From: an uncultured bacterium
Lineage (GTDB): Bacteria; Patescibacteriota; Minisyncoccia; Phycocordibacterales; CAIJYI01
DNA: 49,985 nucleotides
Assembly: GCA_903824855.1 (NCBI GenBank)
Contig: CAIJYI010000005.1
Span: 1 to 49,985 of the forward strand
Direction: 5' to 3'
Shown: positions 1-49,985 of the stretch, piece after piece
How the letters are laid out: every line of letters begins with the position of its first letter
Numbering within the stretch: the first letter of the stretch is position 1
Position numbers and translations under genes: made by a program
The notes under the pieces: model-generated
Database searches by the model: none
Seen by the model: only the letters and a program-made list of their open reading frames with translations
Told to the model about the DNA's origin: nothing

Positions 1-12
1 CCCCGTCTCGCC

Positions 13-137
13 TGCCCTTGCGAGGGCATGGCTCCGACCTTCAAGTCTCCCGCGCAAAGACAAGCAGTTGTCTTTGCTCTCCGGCGCAAAAAAATCGCCG
101 TCTGGGCGATTTTATTGTGCCGGAGGGGAGACTTGAA
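13..137. repeat. Branched inverted repeat overlapping the tRNA-Leu 3' end, including an intrinsic terminator hairpin
   Basis: TTCAAGTCTCCC (40-51) is the reverse complement of GGGAGACTTGAA (126-137). Bases 79-99 pair with 105-125 at 19/21. Side hairpins are GCAAAGACAA-GCAG-TTGTCTTTGC (54-77) and TGCCCT-TGCG-AGGGCA (13-28). Confidence 0.8.
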
Positions 138-199
138 CTCCCAAGCCTTACGGCACACGATTTTGAGTCGTGCATGGTTACCAATTTCATCACTCCGGC
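118..199 (-). tRNA. tRNA-Leu(CAA); CCA not encoded
   Basis: The minus strand reads GCCGGAG-TGATGAAATTGGTAACCAT-GCACGA-CTCAAAA-TCGTG-long variable arm-GGGAGTTCAAGTCTCCC-CTCCGGC-A. This gives an acceptor stem, anticodon CAA, a GTTCAAGTC T-loop and discriminator A. Confidence 0.95.
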
Positions 200-240
200 T
201 TATGTCGTATATACTATCTTTTTTTCGCAAATAAATCAAT

Positions 241-275
241 AAAAAAACGACCTTCGAGAATTGAAGGTCGTTTTT
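241..275. terminator. Bidirectional-type intrinsic terminator
   Basis: AAAAAAACGACCTTCG-AGAA-TTGAAGGTCGTTTTT hairpin with A/T tracts, just after the 289-852 gene. Confidence 0.75.
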
Positions 276-288
276 ATTCTTTGAATGT

Positions 289-852
289 TTATTGTGCGGT
301 AAACGTCGATGAGATCATTTGGCCGTTGTTAGTAAGAGGTTTATCGGTATCCATTCCGAAGATTTGGTCGCCGTTATCACTCCACAAAACAACATAATAC
401 TTCCTCCCTGCTTCGGTACCTCTCAATAGTTCTACTGTTGTTGCGCCTGTCGTTCCTTTCGGTAACCATGATGCACCGAGAACATTTCCCATTGATCCAT
501 TTAGGTCTTCTCGAACGACAATCCAACTATCATTTTTTAATGAAACATTCTTCACAAAAACAGATTTTCCTGCGGCCAATTTAGCATCCACGCTAACACT
601 GCTCAAATTTGATGTTTTTACAACCGGCGCGATAACTGACGTCTTAATGGTTTCACCTTTCTTTGGTGTCACATCGATCGAGACGACATTTTTCTTTTCT
701 GATTCTTTTTGCTCAGTTTTAGTAACTTCACCCGCTTCGCGTCCTTTAAAGGTTCTTCCAACAACAAAGCCAAAAATCAATCCTGCTGCGATTACTCCAA
801 CAATAAGGATTTTCTGCTCCTTCAACTCGTTCATGAGAGAATCTATTTTCAT
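289..852 (-). CDS. Hypothetical membrane-anchored protein with a C-terminal beta-rich extracellular domain
   Basis: N-terminal TM (ILIVGVIAAGLIFGFVVG), charged linker, then a WIVVRED..G..GNVLGA domain. Confidence 0.8.
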   Translation of the reverse strand: MKIDSLMNELKEQKILIVGVIAAGLIFGFVVGRTFKGREAGEVTKTEQKESEKKNVVSIDVTPKKGETIKTSVIAPVVKTSNLSSVSVDAKLAAGKSVFVKNVSLKNDSWIVVREDLNGSMGNVLGASWLPKGTTGATTVELLRGTEAGRKYYVVLWSDNGDQIFGMDTDKPLTNNGQMISSTFTAQ

Positions 853-947
853 ATAAATGATAAATAATTATTAATTCGCAATACTATTTTCCGTGAATTC
901 AATAAAAAAGTCAACTTCACTTTTTGACATAAAATGGTATTAAAAAT

Positions 948-1526
948 CTATTCTTTCACCCCGACTTTAACTTTCGGAGAACGGATAAGCGCACCGTTAA
1001 GCAGATATCCTTTCTGAATTACCTCCATAATCTTGTTTTCATCTTCAGGTTTTTCGACCGTAACATTTTCAACGGAAGTATGAATATTCGGATCAAACAT
1101 TTCTCCGAGAGGAGAAAGTTGTTTCAAACCATTTTGTTCAAGAATTGAAAGCAATTGACTGTAAATATATTCCACTCCGGTTCTCCAGTTTTTATCAACT
1201 TTTTCCCATGATTCTTTATTTGCGAATGCCATGTCAAAACTGTCCAGTGCGGAAAGCACATCAAGAATTATTTCCTTATTTGCAGATTTAACAAATTCAA
1301 TTCGAGATTTTTCTTCTTCCTTTCTCGCGTTGATAAAGTCAGCTTTTGATCTCTGCCAACCGGTGAGATATTCATCGCGTTCTTTTTTTACGAGTTTTAA
1401 TTCATCTCGAAGTTTTTTGATTTTTGCCTGAGGAGCTTCTTCGTCATTATCTTGCTCCGGTTCAAAAACCACATCATCTGCAGTCGTTTCATCTTCGGTT
1501 TCTTTTATTATTTCATCATCGTTCAT
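948..1526 (-). CDS. grpE: Nucleotide exchange factor GrpE
   Basis: Motifs WQRSKADFINARK, GEMFDPNIH and VIQKGYLLNGALIRSPKVKV. Start moved to the ATG at 1526 (MNDDE). Confidence 0.95.
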   Translation of the reverse strand: MNDDEIIKETEDETTADDVVFEPEQDNDEEAPQAKIKKLRDELKLVKKERDEYLTGWQRSKADFINARKEEEKSRIEFVKSANKEIILDVLSALDSFDMAFANKESWEKVDKNWRTGVEYIYSQLLSILEQNGLKQLSPLGEMFDPNIHTSVENVTVEKPEDENKIMEVIQKGYLLNGALIRSPKVKVGVKE

Positions 1527-1590
1527 AAATGCTATTTTTTTATACTCTTTTGCCAAAATTGTAACACAAAATACCGCTTTTTGAAACATA

Positions 1591-1619
1591 TTGACATAAA
1601 TATGGATATATGATATACT
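1591..1619 (+). promoter_or_regulatory. Near-consensus sigma70 promoter for the 1664-1834 peptide gene
   Basis: TTGACA (1591-1596), a 17-bp spacer ending in TGA, then TATACT (1614-1619). Confidence 0.75.
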
Positions 1620-1663
1620 GGGTGTAGTATTGATTCCATATATGAAAACCGAAGGAGGTTATC

Positions 1664-1834
1664 ATGGCATTTCCAAAATTATCTGATGAAAAGAAAGCAT
1701 TATTAGGCTTTGGCGCGGGGGTTTCCCCTTTCGTAGCAGCAGCTATTGCTCCTGCAGCAATTGCAAACCCGGTCTTCGGGACAATGATGTTACTTGCTAT
1801 CGGCGTCAACATATTTGTTGAATTCGTCTTATAA
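1664..1834 (+). CDS. 56-aa hydrophobic small protein (absent from the supplied ORF track)
   Basis: MAFPKLSDEKKALLGFGAGVSPFVAAAIAPAAIANPVFGTMMLLAIGVNIFVEFVL*. SD AAGGAGG upstream, its own promoter, and a terminator immediately downstream. Confidence 0.75.
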   Translation: MAFPKLSDEKKALLGFGAGVSPFVAAAIAPAAIANPVFGTMMLLAIGVNIFVEFVL

Positions 1835-1838
1835 AGTT

Positions 1839-1871
1839 AACAGGGTTCCTTTTTTGGGGACCCTGTTTTTT
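1839..1871 (+). terminator. Intrinsic terminator
   Basis: AACAGGGTTCCT..GGGGACCCTGTT stem followed by a T tract. Confidence 0.75.
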
Positions 1872-1945
1872 ATTTTGCTTGACCTACGAGTATATTAGGA
1901 TTAATCTTTATTTCAGATTCATTAAACACCAAAGGAGGTGCTATC

Positions 1946-2302
1946 ATGAAAAAGCATGGCTTTTTACAAACTTTTTCCCCCAACGCCGAATTAAAAAAAG
2001 ACAACACTCAACCAAAAAATCCGCTTGATAATTTTACCATTATCTTTATGGGTCCTGAAGGTTCAGACATCAAAGTCAAAATTACCGGGACAAGCCTTAT
2101 GGATAAAAAATTATGGGAAATAGTTTTTTATCGCAATGAGTTTGGTTGGAGACAGCTTCATTTTGCTATTCTTGATTATTTTTGTGAAAAATTCAATTTA
2201 GTACTCGACGTTGAAACGCATGAATATTATCGTACAGATAATGGCCATCTATTTGAGACTAATCTTGTTGGGATTTGGACTCCTGAGAAAAAGGAAACCT
2301 GA
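1946..2302 (+). CDS. Hypothetical protein (118 aa)
   Basis: SD AAAGGAGGTG, an upstream TTGACC..TAATCT promoter-like pair, and a hairpin plus T tract at 2351-2382. Confidence 0.7.
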   Translation: MKKHGFLQTFSPNAELKKDNTQPKNPLDNFTIIFMGPEGSDIKVKITGTSLMDKKLWEIVFYRNEFGWRQLHFAILDYFCEKFNLVLDVETHEYYRTDNGHLFETNLVGIWTPEKKET

Positions 2303-2460
2303 AACAAGAGGGGGTTATCATTCCTCAATAAAAACATATAAACGCGATACAAGGGGCCCATTATTGTGGGCCTCTTTTTTTTCCCAAATAACATGCAAAT
2401 GAAAAGGAACTTTATCTCAGACGGAGGCAATGTTGATCATTTAGTCGCACGTATATAACC

Positions 2461-2488
2461 TAAAAGCTAACAATTAACAGCTAAAACC
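2461..2488. repeat. Imperfect heptamer tandem repeat
   Basis: TAAAAGC TAACAAT TAACAGC TAAAACC. Confidence 0.55.
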
Positions 2489-2574
2489 TCGTTCGTCTTT
2501 TATCCCCACATTCTCCACATTCTTTAAGATTCTAACCTGTCGTCCGATGTTATTCCCCGTGATACAATATACTC

Positions 2575-3966
2575 ATGTCACAAAACCAAAACAAGGCATT
2601 TAGAATACCTCCCCAAAGTATCGAGTCCGAGAAGGCACTGCTCGGTTCTATTATGCTTCGTCCGGAAGCATTATATGACATCATGGATTTTCTTCGCGAC
2701 GAATCTTTCTATGCCGAAAAACATCGCATCATTTTTCAGGGAATAATGGATCTTTTCGGGAGGCATGAACCAATCGACATGCTTTCTCTCTCAAACCGGT
2801 TAAAAGAAAAAAATGTTCTTGACGGTATCGGAGGAAGTGCATATATTGCCGAACTGGTAAACACAGTCCCCTCTTCCGCTAATGCAAAACATTACGCTGA
2901 TACTGTTCAGAAAAAGCATGTTCTCCGTAGTTTGATTGATGCGTCTAATCGCGTTTCTGAATTTGGATACAACGAAGCAGAGGAATTGGATTTTACTTTA
3001 GATAAATGTGAGAAAGAAATTTTTCAGGTGACATCGATGACCTCCAATCAGAAATTTTACAGTATGAAAGAAACGCTTGACGGTGCATGGGAGAGACTTG
3101 ACCGACTCACAAAATCAAAAGAAGAGCTTCGAGGAGTCCCGACCGGGTTTCGAGGACTCGATGCCAAACTTGCAGGTTTCCAAAAATCAGACCTTATCAT
3201 TCTCGCTGCTCGACCTTCTATGGGAAAAACTTCTCTCGCTCTCGACATGGCACGCATATCCGCTCTCAAATACAAAACGCCGGTTTGTTTCTTCTCACTC
3301 GAAATGAGCGCCCAACAACTCGTCGACCGTATGTTGGCATCGGAAGCGCGCGTTGATTCCTGGAAAATTCGCACCGGTGCCAAAAATATTACCGACGATG
3401 AGTTTTCTCAAATCCGTGATGCCCTTGCCCGTCTTTCCACCGCACCGATTTTTATTGATGACCAGGCAGGCAATAACATTATAAAAATGCGATCAACGGC
3501 AAGACGAATCAAAAGCGAACACGGACTGGGTTTGATTGTCGTGGACTATCTCCAGCTTATGGCCCCAAGTCGCGCCAGTGATAATATGGTTCAGCAGGTT
3601 ACCGAGATTTCACGCGGATTAAAACAGCTTGCTCGAGAACTCGATGTTCCGGTGCTCGCTCTCTCACAGCTCTCCCGCGCCGTCGAACAACGCGGGGGCA
3701 AACCGAGACTTTCCGACCTTCGTGATTCCGGATCAATCGAGCAGGATGCCGACGTCGTTATCTTCATTCATCGCGAACAAAACGAAGAAGGTGGAGGAAG
3801 AAAACAAAATGCAGAAATTCTTATTGAAAAACACAGAAATGGTCCGACGGGAAAAGTAGATCTCTATTTTGACGGAGACAAAACGACATTCTTGGATATT
3901 GAAGAAAATATACCGATGCCGGCCGGCGGAGGAATGGCACGCAAAGATGATTTTGATGGATTCTAA
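2575..3966 (+). CDS. dnaB: Replicative DNA helicase
   Basis: N-terminal PPQSIESEKALLG, Walker A AARPSMGKT, IVVDYLQL, LSQLSR, DLRDSGSIEQDAD and KHRNGPTG. Confidence 0.98.
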   Translation: MSQNQNKAFRIPPQSIESEKALLGSIMLRPEALYDIMDFLRDESFYAEKHRIIFQGIMDLFGRHEPIDMLSLSNRLKEKNVLDGIGGSAYIAELVNTVPSSANAKHYADTVQKKHVLRSLIDASNRVSEFGYNEAEELDFTLDKCEKEIFQVTSMTSNQKFYSMKETLDGAWERLDRLTKSKEELRGVPTGFRGLDAKLAGFQKSDLIILAARPSMGKTSLALDMARISALKYKTPVCFFSLEMSAQQLVDRMLASEARVDSWKIRTGAKNITDDEFSQIRDALARLSTAPIFIDDQAGNNIIKMRSTARRIKSEHGLGLIVVDYLQLMAPSRASDNMVQQVTEISRGLKQLARELDVPVLALSQLSRAVEQRGGKPRLSDLRDSGSIEQDADVVIFIHREQNEEGGGRKQNAEILIEKHRNGPTGKVDLYFDGDKTTFLDIEENIPMPAGGGMARKDDFDGF

Positions 3967-3984
3967 AAATTGAGAATGTAGAAT

Positions 3985-4019
3985 AAAAAAAAGGCATACC
4001 GGATTAGGGTATGCCTTTT
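3985..4019. terminator. Bidirectional terminator between convergent genes
   Basis: AAAAGGCATACC-GGATTAG-GGTATGCCTTTT. Confidence 0.75.
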
Positions 4020-4025
4020 GGCTAA

Positions 4026-4217
4026 TTATCCCGGCTTAGTCCACATGTCTTTTATAATGACAATTGAGCACGATATTATAATGGTTAATACTCCAAATAT
4101 CATCGTCTCAACGCCACTGGAATTACCTGCAGAACTCACAAAAAAGCCAATCATTAGAAGAGCAAGACCAATTACATAAGCAGTAGCTGAAATCTGTTCA
4201 GTTTTCGATTTTTTCAT
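4026..4217 (-). CDS. Small two-TM membrane protein (63 aa)
   Basis: Two hydrophobic segments, SD AAGGAG, and a TTGACT..TATAGT promoter on the minus strand around 4261-4288. Confidence 0.7.
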   Translation of the reverse strand: MKKSKTEQISATAYVIGLALLMIGFFVSSAGNSSGVETMIFGVLTIIISCSIVIIKDMWTKPG

Positions 4218-4366
4218 TTATATCTCCTTTTTTCGATTGTTGAATTACAAATCCATATCCACTATATACAATATTTTTCGCTAGTCAAATAAGAGACGCC
4301 ATGGGATAAAACTTTGCTTATTTCCTTCTCTGCTTGAAACGAGTATAATATTATTACACAAAATAT

Positions 4367-4987
4367 ATGCCGCCTATTGAATCACTTATTGAATATTTTT
4401 CTAAATTTCCGGGAATTGGTCCGAGACAAGCGAAACGCTTTGTTTATTTTTTGCTGGCAAAAGATCCGATGTTTCGTGAAAATTTTTCGGAGGCTCTTGT
4501 ACGTCTTGATAAAGAGATTACTCAATGCGGTTTATGCTTTAGATATTACCAGAAGAGCTATGAAAGGGATGGAAAATGCCCCATTTGCGCTGATGCAATG
4601 AGAGACAGTTCAAAACTGCTAGTAGTTGAAAAGGATGTCGATTTTGAAAATATTCACAAGATGAGTATTTGGGACGGTCAGTATTTTATTCTTGGAGGTT
4701 CACTGCCGATTCTGGAAAAAGAGCCGACAAAAAAAATTCGCGGAAGAGAGCTCTTTAATACCGTACAGGATCGTGCAAAAAATGGTACACTTAAAGAAAT
4801 CGTTCTCGCGATGAGCGCAACTTCGGAAGGTGAAAATACTCTTGCTTATCTCGAAACTATTCTCCCTCCCCTTGCGGAAAAATATCATTTAAAGATTACC
4901 TCTCTCGGACGTGGAATATCCTCAGGAACTGAACTCGAATATTCCGATCATGACACGATGCATAACGCGCTTGAAAATAGGAAATAG
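4367..4987 (+). CDS. recR: Recombination mediator RecR
   Basis: HhH motif FPGIGPRQAKR, C4 zinc finger CGLC..CPIC, Toprim VVEKDVD / LAMSATSEGENT, and GTELEYSD. Confidence 0.95.
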   Translation: MPPIESLIEYFSKFPGIGPRQAKRFVYFLLAKDPMFRENFSEALVRLDKEITQCGLCFRYYQKSYERDGKCPICADAMRDSSKLLVVEKDVDFENIHKMSIWDGQYFILGGSLPILEKEPTKKIRGRELFNTVQDRAKNGTLKEIVLAMSATSEGENTLAYLETILPPLAEKYHLKITSLGRGISSGTELEYSDHDTMHNALENRK

Positions 4988-5022
4988 TTTTTTTAAAAAT
5001 TGTAATTATTTAACTAATAAAA

Positions 5023-5418
5023 ATGAATACTTTTACCTGGTATGCAGAACTAAAGAAACCGTCATGGGCTCCACCTTCGTGGGTTTTTGGTCCCGCTTGG
5101 ACATTTCTCTATATTTTAATTGCGATTTCATTCGGAAGAGTCTTCATCAGTGCTTGGAGCGGTGAGATTCCATCCATTATTGCACTACCGTTCATTCTCA
5201 ACCTTATCTTCAATTTTGCTTTTTCTCCCATCCAATTTGGTATGCAAAATAACGCTCTGGCTGCAGTGGATTGCATTTGTATTTTAATAACTCTCATCTT
5301 TGCAACCGTTATAATTTTTCCCATTATTCCTTTTGTTGCTTACATGCAAATTCCTTATCTTCTCTGGGTTTCATTTGCGACGGTTCTTCAATTAACCGTG
5401 ACATACCTTAACAGATAG
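5023..5418 (+). CDS. tspO: TspO/MBR tryptophan-rich sensory protein
   Basis: WYAELKKPSWAPPSWVFGPAWTFLY, LILNLIFNFAFSPIQFG and PYLLWVSFATVL. Confidence 0.93.
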   Translation: MNTFTWYAELKKPSWAPPSWVFGPAWTFLYILIAISFGRVFISAWSGEIPSIIALPFILNLIFNFAFSPIQFGMQNNALAAVDCICILITLIFATVIIFPIIPFVAYMQIPYLLWVSFATVLQLTVTYLNR

Positions 5419-5500
5419 ATATTTGACTTTGAAATATAAATATCGCATTATATTAATCAGATTTAACTTCACAACAATGTTATTTAAAAAAGGAGGACAC

Positions 5501-6121
5501 ATGGATAAAGACCCACAAAATGAAAAAGATGATTCACATTTATCCTCTCTGGAAAATGCGATAAAGATTCTGGAACAAGAGGTGTCTAAAGAAATCGCCA
5601 AAAAACGCGCGGGCCTCAGATACGGAATGGAAAAAGGCCGAGCGGTTTTCGAGCAAGAAGTGTTAAGACGCCATGGGGAGTTAAAAACCGGACTCTGGAA
5701 GTACATAAGGAGTGCGAGTTTCGGCGTAATTATCACCGCCCCCATAATTTATTTCGGTATTATTCCGATTATGTTGATGGATATTTTTTGTACGCTATAT
5801 CAATTCATCTGCTTCCCCGTCTATAAAATCGAACGCGTTAAAAGAAGTGATTATATGATATTTGAAAGATCTCATCTCGCCTATCTAAACGCGATTCAGA
5901 TGATTAATTGCGCCTATTGTTCTTATGGAAACGGCGTCATTGCCTATGCTCGTGAAATTTTTGCCCGCACCGAAGAACACTGGTGCCCGATCAAACATGC
6001 AAAAAAAGTAATCGGCTATCATGATAGATATGAGAACTATGCAGAATTTGGTGACGTTAATGCCTTTCTTGAAAAATATATGAAAGAAAGAAACGGTAAG
6101 AAAATTTCCAAACCTGAATAA
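5501..6121 (+). CDS. Hypothetical membrane protein with Cys/His motifs
   Basis: SD AAGGAGG before the ATG at 5501, a central hydrophobic segment, NCAYCSYGNG and HWCPIKH; terminator at 6129-6157. Confidence 0.8.
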   Translation: MDKDPQNEKDDSHLSSLENAIKILEQEVSKEIAKKRAGLRYGMEKGRAVFEQEVLRRHGELKTGLWKYIRSASFGVIITAPIIYFGIIPIMLMDIFCTLYQFICFPVYKIERVKRSDYMIFERSHLAYLNAIQMINCAYCSYGNGVIAYAREIFARTEEHWCPIKHAKKVIGYHDRYENYAEFGDVNAFLEKYMKERNGKKISKPE

Positions 6122-6216
6122 ATTATTTCCGCAGGAATTCATTTCCTGCGGTTTTTTCTATAATTTTTAAAAAGTGTTATAATAAATAAAGTATTATTAA
6201 TAAAAAATCAAAATAT

Positions 6217-6612
6217 ATGAAAGGATTCGTTATCGATCTTGAAAAAAGCACTATTGAAAATGATGACTTTAGAAGAGTTTTATACACTGCAAAAAATTGC
6301 CAACTCGTACTAATGAGTCTTAAACCGGGAGAAGAAATCGGAATGGAAGTTCACACTCTTGATCAATTTCTTAGATTTGAAAGCGGTGAAGGAAAAGTCA
6401 TCCTTGACGGCGTTAGCCATGATGTCTCGGATGGTTTTGCGGTAGTCGTGCCGGCAGGAACAAACCATAATGTTATCAACACTTCACCAATGGAAATGTT
6501 GAAGCTTTATACGGTTTATGCCCCGCCGGAACACAAAGACGGCGTCATTAGACACACAAAAGAAGAGGCGGAAGCAAGCGAAGAACATTTTGACGGAACG
6601 ACATCAGAATAG
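6217..6612 (+). CDS. Cupin domain protein
   Basis: EIGMEVH..DQFLRFESGEG, VPAGTNHNVIN and KLYTVYAPPEH; terminator at 6623-6650. Confidence 0.92.
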   Translation: MKGFVIDLEKSTIENDDFRRVLYTAKNCQLVLMSLKPGEEIGMEVHTLDQFLRFESGEGKVILDGVSHDVSDGFAVVVPAGTNHNVINTSPMEMLKLYTVYAPPEHKDGVIRHTKEEAEASEEHFDGTTSE

Positions 6613-6737
6613 ACTTTTCACGAAAAAGAGCCCTGGTAGGCTCTTTTTTTGTGTATTGCCATAATGCGAATTTTATGATATAGTATTTCCATTAGGTTCT
6701 TTTACATTTTTAACTCATAACCATTACGGAGAGTCTC

Positions 6738-7676
6738 ATGCACGACCTACAAAAAGAAGGTTTAGCGAGGAGGCGCATATTTTATTATGTTCAACCCGCA
6801 GACCACAAAACAAACAATTTCTTAAGAACAGCCCTACCTGAAAAAGTAATAAAACGGTCGGGTCATGAAGTATTCGGTACTCCTGTTCCGTCAGAATTTG
6901 ATCTTTATCGTACATCATGGAATGACATCGAAATATTCATGGGTTACTCGTATCTGACTTTTAACGTCTACAAAAGAAGAGAGACTGAAACATTGCCTCG
7001 TTTCGCAATGAGAAAAAGTCCTGATATTGAAGCCCGCAACAATGCAGCAGAAAGAGTAAATATAGAAAAACTTTCACTTGTGAAATGTGCAAAACCATTA
7101 CCACAAAAAAAAGTTGATTCTGTGCCAAAGGTTCAGAAAATTTGGGAAATTCCGAAAAAATGTTTTCCGGAAAGACCTGAACTTTCACAAGAAAATAGCG
7201 AGAGAATGAAAAAATCTGCTCGCCCTGAAAAACGAACCTTAATATTGCTTGATCTTCCAAAAACAAAAAAAACAAAAAATTCTGAAGTTTCAAAAAAAGA
7301 AAAAACAGAAAATGTTTTTGACGTAAATGTACATTTAGAGAAATATTTAATCTGCCCACAACACAAACATTCAACAGTCGAATCGACTATTTCTCACATC
7401 AGAAAAGCTCTTCTTGAATCAGGTTTAAGCACTCAATCAATGTATGAGAGCGGAAAATCCAAGAATGAAAGTTTTGATTTGGTTTGGGAAGCAAACGGAA
7501 ACGCACTTTTTACGCTTTGGCGCTATGCGCGACAAAACGAATATGTACGATTTGTCGTTACCAGGTCGCCAAAAGACGGAATGTTTGATAATTTGGAAGA
7601 AGTACTAATTTACCCAAAAGAAAACAAAAGAGATACAAAATTTAGCCTTCTGCAATACAATTCAAGAAATTCATAA
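6738..7676 (+). CDS. Hypothetical protein with two related domains separated by a Lys/Glu/Pro linker
   Basis: 312-aa ORF with TTGCCA..TATAGT promoter and GGAG SD. Motif similarity to 12014-12775. Confidence 0.75.
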   Translation: MHDLQKEGLARRRIFYYVQPADHKTNNFLRTALPEKVIKRSGHEVFGTPVPSEFDLYRTSWNDIEIFMGYSYLTFNVYKRRETETLPRFAMRKSPDIEARNNAAERVNIEKLSLVKCAKPLPQKKVDSVPKVQKIWEIPKKCFPERPELSQENSERMKKSARPEKRTLILLDLPKTKKTKNSEVSKKEKTENVFDVNVHLEKYLICPQHKHSTVESTISHIRKALLESGLSTQSMYESGKSKNESFDLVWEANGNALFTLWRYARQNEYVRFVVTRSPKDGMFDNLEEVLIYPKENKRDTKFSLLQYNSRNS

Positions 7677-7692
7677 ACCACGGAGAAGTATT

Positions 7693-7908
7693 ATGTGCGA
7701 AAGATGTAATGACAAAAAAACCGTTTCGGTTACGAGAGGTGCACACAGACAAAGTATTGCGTGCCCCAAATGTCAAAAAGTGGAATACGACACTTTAGTC
7801 CGGATAGAGCCCTCCCAATACGGCAAAAGATGCCCTGAATGCGGAAGCCCTGTTTTTCTGACACCTGACGGAAATCAAATTACCGTTGTCTGCAAACATT
7901 GTAGATAA
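7693..7908 (+). CDS. Small double zinc-ribbon protein
   Basis: Four CxxC motifs (CERC, CPKC, CPEC, CKHC) and SD GGAG; palindromic terminator at 7948-7984. Confidence 0.75.
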   Translation: MCERCNDKKTVSVTRGAHRQSIACPKCQKVEYDTLVRIEPSQYGKRCPECGSPVFLTPDGNQITVVCKHCR

Positions 7909-8002
7909 TAAGAGATAATTTTTTCGTTACGTATATCGTTAAAATCAAATCCCTCAAGAGTTTTACTCTTGAGGGATTATTTTTATATATTTCCTTTTTG
8001 TG

Positions 8003-10102
8003 TTAACTCAAAATTATTCTTGCATCGAGAACGGTCGTTCCTTCACCTTCATTCATGACCAGGAGAGGGTTGATATCGATTTCAGAGATTTCAGGAAAAT
8101 CAATAATGAGCTTAGAAAGTCTTCCGAGCATTTCGGTAAGTGCCTTAACGTCAATCGGTTTCTGTCCTCGAAAACCGGTAAGTATTTTATGAGCCTTCAG
8201 CGTCTGAATCATACGTTTGGAATCATCTTCAGCGAGAGGTGCTAAACCAAAAGAAATATCTTTGTAAATCTCTACATAAATTCCTCCGAGACCAACCATT
8301 ACAATCGCGCCGAGAGAGGGATCGCGTTTGGCTCCAAGAATAATTTCAAATCCTTTTTTGTCCAGCATTTCTTCCATGATTACTCCGTCGATTTTTGCAT
8401 CGGGTTTATAGGCTAATACGGACTCCATGAGTCGGTCGAATTCTTCTCCCGCATTGTCAGGAAGAATATTGAGTCGAACTCCGCCAGCATCGCTTTTGTG
8501 TAAAATATCAGGCGAAACAATCTTCATTACGAAAGGTTTTCCGATTTCTATTGCTTTGGAAATTACCTCATCACGGTTTATTGCCATTTCAGCTTTCAAA
8601 ACAGAAAAACCATATGCGGAGAATAAATGAAGCGCTTCAAATTCTGAAAGAGACTTCTTCCCTTCCTCTTTTGCGGTGTTTAATATTTTTTGTGCATCAT
8701 CATGCCGAATATTTTCAAATTCAAACTTTTTAGACGGTTCCTTCTTCAGATAATCGCCATATTGTACCAATTTGGAAAGTGCATTTGCCGCTTCTTCCGG
8801 GTATTCTATCATCGCAACACCGCCTTTGTGTAAAATTTCAACACCGCCGTCAACCGAACTTCCACCCATAAAGCACGCGAGCACGGGCTTGTTGGTTTGC
8901 GATTTTATTCTCACTATTGCCTCGGCTGTTTCATTCACTTCCGTCATGGTTTGGTTCGTGAGTACGGCAAGAATGATATCTATATCTTTATCTTCAGCAA
9001 CCACGCGGAGCGCCTTCTCGTAACGAACGGAATCCGCATCCCCGACAACATCAACAGGATTTTTAGTTCCGGCTGCTTTCGGTAAAAATTCTATAAGTTT
9101 TGCATGTATTTCTTCGGAGAGGACGTTGACTTCAAGCCCGGAAAGAGACGCCTGATCTATTGCCAAAACACCCGGTCCTCCGGCATTAGTAACTACTCCG
9201 ATTCGTTTGCCACTCGGTATTCCGTTTGAAGAAAAAACTTTTATGTAATCAAAAAGCTCGGAAACTTTCTCTGCGCGAATAATTCCGGCCTGAGCGAAGA
9301 AAGCGTTAAATGCTTCGTCTGAACCTCCGAGGGCGCCCGTATGAGAAGCGCTTGCTCCGGCACCGGCGTTTGTCCGTCCTGCTTTGAGAGCAATGATTGG
9401 TTTGTTCTTTCCTTCTTTTTTAGCGTTTTCAATAATTTCAATGATTTCATGAGGGTGTGTGAGGTCTTCCAAATACATAGCAATAACTTTTGTATCGGGG
9501 TCATTTAACATATAGCGAATCATTTCTCTTTCATCAACCTGCGCCTTATTTCCCATGCTCACAAATTTCGAAAATCCGATTCCGAGTTTTTCCGAGTAAT
9601 CAAGAACCGCGACACAGAGCGCACCACTTTGGGAGAAGAATCCGACGCCGGCACTTTTTGGCATAATCCGAGCAAAGGAAGCATTCATATTAATGCTTGA
9701 ATTTATTACCCCAAGGCAATTCGGTCCGATGAGAGTAATATTGTTTTCATTGCAGACACGTGCGAGTTCATGTTCGAGTTCCGCCTCTCCTGTTTCTTTA
9801 TAGCCGGCTGTTATGACGATAGCCGCTTTGATTCCAATTTTTACGGCTTCATCTAATGCGGTTTTTACATCGACGGGATGAACGACAAAAATAACGAGTT
9901 CAACCGGTTTCCCGATAGAAGTGAGATTAGGAAAACATTTTTTACCGAGGATTTCATCAGCGTTTAGGTTTATCGGAAAAATTTCCCCTTCATATCCCTG
10001 TTCAACCAGATTTTTTAAGATGCCAAAACCGACATGAGTCGTGCGACGCGATGCGCCGACAATGGCAATGGATTTTGGATTAAAAACGGAGTCAAAGTTC
10101 AT
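8003..10102 (-). CDS. Acetate--CoA ligase (ADP-forming), fused alpha/beta type
   Basis: FNPKSIAIVGAS, GPNCLG, SQSGAL, ASHTGAL (phospho-His), TNAGGPG, and a C-terminal ATP-grasp with KIVSPDILHKSDAGGV and EIDINPL. Confidence 0.93.
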   Translation of the reverse strand: MNFDSVFNPKSIAIVGASRRTTHVGFGILKNLVEQGYEGEIFPINLNADEILGKKCFPNLTSIGKPVELVIFVVHPVDVKTALDEAVKIGIKAAIVITAGYKETGEAELEHELARVCNENNITLIGPNCLGVINSSINMNASFARIMPKSAGVGFFSQSGALCVAVLDYSEKLGIGFSKFVSMGNKAQVDEREMIRYMLNDPDTKVIAMYLEDLTHPHEIIEIIENAKKEGKNKPIIALKAGRTNAGAGASASHTGALGGSDEAFNAFFAQAGIIRAEKVSELFDYIKVFSSNGIPSGKRIGVVTNAGGPGVLAIDQASLSGLEVNVLSEEIHAKLIEFLPKAAGTKNPVDVVGDADSVRYEKALRVVAEDKDIDIILAVLTNQTMTEVNETAEAIVRIKSQTNKPVLACFMGGSSVDGGVEILHKGGVAMIEYPEEAANALSKLVQYGDYLKKEPSKKFEFENIRHDDAQKILNTAKEEGKKSLSEFEALHLFSAYGFSVLKAEMAINRDEVISKAIEIGKPFVMKIVSPDILHKSDAGGVRLNILPDNAGEEFDRLMESVLAYKPDAKIDGVIMEEMLDKKGFEIILGAKRDPSLGAIVMVGLGGIYVEIYKDISFGLAPLAEDDSKRMIQTLKAHKILTGFRGQKPIDVKALTEMLGRLSKLIIDFPEISEIDINPLLVMNEGEGTTVLDARIILS

Positions 10103-10113
10103 AATAAAAATAT

Positions 10114-11817
10114 TTATGCTAATGAATTAATTCTTTGAACAAGCCTTTCTCTTCCCATAACTTTCATAATAGAATGCAAATCAGGAGTATTGGTTTTTCC
10201 TGTTAAGAGAACTCGGAAAATTTTGGCAATGTCGCCGACTTGGCCTTTATATTTTGTTGGTTCCAATTTAAATTGTTTTGCTCCTTCAGCGTATCCGAGA
10301 TCTCTCGCTATTGTTTTTACTTTAGCAAACCATTCGTCTTTGGTATCGTTTTCATTATAAGTTTCCAAAAATGATTTAATGGCCGAATCGCAGTCTTCCT
10401 TGGTTACAAAAGAAAGTGTTTCTTCTCGATTATCTTTTATTTCGTCGAATATCGGATCAAAGAAATATCCCATTTCACTATTTAAATCAGCCCATTTTGA
10501 GATGTCTTTTCTTCCGCGTGATTCGCCCTCTCTTTCAATATTGAGTATCGATTTCGCATAACTTGAGTCTTTTTCCATTTCCAAGGCCAGCCTTTCATCA
10601 TATTTTTTTGCCCATTCTAGACCGACTGCGTATATTTCTTCGGCGGTCATTCGGGAAATAATTTCTTTGCTGACGTCATTTAATTTAACCATATCAAATA
10701 ACGGGCCGTTTGAACGTGAAAGTTTTTCAAATGTTAATTGAAATTCGGAATTATCCGTATCGGGATTTGCTTTTCGCCAATCTTCAAAAGAAGAATTTGC
10801 CAGATTGAGCAAGTATTCAACGACGGCGCGTGGAGGATAACCGAGCTCCTCGTAAAGCATTGCGTTTGCTTCGGGATCTTTTCTTTTGCTGATTTTTCTT
10901 TTTATGATATCACCTTTTTCATTCATTCCATCTTCTTTCTGAATTGGAGCAAGATGACCATACCGAGGTGGAGTAAATCCAAGGGCTTCAAATAATTGAA
11001 GATGAAGCGGTACGGAGGAAAGCCATTCATCACCTCTTAAGACATGAGTCGTTCCCATATAATGATCATCGACGGCGTGTGCGAGGTGATAGGTCGGCAA
11101 GCCTGTCGCCGCCGTAAGAATTTTTCGGTCAATATCGTTTTCAGAAAGTTCCAAATCCCCTTTTAATAAATCGCTGACTTTAATTTTATTTTCGAAATTT
11201 CCCTCTGAACGAAAGCGGATTACATAAGGCGTATTCTTTTCCAGTTCCTTTTCTATTTCCTCAACTGAAGCATCACGCCATTTTGCCCATTTACCATAAT
11301 AACCGGGGCGAAGTCCTTCTTTAACCTGTTCTTCACCCATTGATTTCGTTTCTTCACTCGTGCAAAAACAAGGATAAGCTTTCCCCTTTTCAACAAGAGA
11401 TTTCACGAGTCCTTGATAGATATCCTTACGCGCGCTTTGCGTGTATGGGCCATATTTGCCTTTTTCGTCACCGGAGATGGTCATGCCTTCATCGGTCGGA
11501 ATATGAAAATGGTTGAGCGACTTCACGATAACATCAGTGGTTTCGGCTCGTGAACGTTCTATATCAGTATCCTCAATCCTCAAGAAAAAAACACCGTTTG
11601 TCTGATGCGCAAATCTTTCTGAAATGAGAGCTGAGTAAAGACCACCCAAGTGCATGAGGCCGGTCGGGCTTGGTCCGACACGCGTTACCATAGCATCCGG
11701 CGGTAATTCACGCTTGGGATATTTTTCATTTAGTTCTTCCGGCGTCGGAAGTTTATTTGGGAAAAGCTTCTCGATGAGAGTTTGCGGAAGAATGTGATTT
11801 TGATTTTCTTGACTCAT
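10114..11817 (-). CDS. gltX: Glutamate--tRNA ligase
   Basis: PSPTGLMHLGG (HIGH), LRIEDTD, AYPCFCT, HVLRGDEW and KISKR (KMSKS). Start placed at MSQEN (11817). Confidence 0.95.
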   Translation of the reverse strand: MSQENQNHILPQTLIEKLFPNKLPTPEELNEKYPKRELPPDAMVTRVGPSPTGLMHLGGLYSALISERFAHQTNGVFFLRIEDTDIERSRAETTDVIVKSLNHFHIPTDEGMTISGDEKGKYGPYTQSARKDIYQGLVKSLVEKGKAYPCFCTSEETKSMGEEQVKEGLRPGYYGKWAKWRDASVEEIEKELEKNTPYVIRFRSEGNFENKIKVSDLLKGDLELSENDIDRKILTAATGLPTYHLAHAVDDHYMGTTHVLRGDEWLSSVPLHLQLFEALGFTPPRYGHLAPIQKEDGMNEKGDIIKRKISKRKDPEANAMLYEELGYPPRAVVEYLLNLANSSFEDWRKANPDTDNSEFQLTFEKLSRSNGPLFDMVKLNDVSKEIISRMTAEEIYAVGLEWAKKYDERLALEMEKDSSYAKSILNIEREGESRGRKDISKWADLNSEMGYFFDPIFDEIKDNREETLSFVTKEDCDSAIKSFLETYNENDTKDEWFAKVKTIARDLGYAEGAKQFKLEPTKYKGQVGDIAKIFRVLLTGKTNTPDLHSIMKVMGRERLVQRINSLA

Positions 11818-12013
11818 AGATTCGTTATTTGTTTGCGTTTTATTATTTGCAAATATACTACTAAAATACGACATTTTTCACTTTTTTACAAATGCATTTT
11901 TTTATTAATGTGAACAAATATCTATCACTTGCTATTTAATGTAATGCATGGTACAATATTTTTTAGTACATGCTCCTTAAATCACCAAATCCGTTCAATT
12001 CACGAGGTATAAA

Positions 12014-12775
12014 ATGGCTTCATATAATTTTGCACGTTTGCCTTCGAGGCAGAGAAAGTGGTATATCCAACCGATTGATACATACTCGGCACAAGCAATA
12101 AATAGACTCGTACCTGATGCGCCACGATTAAAACCGAGCGCGATATCACAGAGTCTGAATAAAACAACATATATTTTACGATGTGTTGATAAAAAATTTA
12201 TCGATGAGCTCATGGAAAAAACTTCCTTAGACGCGCTCATATCATTCGGAAGCGTAAAAGACTTCGGAATTAACTTTTCAGTTTTTATGAAAAATTGGGG
12301 TGATGATGAACCTCATTTTTGTTTCAAAACAACATCTGAAATTCGGTCAATAAACGCAAAAAGGCATTTAGAACGCCCTTTCGTGGAAACACAAAAGTTG
12401 TGCGTTGTTCCCGGGATACATAAGGAACGAACCTTCGTTATTCGTCATACTGATAAAAACTCCGAAAAAATACCGGATGTAAAAATTCCTCAGGATATTT
12501 TACCAAAGACGGAATATCGTATCAGTACGCGCCAGCCGAAAGTCGCACAATATATTACGGATGTTCTCTTGAAAGATTCCGTGTTCGTCAAACCAATTAT
12601 TGGTGTCGATTTATGCGATGACGGAAAAGAGGCAGTTTGGTCCGTGTCCCCTTCACATGTTCTTCTCTTAAAGGGATATGCAAAAACAGAGAACTTTTTA
12701 TTTTTCTCAATTCTCAAAAAAGACAAGGGTGGAGAATATACTCAGATAGCACGTTATCCGAGTTTCGAACAATAA
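12014..12775 (+). CDS. Hypothetical two-domain protein, probable paralog of 6738-7676
   Basis: 253-aa ORF with TTGCTA..TACAAT promoter, GAGG SD and terminator at 12781-12808. Confidence 0.75.
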   Translation: MASYNFARLPSRQRKWYIQPIDTYSAQAINRLVPDAPRLKPSAISQSLNKTTYILRCVDKKFIDELMEKTSLDALISFGSVKDFGINFSVFMKNWGDDEPHFCFKTTSEIRSINAKRHLERPFVETQKLCVVPGIHKERTFVIRHTDKNSEKIPDVKIPQDILPKTEYRISTRQPKVAQYITDVLLKDSVFVKPIIGVDLCDDGKEAVWSVSPSHVLLLKGYAKTENFLFFSILKKDKGGEYTQIARYPSFEQ

Positions 12776-12854
12776 AAAATACACCGGCAAATTTTTGCCG
12801 GTTTTTTCTTTGCCAATATTGTTTGAATGTCTCCTTTTTGGTATTCTTATCTGT

Positions 12855-13865
12855 ATGAATGAAGACTTTGAACAAACATTAAGAAAAATCAATGAGGTAG
12901 CCAAAAAAGACGAACCCAACCAAGGCGAATTACGTAACGTAGAAAAAGGATTGAAAAACTATGAGGTTAACAATCTGTATGAATTTCAGTTGGAAAAACG
13001 AATGATAATGGATGACATGCACGATAAGCTTCGTGCCATTGACGAAGGAAAGGAAGTTTCCGGATTCACTTCGGGTGAAAAAAGAATGGTTGGTCACTGG
13101 AATGAAGAAAAAAGAAGCGGCACCATTACTCTTCCCTCGGGGGAAACGGCTGTCGTTACACCGGGAGATTTAATGACTGATGGTGTTTGGGGCGTATCCT
13201 ATAAACTTGATAAGGATGTTCCGAGAATTATAAAAAAGGAATATGTAATAACTGAGGCAAAACGATATCTCATGGATGTTTTGGCAAATCAGATAGGCCA
13301 TAGGAAACCGGGATCGTTACCAAGAAGAGCTGAATTTGAAAAGCCCTATGATGGTTTTATTGCCGAAAAACTTGTTGAAACATTTATAGAAAAAATCGCT
13401 ATTAATTCGGATTTACCTATTGAATTGGAAGAAGTGGATTTGGACGAAGACATGAAGCGTGCGAACGATTTTGTGTTGCATGTACCAAAATATAATAAAA
13501 CCGGTGAAGAAATCGGTACCGAGAAGAAAGACATCGGCGTACAATTAACCATCAGCACGAACGAAAGCAATATCAGAAATAAACAGAATCAGATAATGAA
13601 GGCAAAAAACTTCACGGGATATACCATTCATCTTGATGATATAGTTCTAGTGAACGTGCCGCTCAAAAATTGTGTTGATACTTATGATCTCTGGTTAAAA
13701 AATGGAATGCGTCCGGGTGGTCCTGCAGAGCTTTGGGAAAACGAACAAAAAGAGTTAATCTTTCGCACGGTACTTAAAGAAATTATTCCTGAAGAGAAGA
13801 TTAATGAGATGTGGGAGAAAACAAAAGATAAAACTTTAGCACTATCTGAAAATCCCGGAGAATAA
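12855..13865 (+). CDS. Hypothetical protein with a putative PD-(D/E)xK-like C-terminal domain (paralog 1)
   Basis: GFIAEKLVE, EDMKRANDF, IGVQLT and RPGGP. Start at ATG 12855, in register with the paralog's MKENFE. Confidence 0.8.
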   Translation: MNEDFEQTLRKINEVAKKDEPNQGELRNVEKGLKNYEVNNLYEFQLEKRMIMDDMHDKLRAIDEGKEVSGFTSGEKRMVGHWNEEKRSGTITLPSGETAVVTPGDLMTDGVWGVSYKLDKDVPRIIKKEYVITEAKRYLMDVLANQIGHRKPGSLPRRAEFEKPYDGFIAEKLVETFIEKIAINSDLPIELEEVDLDEDMKRANDFVLHVPKYNKTGEEIGTEKKDIGVQLTISTNESNIRNKQNQIMKAKNFTGYTIHLDDIVLVNVPLKNCVDTYDLWLKNGMRPGGPAELWENEQKELIFRTVLKEIIPEEKINEMWEKTKDKTLALSENPGE

Positions 13866-13887
13866 TAAACGTAATCGATTTACTAAC

Positions 13888-14904
13888 ATGAAGGAAAATT
13901 TTGAAAAAGAGCTTCGGAAAATAAATAAAATTGCAACAAAAGACGAACCTACTGTCGAGGACATTTTTAATAATGTCGGCGATGAATTCGATAGACCCGA
14001 ACATGTCTACAATATATATAAACTTCAAAAACAGAAACACGATATTATTGAAGAGATGCACAAAAAACTATTATCAATAGACAACAACGAGGAAGTCACC
14101 GGTTTTACTGCCGGGGAGACACATTCGATTGATCACTGGAATACGAAGGAAAATATAGGTTCCTGCACTCTTCTTTCAGGAGAGACTGTCCCGATAACCC
14201 CGGGAGAATTGATCACCGACGGAGTCTGGGGAATTTCATATAAATTAGTTCCGGAAGTACCACATGATATACGAAAAAAATATATTATTTCTGAAACCCG
14301 TCGCAGTTTAATGAGAATGTTGAATGACCAAATCAGACATAAAAAAGTTTTGATTAAAAAACGAGCAACCAATACCTATGAGTCTAAACCGGATTTAAAA
14401 ATAAGTAGCAGTGGACTGCTTGCTGAAAAATTGGTTGAGACATTTTTTGAAAAAAATATCATTGACTATAAATTACCTATGGAGATGGTGGAGGTTGATG
14501 CGTATGAGGATAATGAAAGAAAGATTGATTTTCTTGTACGTGTCCCAAAATACGTGAGAGGTGTGGAAACGAATGTTACTGAAAAAAAAGATGTAGGAAT
14601 ACAACTTACCATTAGCACGAGAGATGACATTCTTAGATTAAAAAAGAGACAAATATCTGAGGCGATACAAAAAAACATCAGCAGTAATCTTCATGTTGAT
14701 GATATTGTTCTTGTAAACATTCCGCTCACGAGTTGTACAAATCTTTTTTATCAATGGGATAAAAACGGAAAACGACCCGGTGGTCCCGAAAAATTGTGGG
14801 ACAATAGCCAAAAAGAAGCCGTTTTTCGAGGAGTTCTCAATAAATTACTTCCCGAAGAAAAAATTACCGAGATGTGGGAGAAAATTTCTGATACTAAGAA
14901 ATAA
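13888..14904 (+). CDS. Hypothetical protein with a putative PD-(D/E)xK-like C-terminal domain (paralog 2)
   Basis: GLLAEKLVE, EDNERKIDF, VGIQLT and RPGGP; colinear with the upstream gene. Confidence 0.8.
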   Translation: MKENFEKELRKINKIATKDEPTVEDIFNNVGDEFDRPEHVYNIYKLQKQKHDIIEEMHKKLLSIDNNEEVTGFTAGETHSIDHWNTKENIGSCTLLSGETVPITPGELITDGVWGISYKLVPEVPHDIRKKYIISETRRSLMRMLNDQIRHKKVLIKKRATNTYESKPDLKISSSGLLAEKLVETFFEKNIIDYKLPMEMVEVDAYEDNERKIDFLVRVPKYVRGVETNVTEKKDVGIQLTISTRDDILRLKKRQISEAIQKNISSNLHVDDIVLVNIPLTSCTNLFYQWDKNGKRPGGPEKLWDNSQKEAVFRGVLNKLLPEEKITEMWEKISDTKK

Positions 14905-14946
14905 TTTTACTTTGCTCTAATTTCTAATGTTTTATATAATGAAGTT

Positions 14947-16386
14947 ATGAAAACAGAAAAAAATGTTCCATTTCGTCTTGCACTCTCGTATGACGATGTT
15001 CTTCTCGTTCCTCATTACTCGGATATTCCATCCAGAAAACTTATTGATACGAAGACGATGTTTTCGCGAAGAATCGAACTTCGTGCCCCGGTCGTCTCGG
15101 CAAATATGGATACGGTAACAGGATCTGAAATGGCTATTCATATGGCTCGCGACGGAGGCATGGGCATTATTCACCGTTTTCAGACCGCAGAAGAAGAGGC
15201 CGATGAAGTAAGGCGCGTTAAACGAGTCGAAAGTATTTTCATTCATGATCCAATCACGATTCAAAAAGATGCGACTTTGAAACAGGCGTTGGAACTTATG
15301 GATCGAACTCATGTTACCGGTCTCATTGTTATTTCGGAGGATAAAACTATTGAAGGAATTCTTACCGCACGGGATATTCGATTTAAAACTGACACTTCCG
15401 TATTTATAAAGGAATTAATGACACCGAAGGATAAAGTCATTACCGCGAAACCTACTATTTCAAGTGAAGAAGCACTTCGTATTCTGGATAAATACAAAAT
15501 TGAAAAACTTCCACTCGTAGATGCAAAAGGAAAACTTGCCGGTCTTATCACAGCAACTGATTACAAAAAAACAAAGGAATGCCCCAATGCTTCAAAGGAT
15601 AAGCGGGGACGTCTTTTGGTTGGGGCGGCAATCGGAGTAAAAGACGGATTAGAACGAGCGGAGTTACTCGTAAATGCCGGTGTTGATGCGCTCGTCATTG
15701 ATATCGCACACGGACATCACAAAACCTGTATTGATCTCGTAAAAAAATTAAAGAAGCAATTCCCTTCCGTTGATATCATTGCCGGAAATGTTGCAACGGC
15801 AGAAGGAACAGTTGACCTCATTAAAGCTGGAGCTGACGCGATAAAAGTTGGTATCGGACCCGGTGCCGCCTGTTCAACGAGAATCGTTGCCGGTTCAGGG
15901 GTTCCCCAACTTACTGCGGTAATGGATTGTGTTGCTGCCGCCAAAAAATATAAAATTCCGATTATTGCAGACGGTGGAATAAAAAATTCAGGAGATTTAG
16001 CAAAGGCAATTGCCGCAGGAGCCGGAACTGTCATGATTGGAAATCTTTTTTCCGGAACAAAGGAATCACCCGGAGAATATTATATCGAGAGCGGTGAGGC
16101 TTTCAAAATTTACCGTGGTCTGGCATCTCGCGACGCATCCATTGATATGGTTTTGAGAGGCGACAAAGAAATCGGACGACAAGAAAGAGCTCCCGAAGGA
16201 ATCGGCTATCGGGTTACTTTCAAAGGAGAAGTCAGAAAAATCTTTCGAGGCCTTCTCGACGGACTCCAATCAGGGATGAGTTATACCGGGGCTAAAAATC
16301 TCAAGGAATTTCATCAAAAAGCCGAATTTGTACGAATTACCGGTGAAGGAATGAACGAAAGTAAGCCGAGAAGTCATCAGATATAG
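14947..16386 (+). CDS. guaB: IMP dehydrogenase / GMP reductase family enzyme with a CBS pair
   Basis: LSYDDVLLVP, SANMDTVT, two CBS domains, DIAHGH, KVGIGPGAACSTR, IADGGI and PEG. The family is certain; the reaction direction is not (see findings). Confidence 0.85.
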   Translation: MKTEKNVPFRLALSYDDVLLVPHYSDIPSRKLIDTKTMFSRRIELRAPVVSANMDTVTGSEMAIHMARDGGMGIIHRFQTAEEEADEVRRVKRVESIFIHDPITIQKDATLKQALELMDRTHVTGLIVISEDKTIEGILTARDIRFKTDTSVFIKELMTPKDKVITAKPTISSEEALRILDKYKIEKLPLVDAKGKLAGLITATDYKKTKECPNASKDKRGRLLVGAAIGVKDGLERAELLVNAGVDALVIDIAHGHHKTCIDLVKKLKKQFPSVDIIAGNVATAEGTVDLIKAGADAIKVGIGPGAACSTRIVAGSGVPQLTAVMDCVAAAKKYKIPIIADGGIKNSGDLAKAIAAGAGTVMIGNLFSGTKESPGEYYIESGEAFKIYRGLASRDASIDMVLRGDKEIGRQERAPEGIGYRVTFKGEVRKIFRGLLDGLQSGMSYTGAKNLKEFHQKAEFVRITGEGMNESKPRSHQI

Positions 16387-16478
16387 AACCAAATAACTCA
16401 TTTTTAATTTCTTTTTGCTAATTTTATTCATTTGTGGTATAATCGCATTATGGTTGTACGTCTTACGTACCCGTCTCT

Positions 16479-17075
16479 ATGATAAATACAATATTTCGAA
16501 TATTCGAGAAACAAAGAACTAAAGACTTGTATCGCTACTCCAAGGAGTTGAATACCTGTTATATAGATATTGAAATCGATTTTTATCGTGAGCTCTATAA
16601 TGAGTGGGATTTCTCACCTATCACAAATCGCGATCTAGACGAAGAATTATTTGAATTCCTTGAAGCGAGCGCTGAAGACATCTCATCAAAAAATAAAATT
16701 TGCATCGTCTTTAATATTCCTGAAAATCTAAAAGACATCGATAAAGAAGAAAAAAGCCGACAGGGTTTCATAAATTATTTTAACTACGAGATACGCAAAC
16801 AAAATAATAAGATTCGCAAAGCCGCCAATCATGCCATTTCATGCGGCATCTATGGAATGCTTTTCCTCTTCGCAGGAACTTGGGTTTCCAGATTTTTAGA
16901 AGCGAATCATAAATTTTCAAATTTTTCTTTTCTTGCAGAAGGACTAATTATCGGTGGATGGGTTTTTGGCTGGACACTTATTGAAATTATTTTCTTTAAG
17001 TCTGAAGAACTTTTTGGCCAAAGAAGAATTCTCGAGAGACTCCGCGATGCTCGCATAGAATTTAATTACCGATAG
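16479..17075 (+). CDS. Hypothetical membrane protein with two C-terminal TM helices
   Basis: 198-aa ORF with LYNEWDFSP..RDLD and EGLIIGGWVFGW; terminator at 17084-17109. Confidence 0.8.
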   Translation: MINTIFRIFEKQRTKDLYRYSKELNTCYIDIEIDFYRELYNEWDFSPITNRDLDEELFEFLEASAEDISSKNKICIVFNIPENLKDIDKEEKSRQGFINYFNYEIRKQNNKIRKAANHAISCGIYGMLFLFAGTWVSRFLEANHKFSNFSFLAEGLIIGGWVFGWTLIEIIFFKSEELFGQRRILERLRDARIEFNYR

Positions 17076-17235
17076 CAATATATAAAACGCCTTTAATATG
17101 GCGTTTTTTGGTATTATTGACAGTATGGTATTCAAGTGGTAACTTTAGTTTAGAGAAGTTGCGGACTTTGACATTACCGCTTCCCATCAAATAACAAAAC
17201 CATAATTTTTCAATTATTTTTTAGTAATCATTTAT

Positions 17236-18189
17236 ATGAACAATAAAATACTTGTCACCGGTGCGTTTGGTCAGATTGGATCTGAACTCATAACAGCGCT
17301 CAAAAATAAATACGGAAATGATTCGGTTGTGGCATTTGATAAAAAACCCAATCAAGAATATGAAGGTGTTTCCATTATCGGAGATATTACCGATGCAGAC
17401 CTTCTTCGTTCAATCGTTACCGACTACAAAATTACAACCGTTTACCATCTCGTTTCCCTTCTTTCCGCCGTCGGCGAAAATAATCCGGGACTCGCTTGGA
17501 AAGTAAACATGGATGGTCTTCGCAACATTCTGGAATTGGCAAGAGAATTCAATCTCAAAGTTTTTTGGCCCAGTTCTATTGCTGCGTTTGGATCAACAAC
17601 TCCGAGAGAAAATACTCCTCAACAAACCATTTTGGAACCAAGTACTATGTACGGCGTTACAAAGGTTGCCGGAGAGTTACTCTGCCAATATTATTTCGCA
17701 AAGTTCGGAGTCGATGTAAGGAGTTTGCGATACCCCGGTGTCATAAGCTGGAAAACATTACCCGGTGGAGGAACGACAGATTACGCTGTGGATATTTTCT
17801 GGAAGGCCCTTGAAAGTGGAAAATACACCTGTTTCCTCGGTGAAAACACTGCATTGCCGATGATGTATATTGATGACGCAATCAGAGCAACCATTGAGAT
17901 AATGGATGCTAATCCGGAGAATCTTACAATCCGAACAAGTTACAATCTTGCTGCCGTAAGCTTTACGCCAAAGGAACTTGCCGAGGCACTTAATCATGCC
18001 GGTGTTCCGACAGAGATAACTTACGAACCGGATTTCCGACAAAAAATTGCAGATTCATGGCCAAAAAGCATTGATGATTCAACAGCAAGAAAAGACTGGG
18101 GATGGAAGCACGATTTTGATCTCGACAAACTGGTTTCAGCAATGATTCAGGGGGTCAAACAAATGAAGGAAAAAACATTTAAAATATAG
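17236..18189 (+). CDS. SDR-type L-threonine 3-dehydrogenase (NAD-dependent epimerase/dehydratase family)
   Basis: GAFGQIG Rossmann motif, PSSIAAFG, catalytic YGVTK, PGGGTTDYAV and RQKIADSWP; kbl lies nearby. Confidence 0.88.
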   Translation: MNNKILVTGAFGQIGSELITALKNKYGNDSVVAFDKKPNQEYEGVSIIGDITDADLLRSIVTDYKITTVYHLVSLLSAVGENNPGLAWKVNMDGLRNILELAREFNLKVFWPSSIAAFGSTTPRENTPQQTILEPSTMYGVTKVAGELLCQYYFAKFGVDVRSLRYPGVISWKTLPGGGTTDYAVDIFWKALESGKYTCFLGENTALPMMYIDDAIRATIEIMDANPENLTIRTSYNLAAVSFTPKELAEALNHAGVPTEITYEPDFRQKIADSWPKSIDDSTARKDWGWKHDFDLDKLVSAMIQGVKQMKEKTFKI

Positions 18190-18342
18190 ACAAATCCCCC
18201 GATAAATTCGGGGGATTTTTAAATTTCGCATGGTTGACGTATACGGTTAAATACAGTAGATTTAGACCAGATATCAATTTTTGATATTTGACATCATAAA
18301 TAAAATATTTTTCATTACCAATCTGACCAAGGAGGAATAGGT

Positions 18343-19836
18343 ATGACAGTCCAAAAGAAAAAAAGTATAGCTAAGGCTGAAGTGGAATCCCCCGAGAGTG
18401 CTGTAAAGTTGTATCTTCTTGATGCAAACATTCCGGTTCATGACCCGGCGGCAATTATACGTTTCCACGAACACGATATTTTTATCCCAACGGTTCTTCT
18501 TGAAGAACTTGATGGCTTAAAAAATGTTTCGGGTGAAGTGGGAAGAAACAGCAGACAAGCTTTGCAACTCATCGAACAACTTCAGAATCTTGCAGGACCG
18601 GATTATGATATAAAAAACGGGATACCGATTTCTTTATTATCTTCCGTTATTCTTTCTGATTCTGAACAACAGATTGCACCGACCGGAAGATTGTATTTTC
18701 AGGATTTTAGCGTTCCTAAACTTACGGATATTTTTAAAAAAGATATTCCTGATAATGAATATATTGCCGTAGCGCATCATCTCAAAACAGTTTTGGGTAA
18801 AAATGTTGTAATAATTTCAAACGACAGAAATATGCGAGTCAAAGCAAGAGTACTCAATATTGCTCGTCAGCCGTACAAAAACGATCAGGTTGTTGAAGAT
18901 ATTCAACTCCTTTATCGCGGAACATACGAACTTCCCGATAATTTCGTGGCTACGGCAGAAATCATCCGCACATGGAAAGAAGCTGATTTTCAACATTACG
19001 TTATAACAACAACCCTTGGAAAAGATTGGCGTATTAACGAGTTTCTCTATTCAAAAAATATAGTAGGAACAAATGTAACGGAAGATCAATACATGGTGCT
19101 TGAGCGAGATGCAAATACGATACACATTCGTACTATTCATGACTTTACCAAGACTTCCATTTGGGGGATCTTCGCAAAGAGCCGTGAACAAAATTTTGCA
19201 CTGAACGCATTAACAGATCCTGATATCGACTTTGTTACATTAGCCGGTCAAGCAGGATCAGGTAAAACTTTGCTCGCATTGGCGGCCGCTATTTATTGTA
19301 TACTTGAAAAAAATCAATATACTGAAATAATTTTCACCCGTGAGATTATTCCATTAGGAAAAGACCCCGGATCTCTTCCCGGAACGGAAGAAAAGAAAAT
19401 GGCGCCATGGCTTGGTGGTCTCTACAACAACCTTGAAGTTCTCGCCGAAAGCGGAGAGAAAAAAAAGGGCGATGCCGTAACCGACAAGTACATGCAAAAG
19501 AAAAAAATGCCTAATCCATACATTGATAACATTGTGGCAATAAAATCACTAAGTTTTATGCAAGGTTGCAGTTTGTTACGAAGAATATTTATCGTTGACG
19601 AAACGCAAAACCTTACCGCAAAACAAGCAAAAGAGTTGATAACACGTTCAGGCGAAGGATCAAAGGTAATTTTCCTTGGAAACTTGGCTCAGACGGCAAA
19701 TCCATATCTTTCAGCTACTTCATCAGGTTTGGCTCACGCTGTTGATCGTTCTAAATTTTATGATCACGGTTCACACATCACACTGATTGGTGTAAAGCGT
19801 TCGCGTCTTGCTGAATTCGCAGCGAATTACATGTAG
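18343..19836 (+). CDS. PIN-PhoH fusion (PhoH2/YlaK-like)
   Basis: PIN residues LLDAN, LEELDGLK, PDNE and SNDRNMRVKA; Walker A GQAGSGKT; IVDETQN; RSRLA. SD AAGGAGG; terminators at 18192-18220 and 19853-19885. Confidence 0.92.
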   Translation: MTVQKKKSIAKAEVESPESAVKLYLLDANIPVHDPAAIIRFHEHDIFIPTVLLEELDGLKNVSGEVGRNSRQALQLIEQLQNLAGPDYDIKNGIPISLLSSVILSDSEQQIAPTGRLYFQDFSVPKLTDIFKKDIPDNEYIAVAHHLKTVLGKNVVIISNDRNMRVKARVLNIARQPYKNDQVVEDIQLLYRGTYELPDNFVATAEIIRTWKEADFQHYVITTTLGKDWRINEFLYSKNIVGTNVTEDQYMVLERDANTIHIRTIHDFTKTSIWGIFAKSREQNFALNALTDPDIDFVTLAGQAGSGKTLLALAAAIYCILEKNQYTEIIFTREIIPLGKDPGSLPGTEEKKMAPWLGGLYNNLEVLAESGEKKKGDAVTDKYMQKKKMPNPYIDNIVAIKSLSFMQGCSLLRRIFIVDETQNLTAKQAKELITRSGEGSKVIFLGNLAQTANPYLSATSSGLAHAVDRSKFYDHGSHITLIGVKRSRLAEFAANYM

Positions 19837-19969
19837 TATTTTTAATTCATCCCCGCCGTGGTCATTGCACCACGGCGTTTTTTTTATTTTCGATGCACTT
19901 GATTTATTTATTGTATGTGGTTTAATAGAGTCTGGATTGAATTATTTATAATTATATATCGAGGAATAT

Positions 19970-21181
19970 ATGACTTACACAAAAACAGCGCAAAAATTTT
20001 ATGAAGACATCCTGACTCAAAAGCGAAATGATGGCTTATTCAAGGAGGAATATATCATTACTTCCCCGCAAGGATCATGGATTACTGTGCAATTTCCGGA
20101 AGGCGCGCCTGAAAAACGCGTTCTCAATTTATGTTCAAATAACTATCTTGGATTATCTTCACATCCTGACATTATCAAATCAGCACATGATGGGCTTGAT
20201 AAACGAGGATATGGAATGAGCTCGGTTCGCTTCATCTGCGGAACGCAGGATACTCATCGCGAACTGGAGAAAAAAATGTCTTCCTTTCTTGGGACTGAAG
20301 ACACTATTTTGTTCGGTTCATGTTTCGATGCCAATGGTGCTGTTTTTGAGGCTTTGCTCACCGAAGAGGACGCAATATTCTCCGACCAGCTCGTTCATGC
20401 TTCAATTATTGACGGCGAACGATTAGCGAAAAAAGTCACCCGTTTCATTTATCCTCATAGTGATATGACGGAGCTTGAGAAACTTCTCAAAGAAAGCAAC
20501 GCGCGAATCAAAATGATTATCACCGATGGAGTCTTCTCTATGGACGGCGATATTGCAAAGCTTGATGAAATAACAGAACTCGCTGAAAAATATCAGGCAA
20601 TGGTTTTTGTAGATGATTCTCATTCAACCGGTTTTATCGGAAAAACAGGGCGAGGCACTGCTGAATATTATGGTGTTATGGATAAGGTAGATCTTATCAC
20701 CACCACTTTCGGTAAAGCTCTCGGAGGTGCGACGGGTGGCTGTGTATCAGGAAAAAAAGAAATGATTGCCATGCTTAGACAAGCAGGTCGTCCCTATCTT
20801 TTCTCTAATGCCCTCATGCCGGCTGTTGTGTCTGCCACAATAAAAGTTCTCGATATACTTTCTGAAAATACTGACCGACGCGATAAACTTGCGGAACTCG
20901 CAATATTTTGGAGAGAGTCATTGGAAAAGGCCGGCTTTGAATTAAAAGCGGGAAATACCCCAATCATTCCGATTATGCTGTATGATGCAAAACTTGCTCA
21001 AGATTTCGCTCGCGAATTATTTGAGGAAGGTGTCTACGTCCGCGGTTTCTTCTTCCCTGTCGTCGCTCAAGGCCAAGCGAGAATACGCACGCAGATGTCT
21101 GCAGGACTTGAAAAAGCTGACCTCGAAACAGCGCTTCAATCTTTCATAAAAGTAGGAAAGAAACTTGGAGTAATCAAATAG
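19970..21181 (+). CDS. kbl: Glycine C-acetyltransferase (2-amino-3-ketobutyrate CoA ligase)
   Basis: NLCSNNYLGL, SVRFICGTQ, HASIIDG, DGVFSMDG, VDDSH, TFGKALGGATGG, RPYLFSN and ARIRTQMSA. Confidence 0.93.
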   Translation: MTYTKTAQKFYEDILTQKRNDGLFKEEYIITSPQGSWITVQFPEGAPEKRVLNLCSNNYLGLSSHPDIIKSAHDGLDKRGYGMSSVRFICGTQDTHRELEKKMSSFLGTEDTILFGSCFDANGAVFEALLTEEDAIFSDQLVHASIIDGERLAKKVTRFIYPHSDMTELEKLLKESNARIKMIITDGVFSMDGDIAKLDEITELAEKYQAMVFVDDSHSTGFIGKTGRGTAEYYGVMDKVDLITTTFGKALGGATGGCVSGKKEMIAMLRQAGRPYLFSNALMPAVVSATIKVLDILSENTDRRDKLAELAIFWRESLEKAGFELKAGNTPIIPIMLYDAKLAQDFARELFEEGVYVRGFFFPVVAQGQARIRTQMSAGLEKADLETALQSFIKVGKKLGVIK

Positions 21182-21227
21182 AAAAAAATTAAACCCCGCT
21201 AGTCGTTAAACGACTGCGGGGTTTTTC

Positions 21228-21449
21228 TTAGTCTATATAATCGTGTTTGAACATCAAAGGAATAAAATCTTCCCAATCTCCATGAAATGAAGCAATTTGC
21301 TGATTCATTTTACTTCGAATTTTTCTTTTTTCAGAACGAACACAAACGGTTGAATCACCATAGAACTTTCTTTTACCTTGATATCGTTCATTCCAATGAA
21401 GTGGAATTCCACGACGGCTTTTCATTGCAATAACAACGGCCTTACGCAT
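21228..21449 (-). CDS. Small basic hypothetical protein (73 aa)
   Basis: SD AAGGAG, a TTGACA..TATCAT-like promoter around 21475-21506, and flanking hairpins at 21191-21226 and 21509-21538. Confidence 0.65.
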   Translation of the reverse strand: MRKAVVIAMKSRRGIPLHWNERYQGKRKFYGDSTVCVRSEKRKIRSKMNQQIASFHGDWEDFIPLMFKHDYID

Positions 21450-21546
21450 TTTTTTCTCCTTCGGTTTTACTCAACATGATATAACATTTTATTTAATTTA
21501 TGTCAACAAAAAACCGCCCTCAAACTGAGAGCGGTTTTGGTATTTA

Positions 21547-21993
21547 TTATTCAGCGGCGTTAATGATGAGTTTGAACTTCCCTTTCTTTTCTCCAATGAC
21601 TACCGGGATTTCGTGTTCTCCAACGTCTTTGACGGGTTTATCGATGGCGATGTATTCGGCGGGAATATCCAATCCGGAGAGTTCTTTCAATTTTGCTGAA
21701 AGTTCTTCCTTGTGAATTGCGGCGAAAAGGTGACCTTGTTCGTTGGCTTTTTCAGTGAGGGTGATGACTGTTTCTGCGAGATCTTTTAAGTTCTTCTGGA
21801 GAAGAGCTTCGTCAATCTTCTTTAATTCAGCCTCAGATTTTCTAAATTTTTCAACCTTCTTTTCGGTATCTTTTGTTGCAATTTCGACATACTTCTTCGG
21901 CAAAAGGAAATTGTTCGCGTATCCGTCGGAAACCTCCTTTATTTCATATTTTTTCCCGATTCTCGGGACATCCTTCAAAAATAAGACCTTCAT
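21547..21993 (-). CDS. rplI: 50S ribosomal protein L9
   Basis: [36 protein letters not shown] and PVKDVGEH. Confidence 0.96.
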
Positions 21994-22062
21994 AGTGTTT
22001 ATTTATTATTATTATTTAACGTTGTTCTATTCTACACAAATTCCGGAAAAAAGCAAAAAATC

Positions 22063-23295
22063 CTATTTCCAATTATTCAGCACGGAGATTGCCTTGTCCT
22101 GCTGAGGATCAATTTTTTTATCATAATCAGCCTGCGTCCTTTTTACCAAAAACTCGGGTGTTATACCTCCATTTGAAATCGAATTTCCGTTCGGCGTTAA
22201 CCATCTGGCAATCGTAACTTTTAAGAAGGTATTGTCGGTTACCGGAACCATTTCTTGAACTGTTCCTTTGCCGAAGGTTTTATCTCCGACAAGCTTTGCA
22301 ACTCCCTGTTCAGAGAGTGCTCCCGCTAGAATTTCAGAAGCGGATGCCGAGCCACCGTCAACGAGTATGACAAACTTCAAATTTTTATTAAATATATCGT
22401 ATCCGAGACTTCGGTGAATTGGACCTGCTCCTCTAATTCCATAATCTTCTCTCACGATAACGTCGCCGGCCGGTAAGAACCAACTCGCCATACTTACGGC
22501 AGCTTCAAGATATCCACCGGGATTGCCTCTCAAATCAAGTATGAGTTTATCGTTACCTTGTTTTTCATTACTCCATGCGACAAAATCTCGAAGTGCATTT
22601 CTGAATAAGGTTGGTGAATTTTCGGAGAAACTAAAAAGCCGAATTATAAAAATTCCATCCGCCCTTTTTTCCGTCTCGATATTTGGAACTTCGATTGTCC
22701 CGCGAGTGACTGAAATTATCAACGGTTCCTTTATGTCGGCTCGAATAATAGTGAGAGCAACTTTTGTTCCCTCTACTCCGCGTATAAGTTTTACCGCCTC
22801 ATCAGCGCTTAATTTAGAGGTGAAAGTACTGTCAATTTTATAAATCTTATCCCCCGCTCGAATCCCCGCTTTTTCTGCAGGCGTTCCTTTGAGAGGAGAA
22901 ATAACGGTAAGTATATTATCGCGAATACCGATTTCCATTCCAACACCGGAGAATTTGCCGGCGATATCGCCTTCGAATATCTTTGCATCAGACGGTGGAA
23001 AAAAAGTGGTATATGGATCACCGGTGGATTCAGCGAGACCTTTAATGGCACCATAAACTTTCTGTTGGTCGGTAGTTGAAGCGGAGAAAATATATTTTTC
23101 ATCCAAAATACTCCATGTTTTCCAAAACGGTGCAAAATCAATCATTCCTGACTGAATGGAATTTTTATTGGAAATAGTAATACTTTTCTCTGAATTTAGT
23201 CGTATTCTTGAATCGACGTACATCCCGAGAAAAAAGACCAATCCCGTAGCAAAAAATACGGAAATAGAGAGTATGATTTTTGTTTTTCTTTTCAT
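22063..23295 (-). CDS. S41 C-terminal processing protease (PDZ + peptidase)
   Basis: N-terminal TM, DPYT, PDZ (GVGMEI..PAEKAGIRAGD), LDLRGNPGG, SASASEI and TFGKGTVQ. Confidence 0.95.
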   Translation of the reverse strand: MKRKTKIILSISVFFATGLVFFLGMYVDSRIRLNSEKSITISNKNSIQSGMIDFAPFWKTWSILDEKYIFSASTTDQQKVYGAIKGLAESTGDPYTTFFPPSDAKIFEGDIAGKFSGVGMEIGIRDNILTVISPLKGTPAEKAGIRAGDKIYKIDSTFTSKLSADEAVKLIRGVEGTKVALTIIRADIKEPLIISVTRGTIEVPNIETEKRADGIFIIRLFSFSENSPTLFRNALRDFVAWSNEKQGNDKLILDLRGNPGGYLEAAVSMASWFLPAGDVIVREDYGIRGAGPIHRSLGYDIFNKNLKFVILVDGGSASASEILAGALSEQGVAKLVGDKTFGKGTVQEMVPVTDNTFLKVTIARWLTPNGNSISNGGITPEFLVKRTQADYDKKIDPQQDKAISVLNNWK

Positions 23296-23393
23296 TGAAT
23301 TGAATTATCTCAAAAAAAAACCGCTTGGTCAATGCTGATAAAATATGAATGTCAGTTTGAAAACAATTGTCAATACTGTATAATGGAATCAAC

Positions 23394-24308
23394 ATGATAA
23401 CACGATACAAACACGACGACATAACATGGGTTGATGTTGAATCGCCCACAAAAGAAGATATTCTTTTACTCACCAAAGAATTCAATCTTCACCCACTGGC
23501 GGCGAGTGAACTCCCGTTGCCGACCTTGCGTCCAAAGGTAGATATGTACGGAGATGCGCTTTATCTTATTCTTCATTTCCCGGCATTCCGTCATTCTCAC
23601 GGGCCCGATTCAAGACAAGAAGTAGATTTTATTATCGGCAAAAAATATCTCATTACGGTTCGTTATGACGGTATCGACACTATTCACAAGTTCTCAAAAG
23701 AATTTGAGGTCAATTCCCTTTTAGACAAACACGAGATAGGAAATCATGCGGGTTATCTCTTTTTCTCTATGATAAAGAAACTCTACCGATCTCTTGAACA
23801 CGAGCTTGATAGCATAGAAGTACGTCTGAAATTGGCGGAATCAAAAATTTTCAAAGGAGAAGAAGGAAAAATGGTTGAGGTTTTATCTTACTTAAATCGG
23901 GATTTGCTCGATTTCAAACAGGCAATTCGTCCTCACATGGAAGTTCTCAAAACTTTTGAAACGATTTCGGTTAAATTCTTTGGTGACGAATTTTCCTTCT
24001 ATATCCGTTCAATTTTTGGCGAATATCATAAAGTGGCAAACATGTTGGAAGCACATAAAGAAATGCTGAAAGATCTTCGAGATACAAACGATTCATTGCT
24101 CACCACAAAAACAAGTATTATCATGAAGCGTCTTACTTTCGTTTCTTTCGCAACCTTTCCTCCTATGTTGATTGCCGGAATCTTTGGAATGAACGCAACG
24201 AATATGCCCGTCGTTGAGATGAAAAACGACTTCTGGATTATTATTGGTGGAATGATAATTTTTACCTCATCGATTATTGCTTTCTTCTTTTATAAAAAAT
24301 GGCTGTGA
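23394..24308 (+). CDS. corA: CorA-family Mg/Co transporter
   Basis: TWVDVESPT, LHPL, RPKVD, and GIFGMN between two C-terminal TM helices. Confidence 0.93.
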   Translation: MITRYKHDDITWVDVESPTKEDILLLTKEFNLHPLAASELPLPTLRPKVDMYGDALYLILHFPAFRHSHGPDSRQEVDFIIGKKYLITVRYDGIDTIHKFSKEFEVNSLLDKHEIGNHAGYLFFSMIKKLYRSLEHELDSIEVRLKLAESKIFKGEEGKMVEVLSYLNRDLLDFKQAIRPHMEVLKTFETISVKFFGDEFSFYIRSIFGEYHKVANMLEAHKEMLKDLRDTNDSLLTTKTSIIMKRLTFVSFATFPPMLIAGIFGMNATNMPVVEMKNDFWIIIGGMIIFTSSIIAFFFYKKWL

Positions 24309-25723
24309 TTAAATTATATAATACGCTCTCTCGTGACCTAGACGCTTTTATCCCCATTCAGGAAGGGGTTGTTCACATGTATAACTGCGGTCCGACTGTT
24401 TATCATTATGCGCATATTGGAAATCTCCGTGCGTATGTTTTTGCTGATTTACTGAGAAAAACACTTGAATACAATAAATACAAGGTCAAACAAATTGTTA
24501 ACATCACTGACGTAGGACATCTCGTTTCTGATGAAGATGAAGGCGAAGACAAAATGGAAAAAGGTTCGGCGCGTGAAGGAAAAACCGCCCAAGAAATTGC
24601 TGAATTTTATACGGCTTCATTTTATTCTGACCTTGCGAAATTAAATGTTGAAAAGGCTTTCAAATATACTAAGGCAACCGAACACATCCAAGAACAGATT
24701 GCTCTTATACAAAGACTCGAAGAAAAAGGATTCACCTACCAGACGAGTGACGGATTATATTTTGATACCGCAAAATATCCCGACTATGGAAAACTCGCCC
24801 GATTAGATATAAGCGGACTGCAAGAAGGAGCACGAGTTGAAACAAACGAAGAAAAAATAAATCGCACCGATTTTGCTTTGTGGAAATTTTCCAAACCCGA
24901 AGAAAAACGACAACAGGAATGGCCGTCACCTTGGGGTACCGGTTTTCCCGGCTGGCACATTGAATGCTCCGCGATGGCGATGAAATACCTCGGTGAAACT
25001 TTTGATATTCACACCGGAGGAATTGATCACATTCCGGTTCATCACACAAACGAAATAGCACAGGCAGAATGCGCGACCGGAAAGAAATTTGTGAACTATT
25101 GGTTGCATTCTGGTTTTGTAAATATTGAAGGAGGAAAAATGGCAAAATCGGCTGATAATTTCGTTCGAATGGCAACTCTGGAAGAACGAGGAATTTCGCC
25201 TCTGGCATACCGATATTGGCTTTTAACTGCACATTACAGAAAGACCATAAACTTCACCTGGGAGGCTGTAGAAGGCGCACAAACGGCATTAAAGAAGCTC
25301 CACGAAGCATTTAACCTCTATGGGGATAATCATGGGATACCGAACGCCGATTACCTCTTAAAATTCGAAACATTCATAAACGACGACCTCGAATCAGCCG
25401 GCGCTATTGCTTTGCTCTGGGATCTGACAAAAGATGATTCCGTATCAAACGAAGGTAAAAAGGCTTCTATTCTTGAATTCGAAAAAGTTCTCGGACTCGG
25501 ATTCGGTTGGAGTAAAGAAAAGCTTGCAGAGTTTGGACTCAAGTTTGAAACGGTTGTAAAAGAATCAGATATTCCGGAGGATTTACAAAAACTTATAGAC
25601 GAACGAAAAACGGCACGCGCCGAAAAAAACTGGAAACGAAGCGACGAGATACGGGATTTGATTTCAGAAGCGGGATATAAAATAACGGATAGCAGTGAAG
25701 GAACAAGTATAAGTAAGATTTAA
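24299..25723 (+). CDS. cysS: Cysteine--tRNA ligase
   Basis: CGPTVY..AHIGN, NITDV, DFALWK, GFPGWHIECSAM, HTGGIDH and KMAKS; overlaps the corA end. Confidence 0.97.
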   Translation: MAVIKLYNTLSRDLDAFIPIQEGVVHMYNCGPTVYHYAHIGNLRAYVFADLLRKTLEYNKYKVKQIVNITDVGHLVSDEDEGEDKMEKGSAREGKTAQEIAEFYTASFYSDLAKLNVEKAFKYTKATEHIQEQIALIQRLEEKGFTYQTSDGLYFDTAKYPDYGKLARLDISGLQEGARVETNEEKINRTDFALWKFSKPEEKRQQEWPSPWGTGFPGWHIECSAMAMKYLGETFDIHTGGIDHIPVHHTNEIAQAECATGKKFVNYWLHSGFVNIEGGKMAKSADNFVRMATLEERGISPLAYRYWLLTAHYRKTINFTWEAVEGAQTALKKLHEAFNLYGDNHGIPNADYLLKFETFINDDLESAGAIALLWDLTKDDSVSNEGKKASILEFEKVLGLGFGWSKEKLAEFGLKFETVVKESDIPEDLQKLIDERKTARAEKNWKRSDEIRDLISEAGYKITDSSEGTSISKI

Positions 25724-25759
25724 TAAAAGAAACGCCCGCAATATTTGCGGGCGTTTTTA

Positions 25760-26509
25760 TTATTTCCACTTGGATTCTTGAAGTGAAATATTGCTAGGAT
25801 AATAGCTTTCAGCCGTAGCGTTTCCGACTTCCGGTCTGACGAGATATAATCGGCAATTGTTGTTCCTATATAGCATAGCATCACTTCTTGCAACCATTTT
25901 TGGTCCAACAATGACCAATGGCTCAAAACCAATAATGGCTTGAATGATTTCTGAGAGAAGCCTAATAGAAGATTTATACGTTGCCCGTGTTGCCTTCGCC
26001 TCAGTAATAAAAGAAGAAGGAACGGACTCATCTAATATAAAATTTCCGCCGGCAAGAACGATATCAATGGTTTCATTTCTACAGAGTTTTTTCAACTTCA
26101 GAAGTCTTGATGAAAAATCAATGATAAATTTTTCTCCGTATTCATCGGCCGATAAAAATTTAATCGGATCTTGATGACTCAAAAAAGAAATACGCTTTCC
26201 TGTTATTCTGTGAACGCCGGTGGCAACGACAGAGGTGCAGTCATCCAGATATCTGGACAACTTATCTCTTTCACTGATTTCTGAAATTACATAAGTGTTT
26301 GGTCCCGCGGTCATTCCACTCGTTAATCCAGAGTGATAATCGACGCATTCGATTTCACTTTCATCGTCACTACTTGGGCTGAGAAGAAAATCTCGGACAC
26401 CCTCTGTATCACCATCAAAATCGCTAAATGTCCCCAAACAGGCGGTTATCAATTTTGTCGACGTTTTAAAATGACTCAATTTTTGAGCCTTTTGCTTAAT
26501 AGATTTCAT
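25760..26509 (-). CDS. Hypothetical protein, possible CheD/CNF1/YfiH-like Cys-His hydrolase
   Basis: LDDCTSVV, FLSHQDP and DIVLAGG; SD AGGAGG. Confidence 0.7.
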   Translation of the reverse strand: MKSIKQKAQKLSHFKTSTKLITACLGTFSDFDGDTEGVRDFLLSPSSDDESEIECVDYHSGLTSGMTAGPNTYVISEISERDKLSRYLDDCTSVVATGVHRITGKRISFLSHQDPIKFLSADEYGEKFIIDFSSRLLKLKKLCRNETIDIVLAGGNFILDESVPSSFITEAKATRATYKSSIRLLSEIIQAIIGFEPLVIVGPKMVARSDAMLYRNNNCRLYLVRPEVGNATAESYYPSNISLQESKWK

Positions 26510-26584
26510 GTAACCCTCCTATTGATAAGGTTATAACTTTCTGTTTTTAGCATACCACAGAAAATATGGTTTGTCTATTATCTA

Positions 26585-27589
26585 TTATTTCAGATATTTA
26601 ATTTTATTGGAGATATGTTCCGAAAAAGTCTTTGCATAATGCATCGTTCCATCTTTTCCGGAAAGATAATATAAGTAATCGGTCGCAGTTGGTTCAATCG
26701 ACGCAATAATAGAGTCTAGGCCGGGGTTACAGATTGGACCGGGGGGAAGTCCTTTATATTCGTAAGTATTATATTTAGAATCGATATGCAAATCTTGCGC
26801 GGTAAGGTCATAGGTAGATTTTCCGTTTACATAACTAAACGTTGCGTCAACCTGAAGCGGCATGCCAATTTTAATTCTTTTCCATAATATTCCGGAAACT
26901 ATTCTCCTGCTCTCGGGAGTTACTGTTTCTCTTTCAATAATGGACGCCATGGTCAAAATATCATGAAGAGATTTTTTAGATGCAAGTATTTTTTCGTTAA
27001 GAGGATTGATTTTTGTTTGGAAATCATCTTTCATTTTCGTAATCACCTCCTCGGGTTTAGTGGCTATGGAAAAGAAATAGGTATCAGGAAATAAATATCC
27101 TTCTTCATTCGAAGCGAGTGATACAAATCTATCGGCATCAAAAGGAGGAATTTGATCTTTGATATATTTGGAAATCTCTTTTACATCGGAGCCTTCGGGG
27201 ATTAAAATTTTAAAGCGCGGAATATGAAAATCAGCGGCTGATAATCTATCGGCAACACTGACAAGACAAAGTCGCGTATCAAAATAATATTTTCCGGCGG
27301 AGACAAATTTATCGCTTTTGAAAAATCGAAAGTATTCGCGAAAAACAAACGGAGAACTTATTATTCCCTGTTCATGAAGAATGTCTGCTACCTGATACAA
27401 AGTGGAACCTTCCGGAATATCGACATAGGATTTTACAGGAAAGGATGTGGGTGGGAGAAAAAGGACCGACAGAAGATAGGAGATAACGGCGACGATAATA
27501 GTGAAACCGGCAAGCAAAACATTCCGGATGCGGTGAGAAACCGCAACCGGTGTTACCATATCAGTCTCCATTTGTGTATTAGTACCCAT
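26585..27589 (-). CDS. mltG: Endolytic transglycosylase MltG
   Basis: TM, IPEG twice, EGYLFPDTY, MASIIERE, GMPLQVDAT, YNTY and GLPPGPICNPG. Confidence 0.95.
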   Translation of the reverse strand: MGTNTQMETDMVTPVAVSHRIRNVLLAGFTIIVAVISYLLSVLFLPPTSFPVKSYVDIPEGSTLYQVADILHEQGIISSPFVFREYFRFFKSDKFVSAGKYYFDTRLCLVSVADRLSAADFHIPRFKILIPEGSDVKEISKYIKDQIPPFDADRFVSLASNEEGYLFPDTYFFSIATKPEEVITKMKDDFQTKINPLNEKILASKKSLHDILTMASIIERETVTPESRRIVSGILWKRIKIGMPLQVDATFSYVNGKSTYDLTAQDLHIDSKYNTYEYKGLPPGPICNPGLDSIIASIEPTATDYLYYLSGKDGTMHYAKTFSEHISNKIKYLK

Positions 27590-27604
27590 TCGTATATTAG
27601 AATT

Positions 27605-28813
27605 TTAGACAGGCAGATTTGCCGGCGGTTCAGCTTTATGTGAACTAAGAGTAAGAAATCCAGGTGTTTCTTCCATTCCTCCCGGGAAATGAAAAATGGT
27701 AGCCAATTCTTCCGTATTCAAAACAAAAGGTCTTTTTTTGAATGGGTGGTAAAAATATCCTCGGGCACGATATGCTTTAAACATATCTTTCTTTTGATCC
27801 ACAACTTTATTCCACCATATTCCCTGCCAAGGATAATCAACACCGGTTGGGGTTTGCGGTTTGAATCCATTAAGAACCTCTGAATTGTAGTGCTTCATCA
27901 TTCCAATGACTCCAGAAATATTTAATGGGGACCATGAACCTTCTTTACCGAGATACAAAACGCGAATTCCACAATCAAAACCGAATTTGGTAAGTTCTCT
28001 CTCTATGGCCGAAACGGCTTCGGACTCGGCTTTGCTCATTTTTTCTCCCTCACCTTTCGCTTGTAATTTTTTAAGAATATCTTTTGCTTCACCTTTCCAA
28101 TCTCTTTTTTCAAACCACGAGCCGGGTTTTTTGAAACGTTTTCCCGTTGCCTGAATTAATATTTGAAACCAGATTTGTTCATTCCTCCCTATCGAACCCA
28201 TGAACTCAATTGCCGGTGAAAGAGGGTCGGTGCGCCCTGCGGCCTCTTCTTCTTTTTTGATAGCCGTATCGAGCTTGTAATCGACATAGGTTTTAATCGG
28301 ATATGGGTCAGCTTTTGTAAGTTTAAATTCGGTGCCCCATATTTCCCATTCTTTAGATGTCGGTCTGTAATCAACCAAATCGGTGTAATCATCTGCCTCG
28401 AATATTTCGATTCCTTGGAACTGAGAATACAGCTGTGCCTCAATATAATTTTTAAATTTATCCGGAGTACGAATATAGAAATGTATATCACCTCCAATGG
28501 ATGCTATTTCCAAAGAAAAATATGCTTTCAACTTTCCTAGCCATATTTTATCGTACCAATTACCTTCGGACGGCTGATGAAGAGCAGAAATAACCAACTC
28601 CATTGAGAGCGGTGTCTTCATAATATTCTTCGGAAGACGGATCCCCAGAAGAACCCATTTTATTCCGGCAAGATGCTCCATCTGAACAAACCTCATCCAC
28701 AGCTCCCAAAATATGAAGCCGAGAAGTAAAGGAAGCCAATAAGGGGCAAAAGATAATCCCACTCCGATGAATGTGAATACTTGCCCGTACATCGAAAAAA
28801 TATCCGGTAACAT
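27605..28813 (-). CDS. Hypothetical membrane-anchored protein
   Basis: 402-aa ORF with N-terminal TM, FSLEIASIGGDIHFY, YPIKTY, LNTEELATIFHFP and PPANLP. Confidence 0.85.
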   Translation of the reverse strand: MLPDIFSMYGQVFTFIGVGLSFAPYWLPLLLGFIFWELWMRFVQMEHLAGIKWVLLGIRLPKNIMKTPLSMELVISALHQPSEGNWYDKIWLGKLKAYFSLEIASIGGDIHFYIRTPDKFKNYIEAQLYSQFQGIEIFEADDYTDLVDYRPTSKEWEIWGTEFKLTKADPYPIKTYVDYKLDTAIKKEEEAAGRTDPLSPAIEFMGSIGRNEQIWFQILIQATGKRFKKPGSWFEKRDWKGEAKDILKKLQAKGEGEKMSKAESEAVSAIERELTKFGFDCGIRVLYLGKEGSWSPLNISGVIGMMKHYNSEVLNGFKPQTPTGVDYPWQGIWWNKVVDQKKDMFKAYRARGYFYHPFKKRPFVLNTEELATIFHFPGGMEETPGFLTLSSHKAEPPANLPV

Positions 28814-28916
28814 TATCTTTATAATACTATGAATTGATATTTGAGAAAAGTAAAAATGTGTATATGTTTAAGCCCCAACAAAAAAGCGCTCATTTTGTGA
28901 GCGCTTTTTTTGAGTA

Positions 28917-29942
28917 TTAGATTGTGTGATATTTTCCTTCCTTGTCTTTTTTGAAGTATTTTGCGTTTTGGAGATTGACCAAAATGGTGTTTTCCTTGAC
29001 GTATCTTTCTTTCATAACTTTTTCAACAATCTGAGTCTTAGTGAGAGGTCCTTCTTTTTCAAGTACATGGCGGATGACATCTTTGACAACTCCTCCGGTG
29101 TAACCCCATTCAGAGAGGACATAGAGTCCGCGTCCGACGAGTACAAAACGTTTGTCTTTGATGAGTTCGTTGTGACAAGTAGCGATATGAGCTTTCTTTC
29201 CGAATGTCTGTGAGATGTTCTTTGCGACTTCTGTGAAGTGCATCGGTGATCCATGTCGGCGAATGACGAGGAAAGCGTAATCTCTGATACCTCTCGCACT
29301 AATGTTTGGTGATGAAGCAACGCCCCAGTCTCCGAGAGTATTTTTTCCGAGAACTTTGGAAATTCCGAGCCATCTTTTTGCGGTGTGCTCATTTTTTCGT
29401 TTCGGGTCAGCATGCATTCTATCTAAGAATCGTTCGATTATTTCTTTTTCAGGGATTAAATCGCTATCCGAGAATTCTTTGTGGAGAGAATGAAGTACTG
29501 CGTGAACTTCGGAAGCCATTTCATCATTGACTGACCAGCGGTGTTTGAAAGTATCATCTTCTTTATGTTTCGTGAAGTCATCAGAAAGGACGAGGAAAAG
29601 GGTGATGTGATTCTGAATGGTCTTATCCGGTGAGATGTGCTCAAGGAAATCTTCTTCGCTCATGATTCCACCGAGGGATTCAAGAATGGTGCGGAGTTCT
29701 TCGATGGCGCTTGCGGCCTTTTCGAAAGCTTCGGATTTTTTGAGAGATGTGAGTGCAAAGTTTTCAATCTGTCGAACACGTTCCCTGGTTATACCATAGG
29801 TATTGCCGATTGATTCAAGAGTTTTTCGCTCAGGATTCTCGTCCAAACCGAAACGTCCAATAATGACGTCGCGTGCTCTCGGAGGTATTGTGGTAAGCAA
29901 ACTTTTTGTTACCTGCTTTGGCTTAAATGTTATAACTGACAT
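28917..29942 (-). CDS. Sigma-70 region 4-like HTH protein with C-terminal winged-helix domains
   Basis: RFGL..TLESIGNTYGITRERVRQIE, PMHFTEV..HNELIKDKRFVLVGRGLY; no sigma region 2. Confidence 0.85.
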   Translation of the reverse strand: MSVITFKPKQVTKSLLTTIPPRARDVIIGRFGLDENPERKTLESIGNTYGITRERVRQIENFALTSLKKSEAFEKAASAIEELRTILESLGGIMSEEDFLEHISPDKTIQNHITLFLVLSDDFTKHKEDDTFKHRWSVNDEMASEVHAVLHSLHKEFSDSDLIPEKEIIERFLDRMHADPKRKNEHTAKRWLGISKVLGKNTLGDWGVASSPNISARGIRDYAFLVIRRHGSPMHFTEVAKNISQTFGKKAHIATCHNELIKDKRFVLVGRGLYVLSEWGYTGGVVKDVIRHVLEKEGPLTKTQIVEKVMKERYVKENTILVNLQNAKYFKKDKEGKYHTI

Positions 29943-30155
29943 AACTCAAAAAATTATAAATAAATAAAATAAACAGTAATAAATTTTATCGAAATCACTT
30001 TCGATTAAATGTGCTTATATAATCAATATTTTTAATATAACATCTTTTTAACATATGTGTCAAACAATTGCAAGCGAATTTAAGGCGAAATGTCTTTATA
30101 TCAATATAATGGCTATAAATATAGATATTATTAGCTTCGACAAAAATTTACTTTT

Positions 30156-32972
30156 TTAAACAACAATACTTACCAGCTTTCCTTTTACATAAATTATCTT
30201 TTTTACTTCTTTTCCGTCGGTCCATTTTGAAACTTCCGGAATGGTCATTGCGTACTCTTTGATTGATTCCTCTGACCCATTGCGTGCAACCTCAAAGGTC
30301 GCGCGAAGCTTTCCATTTACCTGAACTCCTATGGTCATCATCTCACTTGAAATTTTTGATTCATCATAAGTCGGCCATGCTTCATTATAGATAAATGTAT
30401 TGTGACCAAGTTCATGCCACAATTCATCGGTAATGTGAGGAGCAAGTGGTGCTAACAATTTCAGATATCCTTCGAATATTGCGACGGGTATCTTTTCCTC
30501 TTTTTCAAATTCGTTCAAAAGAATCATCATTTTTGAAATTACCGTATTGAATTTGAAATCTTCTATATCTTCCCCGACTTTCTTTATTGTCTGATTATAG
30601 AGAGTCTCTAATTTATTACTTAGTTCACATTCACCGACTTTATCGGAAATCTTCCAGACTTTTTCCAGAAAACGCCTCGGACCAATAATACTCTCAGTAC
30701 TCCAGGTAGAGGTTTGATCAAATGGCCCCATAAACATTTCATATACGCGTAAGGTGTCAGCCCCGTATAAATTGACGATATCATCGGGATTAATGACATT
30801 TCCCCACCGCTTGCTCATCTTCCTTCCGTCTTCAGCAAGGATATTACCGAGAAATTCGAGCCGTTTAAACGGTTCGGAATAATTTACTACCCCGATATCA
30901 AAAAGGAATTTATGCCAAAAACGCGCGTAAATAAGATGACGTGTTGCGTGATCACCCCCGACATAAACATCAACGGGTGACCAGTATTTTTCTTTTTCTT
31001 TATCAACCGGCGCATTTTGATTACGAGGATCAATGTATCGCAAATAGTACCAGGAAGACCCGGCCCAGTTTGGCATGGTGTTTGTTTCGCGTTTTGCGTT
31101 ACCGTTGCATTTTGGACATTTCACATCCACCCAACTATGGATATTTGCGAGCGGTGATTCCCCTGTTCCTGACGGCTCGTATGAATCCACGTCCGGTAAT
31201 TTCACCGGCAAATCTTTTTCCGGTACCGGAACGACTCCGCAATTCTCACAGTGAATGACAGGAATCGGTTCTCCCCAATATCTTTGACGAGAAAAAACCC
31301 AATCGCGAAGTTTGTAAGTAGTTTTTAATTTTCCTCCGGCGAATTCGGTGATGGATTTTTTCGCTTCATCTGACGTGAGACCTGAAAATTCTCCCGAATC
31401 CTTCATAATACCCGGCCCTGAATAAACATCATTATTTACCAAACGTGAAAAAACGAGTGAATGTAATTCATCTTTTACTTTATTTCTTACATCTTCTCTG
31501 GTTATCCATTCAACAGTAAACTTTCCTTTTTCATCATCTTCGTGTTGTGTTGAAACCGTATCGTTATCAATAAGTTCAAAGTATAATCCGATTGCTTCAA
31601 TTTCTCTGTTTACTCCTTTGGAATGTGCAATGTAATGATGGTGAATTTTTTCGGAAGAAGAAATAAATTTCAAGTTTTTATAACCGGTTTCTTCTTCGAT
31701 TTCCCGAAGGGCGCATGCGATAGAATCTTCATCACCTTCTCTTCCCCCGCCGACAAAAAGATTTCCTCCCAATTTTTCACCCCAATTAATAGAGAGAAAA
31801 GTATCATTCATTGTATTATGAACAACGGCGACAATACTTTTTCGAAATTCTTCATTTTCTCTTTTTTCTCCCGTTATCGGTTCGATGACTGTTTTTATCG
31901 GAATATCAAACTTTTTTGCAAAAGCGAGATCTCTTTCGTCATGAGCAGGTACGGCCATAATGGCACCGGTTCCGTAGTGAGCCAAAACATAATCAGCGAT
32001 AAAAATTGGAAGCTCCTCTTTATTTACTGGATTTACAGCAAAAATCCCTTCAAGTTTTACTCCGGTCTTTTCTTTACCTTCGGCAGTTCTTTCGATTTCT
32101 GTTTTCTTTTTTACTTCCTCACGATACGCCTCAACATCATTCCAATTTCTAATATCTCTTTTCCATTCATCGATTAATTTGTGTTCAGGAGAAAGAACAA
32201 CGTATGTTGCGCCAAAAAGAGTATCGGGCCTTGTTGTAAATACTTTAAACGAGGATTCGTTTGTCGTCGTAAATTCCAATTCTGCGCCTTCTGATCTTCC
32301 AATCCAATTCCTTTGCGCTTCTTTCACATGATTCGGCCAATTGAGCGAATCGAGGTCTTCGATAAGTCTGTCGGCGTAATCAGTAATGCGAAGAACCCAC
32401 TGTCTCATAGGTTTCTTTTCGACGGTTGTTCCGCATCGTTCACAGGAATTTCCATCAAGGTCTTCATTCGCTAATCCCGTCTGACAACTCGGGCACCAAT
32501 TTACCGGTTCAAATGATTCATAGGCGAGTCCTTTCTCGAGCATTTTCAAGAATATCCATTGCGTCCATTTATAGTATTTTGTATCGGTAGTATTTATTTC
32601 CCTCTCCCAGTCATAATTGAAACCGATGTTTGAAAGTTGTTCTTTAAACCGCGCGACATTTTTCTCCACGGCAACCCGCGGATGAATCTTATTTTTTATG
32701 GCATATTGTTCTGCTGGCAAACCAAAAGCGTCCCACCCCATCGGATGCAATATATTGTATCCGTTCATTTTTTTGAAACGAGAGTAGATGTCTGAAGCGA
32801 TGTATCCTTTCGGATGTCCAACATGAAGACCTTCTCCTGAAGGAAAAGGAAACATGTCCAGAATGTAACACTTTGGTTTATCGCCACCTTCCTCCGTTTT
32901 GTAGATTTCGTGTTTCTCCCACTCGTGTTGCCACATCTTTTCGATTTTTGAGTGATTGTATTCCTTTGTCAT
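30156..32972 (-). CDS. leuS: Leucine--tRNA ligase with an internal Nudix domain
   Basis: MFPFPSGEGLHVGH, FTTRPDT, GTGAIMAVPAHDERD, DWVFSRQRYWGEPIP and KMSKR; Nudix insertion at about 31430-31880. Confidence 0.97.
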   Translation of the reverse strand: MTKEYNHSKIEKMWQHEWEKHEIYKTEEGGDKPKCYILDMFPFPSGEGLHVGHPKGYIASDIYSRFKKMNGYNILHPMGWDAFGLPAEQYAIKNKIHPRVAVEKNVARFKEQLSNIGFNYDWEREINTTDTKYYKWTQWIFLKMLEKGLAYESFEPVNWCPSCQTGLANEDLDGNSCERCGTTVEKKPMRQWVLRITDYADRLIEDLDSLNWPNHVKEAQRNWIGRSEGAELEFTTTNESSFKVFTTRPDTLFGATYVVLSPEHKLIDEWKRDIRNWNDVEAYREEVKKKTEIERTAEGKEKTGVKLEGIFAVNPVNKEELPIFIADYVLAHYGTGAIMAVPAHDERDLAFAKKFDIPIKTVIEPITGEKRENEEFRKSIVAVVHNTMNDTFLSINWGEKLGGNLFVGGGREGDEDSIACALREIEEETGYKNLKFISSSEKIHHHYIAHSKGVNREIEAIGLYFELIDNDTVSTQHEDDEKGKFTVEWITREDVRNKVKDELHSLVFSRLVNNDVYSGPGIMKDSGEFSGLTSDEAKKSITEFAGGKLKTTYKLRDWVFSRQRYWGEPIPVIHCENCGVVPVPEKDLPVKLPDVDSYEPSGTGESPLANIHSWVDVKCPKCNGNAKRETNTMPNWAGSSWYYLRYIDPRNQNAPVDKEKEKYWSPVDVYVGGDHATRHLIYARFWHKFLFDIGVVNYSEPFKRLEFLGNILAEDGRKMSKRWGNVINPDDIVNLYGADTLRVYEMFMGPFDQTSTWSTESIIGPRRFLEKVWKISDKVGECELSNKLETLYNQTIKKVGEDIEDFKFNTVISKMMILLNEFEKEEKIPVAIFEGYLKLLAPLAPHITDELWHELGHNTFIYNEAWPTYDESKISSEMMTIGVQVNGKLRATFEVARNGSEESIKEYAMTIPEVSKWTDGKEVKKIIYVKGKLVSIVV

Positions 32973-33066
32973 ATCCTTGCAGTATATCGTAATTGTGGCG
33001 TAATTTCAATGTGTAACGATAGCAACAAAAAAACCCACTCTAAGGGGTGGATTCATATTTCAAAAA

Positions 33067-33420
33067 TTAGAGAACGTAAGGCAAAAAGATAATCGTTCCG
33101 ACGACCACAGCCGAGAGTGCCGAAAATAAAACCATTCCTGCTGCGACATCTTTGGCAATCTTTGCATGTTTACTGTATTCAATAATAAGGATGTCTGTCA
33201 TTGATTCGATTGCGGTATTCAGGAGTTCTGCCGTGATTACGAGAGAGATGGAAAAAAGAAGAATGATTGATTCAGTTTGAGTAATACCAAAATAACAGCC
33301 GGCGAGAATGACGAGTATTGCAAAGGAAAGATGGACAACAAAATTTGGTTGTGAAGTGAACGCATAGCGAAGTCCTTCCCATGCGTGTTTAAATGATATC
33401 AGATGAACGCGACGTTTCAT
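33067..33420 (-). CDS. dgkA: Diacylglycerol/undecaprenol kinase family protein
   Basis: SFKHAWEG, NFVVH, ELLNTAIE..D and AKDVAAGMV. Confidence 0.93.
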   Translation of the reverse strand: MKRRVHLISFKHAWEGLRYAFTSQPNFVVHLSFAILVILAGCYFGITQTESIILLFSISLVITAELLNTAIESMTDILIIEYSKHAKIAKDVAAGMVLFSALSAVVVGTIIFLPYVL

Positions 33421-33431
33421 TTTTGTATTTT

Positions 33432-34256
33432 TTATTTAAATAATTTCGGATTTATAATAGATTTCAATTCAGAGTCGTTAACAGAAATTTCGAATTGTGG
33501 AGCGCCGTCAGAGTATGGTCCAATTTGATAACTTTGGAATTGAAAAATAATGGAATCCTCGGAAATGAAGAAGGTGCCAAAATTTTCAATTTTAGGATCA
33601 AGGCCGGCTCCGAAAGAAACGTCCTTCGGATTAAAATTGATATCCGGGTCTTTTGTAAAATGAGCGATTGCTAAATGCGAAATGACTCCTAAGTAATCAG
33701 AATTCGGAAGGAATAAATCAGCAAGACTATATTTCTTTCCGTTCATATCAAACGTTTCCGATGAAAATTGAGAATTTCCATGCGCACCCCCGTCAAAACG
33801 GTAATCGGTATAGAGATATGATAAAAGTTTTTTACCATGAAAGTAAGAGACTTCTCCGTCAGCATTTACTCCATAGGCGGTTTGAATATCAGTAGAGTTT
33901 GGATAATCAGCGATAAATGAATCAATGAATTCGTTTACGTGTTTCTTGGCAAAATCGGATGATGGTGTGTTTGAGGGATATTTTCCTGTCGCTTCAAGAA
34001 GATTTGGAACAATACCATTTTTTGAAGGAAAGGCCGATTTTTGTATCGTGGCAAAAATAATTTTAGCGGGGGTAACAACATTAGGAAGCCCAGAAACAAC
34101 CTTTGGTGTTGTCGTAGCAAAATCCGCATTTCCGGGATTGATCGACATATTATTTGAGACCCACCAAATACCGACACAGACAAGCGCGGTGAAGAGCAAC
34201 ATGGAGCCAACCCATTCTCCGACCAAAGCATCATTTTTATTTTTATTGTACGCCAT
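33432..34256 (-). CDS. RsiV/DUF3298-like membrane-anchored protein
   Basis: N-terminal TM, GGAHGN, TFD..GK..SLADLF and FQFQSYQIGPYSDG. Confidence 0.8.
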   Translation of the reverse strand: MAYNKNKNDALVGEWVGSMLLFTALVCVGIWWVSNNMSINPGNADFATTTPKVVSGLPNVVTPAKIIFATIQKSAFPSKNGIVPNLLEATGKYPSNTPSSDFAKKHVNEFIDSFIADYPNSTDIQTAYGVNADGEVSYFHGKKLLSYLYTDYRFDGGAHGNSQFSSETFDMNGKKYSLADLFLPNSDYLGVISHLAIAHFTKDPDINFNPKDVSFGAGLDPKIENFGTFFISEDSIIFQFQSYQIGPYSDGAPQFEISVNDSELKSIINPKLFK

Positions 34257-34315
34257 ATACTCTATTATATATGAGAATGGAGAATAGATAAAATAATTAT
34301 TGCCCCTGCCGTATT

Positions 34316-35713
34316 TTATTCTTCGTAATTATAGATGTTTGTTTGCCCCGGTCGTGCACTCGTATATCCATAGTCGACATCAATATGAAGAGAACCTGAT
34401 TTTTCCCTATTAAAACGTATCCCGTAAATATTTGAAGGAGGTTTTGTTGCTCCCGTCGCGGATAGATTATATTCCTTTGCCAATTGATCCATGACATTAT
34501 CCTCCTCTCCTCCCCAACACATAAAACTACCAACTGCGCCACCCGGCTTTACGACGAGAGATGAACGGTTTTGCCCGATGCCAAAGACATGCTCCCAATC
34601 CTTTCTTTTTTCTTCAATTTTTCCGGGGTCAAATTGATGAGTTAAACCATGTTGATTTATCCAAATGAAATCAGCGAGAGGAAAAGGTTGTCCGGAAATC
34701 GGGGGTGCAATATGAGAAAGACCGTTTAGAAGTCTGTCTCGAGGAGATTCATCGGAAGAATATTCCATTATTCTTGTTTTCATTCCAAGGCGAGATGCCT
34801 CCTCCCGAAGTTGTTTATGAATTCCTTTTTTGTTACTGAATGCCCCGTTATGATCCTCGTACGCACTGCACATAACTCCATATGGTTCACCGGATTGAAG
34901 CGGAGTCATCTGTTCGGCCAAAAATTCAGTGTCATAACGACCAAAAAATCTAATTTGTTCAGGTCCGGAAAAAAGATGCTCGGATGAACCCGGCGAAATT
35001 TTTTCTAAATCTTTAATCGCTGAAAGATTTGGAATAACGGAATGCGGAAATTCAGATTTACTCCATTTACGAATGAGATCGGCTGAACCCAAATTAAATC
35101 TGCCGGCTACTTCTCTGATTATTTTATATCCTGAGGGTTCCAAAAATAATTCTTTCGCTCGATTTAATTCATCTTGAGTATATCCGGACTGTAAATATTT
35201 TTCCTTTAAGGTCGAATCATCTCCCATTTCTGAAATTAAATTCTCACTCGCCTTCAAATCGTTCTCCTTTTTTAGTGGCGGAAGAAAATCAACTATTTTA
35301 TTTTGTGGAAGAATCTTGTTATCTTCATCCGGCTCTGACGCAATAAACTCATCAGCCCAACGACGAATGGTCTCAGTATCTCCTATGAGCATCGAGAAAT
35401 AATTCAACAATCTACGACGACTTTTATCTTCCTCAGAAGCGTTAGATTCAGCGGAAACCCCAGTTGATTTTGCCATCTCAGAGAACGGTAACATAGAATG
35501 TACAAAAGAGAGCATTAATTCAAACGCCAATTCAGGGTCTTTCTCGGAAAAAATTATTTCAAATTGTTTTCGACAAGTTTCCGCAACTTCCGTTTTATTC
35601 GGAAAATTCGGATCCACTCTCCATTGATAAATCGAATCGGCAAAGGTTGCAGACTCTTTTCTCATTCTGTCATTTTTTTCCTTTTCCAAAAATATTTTTT
35701 CGTCATTTTCCAT
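34316..35713 (-). CDS. Hypothetical protein, possible C-terminal His-Cys peptidase-like domain
   Basis: 465-aa ORF with DHNGAF, WINQHG and FMCWGG. Confidence 0.75.
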   Translation of the reverse strand: MENDEKIFLEKEKNDRMRKESATFADSIYQWRVDPNFPNKTEVAETCRKQFEIIFSEKDPELAFELMLSFVHSMLPFSEMAKSTGVSAESNASEEDKSRRRLLNYFSMLIGDTETIRRWADEFIASEPDEDNKILPQNKIVDFLPPLKKENDLKASENLISEMGDDSTLKEKYLQSGYTQDELNRAKELFLEPSGYKIIREVAGRFNLGSADLIRKWSKSEFPHSVIPNLSAIKDLEKISPGSSEHLFSGPEQIRFFGRYDTEFLAEQMTPLQSGEPYGVMCSAYEDHNGAFSNKKGIHKQLREEASRLGMKTRIMEYSSDESPRDRLLNGLSHIAPPISGQPFPLADFIWINQHGLTHQFDPGKIEEKRKDWEHVFGIGQNRSSLVVKPGGAVGSFMCWGGEEDNVMDQLAKEYNLSATGATKPPSNIYGIRFNREKSGSLHIDVDYGYTSARPGQTNIYNYEE

Positions 35714-35861
35714 CTGTCTATTATATATGAAAATAAGAAATAGACCAAAAAAACACTGTTTTATACTTATTTATAGTATATTACACTCGAGTAATTACTC
35801 CACGCTCTTTTTATAAAATCTATATTTTATATCCACTACAAAAAAATCAAATTGCCTATTC

Positions 35862-35939
35862 CGTCATTCTGAATTTAGTTCAGAATCCACGTCTTTTAGT
35901 TTATGATCCATGGATTCCAGCTCGTGGGCTGGAATGACG
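35862..35939. repeat. Cruciform REP-like palindromic element
   Basis: CGTC ATTCTGAA-TTTAG-TTCAGAAT CCA ... TGG ATTCCAGC-TCGTGG-GCTGGAAT GACG; terminal inverted repeat CGTCATTC/GAATGACG. Confidence 0.75.
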
Positions 35940-36071
35940 ACGAGGGAGTGTGAATAGTCACTTCAGCAATAGTTGACAATTACCGTCTTTTGTAATATAA
36001 TCGCAACTAGCCAAGTCACTTTGGAAATGGCTCCTTGAAACAACATTTACTACCTTTAAGGAGGGTAAAAA

Positions 36072-38714
36072 ATGTCTAAAAAGTATGTATACAGTTTCCA
36101 TGAAGGTAATGGATCTGACAAGATGCTTCTCGGCGGAAAAGGCGCAAACCTCTGCGAAATGACCCAAATTGGGCTCAACATTCCTGCAGGTTTTGTTATC
36201 TCCACAGAAGCGTGTCTTAAATATCTAGCCGATGAAACGGCTCCCCTTCCAAAATCTCTCAAAAATGAAGTATTACTTCAAATGAAGGAATTGGAAAAAC
36301 AAACAGGAAAAAAATTTGGTTCTGCCAAAGACCCTCTTCTTGTTTCCGTCCGTTCAGGCGGTGCTATGTCTATGCCCGGAATGATGGATACAATTCTAAA
36401 CCTTGGGCTTAACGAAACGACTATTAAAGGTCTTATCGAAAAAACAGCAAACCCTCGCTTCGCTTGGGATGCCTATCGACGTTTTGTTCAACTTTTCGGA
36501 AAGGTCGCTCTTGGTGTTCGTGATGAATGTTTTGATGTCGTCTTTGACGAGATTAAACACCGTTCAAATGTGACAAAAGACGTTGACCTGACAGCTGAAG
36601 ATCTTGAGGAAGCAACTTACTCTTTCCTTCGTGTCGTAGCTGATGTTACAGGAAAACCTTTTCCAAGCGATCCTTATGATCAATTGGAAATTGCGATACT
36701 CGCCGTCTTCCGTTCTTGGAATGGTAAACGTGCCAGAGATTATCGAAAACAATTCCATATCACTCCCGCGATGGCCAACGGAACAGCAGTAAATATTGTT
36801 ACGATGGTTTTCGGAAATATGGGTAATGATTCAGCGACAGGCGTCGGTTTTACCAGAGACCCCGGTACCGGTGAAAATGTAATGTACGGCGAATACCTCA
36901 CTGACGCTCAAGGCGAAGATGTGGTTGCCGGCATTCGTACACCAAAACCTGTGAAGGAAATGGAAACTGAAATGCCTGAGATGTATCGACAACTCGTCGA
37001 ATTGCGCAACAAATTGGAAGCGCATTATCACGAGGTGCAAGACTATGAATACACTATTGAAAAAGGTGTACTTTACTGTCTTCAAACACGCAACGGAAAA
37101 ATGAATACCGTCGCGCAAGTACGTACATCCGTTGAAATGGCACAAGATAATTTGATCTCTCGGAAAAATGCGGTTCTCCGTGTAAAACCCGATGACCTCA
37201 CTCAACTCTTGAGTCCTCAAATTGATAAATCGCACGCAGGAAAACCGATTGCCACAGGGCTTTCAGCTTCTCCCGGTGCGGCATCAGGAGCTATCGTTTT
37301 CGATGCTAATGACGCTGAAACATGGAGAGATGCCGGTCACAAAGTTATTTTGGTTCGTGAAGAAACGAAACCGGAAGACATACACGGCTTCTTCGCATCA
37401 GTGGGTATTCTCACTAGTCGAGGAGGAAAAACATCACACGCCGCTGTTGTTGCGAGAGGTATGGGTAAACCATGCGTCGCAGGAGCTGAAGGTATTAAAG
37501 TTGATGTACGTGCAAAACTTGCAACGGTCGGCGAGCATAAACTTCATGAAGGCGATATCATCACTATTGATGGTGGAACCGGAAAAGTATATCTCGGCGA
37601 AATACCTGTTATACCACCCGAATTTTCCGAAGAATTAAAAACACTTCTTTCATGGGCAGATACATTTGCAACACTTAAAGTGCGCGCGAATGCCGACACC
37701 CCTGACGGAGCGAAAAAGGCACGGGAATACGGTGCAACCGGTATCGGACTTGTTCGTACGGAACGAATGTTCAATGACGTCGACAGACTTCCAATCATGG
37801 TAGACATGATTGTTGCCGATACTATTAAACAAAGAACGGCTGCGCTTGCGAAACTCGGTAAAATGCAACGGGAAGATTTTAAACAAATTTTCCTCACCAT
37901 GGCACCGCTTCCTGTGACAGTACGTTTACTTGATCCTCCGCTTCACGAATTTTTACCTGGAGAATTTGATCTCTTGGACAAAATCGCTGAAACAAAGGAA
38001 ACCGGCGAATCTGCTCATGCGGTAAAATTATTGGCCGCTGTAAGGTCATTAAAGGAAACAAATCCAATGCTTGGACACCGCGGTGTACGACTTGGATTGA
38101 CTGATCCTAATATTTATCAAATGCAAATTCATGCGATATTGGAAGCGACTGCAGATTGTGAAGAACAAGGCGTACACGTGGTTCCTGAAATCATGATACC
38201 CCAAGTTATCACCGTCCAAGAAATCGATCCGATATTAAAATGGGCTAAAGAAATTGCTGCCGATATTGCGAAGAAACGAAATATCGTCGTAAAATTCTCA
38301 TTCGGTACCATGATGGAAACAGTTCGCGCGTGTCTACGAGCCGACAAGCTTGCAGAAACCGCAGAGTTTTTCTCATTCGGAACAAACGACTTATCACAAG
38401 CGACATTCTCTTTCTCAAGAGAAGACGCGGAAAACAAGTTCTTGCCATTTTATAATGAACAAGAAATTCTTATTGATAATCCGTTCGAAATATTGGATGT
38501 ATACGGCGTCGGAAAACTTATGCGAATGGCCGTCGAAGATGGTCGCAAAGTTCGTCCAAATCTTAAAGTCGGTATATGTGGAGAACATGGTGGTGAACCA
38601 CGTTCAATAACATTCTGCCATTCTATAGGATTGTCATATGTCTCCTGCTCACCATTGCGAATTCCAATCGCACGGTTAGCCGCAGCTCATGCTTCCCTAA
38701 ATGAAAAGAAATAG
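36072..38714 (+). CDS. ppdK: Pyruvate, phosphate dikinase
   Basis: LLGGKGANL, PLLVSVRSG..SMPGMMDT, GEDVVAGIRTP, GGKTSHAAVVARG (phospho-His), SFGTNDL and GICGEHGG. SD AAGGAGG; terminator at 38734-38768. Confidence 0.97.
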   Translation: MSKKYVYSFHEGNGSDKMLLGGKGANLCEMTQIGLNIPAGFVISTEACLKYLADETAPLPKSLKNEVLLQMKELEKQTGKKFGSAKDPLLVSVRSGGAMSMPGMMDTILNLGLNETTIKGLIEKTANPRFAWDAYRRFVQLFGKVALGVRDECFDVVFDEIKHRSNVTKDVDLTAEDLEEATYSFLRVVADVTGKPFPSDPYDQLEIAILAVFRSWNGKRARDYRKQFHITPAMANGTAVNIVTMVFGNMGNDSATGVGFTRDPGTGENVMYGEYLTDAQGEDVVAGIRTPKPVKEMETEMPEMYRQLVELRNKLEAHYHEVQDYEYTIEKGVLYCLQTRNGKMNTVAQVRTSVEMAQDNLISRKNAVLRVKPDDLTQLLSPQIDKSHAGKPIATGLSASPGAASGAIVFDANDAETWRDAGHKVILVREETKPEDIHGFFASVGILTSRGGKTSHAAVVARGMGKPCVAGAEGIKVDVRAKLATVGEHKLHEGDIITIDGGTGKVYLGEIPVIPPEFSEELKTLLSWADTFATLKVRANADTPDGAKKAREYGATGIGLVRTERMFNDVDRLPIMVDMIVADTIKQRTAALAKLGKMQREDFKQIFLTMAPLPVTVRLLDPPLHEFLPGEFDLLDKIAETKETGESAHAVKLLAAVRSLKETNPMLGHRGVRLGLTDPNIYQMQIHAILEATADCEEQGVHVVPEIMIPQVITVQEIDPILKWAKEIAADIAKKRNIVVKFSFGTMMETVRACLRADKLAETAEFFSFGTNDLSQATFSFSREDAENKFLPFYNEQEILIDNPFEILDVYGVGKLMRMAVEDGRKVRPNLKVGICGEHGGEPRSITFCHSIGLSYVSCSPLRIPIARLAAAHASLNEKK

Positions 38715-38779
38715 GAAGATTCCTTAAATACAAACCCCCCGAAACGTAATGTTTCGGGGGGATTTTTTATCTTCATATT

Positions 38780-39670
38780 TTATTTATCGAATTCTTTCCT
38801 CAAAACTTCTATTTCCGGCTCTATTTCCTTGAAGAGTTTCGCGAGTGGTGTGCCTTTATTTTCCTTTATGTATTTTCTTTCATTTTTAAGAATTGTCTCA
38901 ACTGCCTGGAATGAAGCTTTGTCATGAAGATGGAGACAGCTTTCAATTGCGAGGATGGCAAGTCTATTTTCTTCTATATGTTCACCGACATTCGGGTAAA
39001 ATTTATTTACTTTCGTGTCGAGCATTCCATACATTTTTGCGACGAGATCATAATAATTTCGGAGAGCGATGAGAGATTCATCTACGGTTGGTTCTCTTTT
39101 CTCCTGCGTTTCTTCAGAAACTTTGGCTTCTTCTTCCTCTTCCTCAATGTCTTTTTTCTTCGGGAAAAGTAAACGGAAAAGTTTCTTGCTCTTTCCATCA
39201 ATTTCAATTTCGGTGTCTTCCTCTTTTAATATGTCTTTTACGGCATCAAGAGTTGCCTCATCTTGTGAGCGCATCAGTGTTTGGAGTGCAACCAATTCCA
39301 TTTCTTCCAGTGCATCATCCTCAGAGAGACTTGGGAAATATTTTGGTGCATAAACGGCGAGGAATGTGCGAAGCTTTGTTACTACATCATGATAATTTTC
39401 AACAAGTTTCATTGCATCATCTTTACTGACATGTTTCTTTTCTTTCTTCTCAGGATATAATGTTTCAAAAAGATTGTCGTCAATTTCTTTCGGTTCTTTA
39501 TCCTTCGCAATATCTTTCAGTGTTTTTTTGCTTACTCCGTATACCAATTCGCGCCATGTTAAACCTGATTCGGGATCAATCTTATCAAATTCGGTCTCCA
39601 ACAATTTATCGGTGACAAATTCCGTCTCCTGGTTGTCTTCGGGACCATTGTACATTTTTTCGTTTTCCAT
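38780..39670 (-). CDS. Acidic helical hypothetical protein with an internal duplication
   Basis: 296-aa ORF with two related segments (NYHDVVTK..KYFP..DEATLDAVKDILKEE and NYYDLVAK..KFYP..DKASFQAVETILKNE). Confidence 0.75.
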   Translation of the reverse strand: MENEKMYNGPEDNQETEFVTDKLLETEFDKIDPESGLTWRELVYGVSKKTLKDIAKDKEPKEIDDNLFETLYPEKKEKKHVSKDDAMKLVENYHDVVTKLRTFLAVYAPKYFPSLSEDDALEEMELVALQTLMRSQDEATLDAVKDILKEEDTEIEIDGKSKKLFRLLFPKKKDIEEEEEEAKVSEETQEKREPTVDESLIALRNYYDLVAKMYGMLDTKVNKFYPNVGEHIEENRLAILAIESCLHLHDKASFQAVETILKNERKYIKENKGTPLAKLFKEIEPEIEVLRKEFDK

Positions 39671-39858
39671 ACATTAATAATTTAGTTAATATATTGCAAT
39701 TAATTCTATACTATTTATTATACTCTCAAAAATAAAAATGAAAAGAATATGTACAAGAATACATAATTATCAATTTGTCCGACGGTCAATATATCCCGTA
39801 GTATGAGGGTATGATATAATATCAATTGAGTTATTATTGTCATACTCATCAAATTTAT

Positions 39859-40494
39859 ATGGAAAAAATAACCGATAAAACAACGGAAAAGGATGTCAAA
39901 CCATCATTCGACACACAGAAAATAGCCGATCAATTCGCCAATCTTATTTCTGAAAACAGTACTGAAAAACAACAAACCGAGGCTTACCAAAATTTGGAAA
40001 GCATTTTAAGGATGTCCGGATTTTCCAACGCGTCACAGGAAGAAGTGTATAGATGTCTTCAAGATTCGGCGCTTCTATGCAGGAGTGAAAAATTCAGTCG
40101 GGTTATTGATTTGATTGCCAATAATGTCCCCATTGAAGTGAAAAACAAAGACGCTCGTCCGAACATGTGTTATTCCATGTCGGGAAAAGGTTTTCGAGTT
40201 GCCATGAACGAAGGATTTTCAGGAAAAGATGTCGCAGGGCTGATAAAATCAGTTATAATGTTCAAACAAGAAGCAATCACAGAAAAAGAAAATATACCAA
40301 AGGATTCCCCACTCTGGGAAACAAAAAGAGAAACCGCCGAAGTCTCCTTTGCGGGGTCAGGAGAAATCAAAAAAGATGACGTGAGAATGATTTCATTTCG
40401 CATGCCAAAAAAGTTTTTCCCAAATGAATTACTCACGGAAGAGGAAGATGAAAATAAGGAATTACCATTCATCGTAAGACATTACCTTCAGTAA
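39859..40494 (+). CDS. Hypothetical protein
   Basis: ORF from the ATG at 39859 (MEKIT), with upstream TGATATAAT and a downstream hairpin at 40497-40524. Confidence 0.7.
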   Translation: MEKITDKTTEKDVKPSFDTQKIADQFANLISENSTEKQQTEAYQNLESILRMSGFSNASQEEVYRCLQDSALLCRSEKFSRVIDLIANNVPIEVKNKDARPNMCYSMSGKGFRVAMNEGFSGKDVAGLIKSVIMFKQEAITEKENIPKDSPLWETKRETAEVSFAGSGEIKKDDVRMISFRMPKKFFPNELLTEEEDENKELPFIVRHYLQ

Positions 40495-40588
40495 ACAAAA
40501 AAAAGCGGAATATCCGCTTTTTTTATAGTTGAATATTTTTTTGTCAGTAAGTTTATAATTTCTTATCCACCCACAAAAATTCTTACCC

Positions 40589-40609
40589 TAAAAGCTAATA
40601 GCTAAAAGC
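40589..40609. repeat. Heptamer tandem repeat abutting the ychF stop codon
   Basis: TAAAAGC TAATAGC TAAAAGC. Confidence 0.6.
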
Positions 40610-41716
40610 TTATATGCGGAATTCAATGACGTCACCATCTTGGACGATATATTCTTTTCCTTCCGTACGCACTAATCCTTTTTCTCTGGCTATTGAATAG
40701 GCGCCGGCGGTTATGAGTTTTTCCCAATTAATGACTTCGGCGCGAATGAATTTGTCGCGGAAGTCGGTATGAATGGCCATTCCTGCGATTGGCGCAGTGG
40801 AGTTTTTCTTGATGGTCCACGCTCTGGTTTCGTCTTCTCCTGTGGTGAAATAGGTCATTAAGCCGAGAATGTCGTAACTTTTTCGAATCAAATCATTTAC
40901 TCCGTCATCTTTCGATGCGCCGAGTTCTGCACGGAACATTTCCCTTTCCTCTCCGACAAAGTCTTTTAATTCTGATTCAATTTTTGCATCAACAATAACA
41001 TGTCCGGAACCGCTTTCTTTTAGGAATTCCATAAGCGAAACATATCGCTCGTCATGTAATTCGTCGAGATTTTTCATCCCTGCGCCTGACCTTTTATTTA
41101 ACACATACAAAATCGGCTTCATCGAAAGCAGGTGCATGGTTTTGATGATGATTGTTTCGTGTTCATCTAAAGAAACGGTACCCGCGAGCTTTCCTTCTTC
41201 GAGAACGGCGAGAACTTTTGAGAGAACATACTTTTCCCGAACCGCATCTTTTTCTCCACGCTTGACGTCACGCTCGATATTCTGCAAACGTTTCGTTACG
41301 GTCTGCATATCCGCCAAAATGAGTTCGAGATTGATGACCCCGATATCGTCCATCGGATTTATTTTATTTGCGACGTGAATGACGTTTTCATCTTCAAAAA
41401 TTCTGACGACTTGTGCGATGGCGTCGGTCTCACGAATGTTTGCAAGGAATTTATTTCCCAAACCCTGCCCCTCCGAAGCTCCTGCAACCAATCCGGCAAT
41501 ATCTACGAATTCAATCGCTGCGGGAATTCTTTTCTTCGAGTGTGAAAAAGAGTTAAGCCTATCAACGCGTTCATCAGGAACAGCCACGATTCCGACCGAA
41601 GGGTCAATCGTGCAAAACGGATAATTCTCCGCCGCCACCGACTTCTCAGTCAGTGCATTAAATAAAGTTGATTTCCCCACATTCGGGAGTCCTACGATTC
41701 CGATAGATAAAGGCAT
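40610..41716 (-). CDS. ychF: Redox-regulated ATPase YchF
   Basis: GIVGLPNVGKSTLFNALT, NYPFCTIDP, DIAGLV..ASEGQGLGNKFL, and a TGS domain ending EGKEYIVQDGD. Confidence 0.97.
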   Translation of the reverse strand: MPLSIGIVGLPNVGKSTLFNALTEKSVAAENYPFCTIDPSVGIVAVPDERVDRLNSFSHSKKRIPAAIEFVDIAGLVAGASEGQGLGNKFLANIRETDAIAQVVRIFEDENVIHVANKINPMDDIGVINLELILADMQTVTKRLQNIERDVKRGEKDAVREKYVLSKVLAVLEEGKLAGTVSLDEHETIIIKTMHLLSMKPILYVLNKRSGAGMKNLDELHDERYVSLMEFLKESGSGHVIVDAKIESELKDFVGEEREMFRAELGASKDDGVNDLIRKSYDILGLMTYFTTGEDETRAWTIKKNSTAPIAGMAIHTDFRDKFIRAEVINWEKLITAGAYSIAREKGLVRTEGKEYIVQDGDVIEFRI

Positions 41717-41862
41717 ATATTTTAGTTTGATTTTAGTATTTCTTCACTATACCCGAAAATCGTTAAAATATCCACAAAAAAAATTGCCGATATATTTTGA
41801 CGGTTATGTGCAAAATTGCAAAATAGATTTTAAAAAAAAATCGTTCCTGACTCCATTATCCA

Positions 41863-42495
41863 TTACTTGCGGATGAGTTTCTTGAAGAATGTGGAAAGTT
41901 TTGGTTCTATTTTTATTGGTTGGATTTTGCCTTGTGCGTTAACCTCATATCCCGGAGGAATGAGTTCCCCATCTCTGGTGAAAGCTGATAGTTCGTCTAA
42001 TGAACGAATGCGAGCGAGTTCCGCAACGGCATCTTTTCCGGCAGCTGTGGCGAATGCATCTTCTATTGTGGAAACTTTTTTTGAAGTAATAATGAAGTCA
42101 TTCTGATAAGATTCTGCTTTTGCTTTTTGACCCGTTTCCACTGAAAGATAGTAGAATTTACTTTTTTCCCTGAGCGACTCCATGTAGGAAAGCCAATCGG
42201 TTCTTAATTTCTGAATCAATTTATCATCATAACGATCCACTGCGGCAAATTTAGCATACCAGACACTCATGAGGTTTTTATAAATATAAATCTCTTTTCC
42301 TGAAATTGCATCGGGTAAGAAAACATCCGTCATCTTTTTTTCGAACTTCGTTTGTGCTTCAAGAACAGCTTCTTCTGTGACTTCTTTTTTTACAGGCAAA
42401 AATTCAACAGAAAGAGGTGTGTTGTCTATTTGCCTCATGTAGTGTTCCTTTGAAACAAACCACACGGCCACGATAATGAAAATCCATCCTATCAT
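41863..42495 (-). CDS. Hypothetical protein with an N-terminal membrane anchor
   Basis: Begins MIGWIFIIVAVWFV; 210 aa and predicted helical. Confidence 0.75.
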   Translation of the reverse strand: MIGWIFIIVAVWFVSKEHYMRQIDNTPLSVEFLPVKKEVTEEAVLEAQTKFEKKMTDVFLPDAISGKEIYIYKNLMSVWYAKFAAVDRYDDKLIQKLRTDWLSYMESLREKSKFYYLSVETGQKAKAESYQNDFIITSKKVSTIEDAFATAAGKDAVAELARIRSLDELSAFTRDGELIPPGYEVNAQGKIQPIKIEPKLSTFFKKLIRK

Positions 42496-42531
42496 TGGGT
42501 TATTATAACAAAACTGAGAGATAATTGAAAA

Positions 42532-43692
42532 TCACGGTTTTTCTTCAACCTTTTCGATATCACTGATTTCCTTTTCAATTTTTTGTTCCAAATTGTCTAT
42601 ATCATTACTGACGACGGAAAGTTTTTCGATATCGGTGGCGGTCGTATTTCCCTGCAATTTTGTTCGAATATCTTCTTTTAATATATCCATTGATTCGTGT
42701 AGGGTTTCTTCCGCTTCTTTGGCTTCGCGTCTTACGGCAATTCTTCTCTTCCAATCATCCCTTAGATGTTGAATAATTCTCCATATCAAGTAAAGAATTA
42801 CAAGAATAAGGAGGAAGAAGGCAAATTTAACTTCCCATCCAAGATCCGAAAAGATACTTCCGACACTAATAGATATTGAATTTGAGTCTTTACTATTCAA
42901 TCCGTTTTCCTTAATAACACGGGCTGTTACGGCATAATCACCTCGTTTAAGTGATTGAGGTACCACTAAAGTAAAACTTCCATCTTCATCAGCATTTCCC
43001 ATTATGAAAATTTTTGCCCCGGTTGTTGAAAGAAAGGTAACGAGAACCTGAATCTTCGGATAATCTGAAGTTCCGGTAATTGCTTCTGCTCCATATTTGG
43101 AACCAAGCGCTATTTCAGGAGGATTAAGTGTCGGTGCCGGTTGTGGAACCTCCGGTACTACCGGTAATGCCGGCGTTATCTGCAATGCAGGAGTAGTTGT
43201 CACCTTTGGTTTAGCGGCGATTATGGTATAGGAAGCGCCCCTTGTTGAATCCATCAAATCTGTTCCTTGCCCGTCATTTGCTAAAATTTGCCCGGACTGG
43301 AAAGTAACGCTTCCTGTACCCGTTTTAATTCCATGCAAAGTTGCAGAAACGACAGTTCCTGATAACTCTTTGATTCCCCCCGGAGTTACTCCTTCAAGAG
43401 AAAGTGTCCCGGCGCTTCTCGAAAGTGTCGGCTCTTTTACCCAGAAAGTGAGAAGAGACCCGGCTTTCGAAATTGAATCTATGGAAAAAATGGAAGGCGG
43501 AAACAATAAGGATAAAGAAACAGCATTAAAAGGAGCATCACTCGTTGAGATGGCGCGGACAGTGAAGGGTTGTCCGACTTCGTACGTTCCCGAGGATGGA
43601 CTAATACTGAGAGACGCCGCATAGGAATATACCGGTATGCAAACAAGCGCCAGAAGAAAAAAGAGTATTATTTTATGTAATTTTGTTTGCAT
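42532..43692 (-). CDS. Cohesin-like domain + Ig-like domain + TM + cytoplasmic coiled coil
   Basis: Signal peptide; SLSISPSSGTYEVGQPFTV..NAVSLSLLFP..FWVKEP..GTGSVTF..LANDGQGT; Pro-rich linker; ITGTS..ADEDGSFT; TM FAFFLLILVILYLIW. Confidence 0.8.
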   Translation of the reverse strand: MQTKLHKIILFFLLALVCIPVYSYAASLSISPSSGTYEVGQPFTVRAISTSDAPFNAVSLSLLFPPSIFSIDSISKAGSLLTFWVKEPTLSRSAGTLSLEGVTPGGIKELSGTVVSATLHGIKTGTGSVTFQSGQILANDGQGTDLMDSTRGASYTIIAAKPKVTTTPALQITPALPVVPEVPQPAPTLNPPEIALGSKYGAEAITGTSDYPKIQVLVTFLSTTGAKIFIMGNADEDGSFTLVVPQSLKRGDYAVTARVIKENGLNSKDSNSISISVGSIFSDLGWEVKFAFFLLILVILYLIWRIIQHLRDDWKRRIAVRREAKEAEETLHESMDILKEDIRTKLQGNTTATDIEKLSVVSNDIDNLEQKIEKEISDIEKVEEKP

Positions 43693-44560
43693 GTTTTTTT
43701 CTGTAAATGAAAAAGATTGTAGATATTAATAAAAGTAAAATAATGGTAAGGGCAAATATTTGCATTTTGGATATGTTACCCATCTCTACTTCCGCAATCT
43801 TTTCATTTCCCTTTTTATCAAAAGCTTTGACGATTATTTTCGTATCCAAAGATTGATTTTTCAAAAGATACGGACTGACGGCGGGAATAAAGGAGGCACC
43901 GTTATCTTCGCTCACCTCGTAATGATCAATCCCTGAACCTTTATCTTGAGTGGCAAAAACAAGAAAGTATTTTCCGTCAAAAATGTTCACATCTTTCGAA
44001 ACAATTGGAACAAAATTTTCCGGTGATTCCGTATCTTTTACGGCTTCAATATTTAGAGATGACGTCGCAAAATCGGTGGTAACAGTAAACGAATATGGTG
44101 ATGAGGAAACTTTTGCAACGGTACCGATACCGTCATTTTTTAATAATCGCAAACTATCTGTTTGAATAAAATCAGCTCCACTTTTCTTAGTTTGAAAAAC
44201 TGCGGAAAACAACAATCCGTTCGTACCCGAATATCCTCCCGGAGTGATTCCGGAAAAAATTATGGCCCCCTGTTTTTCTCCAATCGATAATTGTTTAAAA
44301 CCCGGTCTTTCAATCCAAAAATTTATCAGCGAATTTCCGTCTCGTATTTCTTTTCCCTGCAAGATATCAGCCGAATAGAGAATTCTTCCTTCGTAAGCAT
44401 TAATTGCTTCCCTTTCCGTATTAAGGAAAACAGAAACGAGAAATTCTTCATTTTGTGCGAATGTTTGTTTATCTGTAACAACGGAAATCTGCGCACCAAA
44501 TGTTGATTGGGCGACAAATATTAGGAATAATACTATGATGGTTTTTTTAAACATGTTCAT
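43673..44560 (-). CDS. Cohesin-like domain protein with a C-terminal membrane anchor
   Basis: Signal peptide; EEFLVSVFLNTE..INAYEGRILY..FWIERP..FSGITPGG..LKNDGIGT; QDKGSGIDHYEV; C-terminal TM plus RKK. Confidence 0.8.
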   Translation of the reverse strand: MNMFKKTIIVLFLIFVAQSTFGAQISVVTDKQTFAQNEEFLVSVFLNTEREAINAYEGRILYSADILQGKEIRDGNSLINFWIERPGFKQLSIGEKQGAIIFSGITPGGYSGTNGLLFSAVFQTKKSGADFIQTDSLRLLKNDGIGTVAKVSSSPYSFTVTTDFATSSLNIEAVKDTESPENFVPIVSKDVNIFDGKYFLVFATQDKGSGIDHYEVSEDNGASFIPAVSPYLLKNQSLDTKIIVKAFDKKGNEKIAEVEMGNISKMQIFALTIILLLLISTIFFIYRKKHANKIT

Positions 44561-44594
44561 GATTTTATGGAAATTCTTTATTATCAAATCGTAA

Positions 44595-45932
44595 TTATCC
44601 GGTCCAGTAGTAGGCCATAATACTAAAGTCAGTGAGGTCGATTTTTCCGTCTCCATTCAACTTAATAAACTCTGTCTGTTTAAAGGTAGCGCTCAAAGGT
44701 TTCTTATACCAATAAGCGGCGATGGAGAAGTCTACAAGATTAACACGGCAATCAGAGTTGAGATCTCCTTTTACGGGACATTTTCCCGGGGTTATGGAAA
44801 TATTTTTCGTACCTACTTTGAAACCTACGGTATTACTAAATTGACTAATTTCCCCTCCGATTGCAGCCTTTGATTTTGCCGAGTGTCCGCCAAGTTCCAG
44901 TACGGAACTATCAAAATTTAATAAATAAACTCCATTCTTATCGGATTGTTTTTGAACAAAAATATTTGAATCAGAATTTACGTTTATTGTAATTTGCGCA
45001 TTCGGTGTACTTTGCCCAAATATCGCGATGTTCTCACCTTTTATAACTTCGCTTTTATCAACCGCAATAGTCGGCGCAATAAATATTCCTCCGATTTTTG
45101 TGGTTACACCGGCGGTAATATAAACGGGAAAAGTAAATACGCTTGAACGAATTCCATTTTTATCTTCTCCATAAACTGAAAAATTATAATTTCCAGCAGA
45201 AAGTGAATTTAAGCTAGCAAAGAAATTACTGTCGGGACCGGCAATAGTCGTGAGTACTATTTGTCCGTCTTTCAAAAAACTGACTTTACTCAAAGGATAT
45301 GCTCTTCCGGAAAATTCAACATTTGTTTGAACAGCTGGCGGAGTACCTCCACCTCCCCCACCACCTCCTCCACCGGGAACTATTGGCGGAATAATTGGCG
45401 CGACGGGAGTAGCCGAAACTTCAGTTGATGAGGCGATAGAATTTCCAAAGGCATCTTTTACTACAACGACAAAATAATACGGGGTTCCATTTGATAGCCC
45501 ACCTTGAATATATGTTGTGACATTTCCCAGCGTGTAATAAGTATATGGACCTCCTGATACCGTAGATTGCGCAACGGTATAAGCTGTTGGTGTCCAACCT
45601 AAATATCCGAGTGCTGCGTTCCAAAATAATGATATTTGCGCATTACCCGGTGTTGTTGAAACGACGGGAGAAGAAGCAAAAGGAAAATATAGAAAACCGG
45701 CATTATTGCCAAAGGAAGCAGAACTGCTGACACCGTTTGAGACTTGAGAGATGACTCCGTAGAGATTAAAATTTGCCGATGAACCATAACCTCCGGCATT
45801 CATAACAGGATCAAGCACTTTATAATTCGTTGAACTGAATTGATCTGAATACGCGAGTCCCGCACCAAAAAACGACATAACAAAGAAAATGAGAGTGAAA
45901 AATAATCTTTGTTGTGTTTTTTTAGAAATCAT
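44595..45932 (-). CDS. Secreted Fn3/Ig-like protein with a C-terminal dockerin-like module
   Basis: Signal peptide; Fn3 (PGNAQISLFW..GLSNGTPYYFVVV); poly-Gly linker; two Ig-like repeats; GDLNSDCRVNLVDFSI and LNGDGKIDLTDFSI. Confidence 0.85.
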   Translation of the reverse strand: MISKKTQQRLFFTLIFFVMSFFGAGLAYSDQFSSTNYKVLDPVMNAGGYGSSANFNLYGVISQVSNGVSSSASFGNNAGFLYFPFASSPVVSTTPGNAQISLFWNAALGYLGWTPTAYTVAQSTVSGGPYTYYTLGNVTTYIQGGLSNGTPYYFVVVVKDAFGNSIASSTEVSATPVAPIIPPIVPGGGGGGGGGGTPPAVQTNVEFSGRAYPLSKVSFLKDGQIVLTTIAGPDSNFFASLNSLSAGNYNFSVYGEDKNGIRSSVFTFPVYITAGVTTKIGGIFIAPTIAVDKSEVIKGENIAIFGQSTPNAQITINVNSDSNIFVQKQSDKNGVYLLNFDSSVLELGGHSAKSKAAIGGEISQFSNTVGFKVGTKNISITPGKCPVKGDLNSDCRVNLVDFSIAAYWYKKPLSATFKQTEFIKLNGDGKIDLTDFSIMAYYWTG

Positions 45933-45944
45933 TTAATGAAAATT

Positions 45945-46802
45945 TTATTGCGCGGAAGGATTTGCCGTATCGGGGGTTGGTTCCGTTTCTGTTGTTGTGA
46001 AGGATTCGAGCAACACGTCTACAACCTCTTGAACTTTGGGGACATTAATAATCGGCGCAGGTTCAGTTGTTGGACTAGAAACCGTTTCATCAACGGCAGG
46101 CGAAGCATTTACCGGTTCGGGTGTTGGTTCGATAACAACAGGAACAGTGTCGGTAGCATTCGTTTGATTTTCAATAATGTTTGTTGTATTTGTTTCAACC
46201 TGTTCCGGATATTGGGTGGAAACAATGACTCTTTCCGGATGATTTTCGACGTTAGTTTCTTCTTGAACAACTTCCGGAATTACGGGAACATACCCTGCTA
46301 TCACCTCCTCTTTTGGATTCAATAACTTTCCAATTAATCCCGAATATTCTGTAACTATTTCTTTTTGAGACTCCCCTTTCGCTATCTCCATTTTTTGAAC
46401 TTTTTTCAGATAAGATAATTCGTAATTTATGTTTTCCCCGAGTTCCTTCGCGATGAATAAACCGAGATCTTTTCCTTCAAGTGAATCCTTGCTAATAGTA
46501 AGGACTTTTTCCATCTGTTTGTTTTGCCAAACGCTATTTTCTATCACGATAGTTTGATAGGAGTAATCGGCGTAATAATTTTTTTCATCATCCTTAATGG
46601 AATTGATTCTCAAATTGAAATTATACGCATCAAGATCTACGGTGAGTATCCAATTATTATCTACTGAAACGACGGTTGACTGACTGGAATAAACGGAAGA
46701 AGGATTTGCTGCGAAGGTAATGCCGAAGCCGAAGAAAAACAAAGCGAGGAGTATAGTAAAGGCATTATTGTATTTTACAAAATTGAAAAATTTAGTATAC
46801 AT
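45945..46802 (-). CDS. Exported hypothetical protein with a Pro/Thr/Glu-rich tail
   Basis: N-terminal hydrophobic segment; ATG at 46802 with TATAAT 7 nt upstream. Confidence 0.8.
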   Translation of the reverse strand: MYTKFFNFVKYNNAFTILLALFFFGFGITFAANPSSVYSSQSTVVSVDNNWILTVDLDAYNFNLRINSIKDDEKNYYADYSYQTIVIENSVWQNKQMEKVLTISKDSLEGKDLGLFIAKELGENINYELSYLKKVQKMEIAKGESQKEIVTEYSGLIGKLLNPKEEVIAGYVPVIPEVVQEETNVENHPERVIVSTQYPEQVETNTTNIIENQTNATDTVPVVIEPTPEPVNASPAVDETVSSPTTEPAPIINVPKVQEVVDVLLESFTTTETEPTPDTANPSAQ

Positions 46803-46843
46803 GCCATCTATTATAAGGGATAACAAAAAGCAAATCAACGCAT

Positions 46844-46880
46844 AAAAAAAACCTGTGTGGCATTCCCAACAGGTTTTTTT
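46844..46880 (-). terminator. Intrinsic terminator after the Ser/Pro repeat gene
   Basis: AAAAAAAACCTGT..ACAGGTTTTTTT. Confidence 0.7.
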
Positions 46881-49800
46881 ATGTCATCCAATATACTCCA
46901 TTCACATCTCTTATCGATTCACGAGGCACACCATTTACCGTTTTAATCTGGGCTTCGTTGACCTCATTAATCGAAAGAAGTTCAATCAACGCAACGGAAG
47001 GACTCGGCGAAGGCGAAATGGATGATGAAGGGCTTTGGCTCGGAGAGATTGATGCTGAGGGGCTTGGAGATATCGACGGCGATATTGAGCTTGAAGGACT
47101 TGATGATGGTGAGTATGAAGGCGAGATTGATGGACTGATTGATGGAGATTCCGAAGGCGAGAGTGAAGGGCTAACAGATGCCGAAGGACTGATTGAAGAC
47201 GAAGGGCTTAATGATGGAGAAGCTGACGGCGAGACAGACGGACTAACGGAAGCTGAAGGACTTTGTGATGGAGAAGATGAAGGCGAGGCTGATGGACTAA
47301 TAGATGCTGAAGGACTGAGTGATGGAGATTCTGATGGAGAGAGAGAAGGACTAACGGAAGCTGAAGGACTCAGAGATGGTGAGAGTGAGGGAGAGAGTGA
47401 TGGACTAACAGATGCCGAAGGACTCAAGCTCGGCGAGAGTGAGGTTGAAGGACTTCGTGACGGCGAAAGAGACGTTGACGGCGAAAGAGATGGCGAGATC
47501 GATGGAGAGAGTGATGGGCTGATAGATGCCGACGGACTCAGTGATGGAGATTCCGAAGGCGAGAGTGATGGACTAGCCGACGTCGATGGACTCAGAGATG
47601 GAGATTCAGACGGAGAGAGTGATGGACTGGCGGATACTGAAGGACTCAGAGATGGAGATTCTGAAGGTGAAGTTGAAGGACTGATTGATGATGACGGACT
47701 CAATGATGGAGATTCCGAAGGAGAGAGAGAAGTGCTTGGAGAAAGCGATGGACTAATTGATGTGCTTGGGCTCTGCGAAGAAGATCCTCCAATCGGAGTT
47801 GAGGGGCTTATTGAAGAACTCGGACTCAACGAAGGAGACTCTGATGGAGAGTCAGATGGAGAAACTGAAGTTGATGGACTTTGTGACGGAGATTCTGATG
47901 GAGAGAGTGAAGGACTGGCGGAAGCTGAAGGACTCAGAGACGGAGAAAGTGAGGGAGAGAGTGATGGACTGATTGATGATGAAGGACTGGTTGATGATGA
48001 AGGACTCTGAGATGGAGAAGATGAAGGAGAAAGCGATGGACTAACGGAAGTTGAAGGACTTTGTGATGGAGAAGATGAAGGAGAAAGCGATGGACTGATA
48101 GATGCCGAAGGACTGAGTGATGGTGAGACTGATGGAGAGATTGATGGACTGACGGAAGTTGAGGGACTCAGAGATGGAGAAGATGAAGGAGAGATGGATG
48201 GGCTAACGGAAGCCGAAGGACTCTGAGAAGGAGAAGATGACGGCGAGACAGATGGACTAACGGAAGTTGAAGGACTCAGAGACGGCGAGGTTGACGGCGA
48301 AGATGATGGACTAATAGAAGCTGAAGGACTGAGCGATGGAGATTCTGAAGGAGAGATTGATGGACTAACAGATGTTGAAGGACTCAAGCTCGGCGAGAGT
48401 GAAGTTGAAGGACTTCGTGATGGCGAGACGGACGTTGACGGCGAAAGAGATGGCGAGATTGATGGAGAGGATGAAGGACTGAGTGAAGAAGATGGACTCA
48501 GAGAAGGAGAAGATGATGGAGAGACAGACGGACTAACGGAAGTTGAAGGACTAAGTGATGGAGAAACTGACGGAGAGACTGATGGACTGACGGAAGTAGA
48601 AGGACTGAGTGACGGTGAGATTGACGGTGAGGAAGATGGACTAATAGAAGACGATGGACTCAGAGATGGAGAAGATGATGGAGAAATTGATGGGCTAACA
48701 GATGTCGAAGGACTCAGAGATGGAGATTCTGATGGAGAGATTGATGGACTGATGGAGGTTGAAGGACTGGTTGAAGAACTCGGGCTCAAGCTCGGACTAG
48801 ATGATGGTGATGCAGATGATGATGGAGATAGAGATGGCGAAGGTGATGGGCCGGCAAGTCTCAAATGTGTCGTAATCATCGACCATGAAAGACTGCCGAA
48901 CCCGACGAGGGTGGCACTCGACTTCATAGATCTGGCCGACGCGTCATAATATTCCTGTATCTGGGAGTCTACTACTCTTACCCCCGGAGCTGCAGTAATC
49001 TTGTCTTCCCTTCTCTCCGTTTCGCCATTTTCCGGATCTACATATAACGAAATGTTGTTTGCTAATGGCGCACTTCCCAACATTGAGATGGCCATACTAC
49101 CAGTCAATCCTTCCGCTAATGAGATTGAAGCATGTTGCGGTGATCCTCCTGAACCGTTCGCTATCGAAATTTCAGTAAATGCGCTTTCTGTACTTGATGA
49201 ACCTGTATAAGAAACAGCCGACCATGCATGGTTTGTGGAGGAATCAAAAGTAACGGAAATCAATTCGCTTCCGGCGTTTTCTCTAAAAACAAACCAGAAC
49301 TCGTTAGATAAAACGGTGGAGTCAGAACTTTTCGCCAAAAATGTCATCGATACTCCGGCGATTGTCACACTGCTCGGCCCGGTTGTTCCAAGATAAGAAA
49401 CATTGAACACAACCATCACGTTTGCGTCATGAGTTAAAGTTGCGCTTGAATTTGTTCCTGTTCCATTTGAACCGGTATCTGCATCATAAGCAACAGGCGG
49501 AATTGAAGGAGAAGCAGAACTTGATGGACTCAAGCTCGGACTTTCTGATGGTGAGTCAGATGGGCTCACCGATGTCGATGGACTCAAACTTGGTGAGATT
49601 GAGGTTGAAGGGCTAAGCGAAGGTGAGCTTGACGTTGACGGTGAAAGCGAAGGAGAAATTGACGGAGAACTAGAAGGAGAAATTGAACTTGAAGGACTGA
49701 GCGATGGAGAGACCGACGGAGAATTTGAAGGAGAAACAGAACTCGATGGACTCAGTGATGGAGAGACTGATGGTGAATTAGATGGCGAAACAGAACTCGA

Positions 49801-49985
49801 CTGAGAAAGCGAGGGAGAAACTGATGGAGAGTTAGAAGGAGAAATCGAACTTGAAGGACTCGAGCTCGGAGAGATGGATGATGATGGCGAAAGCGATGGA
49901 GAAATCGAACTCGATGGACTGAGTGATGGTGAGACAGATGGTGAGTTTGAAGGACTCACTGAAGAACTCGGGCTTAGTGATGGAG
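46879..49985 (-). CDS. Giant alternating-serine (SPSx) repeat surface protein, 5'-truncated by the window edge
   Basis: The frame is open to the window end (over 1030 codons visible). Two S-x dipeptide tracts flank an in-frame, non-repetitive beta-rich domain of about 215 aa (about 48850-49500). Confidence 0.88.
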   Translation of the reverse strand, partial: PSLSPSSSVSPSNSPSVSPSLSPSSSISPSLSPSSSISPSSSPSSSISPSNSPSVSPSLSQSSSVSPSNSPSVSPSLSPSSSVSPSNSPSVSPSLSPSSSISPSSSPSISPSLSPSTSSSPSLSPSTSISPSLSPSTSVSPSDSPSESPSLSPSSSASPSIPPVAYDADTGSNGTGTNSSATLTHDANVMVVFNVSYLGTTGPSSVTIAGVSMTFLAKSSDSTVLSNEFWFVFRENAGSELISVTFDSSTNHAWSAVSYTGSSSTESAFTEISIANGSGGSPQHASISLAEGLTGSMAISMLGSAPLANNISLYVDPENGETERREDKITAAPGVRVVDSQIQEYYDASARSMKSSATLVGFGSLSWSMITTHLRLAGPSPSPSLSPSSSASPSSSPSLSPSSSTSPSTSISPSISPSESPSLSPSTSVSPSISPSSSPSLSPSSSISPSSSPSISPSLSPSTSVSPSVSPSVSPSLSPSTSVSPSVSPSSSPSLSPSSSLSPSSSPSISPSLSPSTSVSPSRSPSTSLSPSLSPSTSVSPSISPSESPSLSPSASISPSSSPSTSPSLSPSTSVSPSVSPSSSPSQSPSASVSPSISPSSSPSLSPSTSVSPSISPSVSPSLSPSASISPSLSPSSSPSQSPSTSVSPSLSPSSSPSQSPSSSTSPSSSISPSLSPSLSPSLSPSASASPSLSPSESPSQSPSTSVSPSDSPSESPSLSPSSSISPSTPIGGSSSQSPSTSISPSLSPSTSLSPSESPSLSPSSSISPSTSPSESPSLSPSVSASPSLSPSESPSLSPSTSASPSLSPSESPSLSPSASISPSLSPSISPSLSPSTSLSPSRSPSTSLSPSLSPSASVSPSLSPSLSPSLSPSASVSPSLSPSESPSLSPSASISPSASPSSSPSQSPSASVSPSVSPSASPSLSPSSSISPSASVSPSLSPSESPSISPSISPSYSPSSSPSSSISPSISPSPSASISPSQSPSSSISPSPSPSVALIELLSINEVNEAQIKTVNGVPRESIRDVNGVYWMT

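Follow-up and report, generated by a model that had tools for sequence, protein, structure and literature searches.

Why should a tRNA gene be followed by a mirror image of its own 3' end? The question is raised by the start of the window, as we call the whole stretch of DNA analysed here, which consists of the first 49,985 bases of contig C5 from a small-genome bacterium of the candidate phyla radiation (CPR; G000) with a genome of 1.1 Mb in 45 contigs and about 40% G+C. On the minus strand of this stretch, ARAGORN places a tRNA-Leu(CAA) gene at 117-199 (Rfam RF00005 at 118-199, 54.7 bits), in which CCA is not encoded. An earlier note, made from the letters alone, had described beyond the tRNA 3' end a 21-bp stem (19/21) and a perfect 12-bp stem, a 10-bp hairpin between them, a U7 tract and a further hairpin at 13-28, and all of these were recovered. 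It offered two readings, a non-autonomous element whose inverted arm is templated from the host tRNA, or an antisense RNA able to unfold the pre-tRNA. ORFs adjoining the tRNA gene lie at 289-852 and 948-1589 (minus strand) and at 2575-3966 (plus strand); judged by eye, their translations are a 187-aa protein with a hydrophobic N-terminal stretch, a 213-aa GrpE-like protein and a 463-aa DnaB-helicase-like protein.

The repeat behind tRNA-Leu(CAA) and its missing half

Reading away from the tRNA gene on the minus strand, the tail of the gene leads into an intrinsic-terminator-like hairpin followed by a U7 tract, both seen in the sequence and by inverted repeat (88-116; stem 95-99 / 105-109, U7 at 88-94). 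Next comes arm a (78-87), complementary to the 3' strand of the acceptor stem, to the discriminator and to the initial bases of the trailer. A repeat search of window 1-260 joins these parts in one inverted repeat of 21 nt (79-99 / 105-125; 19/21 or 90% complementary, 5-nt gap), which is the terminator hairpin lengthened by the acceptor 3' strand and its complement; the terminator-like hairpin is the tip of a long palindrome made by the tRNA tail and arm a. Further on, the inverted copy is interrupted at the acceptor/T-stem junction by a perfect 10-bp hairpin, HP1 (54-77; stem 54-63 / 68-77), with the conserved loop CUGC. It resumes as arm b (40-51), the complement of the T-loop and of the T-stem 3' strand (tRNA positions 54-65), for which the same search gives the inverted repeat 40-51 / 126-137 (12 nt, 100% complementary). 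In the family consensus, arm a corresponds to helix 1, HP1 to helix 2 and arm b to helix 3. The remaining bases, 1-39, hold the first part of a conserved core (HP2, with an internal loop), identified by blastn, by Logan contigs and by a match to our covariance model R1 (C5:5-38, model positions 49-82, E 2.1e-7), and broken off where the contig ends; the small hairpin at 13-28 forms the tip of this core hairpin. Folded as minus-strand RNA, window 1-199 reaches -97.4 kcal/mol (z = -7.3), and none of 200 shuffles folds as well.

The other half of the structure was located by a blastn search of window 1-140 against the genome. Positions 1-44 recur at six other places with 86-98% identity, and more weakly at three, and positions 83-133 recur at the very end of contig C22 (58067-58117), 50 of 51 positions being identical. 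At this end, a second terminator copy and a copy of the tRNA-Leu tail are followed by the entry into the core, and then the contig stops. Together with Logan loose ends at 83 and 133, the search delimits in the window the first copy of a direct repeat (83-135, minus strand), which comprises the tRNA 3' end from the T-loop onward, the trailer and the terminator. The loose ends at 133 run from the second tail copy into the core, and those at 83 run into the flank found on C22. Logan contigs also span the junctions of the window copy: record 12 of X2 corresponds to 9-203, record 4 of X1 to 9-112, and record 18 of X4 to 1-130 with 13 extra letters ahead of position 1. This support comes from four DNA runs, all of one study, three of which may be the source sample.

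Positions 1-116 are what the contig end leaves of one copy of a repeat of about 150 nt, namely the half nearer the tRNA. The direct copy of the tRNA tail and the second terminator that belong to it lie at the end of C22, and the remainder of the core (HP3), like the direct copy, is off the window. The guess of the earlier note that the structure extends to the left was right, since the window starts at base 1 of C5 and the missing part is on C22. Its premise that integrative elements leave direct, not inverted, duplications of tRNA ends has become moot, the full element having both. In the organism itself the element is real and complete; the assembly broke inside it because its parts are repeats; such repeats break assemblies at tRNA genes, and here one of them parted C22 from C5.

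In Rfam searches of window 1-1000 and of ten full loci, only tRNA reached threshold. The 5' end of an RNase P RNA had been considered for window 1-45 and was rejected, as the only RF00010 match of the genome is complete and is found on C45. This match (G000:C45:6243-6683) covers 441 nt against a model of 367 positions, and its score of 65.5 bits is below the gathering score of 100. By eye, arrays of a 9-base repeat are seen in inverted orientation just before and inside the gene, which suggests a repeat palindrome inserted in rnpB.

One module with arms specific to each tRNA

Eight copies that we compared share a common plan. In the direction of the tRNA they are made of the tRNA, a spacer (usually a terminator), arm a, HP1, arm b, HP2, HP3 and the direct copy. 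Around HP1, whose loop is CUGC, the full copies have AG before and CGY after the hairpin, and the core is composed of two hairpins, HP2 with its internal loop and HP3 ending in GUGAC. The direct copy of the tRNA tail begins at T-loop position 56 and is often followed by a second terminator resembling the first; the direct repeats vary from about 20 to 65 nt, and at 50-65 nt they include the terminator. Taken together, arms a and b are the complement of tRNA positions 54 to 73 plus the trailer, with HP1 inserted at about the 65/66 junction. In the tRNA-Met copy, read by eye, the inverted copy extends across the trailer, a non-trivial one, and across the terminator (3 mismatches in 29), which points to DNA or the primary transcript, and not the mature tRNA, as its template. 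For the origin of arm a only four acceptor positions are informative: two match the complement of the 3' strand, among them the C1xA72 mismatch of the initiator-like tRNA-Met, one matches the 5' strand and one neither. It is the T-loop complement in arm b that really argues for an inverted copy.

To which tRNA the arms belong was read from 54 copies, retained from 59 R1 matches in 49 loci after the removal of five, namely a place found twice, two truncated matches and two weak ones on the reverse strand. A tRNA gene lies on the same strand within 400 nt upstream of 43 of the 54 copies, mostly 16-70 nt off. In these 43 copies, the local-alignment score of the direct copy is 17.1 with the own tRNA against 6.5 with other tRNAs, and that of the inverted copy is 11.0 against 7.2. 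The direct copy and the tRNA tail are identical at 722 of 750 positions (41 copies). The loci have the module, that is, HP1 and the core, in common and differ in both arms and in the direct copy, which follow the neighbouring tRNA.

The covariance-model search gave 23 R1 matches at E <= 1 in G000, and for 16 of its 46 ARAGORN tRNA genes there is one no more than 200 nt downstream, on the strand of the tRNA. Beyond this genome, 51 of 61 genomes (60 relatives and G000) and 45 of 54 genera in the order have R1 matches, at most 35 in one genome; the other 10 genomes gave no R1 match. A phylum-wide sample yielded matches, which were weak, in 8 of 151 genomes, G000 included. Comparison of the two samples therefore indicates a family mainly of this order: a gene-less module of about 150 nt that occurs behind one in three tRNA genes in a 1.1-Mb genome, and in most genera of the order. 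The earlier note had proposed looking behind other tRNAs for inverted copies of their own 3' ends next to a shared core, and such copies are there, at 16 of 46 tRNAs and with higher arm scores for the own tRNA. That the structure might occur only here, lacking a shared core, which the note gave as the contrary outcome, is contradicted by a core shared at many tRNAs and in 51 of 61 genomes. Of its two readings, the linkage to tRNA genes (16/46 tRNAs, 43/54 copies) and the own-tRNA arm scores thus fit the non-autonomous element with an arm templated from the end of the host tRNA gene.

Comparison between species of one genus showed that copies are gained or lost. The number of element-carrying tRNAs is 16 in G000, 11 in G001, 7 in G003 and 7 in G005, and the elements of tRNA-Leu(CAA) and tRNA-Leu(CAG) are common to all four. 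At tRNA-Gly(GCC), the element occupies the site in G000 and is absent from the syntenic sites in G003 and G005; the difference of about 178 nt is the module plus a second T-loop-to-terminator copy. Tandem arrays consist of two or three units head to tail, some of them within tRNA operons without a terminator. A tree of the cores with arms removed contains two subfamilies, and the genome label changes 19 times on it against 29.5 in shuffles (0/200 as low), a clustering by genome to which the near-identical units of the G004 array contribute. At tRNA-Leu(CAG), cores of different subfamilies are found in G000, G001 and G003. The site differences, the arrays and the core tree therefore show gain, loss, amplification and exchange within genomes. 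Five members of the genus have tRNA-Leu(CAA), and all of them retain its element; in these orthologues arm b and the direct copy are unchanged, the hairpin stems have changed with compensation and some copies carry extra inserted hairpins. Such retention is as compatible with a selected function as with a passenger.

Some copies are decayed, truncated or nested. R1 matches away from a tRNA gene were seen in G000 on C24, at the end of C17 and, weakly, on C4. The C24 orphan (G000:C24:21713-21866) is complete, its arms and direct copy match no tRNA among 124 loci, and about 7 nt of a tRNA end are left upstream; ARAGORN found no tRNA-Asn in the assembly. Among viral contigs, 19 stretches contain a core 17-mer, and only one of them is the element, with no tRNA in its 817 bases. 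This locus (L126; IMGVR_UViG_3300033463_005745, 2709-3525), filed as viral, has two R1 matches and may be a fragment of a CPR genome; by eye its copies look tandem or nested, part of one last hairpin being repeated after the next element.

Further tRNA loci of G000 carry related or other duplications. Behind two tRNA-Glu genes (G000:C41:30757-30924 and C44:57-225) there is a second core type, in which the inverted arm complements the last tRNA bases and the trailer, not the T-arm, and a direct copy was not recognised. Behind tRNA-Ser(TGA), G000:C4:20052-20230 is a miniature version without an R1 match, made of a terminator, a 15-nt inverted copy of the T-loop and T-stem, a core of about 30 nt with GCGAAGC and a perfect direct repeat of about 65 nt that consists of the tRNA tail, trailer and terminator. 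About 110 nt downstream of tRNA-Ile(TAT) (G000:C37:89639-89884), a direct copy of the 3' part of that tRNA, of 46 nt or more, starts in the anticodon stem with a GCGAAGC stretch ahead of it and is ended by the contig; this is a different kind of duplication.

Fold, mode of spread and rival explanations

RNAalifold, applied to six copies, pairs arms a and b with the direct copy and predicts three hairpins. In this model, the arms and the direct copy form a rod with a predicted three-way junction. The tRNA-Gly copy (G000:C12:2929-3077) alone folds at -88.1 kcal/mol (z = -10.6). In the 59-row alignment, 94.3% of the cells are paired, against 65.6% in shuffles and 37-51% with slid partners; helix 2 (HP1) has 99.8% of its cells paired and helices 1 and 3 have 87.6% and 94.8%. 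As this alignment was fitted to the structure and strand of the model, its covariation and G-U counts are inflated: both sides change in 53 of 55 pairs, including 9 of 9 in helix 2, with strong covariation in all seven helices, and the tRNA-sense strand has 132 G-U/U-G cells against 28 A-C/C-A, one G-U pair being kept in 40 of the 49 rows with letters. Compensatory-looking changes in DNA hairpins can also come from template switching, without selection. In paired columns, 21 differences between the direct copy and the tRNA tail were found: in 12 of them the tRNA alone pairs with the arm, in 3 the direct copy alone does and in 6 both do, so there is little sign of a cis stem kept by compensation.

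What would such an RNA do to the tRNA ahead of it? In the thermodynamic fold of a read-through tRNA-Gly transcript, the tRNA tail is paired with the inverted arm, a calculation that leaves out co-transcriptional folding and termination and so is not evidence of function. The antisense RNA of the earlier note is to this extent thermodynamically possible in read-through. In the complete element, however, the same arm pairs with the element's own direct copy, and unfolding of the pre-tRNA therefore stays a possible reading that our results do not support. A run of at least five T lies between the tRNA and the element in 33 of 45 copies and is absent in 12; the terminator-like runs ahead of the 33 argue for low expression.

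The search for an associated enzyme covered three Pfam families, PF00078, PF00589 and Y1_Tnp. G000 gave no match to PF00078 (reverse transcriptase), a single one to PF00589 (tyrosine recombinase) and four to HUH Y1. Of the 51 genomes with the element 37 have Y1_Tnp, as do 4 of the 10 that lack the element; among the 14 element genomes without Y1_Tnp, G013, G035, G050 and G056 hold 10-17 copies. Several identities were rejected in this respect. A retroelement with a tRNA primer-binding site is at odds with the PF00078 result and with an arm that complements the encoded trailer, not CCA. A MITE or REPIN with shared terminal inverted repeats and a fixed short target duplication does not agree with arms that follow the neighbouring tRNA or with direct repeats of about 20 to 65 nt, and the occurrence of the element does not depend on a cognate HUH Y1/RAYT transposase (37/51 against 4/10). 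A tRNA-integrating island does not fit an insert of about 130 nt that is non-coding, or one PF00589 match for 16 tRNA targets.

We consider it probable, with moderate confidence, that the element is a dispersed, gene-less and tightly folded passenger repeat, linked to tRNA genes and spread by host replication and recombination. It would have no enzyme of its own, and replication and recombination of the host would both spread and homogenise it. Recombination between the two direct copies could give rise to arrays, and possibly to small circles, and gene conversion would homogenise the cores. It is tempting to propose that hairpin-mediated template switching copies the flanking tRNA end into the arms, each arm continuing the terminator palindrome; this step is a proposal. 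The RNA of the element would be made together with the tRNA, and in it the direct copy could neutralise the anti-tRNA arm, which would otherwise favour unfolding of the pre-tRNA. Movement intermediates, such as a circle or a fresh insertion within one population, were not seen.

Rather unlikely, but to be taken seriously, is that the repeat is a selected small RNA gene, whose rod-shaped RNA is cut out by tRNA-processing enzymes and acts on tRNA metabolism. Since the terminal helix copies the acceptor and T stems of the neighbouring tRNA, it would be excised by those enzymes, and the RNA could then possibly, as a decoy, draw off enzymes or toxins that recognise the acceptor/T helix, or use its anti-tRNA arm to sense or sequester read-through pre-tRNA. 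The strong covariation in all seven helices, the conserved G-U pair and the excess of G-U over A-C cells agree with such an RNA, as do the retention of the tRNA-Leu(CAA) element in five of five genus members with its stems compensated, the copies within tRNA operons without a terminator and the position of HP1, which departs from the helix between its acceptor and T-stem parts, just where a tRNA would have its body. A precedent may be seen in E. coli RrA, RrB and RrF, which the account in PMC8144298 gives as made by read-through, processed, and bound by Hfq and CsrA. However, the carrier tRNAs differ widely between close species and 10 of 61 relatives have no match, the terminal helix continues through discriminator and trailer and so leaves no tRNA-like single-stranded 3' end, mutations of the direct copy are mostly uncompensated in the arm, and decayed, truncated and nested copies are found.

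The direct repeats of tRNA 3' ends that start in the T-loop and flank the insert would also be expected of att scars, that is, attL and attR with a short remnant, left by islands or phages that entered tRNA 3' ends through tyrosine integrases. We regard this origin as very improbable, because it cannot explain an inverted tRNA-end copy split by a conserved hairpin and would have to account for one homologous non-coding module, about 130 nt long, behind each of 16 tRNAs in a genome with a single PF00589 match; moreover, the direct repeats reach 50-65 nt with the terminator included, and of the 19 core 17-mer matches in viral contigs only one is the element, its locus having no tRNA. As for a chance palindrome or an artefact of assembly at the contig end, the place of the feature at the very start of the contig is what speaks for it, and the fold-back artefact was raised in the earlier note as well. 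Logan contigs from the four runs nevertheless cross the junctions of terminator, arm, hairpin and core, there are many loci at which a complete copy is found well within a contig, the element occurs in 50 other genomes and no shuffle out of 200 folds as well, so that we give this explanation hardly any credence.

Comparison with known repeats and recombination sites

The T-loop is the classical crossover place of tRNA-targeting tyrosine integrases. Like the islands that such enzymes insert into tRNA genes, the element is bracketed by direct repeats of the tRNA 3' end that begin in the T-loop, and copies of a tRNA tail could thus be mistaken for integration scars. Unlike these islands, it has no integrase or cargo, combines many tRNA targets with one core and contains an inverted copy of the target. 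With REP/REPIN and MITE-type repeats it shares a small, non-coding, hairpin-forming and dispersed nature, and HUH Y1 genes are present in G000; it differs from them in that the arms are locus-specific instead of fixed terminal repeats and the flanking duplication is variable (20-65 nt). The integron attC and CTX phage attP sites are folded single-strand recombination sites, and the likeness to them lies in a hairpin of inverted and direct copy that rebuilds the target-site duplex, with an extra-helical feature in the stem. In contrast to integron attC, no integron integrase and no cassette genes accompany the element.

The nearest layout is that of the tRNA-linked repeats (TLRs) of E. coli. 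These have been known since 1978 and, as presented in PMC8144298, were still without a known function in 2021. [quoted passage not shown] In the K-12 tyrT-tyrV locus, we found four RF00391 (RtT/RttR) matches in tandem (133-138 bits). The last 19 nt of each repeat are a copy of the tRNA-Tyr tail from within the T-loop onward, and its fold opens on the 5' side with a 10-nt complement of this copy, both being paired in the Rfam consensus. For the tyrT/rttR region under stress, a preprint (bioRxiv 10.1101/2024.07.17.603846) reports raised exonuclease-resistant coverage, which is not proof of circles.

Our element agrees with the E. coli TLR/RtT repeats in its place directly behind a stable-RNA gene on the same strand (16/46 tRNAs; 43/54 copies), in a 3' end that repeats the tail of the upstream gene (722/750 positions; 50/51 in the window copy), in a 5' arm complementary to the 3' copy that closes the fold, and in its tandem arrays. 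It differs from RtT in an inverted copy that is longer (about 20 nt, through acceptor and trailer) and split by a conserved hairpin, and in a different core, used by one family for 16 different tRNAs in one 1.1-Mb genome; neither window 1-1000 nor any of ten full loci matched RF00391 at E <= 1. Another difference from the TLRs is that CCA lies outside the CPR repeat, because these tRNA genes do not encode it. Literature searches on tRNA-linked repeats, on repeats behind tRNA genes, on RtT and on Parcubacteria structured RNA turned up no account of this family. Judged by sequence and layout, the element is a tRNA-linked repeat in the E. coli sense, with the same plan and a different sequence family.

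The comparison raises the questions of how a gene-less module gains its arms from each new tRNA neighbour and whether its RNA is used. Mirrored and direct copies of the tail at each site, in a layout that E. coli TLR/RtT repeats share, would point to a general copying process. We can only tentatively suggest, as something possible rather than probable, that an undescribed process of this kind works at the 3' ends of stable RNA genes, by template switching or by circles that re-enter at the T-loop, or else that RNAs mimicking the acceptor/T helix take part in the surveillance of tRNA 3' ends. The CPR bacterium displays the TLR layout far more clearly than E. coli does, with one core, 16 tRNA partners, filled and empty sites, and arrays, and it thereby makes both the acquisition of the arms and the use of the RNA testable.

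Follow-up and report, generated by a model that had tools for sequence, protein, structure and literature searches.

A probable non-cellulosomal cohesin-dockerin tether encoded by a conserved gene cassette of an uncultured patescibacterium

Closest described systems

Clostridial cohesin anchors use SLH repeats or sortase. Among these, the single-cohesin surface anchors of C. thermocellum, Coh-OlpC/Doc435 (PDB 4dh2) and Coh-OlpA/Doc918 (PDB 3ul4), are the closest counterparts of the proteins analyzed here. The use of the cohesin-dockerin pair outside cellulosomes is illustrated by the cohesins of Clostridium perfringens glycoside hydrolases (2vo8, 2jh2 and 2w1n), which, judging from the PDB titles, reside on secreted enzymes, and by the Archaeoglobus fulgidus cohesin (2xdh). 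Two further systems are found in Patescibacteria. As described in the accessible part of a preprint, the Pam pilus operon of Candidatus Mycosynbacter amalyticus (Troman et al. 2026, PMC13278184) includes pilins, each with a beta-sandwich as well as a linker strand plus a truncated Ig domain, TM-anchored PapD-like chaperones, and PamR, a two-domain beta-sandwich protein whose C-terminal TM helix tethers the fibre. In Southlakia epibionticum, according to the available portion of the respective article, SEML1_0315 is an essential dockerin-domain protein with a suggested role in host contact (Wang et al. 2023, PMC10633639).

The locus considered here consists of four genes, denoted A to D, in a stretch of DNA of 49,985 nucleotides (hereinafter, the window). 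As in the clostridial anchors, one cohesin per anchoring protein would hold a dockerin-tagged secreted protein at the surface, the docking being predicted in this case, and the model of D aligns with the clostridial anchor cohesins with Z scores of 14.9-15.4 and 2.3-2.6 Å over 129-134 residues (VIA-align). However, neither sortase nor SLH domains are matched in this genome, which is rated 100% complete; the protein predicted to dock is an Fn3/Ig stalk rather than an enzyme or a scaffoldin; and, unlike in the clostridial anchors, there are two or three distinct cohesin paralogs per dockerin gene. The best structural matches to D are non-cellulosomal cohesins, namely 2vo8 (Z 16.8, 2.2 Å over 130 residues), 2jh2 (Z 15.9) and 2xdh (Z 15.5), at a sequence identity of only 11-14%. 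In 2w1n, the cohesin is followed by FnIII, and in D by an Ig domain, but none of these cohesins belongs to a bitopic membrane protein, as predicted for D. The likeness to the Pam pilus lies in a CPR-specific surface structure with Sec-exported subunits and components with C-terminal TM anchors, PamR being likened to C and D by its description; the accessible text of the preprint (PMC13278184) contains 0 occurrences of dockerin or cohesin, and pilin-like or chaperone-like genes were found neither in the window nor in the genome. Similarly, SEML1_0315, a dockerin-bearing envelope protein of a patescibacterial epibiont, is compared with B by its description and comes from a different class, Saccharibacteria (PMC10633639, available portion). 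The earlier note on this DNA regarded the locus, together with the upstream serine-repeat gene, as the best candidate there for an uncharacterised system; a search of the literature found no published description of the B-C-D cassette, but the NCBI annotation already labels the proteins, by machine, as cohesin and dockerin.

Layout and domain composition of the cassette

The four minus-strand ORFs, previously noticed as closely spaced or overlapping, are all present (Table 1). A and B are 12 nt apart, and 20 nt are shared between C and D. The likely start of C is M33 at 44560 (MNMFKK, followed by the signal peptide), which leaves a gap of 34 nt to B, as opposed to a 62-nt overlap for the long ORF of C. 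For gene A, the ATG at 46802 is taken as the start, with the frame being open from a TTG at 46838. The promoter postulated ahead of the cassette corresponds to a promoter-like site just upstream of this ATG, one of 20 consensus matches in the region, compared with 13.9 expected in shuffles. Because another such site directly follows the stop codon of D, the next gene, 41863-42495, is suggested to form a separate transcription unit.

Table 1. Coordinates of the cassette genes, domains and promoter-like sites in the window
Feature	Position	Strand	Basis and remarks
Promoter-like site upstream of gene A	46810..46838	minus	TTGATT-17-TATAAT, 10/12, consensus match only
Gene A	45945-46802	minus	ORF, 285 aa from ATG
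Gene B	44595-45932	minus	ORF, 445 aa
Dockerin module of B, residues 385-445	44598..44780	minus	two repeated loop-helix segments, C-terminal end
Gene C	43673-44560	minus	295 aa from M33; longer ORF 43673-44656
C cohesin-like domain, ORF residues 55-193	44078-44494	minus	D-derived cohesin HMM
C C-terminal TM	about 43703-43765	minus	sequence; 9-aa tail after TM
Gene D	42532-43692	minus	ORF, 386 aa
D predicted cohesin fold, residues 27-158	43219-43614	minus	AF2 model
D predicted Ig domain, residues 193-277	42862-43116	minus	AF2 model
Promoter-like site with extended -10, right after D stop	42502..42531	minus	consensus match only

At the N-terminus of the gene A product lies a hydrophobic stretch, an anchor or a signal; it is followed by a region of about 160 aa that belongs to no family and by a Pro/Glu/Thr-rich tail. 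There is no Pfam or NCBIfam match above the cut-off and no atlas match, and an hhalign comparison reveals no relationship to the other upstream small-protein clusters. A tblastn search detects gene A in only 5 of the 80 related Parcubacteria loci, so no core role can be assigned to it. Of the four-gene system that had been proposed, the B-C-D part stands, with a strongly conserved gene order, whereas conservation of A, which is co-oriented here, is not supported.

Gene B encodes, as originally suggested, a secreted Fn3/Ig protein, with a signal peptide (residues ~1-28), a conserved unmodelled region (29-85), one Fn3 domain (91-174), a Gly-rich linker (183-198), two Ig domains (204-272 and 277-374) and the dockerin. 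The AF2 model (pLDDT 75.4, with residues 23-83 and 183-198 below 50) resembles the FnIII/Ig arrays of adhesins in a Foldseek search, and some of the 2286 homologs detected at E <= 0.001 are titled "dockerin type I repeat-containing protein".

A type I dockerin consists of two tandem segments of about 22 residues, in each of which a helix comes after a Ca-binding loop of 12 residues. The duplicated Ca-loop dockerin that the earlier note saw at the end of B is borne out in its duplication and helices (modelled at 399-408, 415-424 and 433-441, with pLDDT of about 88-92) and canonical in the first loop, DLNSDCRVNLVD, but not in the second, KLNGDGKIDLTD, where K occupies loop position 1. Of 71 relatives, 51 have K, R or H at this position, and no more than 6 have D or E. 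Given that the usual acidic residue is missing, Ca binding by loop 2 is uncertain, and the Ca dependence of this dockerin may be partial. The dockerin family profile (A4) matches 9 dockerins of known structure with E < 1e-3, the strongest match being 2y3n_B (4.4e-8); Pfam Dockerin_1 (PF00404) recognizes the module in a six-frame search with 24.6 bits, above the cut-off of 22.9, and scores slightly below it, 21.5 bits, on the whole B protein. The dockerin cysteines of the relatives come in pairs (two in 59/78, none in 19/78 and one in 0/78), and this covariation suggests a disulfide, consistent with an extracellular location of the dockerin. The Ig-Ig-dockerin module occupies the C-terminus in 80 of the 83 dockerin ORFs and, with few exceptions, in the 150 best representatives; the N-terminal parts ahead of it differ by lineage, ranging from next to nothing up to giant adhesin-like repeats.

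The protein encoded by gene D comprises a signal peptide, the head, a Pro-rich linker, an Ig domain, a TM segment from about residue 286 and a helical cytoplasmic tail extending to residue 384 (AF2 model with pLDDT 84.1; long helices 286-347 and 352-384). In this model, the head is a nine-stranded beta-sandwich (jelly-roll) of the cohesin fold. A VIA-align comparison with known structures places cohesins at all of ranks 1-44 (Z 12.1-16.8), the top single-module matches superimposing with an rmsd of about 2.2-2.6 Å over about 130 residues, and Foldseek gives TMt values of 0.69-0.79 for single cohesin modules, the highest, 0.79, for 2xdh. Thus, the cohesin fold predicted for these proteins is upheld by the model in the case of D, whereas the Pfam Cohesin HMM proposed as a check fails to match C, D or anything else in the genome, even at E <= 1; accordingly, the cohesin assignment rests on the family profile, the homologs and the predicted fold. 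The cohesin-domain profile (A3) matches solved R. flavefaciens cohesins at 6e-5, and Pfam Cohesin (PF00963) is matched by 4 of 33 D homologs, with the best E-value of 6.3e-7.

Gene C encodes a signal peptide, a cohesin-like domain, a small beta domain and a C-terminal TM with its short tail. The D-derived cohesin HMM recovers C at 3.2e-18, which identifies C as a paralog of D, and from this homology a cohesin fold can be inferred for C as well; in the tree, C falls within the positional "first" clade with a local support of 84%, under the 95% level that is starred. The motifs previously reported as common to the two proteins are found in the two paralogs as FWVKEP and FWIERP, GVTPGG and GITPGG, and NDGQGT and NDGIGT, and the hydrophobic segment of the proposed C-terminal TM anchor is present in both.

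The lack of a Pfam Cohesin match in C or D, along with the lower-Z alignments of the D model to the CLIPPER adhesin domain (11.9) and Gram-positive pilins (11.3-11.6), would be compatible with C and D being independent adhesin-type or ligand-binding membrane proteins that adopt a cohesin-like sandwich but do not bind the B dockerin, the genes being kept together by a shared envelope role alone. This possibility appears improbable given that the family profile matches true cohesins by sequence and that conservation is focused on one sheet. Strands 8-3-6-5 form the dockerin-binding sheet in canonical cohesins. In D, 16 of the 44 positions on strands 3, 5, 6 and 8 are conserved at the level of at least 90%, compared with 4 of 46 on strands 1, 2, 4, 7 and 9.

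Conservation of the gene order and genome census

The gene order was analyzed in the 80 related Parcubacteria loci and in a phylum-wide, even sample of 301 genomes. In all 80 loci, tblastn identifies a C-like match downstream of B, and at least two cohesin-domain ORFs are present in 74 of these. Among the sampled genomes, 31 possess the Ig-Ig-dockerin module, and in 30 of the 31 (counted by hand from tables of match positions) a cohesin match lies immediately downstream in the same orientation; the one exception is situated at a contig end. Thus, the synteny anticipated for Parcubacteria is confirmed: B, C and D are inherited together across Parcubacteria-type genomes, and the arrangement is far beyond chance. 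Such fixed order and same-strand adjacency in independent genomes argue against the view of C and D as proteins unconnected to the dockerin, and so does the second pair in this genome, in which the only other dockerin gene, coding for an Ig-repeat protein with a dockerin at its tip and a length of at least 1607 aa, directly precedes the only other cohesin-like gene, which encodes a 483-aa anchor. Together with B-C-D, this pair accounts for the entire census of the genome, so that both dockerins and all three cohesin-like domains belong to dockerin-then-cohesin arrangements. In favor of independent functions stands the wider occurrence of the cohesin-like domain, in 82 of the 301 sampled genomes versus 31 with the B-type module, so that many cohesin-like proteins have no detected B-type partner; 52 genomes (82 minus 30) contain the former without the latter being detected.

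The same domain families are found in cellulosomes, and some papers, as far as the accessible part of one of these goes (10.1101/2021.08.21.457207), interpret CPR cohesin and dockerin matches along these lines. Nevertheless, it seems extremely unlikely that the cassette encodes a small scaffold for polysaccharide-degrading enzymes similar to a cellulosome. Just two dockerin proteins are encoded in the genome, both of them lacking catalytic and carbohydrate-binding Pfam domains, and no CAZyme Pfam domain is matched on any dockerin-bearing protein examined, in agreement with the initial description of the cassette as free of carbohydrate-active enzymes. The 12 longer relatives of the Ig-Ig-dockerin module contain only beta-sandwich or adhesin-type Pfam families. 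A single cohesin domain is present in each of the three cohesin-bearing ORFs of this genome and in 184 of the 185 from the related loci; the remaining one, in locus L072, has two because C and D run on into one ORF. Neither dockerin-tagged CAZymes nor a multi-cohesin scaffoldin with a CBM, by which a cellulosome is recognized, were found.

The predicted tether and its possible relation to surface fibres

Taken together, these observations are best compatible with B, C and D being a membrane-located cohesin-dockerin tether of a non-cellulosomal kind, by which a surface structure is probably fastened to the cell. The surface lattice or host-attachment apparatus put forward in the earlier note would be speculative. 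In the sequences of C and D, the head lies between a signal peptide and a single hydrophobic segment at the C-terminus, an order that would place the head on the exterior of the cell and the C-terminus in the interior. Protein B would be exported via Sec, after which the dockerin would fold, with a first loop that looks Ca-binding and a Cys pair suggestive of a disulfide. The dockerin is then predicted to plug into the conserved 8-3-6-5 sheet of the cohesin of D and/or C, and the docking would hold the Fn3/Ig stalk and the conserved N-terminal segment of B a short distance above the membrane. The conserved helical cytoplasmic tail of D could link the tether to something intracellular. Because the module is constant and the N-terminal parts vary between lineages, Ig-Ig-dockerin might be a conserved unit that works as an all-purpose, snap-on anchor attaching surface proteins to the membrane of an organism with no detected sortase or SLH domain.

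The N-terminal region of B suggests a variation on this theme, namely, that the cassette provides the base, at the membrane, for a surface fibre that relies on donor-strand exchange and is of the Pam pilus type or a relative. In such a fibre, a strand-like N-terminal segment of B would enter the last fibre subunit while the dockerin plugs into the membrane cohesins, so that B would be an adaptor or terminator rather than displayed cargo. We regard this as a tentative and rather unlikely possibility, which is more a refinement of the tether reading than an opponent to it. Short relatives of B carry a short alternating-hydrophobic segment after the signal peptide, followed by a Gly-rich linker and the Ig-Ig-dockerin module, and the conserved region 23-83 of B is unmodelled in the monomer (pLDDT about 30), as might be expected if this segment folds only on a partner. 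The available text of the preprint (PMC13278184) describes, in Saccharimonadia, membrane-anchored chaperones and the C-terminally TM-anchored two-domain terminator PamR, to which it assigns the RbmA fold. Foldseek matches D to RbmA at E of about 2e-7, but these alignments are poor (rmsd about 19 Å, TMt about 0.28) whereas those with cohesins are tight. Upstream of B, related loci encode a secreted beta-rich protein of about 350 aa (10/80), a secreted protein of about 175 aa (5/80), or a protein of about 200 aa with a C-terminal TM (5/80), for which weak sub-threshold Pfam matches hint at a beta-sandwich. However, HMMs of these neighbour clusters, which are small and of uncertain homology to Pam, have no match in this genome, nor does Pfam PapD_N; a phmmer comparison of the clusters with PDB sequences yields only a chance-level match, the B N-terminal profile matches none of them, and no pilin-like or chaperone-like gene adjoins the cassette in the window. 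In addition to the absence of dockerin and cohesin from the accessible preprint text, Pam pilins are mostly found, according to the same text, in Saccharimonadia and Microgenomatia (PMC13278184). As regards the partners within the tether, the distance matrix of the dockerin correlates equally weakly with those of C (partial r 0.23) and D (partial r 0.20), values that shared ancestry can yield.

Gene arrangement and genomic setting

All four open reading frames of the group (A, B, C and D) are present, co-directional on the minus strand and preceded by a single promoter-like site, in agreement with the layout that the earlier note had described; the site itself is recognized by consensus only. 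Here, B is the protein with Fn3, Ig and dockerin domains, and C and D are paralogous cohesin-like membrane anchors. The intergenic distance is 12 nt from A to B and 34 nt from B to C, and there is a 20-nt overlap between C and D. Another promoter-like site follows the stop codon of D, so that transcription of the gene beyond it probably starts separately. The remainder of the window consists of housekeeping genes, the genome (1.1 Mb in 45 contigs) is rated 100% complete, and the nearest relatives of B, C and D are records named Parcubacteria, Nomurabacteria, Paceibacterota and similar. Ahead of A, a protein cut by the contig end combines tripeptide repeats of the Ser-Pro-Ser type with a non-repeat core of about 200 residues; no Pfam family was found in it, and its sole NCBIfam matches are low-complexity ones, to serine-rich adhesins, far under the cut-off.

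Coordinates of the genes and other features (positions in the window unless another locus is named)
Feature	Position	Strand	Remarks
Gene A	45945-46802	-	ATG at 46802; reading frame open from TTG at 46838
Gene B	44595-45932	-	445 aa
Gene C	43673-44656 (as ORF)	-	likely start M33 at 44560, MNMFKK opening a signal peptide
Gene D	42532-43692	-	386 aa
Promoter-like site TTGATT-17-TATAAT	ends 8 nt ahead of the ATG of A	-	consensus match only
Second promoter-like site	after the stop of D		consensus match only
Conserved unmodelled segment, B residues 29-85	45678-45848	-	three similar motifs S-S-x-N-F/Y-x-L/V
Second dockerin-then-cohesin pair	contig C33 of the window's genome (G000), locus L083, 4926-11284	-	same genome
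Serine-repeat protein	46879-49985	-	at least 1034 aa
Leucyl-tRNA synthetase	30159-32972	-	938 aa
Sigma70 region 4/HARE-HTH protein	28920-29942	-	341 aa
Run-on ORF of a related locus	locus L072, 6871-9468		866 aa
Candidate pilin-like protein of a related locus	locus L033, 3782-4831		

Cohesin-like heads of C and D and the dockerin of B

The Pfam Cohesin HMM, which was proposed earlier as a check on C and D, matches neither of them nor anything else in the genome. The same HMM matches 4 of 33 homologs of D (best 6.3e-7), several homologs are named "cohesin domain-containing protein" by NCBI, and a profile built from 63 head domains (A3) matches cohesins of R. flavefaciens (6e-5 and 9e-5). In its AF2 model (pLDDT 84.1), D has a beta-sandwich (residues 27-158), an Ig domain (193-277) and a long helix from residue 286. 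In a VIA-align search with this model, cohesins fill ranks 1-44, the best matches being 2vo8 (Z 16.8, 2.2 A, 130 residues), 2jh2 (15.9) and 2xdh (15.5), with the first non-cohesin at Z 11.9; a Foldseek search is concordant (TMt up to 0.79). The model thus supports the earlier assignment of a cohesin fold to the head of D. The HMM of this head matches C at 3.2e-18, the motifs listed previously are indeed common to both proteins, and the head of C is, judging from its sequence, probably cohesin-like as well. On D, 16 of the 44 positions in strands 3, 5, 6 and 8, which we take to be the dockerin-binding sheet of known cohesins, are conserved at 90% or more, compared with 4 of the 46 positions in strands 1, 2, 4, 7 and 9.

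For B, the proposed check with the Pfam model Dockerin_1 gave a divided answer: the score is above the cut-off of 22.9 bits in a six-frame genome search (24.6 bits) but slightly below it in a whole-protein scan (21.5 bits). A profile (A4) built from 42 C-terminal segments matches nine solved dockerins at less than 1e-3, including 2y3n_B (4.4e-8), 2yik_A (7.6e-7) and 1daq_A (2.6e-5). In the AF2 model of B (pLDDT 75.4), an Fn3 domain (91-174), two Ig domains (204-272 and 277-374) and three dockerin helices (399-408, 415-424 and 433-441; pLDDT about 88-92) can be recognized. A Foldseek search with the whole model returns FnIII/Ig arrays only and does not bear on the 60-residue dockerin fold. The first calcium loop of the dockerin is canonical; the second has a lysine in position 1, where K, R or H is found in 51 of 71 relatives. 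Two helices of the dockerin are near-identical (DFSIAAYWY and DFSIMAYYW), and each is almost invariant in the family. Near loop 1, exactly two cysteines are present in 59 of 78 relatives (in five patterns), none in 19 and a single one in no protein; such an all-or-none pair is the covariation expected of a disulfide, so that an extracellular protein is to be expected.

A census with our own HMMs identifies three cohesin-like domains and two dockerins in the genome. The second dockerin forms the C-terminus of a protein with Ig repeats and a YDG domain, which is cut by the contig end and at least 1607 aa long. Directly downstream is encoded a protein of 483 aa whose cohesin-like head comes with a signal peptide, a Big_13 domain, a TM helix and a charged tail, and this pair adjoins two-component genes, with response regulators and PAS histidine kinases just downstream. 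Neither dockerin protein of the genome contains a catalytic Pfam domain, in line with the earlier note's description of an operon that lacks carbohydrate-active enzymes, and the 12 longer relatives of the C-terminal Ig-Ig-dockerin part of B (hereafter, the module) contain beta-sandwich Pfam families only. The Pfam Sortase and SLH models find no match in the genome.

Distribution and linkage of the cassette

Scoring of 8000 candidates yields 2286 relatives of B (E <= 0.001), and in a collection of species genomes a relative is encoded in 511 of the 600 stretches matched by pattern. Every one of the best 80 loci has a tblastn match to C downstream of B and on its strand, and cohesin-domain ORFs occur in 78 of these loci (a single one in 4, two in 41, three in 33). 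In a FastTree phylogeny of 188 head domains, many forks are unresolved, and the domains fall largely into three types that follow gene position (C-type, D-type and a third), with 13 changes of the position label on the tree compared to 83.7 when the labels are shuffled. Linkage was tested independently with the A2 profile on 301 genomes sampled evenly from the phylum. Matches were detected in 39 genomes and reached the dockerin in 31, of which 30 have a cohesin match directly downstream on the same strand, the exception being cut by a contig end. The order of B, C and D, which the earlier note had left to be checked for synteny, is conserved in both data sets.

Most matches in the even sample come from ORFs 260-340 aa long and span only B residues ~180-444, and the 251-aa module, which is C-terminal in nearly all of the best 150 representatives (proteins of about 290-520 aa), recurs in 1308 clusters at E <= 1e-10 in a representative library. 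These observations imply that the conserved unit is Ig-Ig-dockerin and that the N-terminal part is variable; with 31 of the 301 evenly sampled genomes and this number of clusters, the module is common. The strongest full-length relatives of B (E-values from 1e-164 to 1e-198) come from another family of the phylum (3 of 3 genomes), and the order to which the window belongs yields weak or partial matches only (2 of 5 genomes), a pattern that transfer among Patescibacteria could explain, as could loss of the N-terminal half. In one related locus (L072), the C-type and D-type genes form a single ORF with no intervening stop, the D-type signal-like segment following directly after the C-type TM; this is a natural fusion or else an artefact of assembly.

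The surroundings of the cassette vary. Gene A is found in only 5 of the 80 loci; an atlas search with it gave nothing usable, and hhalign detects no relation between its family and the upstream small-protein clusters 2 and 8. YchF is encoded downstream in 8 of the 80 loci. Among the upstream genes elsewhere, one for a membrane protein of 133 aa is present in 36 loci, one for a protein resembling class-A beta-lactamases in 17 and one for a secreted beta-rich protein of about 350 aa in 10. In five loci (L044, L045, L061, L062 and L081), distinct from the 10 with the ~350-aa protein, a secreted protein of ~175 aa and a C-terminal-TM protein of ~200 aa, for which solely weak sub-threshold Pfam matches suggest a beta-sandwich, are encoded upstream of B. 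The ~175-aa, ~200-aa and ~350-aa proteins are candidates for pilins and chaperones; a PDB sequence search with one candidate pilin-like protein (from locus L033) identified no relative, the best hit being an unrelated enzyme (E 0.082).

A probable membrane-anchored tether and possible fibres

The best reading of the B-C-D cassette is a membrane-anchored cohesin-dockerin tether, on the strength of the folds, of the gene linkage and of a sequence layout that points to the membrane topology; binding between the partners is presumed. Across 66 loci, distances among dockerins correlate with those among cohesins with a partial r of 0.23 for the C-type and 0.20 for the D-type; the two values are about equal, and shared descent could be the source of both.

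The module is conserved far better than its surroundings, with identities of 53-74% between B and its relatives. Residues 23-83 are strongly conserved across the relatives, yet have a pLDDT of about 30 in the model; an atlas search with residues 25-90 gave no usable relative, and a profile of the N-terminal part matches none of six neighbour clusters of related loci. In short relatives of B, the module is preceded by a strand-like segment and a Gly-rich linker, which would fit a donor strand and raises the possibility, as a rival or a refinement of the tether, that the cassette is linked to a donor-strand-exchange fibre of the kind of the Pam pilus of a CPR bacterium. The Pam preprint (PMC13278184) describes pilins that assemble by donor-strand exchange, chaperones with TM anchors and a terminator of two domains, likewise TM-anchored; cohesin and dockerin are never mentioned in it, and neither the HMMs for neighbour clusters of pilin-like and chaperone-like type nor Pfam PapD_N find a match in this genome. 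We consider such a link unlikely, although worth keeping in mind.

An extended form of the tether, which we regard as a long shot, would have each of the two near-identical dockerin helices grip a different cohesin, so that B would sit clamped between an anchor of the C-type and one of the D-type, the three together making a heterotrimeric tether across the membrane. The conserved but unmodelled N-terminal strands of B would in that case serve as donor strands, capping or nucleating a fibre or lattice, and the conserved cytoplasmic helix of D would join the outside structure to the cell interior. If true, this would be a new, phylum-specific mode of fastening surface structures.

A life attached to other cells is generally assumed for Patescibacteria (CPR), yet to our knowledge the ways in which they fix surface proteins and fibres to the envelope have been described only in small part. 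As a membrane-anchored tether, the cassette would be a simple surface anchor, a plug-and-socket pair drawn from the families that also supply cellulosome parts, its socket being held in the membrane. Both the domain families and their use outside cellulosomes are already known, the proteins are already labelled by NCBI, and a 2009 study by Peer et al. is said to be devoted to non-cellulosomal cohesins and dockerins. In searches of the literature on dockerins and cohesins in CPR, we found no published description of this conserved cassette or of TM-anchored cohesins in Parcubacteria; passages of two papers mention CPR dockerins in passing. Cohesin or dockerin matches in such genomes should not be taken as a sign of cellulose degradation.

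Elsewhere in the window, the leucyl-tRNA synthetase contains a NUDIX match (PF00293, 1.7e-10) at residues 383-497, directly after the editing domain, which looks like an inserted domain, and another gene combines Sigma70 region 4 and a HARE-HTH domain in one protein.

Follow-up and report, generated by a model that had tools for sequence, protein, structure and literature searches.

How would an ultrasmall lake bacterium make, modify and possibly export a giant protein in which serine occupies nearly every second position, and what would such a protein be for? The question is raised by an open reading frame at one end of the window, that is, the whole stretch of DNA analysed here (49,985 nucleotides, the entire contig C5 of assembly G000). 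A life in attachment to other cells is assumed for ultrasmall CPR bacteria and, to our knowledge, few of their attachment structures are known.

Organization of the Serine- and Proline-Rich Gene

The fibre gene lies on the minus strand (Table 1). Its visible part comprises 1034 codons followed by a stop codon at 46879-46881, and the frame (46879..49983) stays open up to the contig end, past which the 5′ end of the gene falls. The long serine-rich frame reported in the initial annotation is thus real and does run beyond the window. The 1034 visible residues contain 44.7% serine, 17.3% proline and 165 SPS motifs, and no other SPS-rich ORF is found in the 45-contig G000 assembly. From the N-terminal side, the protein is made of a 160-aa repeat, a 218-aa globular domain, a 618-aa repeat and a 38-aa non-repeat tail. 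The embedded domain, initially estimated at about 215 residues (48850-49500), has these 218 residues at 48850-49503 and a confident all-beta model. The tail (46882-46995) falls just outside the start coordinate first given for the feature, 46990. On the plus strand, a 350-aa D/E/G-rich ORF (46958-48010) is a shadow of the repeat.

Table 1. Features of the fibre gene and of the genes that follow it, in window coordinates.
Feature	Position	Strand	Basis or remark
Ser/Pro-rich fibre gene, 3′ part	46879..49985	-	ORF list; window = contig C5
N-proximal SPSx/SPSxSx repeat, 160 aa visible, S 56.9%, P 21.2%	49504..49985	-	
All-beta domain, 218 aa, two sandwich/jelly-roll sub-domains, predicted actinophage "minor tail protein" fold	48850..49503	-	
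C-proximal repeat, 618 aa, 18-aa super-repeat	46996..48849	-	
Conserved C-terminal tail, 38 aa	46882..46995	-	Alignments
Terminator-like hairpin, 7-bp stem, 12-nt loop, T7 run, 3 nt past stop	46844..46875	-	Read from sequence; loop over the 8-nt limit of the hairpin scanner
Promoter-like site TTGATT-17-TATAAT, 10/12, before next gene	46810..46838	-	Consensus match only
"297 family" gene	45945..46802	-	Probable start ATG 46802; ORF list starts at TTG 46838
445-aa secreted protein, weak Big_6 Ig and dockerin matches	44595..45932	-	Pfam, below cut-off
327-aa protein, signal peptide and C-terminal TM helix	43673..44656	-	Orthologues follow in G157 and G203
386-aa signal-peptide protein, second hydrophobic stretch at residue 280	42532..43692	-	

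The 778 repeat residues that surround the domain form degenerate 18-aa SPSx/SPSxSx repeats. Serine is present at both i and i+2 for 49.6% of their positions, versus 29.4% expected from composition, and Ser-Ser neighbours make up only 9%. The C-proximal repeat consists of 90 SPSx and 39 SPSxSx units, in agreement with the alternation first described, and the super-repeat unit of 18 residues combines three SPSx with one SPSxSx. Repeat self-identity is highest at lag 18 (0.737), and TRF finds a 54-nt period (27.9 copies, 66% matches). The mixture of TCN and AGY serine codons had been taken to mean that the repeat is kept in protein rather than in DNA. This needs correction: the AGY share of serine codons is 22.7% in the fibre gene versus 23.2% in the other genes of the window, and codon choice within SPS is position-specific, the first serine being mostly AGT or TCT and the second mostly TCA. 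The repeat units therefore derive from one ancestral DNA unit that diverged to about 65-80% identity, and not purely from convergence at the protein level.

If a Pro/Ser tract extends by about 0.3 nm per residue, which we take as our working figure, the C-proximal stalk, with its 618 visible residues, would be roughly 190 nm long, and that of a complete 3981-aa orthologue (G001), with ~2000 residues, several hundred nm. Such lengths are comparable to or above the cell size of ultrasmall bacteria.

The Embedded Beta Domain

An AF2 model of the 218-aa domain, built with a 30-sequence alignment, reaches a pLDDT of 96.6 and a pTM of 0.93 (pLDDT is 34 when AlphaFold is run without alignment). The initial annotation had proposed a Foldseek comparison of this region as a check on an adhesin domain. 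The comparison returns 76 BFVD matches at E<=1e-3, the top ones with TM 0.74-0.78 over about 220 columns. Among the best 50 of these 76 matches, 18 are named minor tail proteins of Mycobacterium or Gordonia phages, and sequence identity to the domain is 12-23%; relatives from Tweety, Hawkeye, Gaia and Gordonia phages have Foldseek E values of about 1e-10. The phrog_553 profile matches residues 3-199 with an E value of 5.1e-7. Profile and whole-domain model together indicate that the domain has the fold of the actinophage "minor tail proteins": it is predicted to share their two-sandwich architecture, whereas its sequence differs from theirs to the extent given above. The phage likeness of the exact window domain is thus one of modelled fold and, weakly, of sequence.

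The domain is rare. Searches recovered 47 relatives among 1.84 billion representatives, and its profile finds only four of the 401 genomes of the class, G000 included; it was not found in the 60 relatives searched. With the single domain as query, viral relatives were sought and none was found. Pfam gives no match, either for the whole fibre protein or for the domain. For the domain model, Foldseek against the PDB returns nothing at E<=1e-3, and VIA-align against 48,161 chains gives a best Z of 7.0, with generic jelly rolls, CBMs and TNF/C1q-like folds that each cover only half of the model. No solved relative can be named.

Orthologues and the C-Terminal Tail

Syntenic Ser-rich orthologues occur in six genomes besides G000. 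The orthologue from G001, a genome of the same genus as G000, is complete, with 458 SPS motifs in its 3981 residues, the same tail and the same two genes downstream. The distribution of the gene is patchy: G003 and G005, which belong to this genus too and are 100% and 90% complete, lack it. No signal peptide or hydrophobic N-terminal signal is seen in the G001 protein, the two G130 proteins, the G157 protein or the G102 N-terminus, nor is a twin-arginine motif present in the N-termini of the G001, G130 and G157 orthologues. The N-terminal domain of the G001 protein was sought in the G000 assembly and not found, so that the 5′ end of the window gene is not recoverable from another contig. The G157 N-terminus has no detectable relation to the window domain (BLASTP E 2.5), and PHROGs and Pfam give nothing firm for the N-termini of the other orthologues.

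The 38-aa tail consists of three ~11-aa units of the type h-I-K-T-V-N-G-h, with 18 positions invariant across four genomes in the alignments. It ends the Ser-rich ORFs of G001, G102, G130, G157, G203 and G412; strong matches among the 401 class genomes are in G000, G157, G203 and G412, which represent four families. Twelve weaker matches in the class (E 6e-5 to 7e-4) were set aside, as the four inspected are RNA polymerase alpha C-terminal domains, which we take for a chance resemblance. When the last 50 residues were used as query, no relative was found among proteins of 568-1810 aa. The end of the fibre protein is non-hydrophobic and has no LPXTG.

A Conserved Gene Cluster With Sugar-Modifying Enzymes and a Tat System

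The Ser-rich gene belongs to one gene cluster in at least seven genomes of the class, fully verified in three of them. TatC and TatA come first in it, followed by a gene for a small twin-arginine protein and some 15 genes for soluble glycosyl- and methyltransferases; the Ser-rich gene and that of a conserved membrane-anchored protein close the series. This order is seen in full on a single contig in G157 (C25, also recovered by tblastn). Contig C45 of G001 has all of it except TatA and the small RR ORF, which were not identified there. Upstream of the G001 Ser-rich gene are GT2, Methyltransf_24 and GIY-YIG genes. Since the G000 copies of these three genes face outwards at the start of contig C33, the end of C5 and the start of C33 are probably neighbours. 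The nearby glycosyltransferases that the initial annotation had suggested looking for are therefore present by synteny, in a block of about 14.5 kb of soluble GT2/GT17 enzymes and SAM methyltransferases directly upstream of the Ser-rich gene. Among the 15 ORFs of this block (C33:858-15304), 11 match GT2, GT17 or methyltransferase families, one of these 11 through a GT2 match that is weak and below the cut-off; convincing TM segments are absent from all 15, and no gene for a lipid carrier, flippase or polymerase was seen among them.

G000 has no TatC or TatA genes other than those at C33:16657-18293. Between them and the enzymes, a 94-aa ORF displays RRTFLK followed by a hydrophobic stretch, the one canonical twin-arginine signal found in G000. 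For the cluster proteins of 94, 252 and 359 aa, no firm match came from PHROGs or Pfam. TatC is present in 15 of the 401 class genomes and in all four genomes with a strong tail match (G000, G157, G203, G412); the hypergeometric chance of this co-occurrence is about 1.3e-6, a figure inflated by related genomes. Two large multidomain GT/MT proteins and the cluster TatC are found in G001, G102 and G130, all with the Ser-rich gene. In G003 and G005, neither the Ser-rich gene nor the 297 family gene, TatC or the two large enzymes were found. Where they occur, enzymes, Tat and Ser-rich gene stand together in the same order, with 57-75% protein identity across families and orders. An export signal was expected by the initial annotation, its absence from the full gene being named as a refutation. 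The complete orthologues have no N-terminal signal, and the force of this result is softened by the position of the genome's single Tat system in the very cluster of the Ser-rich gene.

On the other side, the terminator-like hairpin after the stop codon and the promoter-like site of the next gene suggest that the two genes are separate transcription units. This next gene encodes the "297 family" protein, with an N-terminal membrane anchor (TM at residue 24), a conserved ectodomain of ~170 aa and a Pro/Glu-rich tail. The protein is 52-66% identical across families of the order, and its gene is the next one after the Ser-rich gene, or the next but one with a small ORF in between, in G001, G102, G130, G157, G203 and G412. 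An Atlas search with it gave no usable match. A predicted complex between the 38-aa tail and the 297-family ectodomain, run without controls, scored 0.00, which speaks neither for nor against binding. Further downstream, the 445-aa gene is the first of a cohesin/dockerin-like surface operon, with orthologues in nine of nine genomes of the family; a longer G102 relative of the 386-aa protein has weak cohesin and Big_13 matches. This operon also occurs without the island and may therefore be a mere neighbour. Moreover, genes that travel as a block co-occur whether or not they work together, so that the links to Tat and to the 297 family are to be read as associations.

Relationships With Phages

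The initial annotation had drawn no link to phages. Its account has to be revised in this respect, since the modules of the protein are phage-like (phrog_553 profile, BFVD matches and IMG/VR relatives). Relatives of the G001 orthologue's N-terminal domain occur in 24 IMG/VR loci, and 94-98% of the Atlas neighbours of this domain are viral. Viral copies with an SPSx stalk contain 65-102 SPS motifs (L059, L064, L074), and several pair this stalk with similar glycosyltransferases upstream; the GT genes of the viral contigs L055 and L074 are 55-59% identical to the C33 GT2. A search of the 24 loci detected neither the 38-aa tail nor Tat genes nor a 297 family member. On sequence grounds, the viral homology concerns the G001 N-terminal domain, the stalk and the enzymes, and not the exact window domain.

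Gene position was read in the phage contigs checked that carry head genes. In L060, the fibre homologue comes right after the terminase, protease and major head protein genes; in L059, L064 and L072, head-tail adaptor and Neck1 genes lie one or two genes after it. This placement, directly behind the head genes and ahead of the head-tail adaptor gene, suggests that the product is a fibre of the virion, probably of its head. Phi29 gp8.5 and T4 Hoc are examples of phage head fibres and decoration proteins. The comparison with these, drawn from gene position and layout, extends to an N-terminal attachment domain, an extended part and a distal domain, whereas the stalk is here a Ser/Pro repeat instead of a coiled coil or Ig domains. 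A second parallel is offered by mycobacteriophages, whose capsid and tail-tube C-termini are glycosylated in the virion, as related in the accessible part of PMC12619734, citing Freeman 2023. According to the same text, phage GTs act there on Ser/Thr-rich ends of structural proteins, and here GT and MT genes lie just upstream of SPSx-stalk genes. However, the glycans so described sit on short C-terminal extensions of capsid and tail-tube proteins, whereas here they would be carried by a fibre protein of its own, hundreds to thousands of residues long, and the gene under study lies in a chromosome, together with Tat genes and next to a gene for a membrane-anchored protein.

A Candidate Glycosylated Surface Fibre

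It can tentatively be proposed that the Ser-rich gene encodes a sugar-coated surface fibre, phage-derived, glycosylated in the cytoplasm and possibly exported by Tat. We infer glycosylation, export and anchoring alike from gene content and sequence. The fibre gene would be the cargo of a patchily distributed gene cluster in an ultrasmall (CPR-like) class. In its product, an extended Ser/Pro stalk of great length would be joined by exchangeable beta-sandwich binding modules of phage type and by the conserved 38-aa tail, with stalk, modules and neighbouring sugar enzymes apparently common to the cluster and to tailed phages. The soluble glycosyl- and methyltransferases would O-glycosylate the stalk serines in the cytoplasm; alternatively, they could build a wall or lipid-linked glycan. 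After translation, the signal-less fibre would pass through the Tat translocase encoded in the cluster itself, perhaps carried along by the small twin-arginine protein. The conserved C-terminal tail may be an export or docking handle, possibly on the membrane-anchored 297 family protein. Once at the surface, the fibre would be an adhesin or spacer coated with glycans. It should be noted that Tat normally moves folded, much smaller proteins, and we know of no precedent for a mostly disordered chain of 1000-4000 aa as a Tat passenger.

A more far-reaching form of this proposal, which we consider unlikely as a whole, is that the cluster represents a third biogenesis route for giant Ser-rich glycoproteins. 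Cytoplasmic O-glycosylation and sugar methylation would be followed by signal-less Tat export, through the C-terminal tail and/or a twin-arginine "pilot", and by attachment to a conserved membrane anchor. Ultrasmall bacteria and their phages would exchange the glyco-fibre module, cell and virion being coated alike.

Alternative Explanations

The Ser-rich gene may instead be a prophage-like remnant or cargo encoding a glycosylated virion fibre, of head or tail, that stays in the cytoplasm. Release by lysis would require no export signal, and the N-termini of all complete orthologues are indeed signal-less. The minor-tail-protein fold with its phrog_553 match, the adjoining GIY-YIG gene and the patchy distribution are consistent with this explanation, as are the N-domain, SPSx stalk and similar GTs in contigs with terminase, major head protein, adaptor and Neck1 genes. 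Against it, no terminase, portal, capsid or tail gene was found in the sequenced parts of the G000 locus (C33:1-20000 and the window) or in the full G001 and G157 clusters, and 12 hallmark proteins of the related viral contigs gave zero tblastn matches in G000. Housekeeping genes flank the cluster, and three features of the chromosomal copies, the constant tail, the Tat genes and the neighbour with a membrane anchor, are missing from the 24 viral loci. A virion fibre seems an improbable, if serious, account.

We also regard as doubtful the idea that the Ser/Pro tract is a surface or wall-spanning entropic linker, unglycosylated or lightly modified, whose export goes unrecognised while the transferases make an unrelated glycan of the cell envelope and Tat serves the small twin-arginine protein alone. 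Pro/Ser/Thr linkers are common in secreted multidomain proteins, a shared transferable block need not amount to one pathway, and the Ser-rich gene appears to be a separate transcription unit. The conserved order and identity of enzymes, Tat and Ser-rich gene across families and orders argue otherwise, as do the lack of lipid-carrier, flippase and polymerase genes among the 15 ORFs of the enzyme block and the recurrence of the enzyme-plus-stalk pairing in phage contigs.

Far less probable is an assembly artefact, or a non-coding simple repeat open by accident. The contig does end within the repeat: summed Logan depth rises about 10-30 fold across 49624-49985, so that the contig ends in a collapsed repeat, and the last ~360 nt of the N-proximal repeat are of this collapsed, high-depth kind. 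Alternative joints are present as well; one low-depth joint skips 47144-47669 in a single contig, with 20 letters on the shorter side, which is too weak for calling a length variant. However, Logan contigs from four lake-metagenome runs (all of one study, possibly the source sample itself) tile 44500-49798 with no difference, a result that goes against the misassembly considered in the initial annotation. Furthermore, the frame is free of stops over 1034 codons and takes in both the folded, conserved domain and the tail, and syntenic orthologues occur in six further genomes.

Finally, that the protein is a true streptococcal or staphylococcal SRRP, glycosylated by GtfA/B and exported by accessory Sec, can be set aside as most improbable: its resemblance to ClfA, SdrC/D and the "serine-rich protein" NCBIfam model (E 1e-15 to 5e-27) concerns the repeat only, with 94, 58 and 53 bits against cut-offs of 1150, 1700 and 2500 for the staphylococcal models, and is outweighed by the regular proline in the repeat, the single SecY and SecA, the lack of a sortase and of an LPXTG end, and the orthologues without signal peptide.

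Comparison With Known Export and Surface Systems

The candidate surface fibre can nevertheless be compared with SRRPs. SRRP glycosyltransferases are GtfA/B, of another fold class than the enzymes found here. In the G000 assembly (estimated 100% complete), the accessory Sec genes that the initial annotation had proposed to look for were sought: PF00344 matches in one place (SecY, C12) and PF07517 in one place (SecA, C18). Sortase (PF04203) gave no match in G000 and did in control genomes. Of the initial description as an SRRP/mucin analogue, the low-complexity Ser/Pro stalk with its beta-sandwich module and nearby GTs stands, and membership of the family does not. The relation is one of analogy, not homology, resting on alternating serine, an embedded domain and a GT/MT block upstream by synteny. 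As in GspB, Fap1, PsrP and SraP, a very long Ser-rich stalk carries an embedded binding region; in contrast to them, SecA2/SecY2, sortase, LPXTG and a long N-terminal signal in the orthologues are lacking, proline recurs regularly in an 18-aa super-repeat, the modules are phage-like, the enzymes are GT2/GT17 with many methyltransferases and the linked translocase is Tat. SRRPs are glycosylated inside the cell, before dedicated export, and share with the present cluster transferase genes beside the substrate gene and a locus-encoded dedicated translocase, as far as the accessible text of two sources goes (PMC7948813, PMC5578698).

The position of a signal-less protein beside a small RRxFLK protein and the only Tat genes is reminiscent of Tat "hitchhiker" export. 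In this process, signal-less subunits are carried by a twin-arginine partner, as for the hydrogenase HybO/HybC; however, known passengers are folded cofactor enzymes of ordinary size. As no twin-arginine motif is seen in the orthologues' N-termini and the adjacent 94-aa RRTFLK protein is a separate one, a passenger mode is the only conceivable form of Tat export here. In the pam operon of CPR bacteria, surface-filament genes stand with membrane-anchored assembly factors, a "tail fibre-like protein" co-localises, and the Pam components all have Sec signal peptides, according to the accessible portion of PMC13278184. For the 445-aa gene downstream, the G130 orthologue has a PamT match with an E value of 9e-8, but with 31.8 bits versus a 240-bit cut-off; the PamT model gave no match in G000, nor in control genomes. 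From what that portion of the paper says, its "tail fibre-like protein" cannot be equated with the fibre gene. In the literature searched (Patescibacteria/CPR pili, serine-rich surface proteins, Tat with glycosyltransferases and phage), this type of locus was not described.

Significance for Ultrasmall Bacteria and Their Phages

The cluster provides a defined and testable candidate for an attachment structure: a cell-length fibre whose phage-type binding heads can be swapped and which comes with a dedicated set of genes for sugar modification and export. If true, the Tat link would widen the range of Tat cargo and provide a parallel to the accessory-Sec pathway of Gram-positive pathogens. The presence of the stalk-plus-transferase module in phage contigs suggests that phages of CPR bacteria, too, bear glycosylated fibres. 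Such a shared module would matter for the way hosts are recognised and for the flow of genes between the surfaces of phage and host.

Anatomy of the Ser-Rich Fibre Protein

The Ser-rich gene at the end of the window encodes a modular Ser/Pro fibre protein that combines a phage-type binding domain with a conserved C-terminal tail. It belongs to a genome of 1.1 Mb (G000; 45 contigs, GC roughly 40%), relatives of which have genomes of 0.5–1.4 Mb, and the window makes up its entire contig C5. The minus-strand ORF extends from the last base of the window to its TAA stop codon at 46879-46881 and, in agreement with the initial annotation, is built mainly of Ser-rich repeats (1034 residues, 44.7% Ser, 17.3% Pro, 165 SPS motifs; see the table). 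Among the 778 repeat residues, 49.6% of positions show Ser two positions apart vs 29.4% expected from composition, and Ser-Ser adjacency is rare (9%). The C-proximal repeat contains 90 SPSx and 39 SPSxSx units. Together, the two kinds of unit build an 18-aa super-repeat (self-identity maximal at lag 18, 0.737), for which TRF gives a period of 54 nt, 27.9 copies and 66% matches. TCN and AGY serine codons are mixed, as first noted, but the proposal that the repeat is conserved in protein only does not hold. Indeed, the AGY share is ordinary (22.7% in the repeat, 23.2% in the other window genes) and the preferred codons differ between the two Ser positions of SPS. Thus, the array arose by duplication of a DNA unit, followed by divergence. 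The opposite strand of the repeat carries a 350-aa Asp/Glu/Gly-rich shadow ORF (46958-48010, plus strand) that gene prediction could mistake for a real gene.

Four lake-metagenome runs, all of one study, yielded contigs that match 44500-49798 with no difference. Over the last ~360 bases of the window, summed depth is 10–30 times higher and several alternative joints occur. The break thus falls within a collapsed repeat and the gene extends past the contig end, as initially supposed.

Features of the Ser-rich ORF of G000, of its complete same-genus counterpart in G001, and of the gene cluster on contig C33 of G000
Feature	Location	Strand	Length	Remark
Ser-rich ORF, N-proximal repeat		minus	160 aa	
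Ser-rich ORF, embedded low-Ser domain	48850-49503	minus	218 aa	
Ser-rich ORF, C-proximal repeat		minus	618 aa	
Ser-rich ORF, C-terminal tail	46882-46995	minus	38 aa	non-repeat
G001 protein, N-terminal globular domain			389 aa	
G001 protein, three modules			~375 aa each	SPS linkers between them
G001 protein, SPS repeat			about 2000 aa	458 SPS motifs in entire protein
G001 protein, C-terminal tail				same as in G000
Zinc-ribbon-like protein	C33, next after enzyme block		252 aa	
Twin-arginine ORF	C33 cluster		94 aa	canonical RRTFLK signal; only convincing one in genome-wide scan of G000
Two TatA genes and TatC	C33 cluster			sole Tat genes of G000
Signal-peptide protein	C33, after Tat genes		359 aa	

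The same-genus genome G001 has syntenic orthologues of both genes located downstream of the Ser-rich gene, and directly upstream of these a complete gene of 3981 aa. The tail consists of three ~11-aa units, with 18 positions invariant across four genomes. It closes Ser-rich ORFs in two other genomes of the order (G102, G130) and in three of the class (G157, G203, G412). N-terminal and internal modules vary between genomes; stalk and tail are constant. With regard to the signal peptide that the initial annotation proposed to look for, no hydrophobic one is found in any complete Ser-rich orthologue or in the G102 N-terminus; the 5′ end of the G000 gene itself lies outside the assembled sequence. 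In several class genomes, the tail resembles the helix-hairpin-helix part of the C-terminal domain of RNA polymerase alpha (E about 1e-4; L047, L048, L050, L052), a likeness that was taken as chance. G130 also has a second, larger Ser-rich protein, devoid of the tail, of which one contig holds at least 2402 aa (L038, G130:C10:1-7208) and another probably the continuation (L021:12751-13404).

The Embedded Domain Has a Phage Minor-Tail-Protein Fold

The embedded domain has no match in Pfam. Against PHROGs it matches phrog_553, "minor tail protein" (E 5.1e-7), and tblastn returns four Gordonia phage records (E 4e-3 to 9e-3). Only 47 relatives were found at E<=1e-3 when 1.84 billion representatives were scanned in full with HMMER. 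In many of the 16 inspected, the domain stands at the extreme N-terminus, without signal peptide, and is followed by diverse degenerate tandem repeats; one passes straight from the domain into an SPSx repeat. The AlphaFold model, made from a 30-sequence alignment, is all-beta with two sandwich sub-domains (pLDDT 96.6, pTM 0.93). Nothing specific was found among solved structures. The fold comparison suggested in the initial annotation did succeed among predicted viral structures, 76 of which match at E<=1e-3. Mycobacteriophages Tweety, Hawkeye and Gaia supply the top matches, all minor tail proteins (TM 0.74–0.78), and 18 of the best 50 of these 76 bear the name "minor tail protein". The domain is sporadic in the lineage: none of 60 relatives yielded it, and 4 of 401 class genomes did, G000 included.

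A Conserved Cluster With Transferases and the Tat System

The Ser-rich gene keeps a constant position in a conserved cluster, together with soluble transferases, the sole Tat system of the genome, a small twin-arginine protein and a conserved membrane-anchored protein (the 297 family). In G001, GT2 glycosyltransferases, Methyltransf_24 enzymes and a GIY-YIG gene lie upstream of it. Their G000 counterparts occupy the very start of contig C33 and face outward. The end of the window and the start of C33 are therefore neighbors, and the gap corresponds to the unassembled 5′ part of the Ser-rich gene. The glycosyltransferases that the initial annotation proposed to look for nearby were thus located by synteny: C33:858-15304 contains 15 ORFs, 11 of which match GT2, GT17 or SAM methyltransferases (one through a weak, sub-cut-off GT2 match), and none of the 15 has a convincing membrane segment. 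C33 opens (positions 1-96, L016) with two copies of a ~48-nt unit containing a perfect palindrome (TCTGAACTTGATTCAGAA), which looks like a REP-type hairpin repeat and probably helped to break the assembly.

The cluster reads 359-aa family, TatC, TatA, twin-arginine protein, zinc-ribbon protein, transferases, Ser-rich protein with tail, 297-family membrane protein and cohesin/dockerin-like operon. This order is complete on one contig in G157. In G001 the cluster is also on one contig, minus TatA and the small twin-arginine ORF, neither of which was identified there. We consider the anatomy of the protein and of its cluster, as described here, to be well established. G003 and G005, also of the same genus and 100% and 90% complete, respectively, keep the cohesin/dockerin-like operon and lack TatC, the cluster transferases and both the Ser-rich and the 297-family gene. 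TatC occurs in 15 of 401 sampled class genomes and in each of the four genomes that match the tail strongly, members of four different families (hypergeometric chance about 1.3e-6, a significance overstated by the relatedness of genomes). Since G000 TatC shares 57% identity with its counterpart in same-genus G001 vs 62% with the one of G157, from another order, the patchy distribution may reflect transfer as well as loss.

Distant 297-family genes are found in two variant clusters, L033 (G093:C1:404000-423900) and L034 (G115:C2:32000-51900). Both contain a conserved ~130-aa protein, Ser/Thr-rich proteins of 1090–1514 aa and further unidentified ORFs. L033 has a small protein resembling the Tat-signal type, and ORFs of L034 resemble TatA and TatC by eye. 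These variants may represent a wider family of Tat-linked surface islands.

Elsewhere in the window, the leucyl-tRNA synthetase gene (30156-32972, minus strand) shows a NUDIX match directly after the editing domain (PF00293, E 1.7e-10, residues 383-497), an unusual insertion or fusion. A 341-aa protein (28917-29942, minus strand) displays an uncommon pairing of Sigma70 region 4 (E 9e-13) and HARE-HTH (E 3.3e-12).

Relationship to Phage Genomes

Relatives of the G001 N-terminal domain occur in 24 IMG/VR viral loci (35–64% identity), and the Atlas clusters nearest to this domain are 94–98% viral. Gene context was obtained by scanning 84 proteins of six of these 24 loci against PHROGs. The homologous gene comes after terminase, head protease and major head protein in L060, and is surrounded by terminase, portal and major tail protein in L061. 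A head-tail adaptor is directly next to it in L059, with one large gene in between in L064 and L072; Neck1 follows within two genes in these three loci. Several viral copies share the stalk grammar (102 SPS motifs in L059, 81 in L064, 65 in L074). The C-terminal domain of the second G130 Ser-rich protein is common to L064, L074 and L076 (40–65% identity) and also ends the L064 and L074 copies. Moreover, glycosyltransferase and methyltransferase genes lie directly upstream in L055 and L074 (55–59% identity to the C33 GT2), and glycosyltransferase genes are present in L060 and L072. The stalk-plus-transferase module is common to phage genomes and the chromosomal cluster. This phage context, like that of Tat, had been missed by the initial annotation.

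The main rival explanation makes the Ser-rich protein a virion fibre without a function on the cell, which would account for the absent signal peptides. It leaves unexplained, however, the absence of any phage hallmark gene (12 hallmark proteins of related phages have no match in G000) and the confinement of the tail, Tat genes and 297-family anchor to chromosomal copies (none was found in the 24 viral loci). For these same reasons the chromosomal cluster is not a prophage. The virion-fibre explanation appears quite improbable.

Proposed Function

Our overall reading, in which the stalk is glycosylated in the cytoplasm and the signal-less protein is exported via Tat with the tail as a handle, is put forward tentatively. 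By analogy with SRRPs (PMC7948813 and PMC5578698, on cytoplasmic glycosylation) and with mycobacteriophage virions (PMC12619734), the cluster transferases would glycosylate the stalk in the cytoplasm and methylate its sugars. We judge stalk glycosylation to be fairly probable. The signal-less product would then leave by way of Tat, perhaps carried by the twin-arginine protein, a step that we regard as rather doubtful. Tat hitchhiking is the closest known parallel to such export. The constant tail would act as a handle, either in export or in docking to the 297-family protein; a single complex prediction, which paired the tail with the ectodomain of that protein, returned no verdict.

Comparison With Known Systems

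The initial reading of the gene as an SRRP analogue stands in outline: stalk, binding region, adjoining transferases and a dedicated translocase are common features. Membership of the SRRP family does not, since G000 has one SecA and one SecY, leaving no accessory Sec genes, and neither sortase nor LPXTG motif was found in G000 or the Ser-rich protein, respectively. Matches of the repeat to NCBIfam repeat-protein models are far under the cut-offs. Phage virion glycosylation and phage head fibres are the closest described biology for the stalk-plus-transferase module.

The Pam-pilus preprint (PMC13278184) mentions that a "tail fibre-like protein" occurs close to pam operons in other CPR classes. 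The first 116 residues of the G130 orthologue (L021:5963-7309) of the opening gene of the cohesin/dockerin-like operon (44595-45932) weakly match the NCBIfam model of the CPR pilus tip protein PamT (E 9.2e-8, 31.8 bits, cut-off 240). Possibly, the operon is a distant filament system of the Pam type. No description of this type of cluster was found in the literature searched on CPR pili, serine-rich surface proteins and CPR Tat. We rate the Ser-rich locus, with its presumed glycosylation, as a previously undescribed variant among serine-rich glycoprotein fibres.
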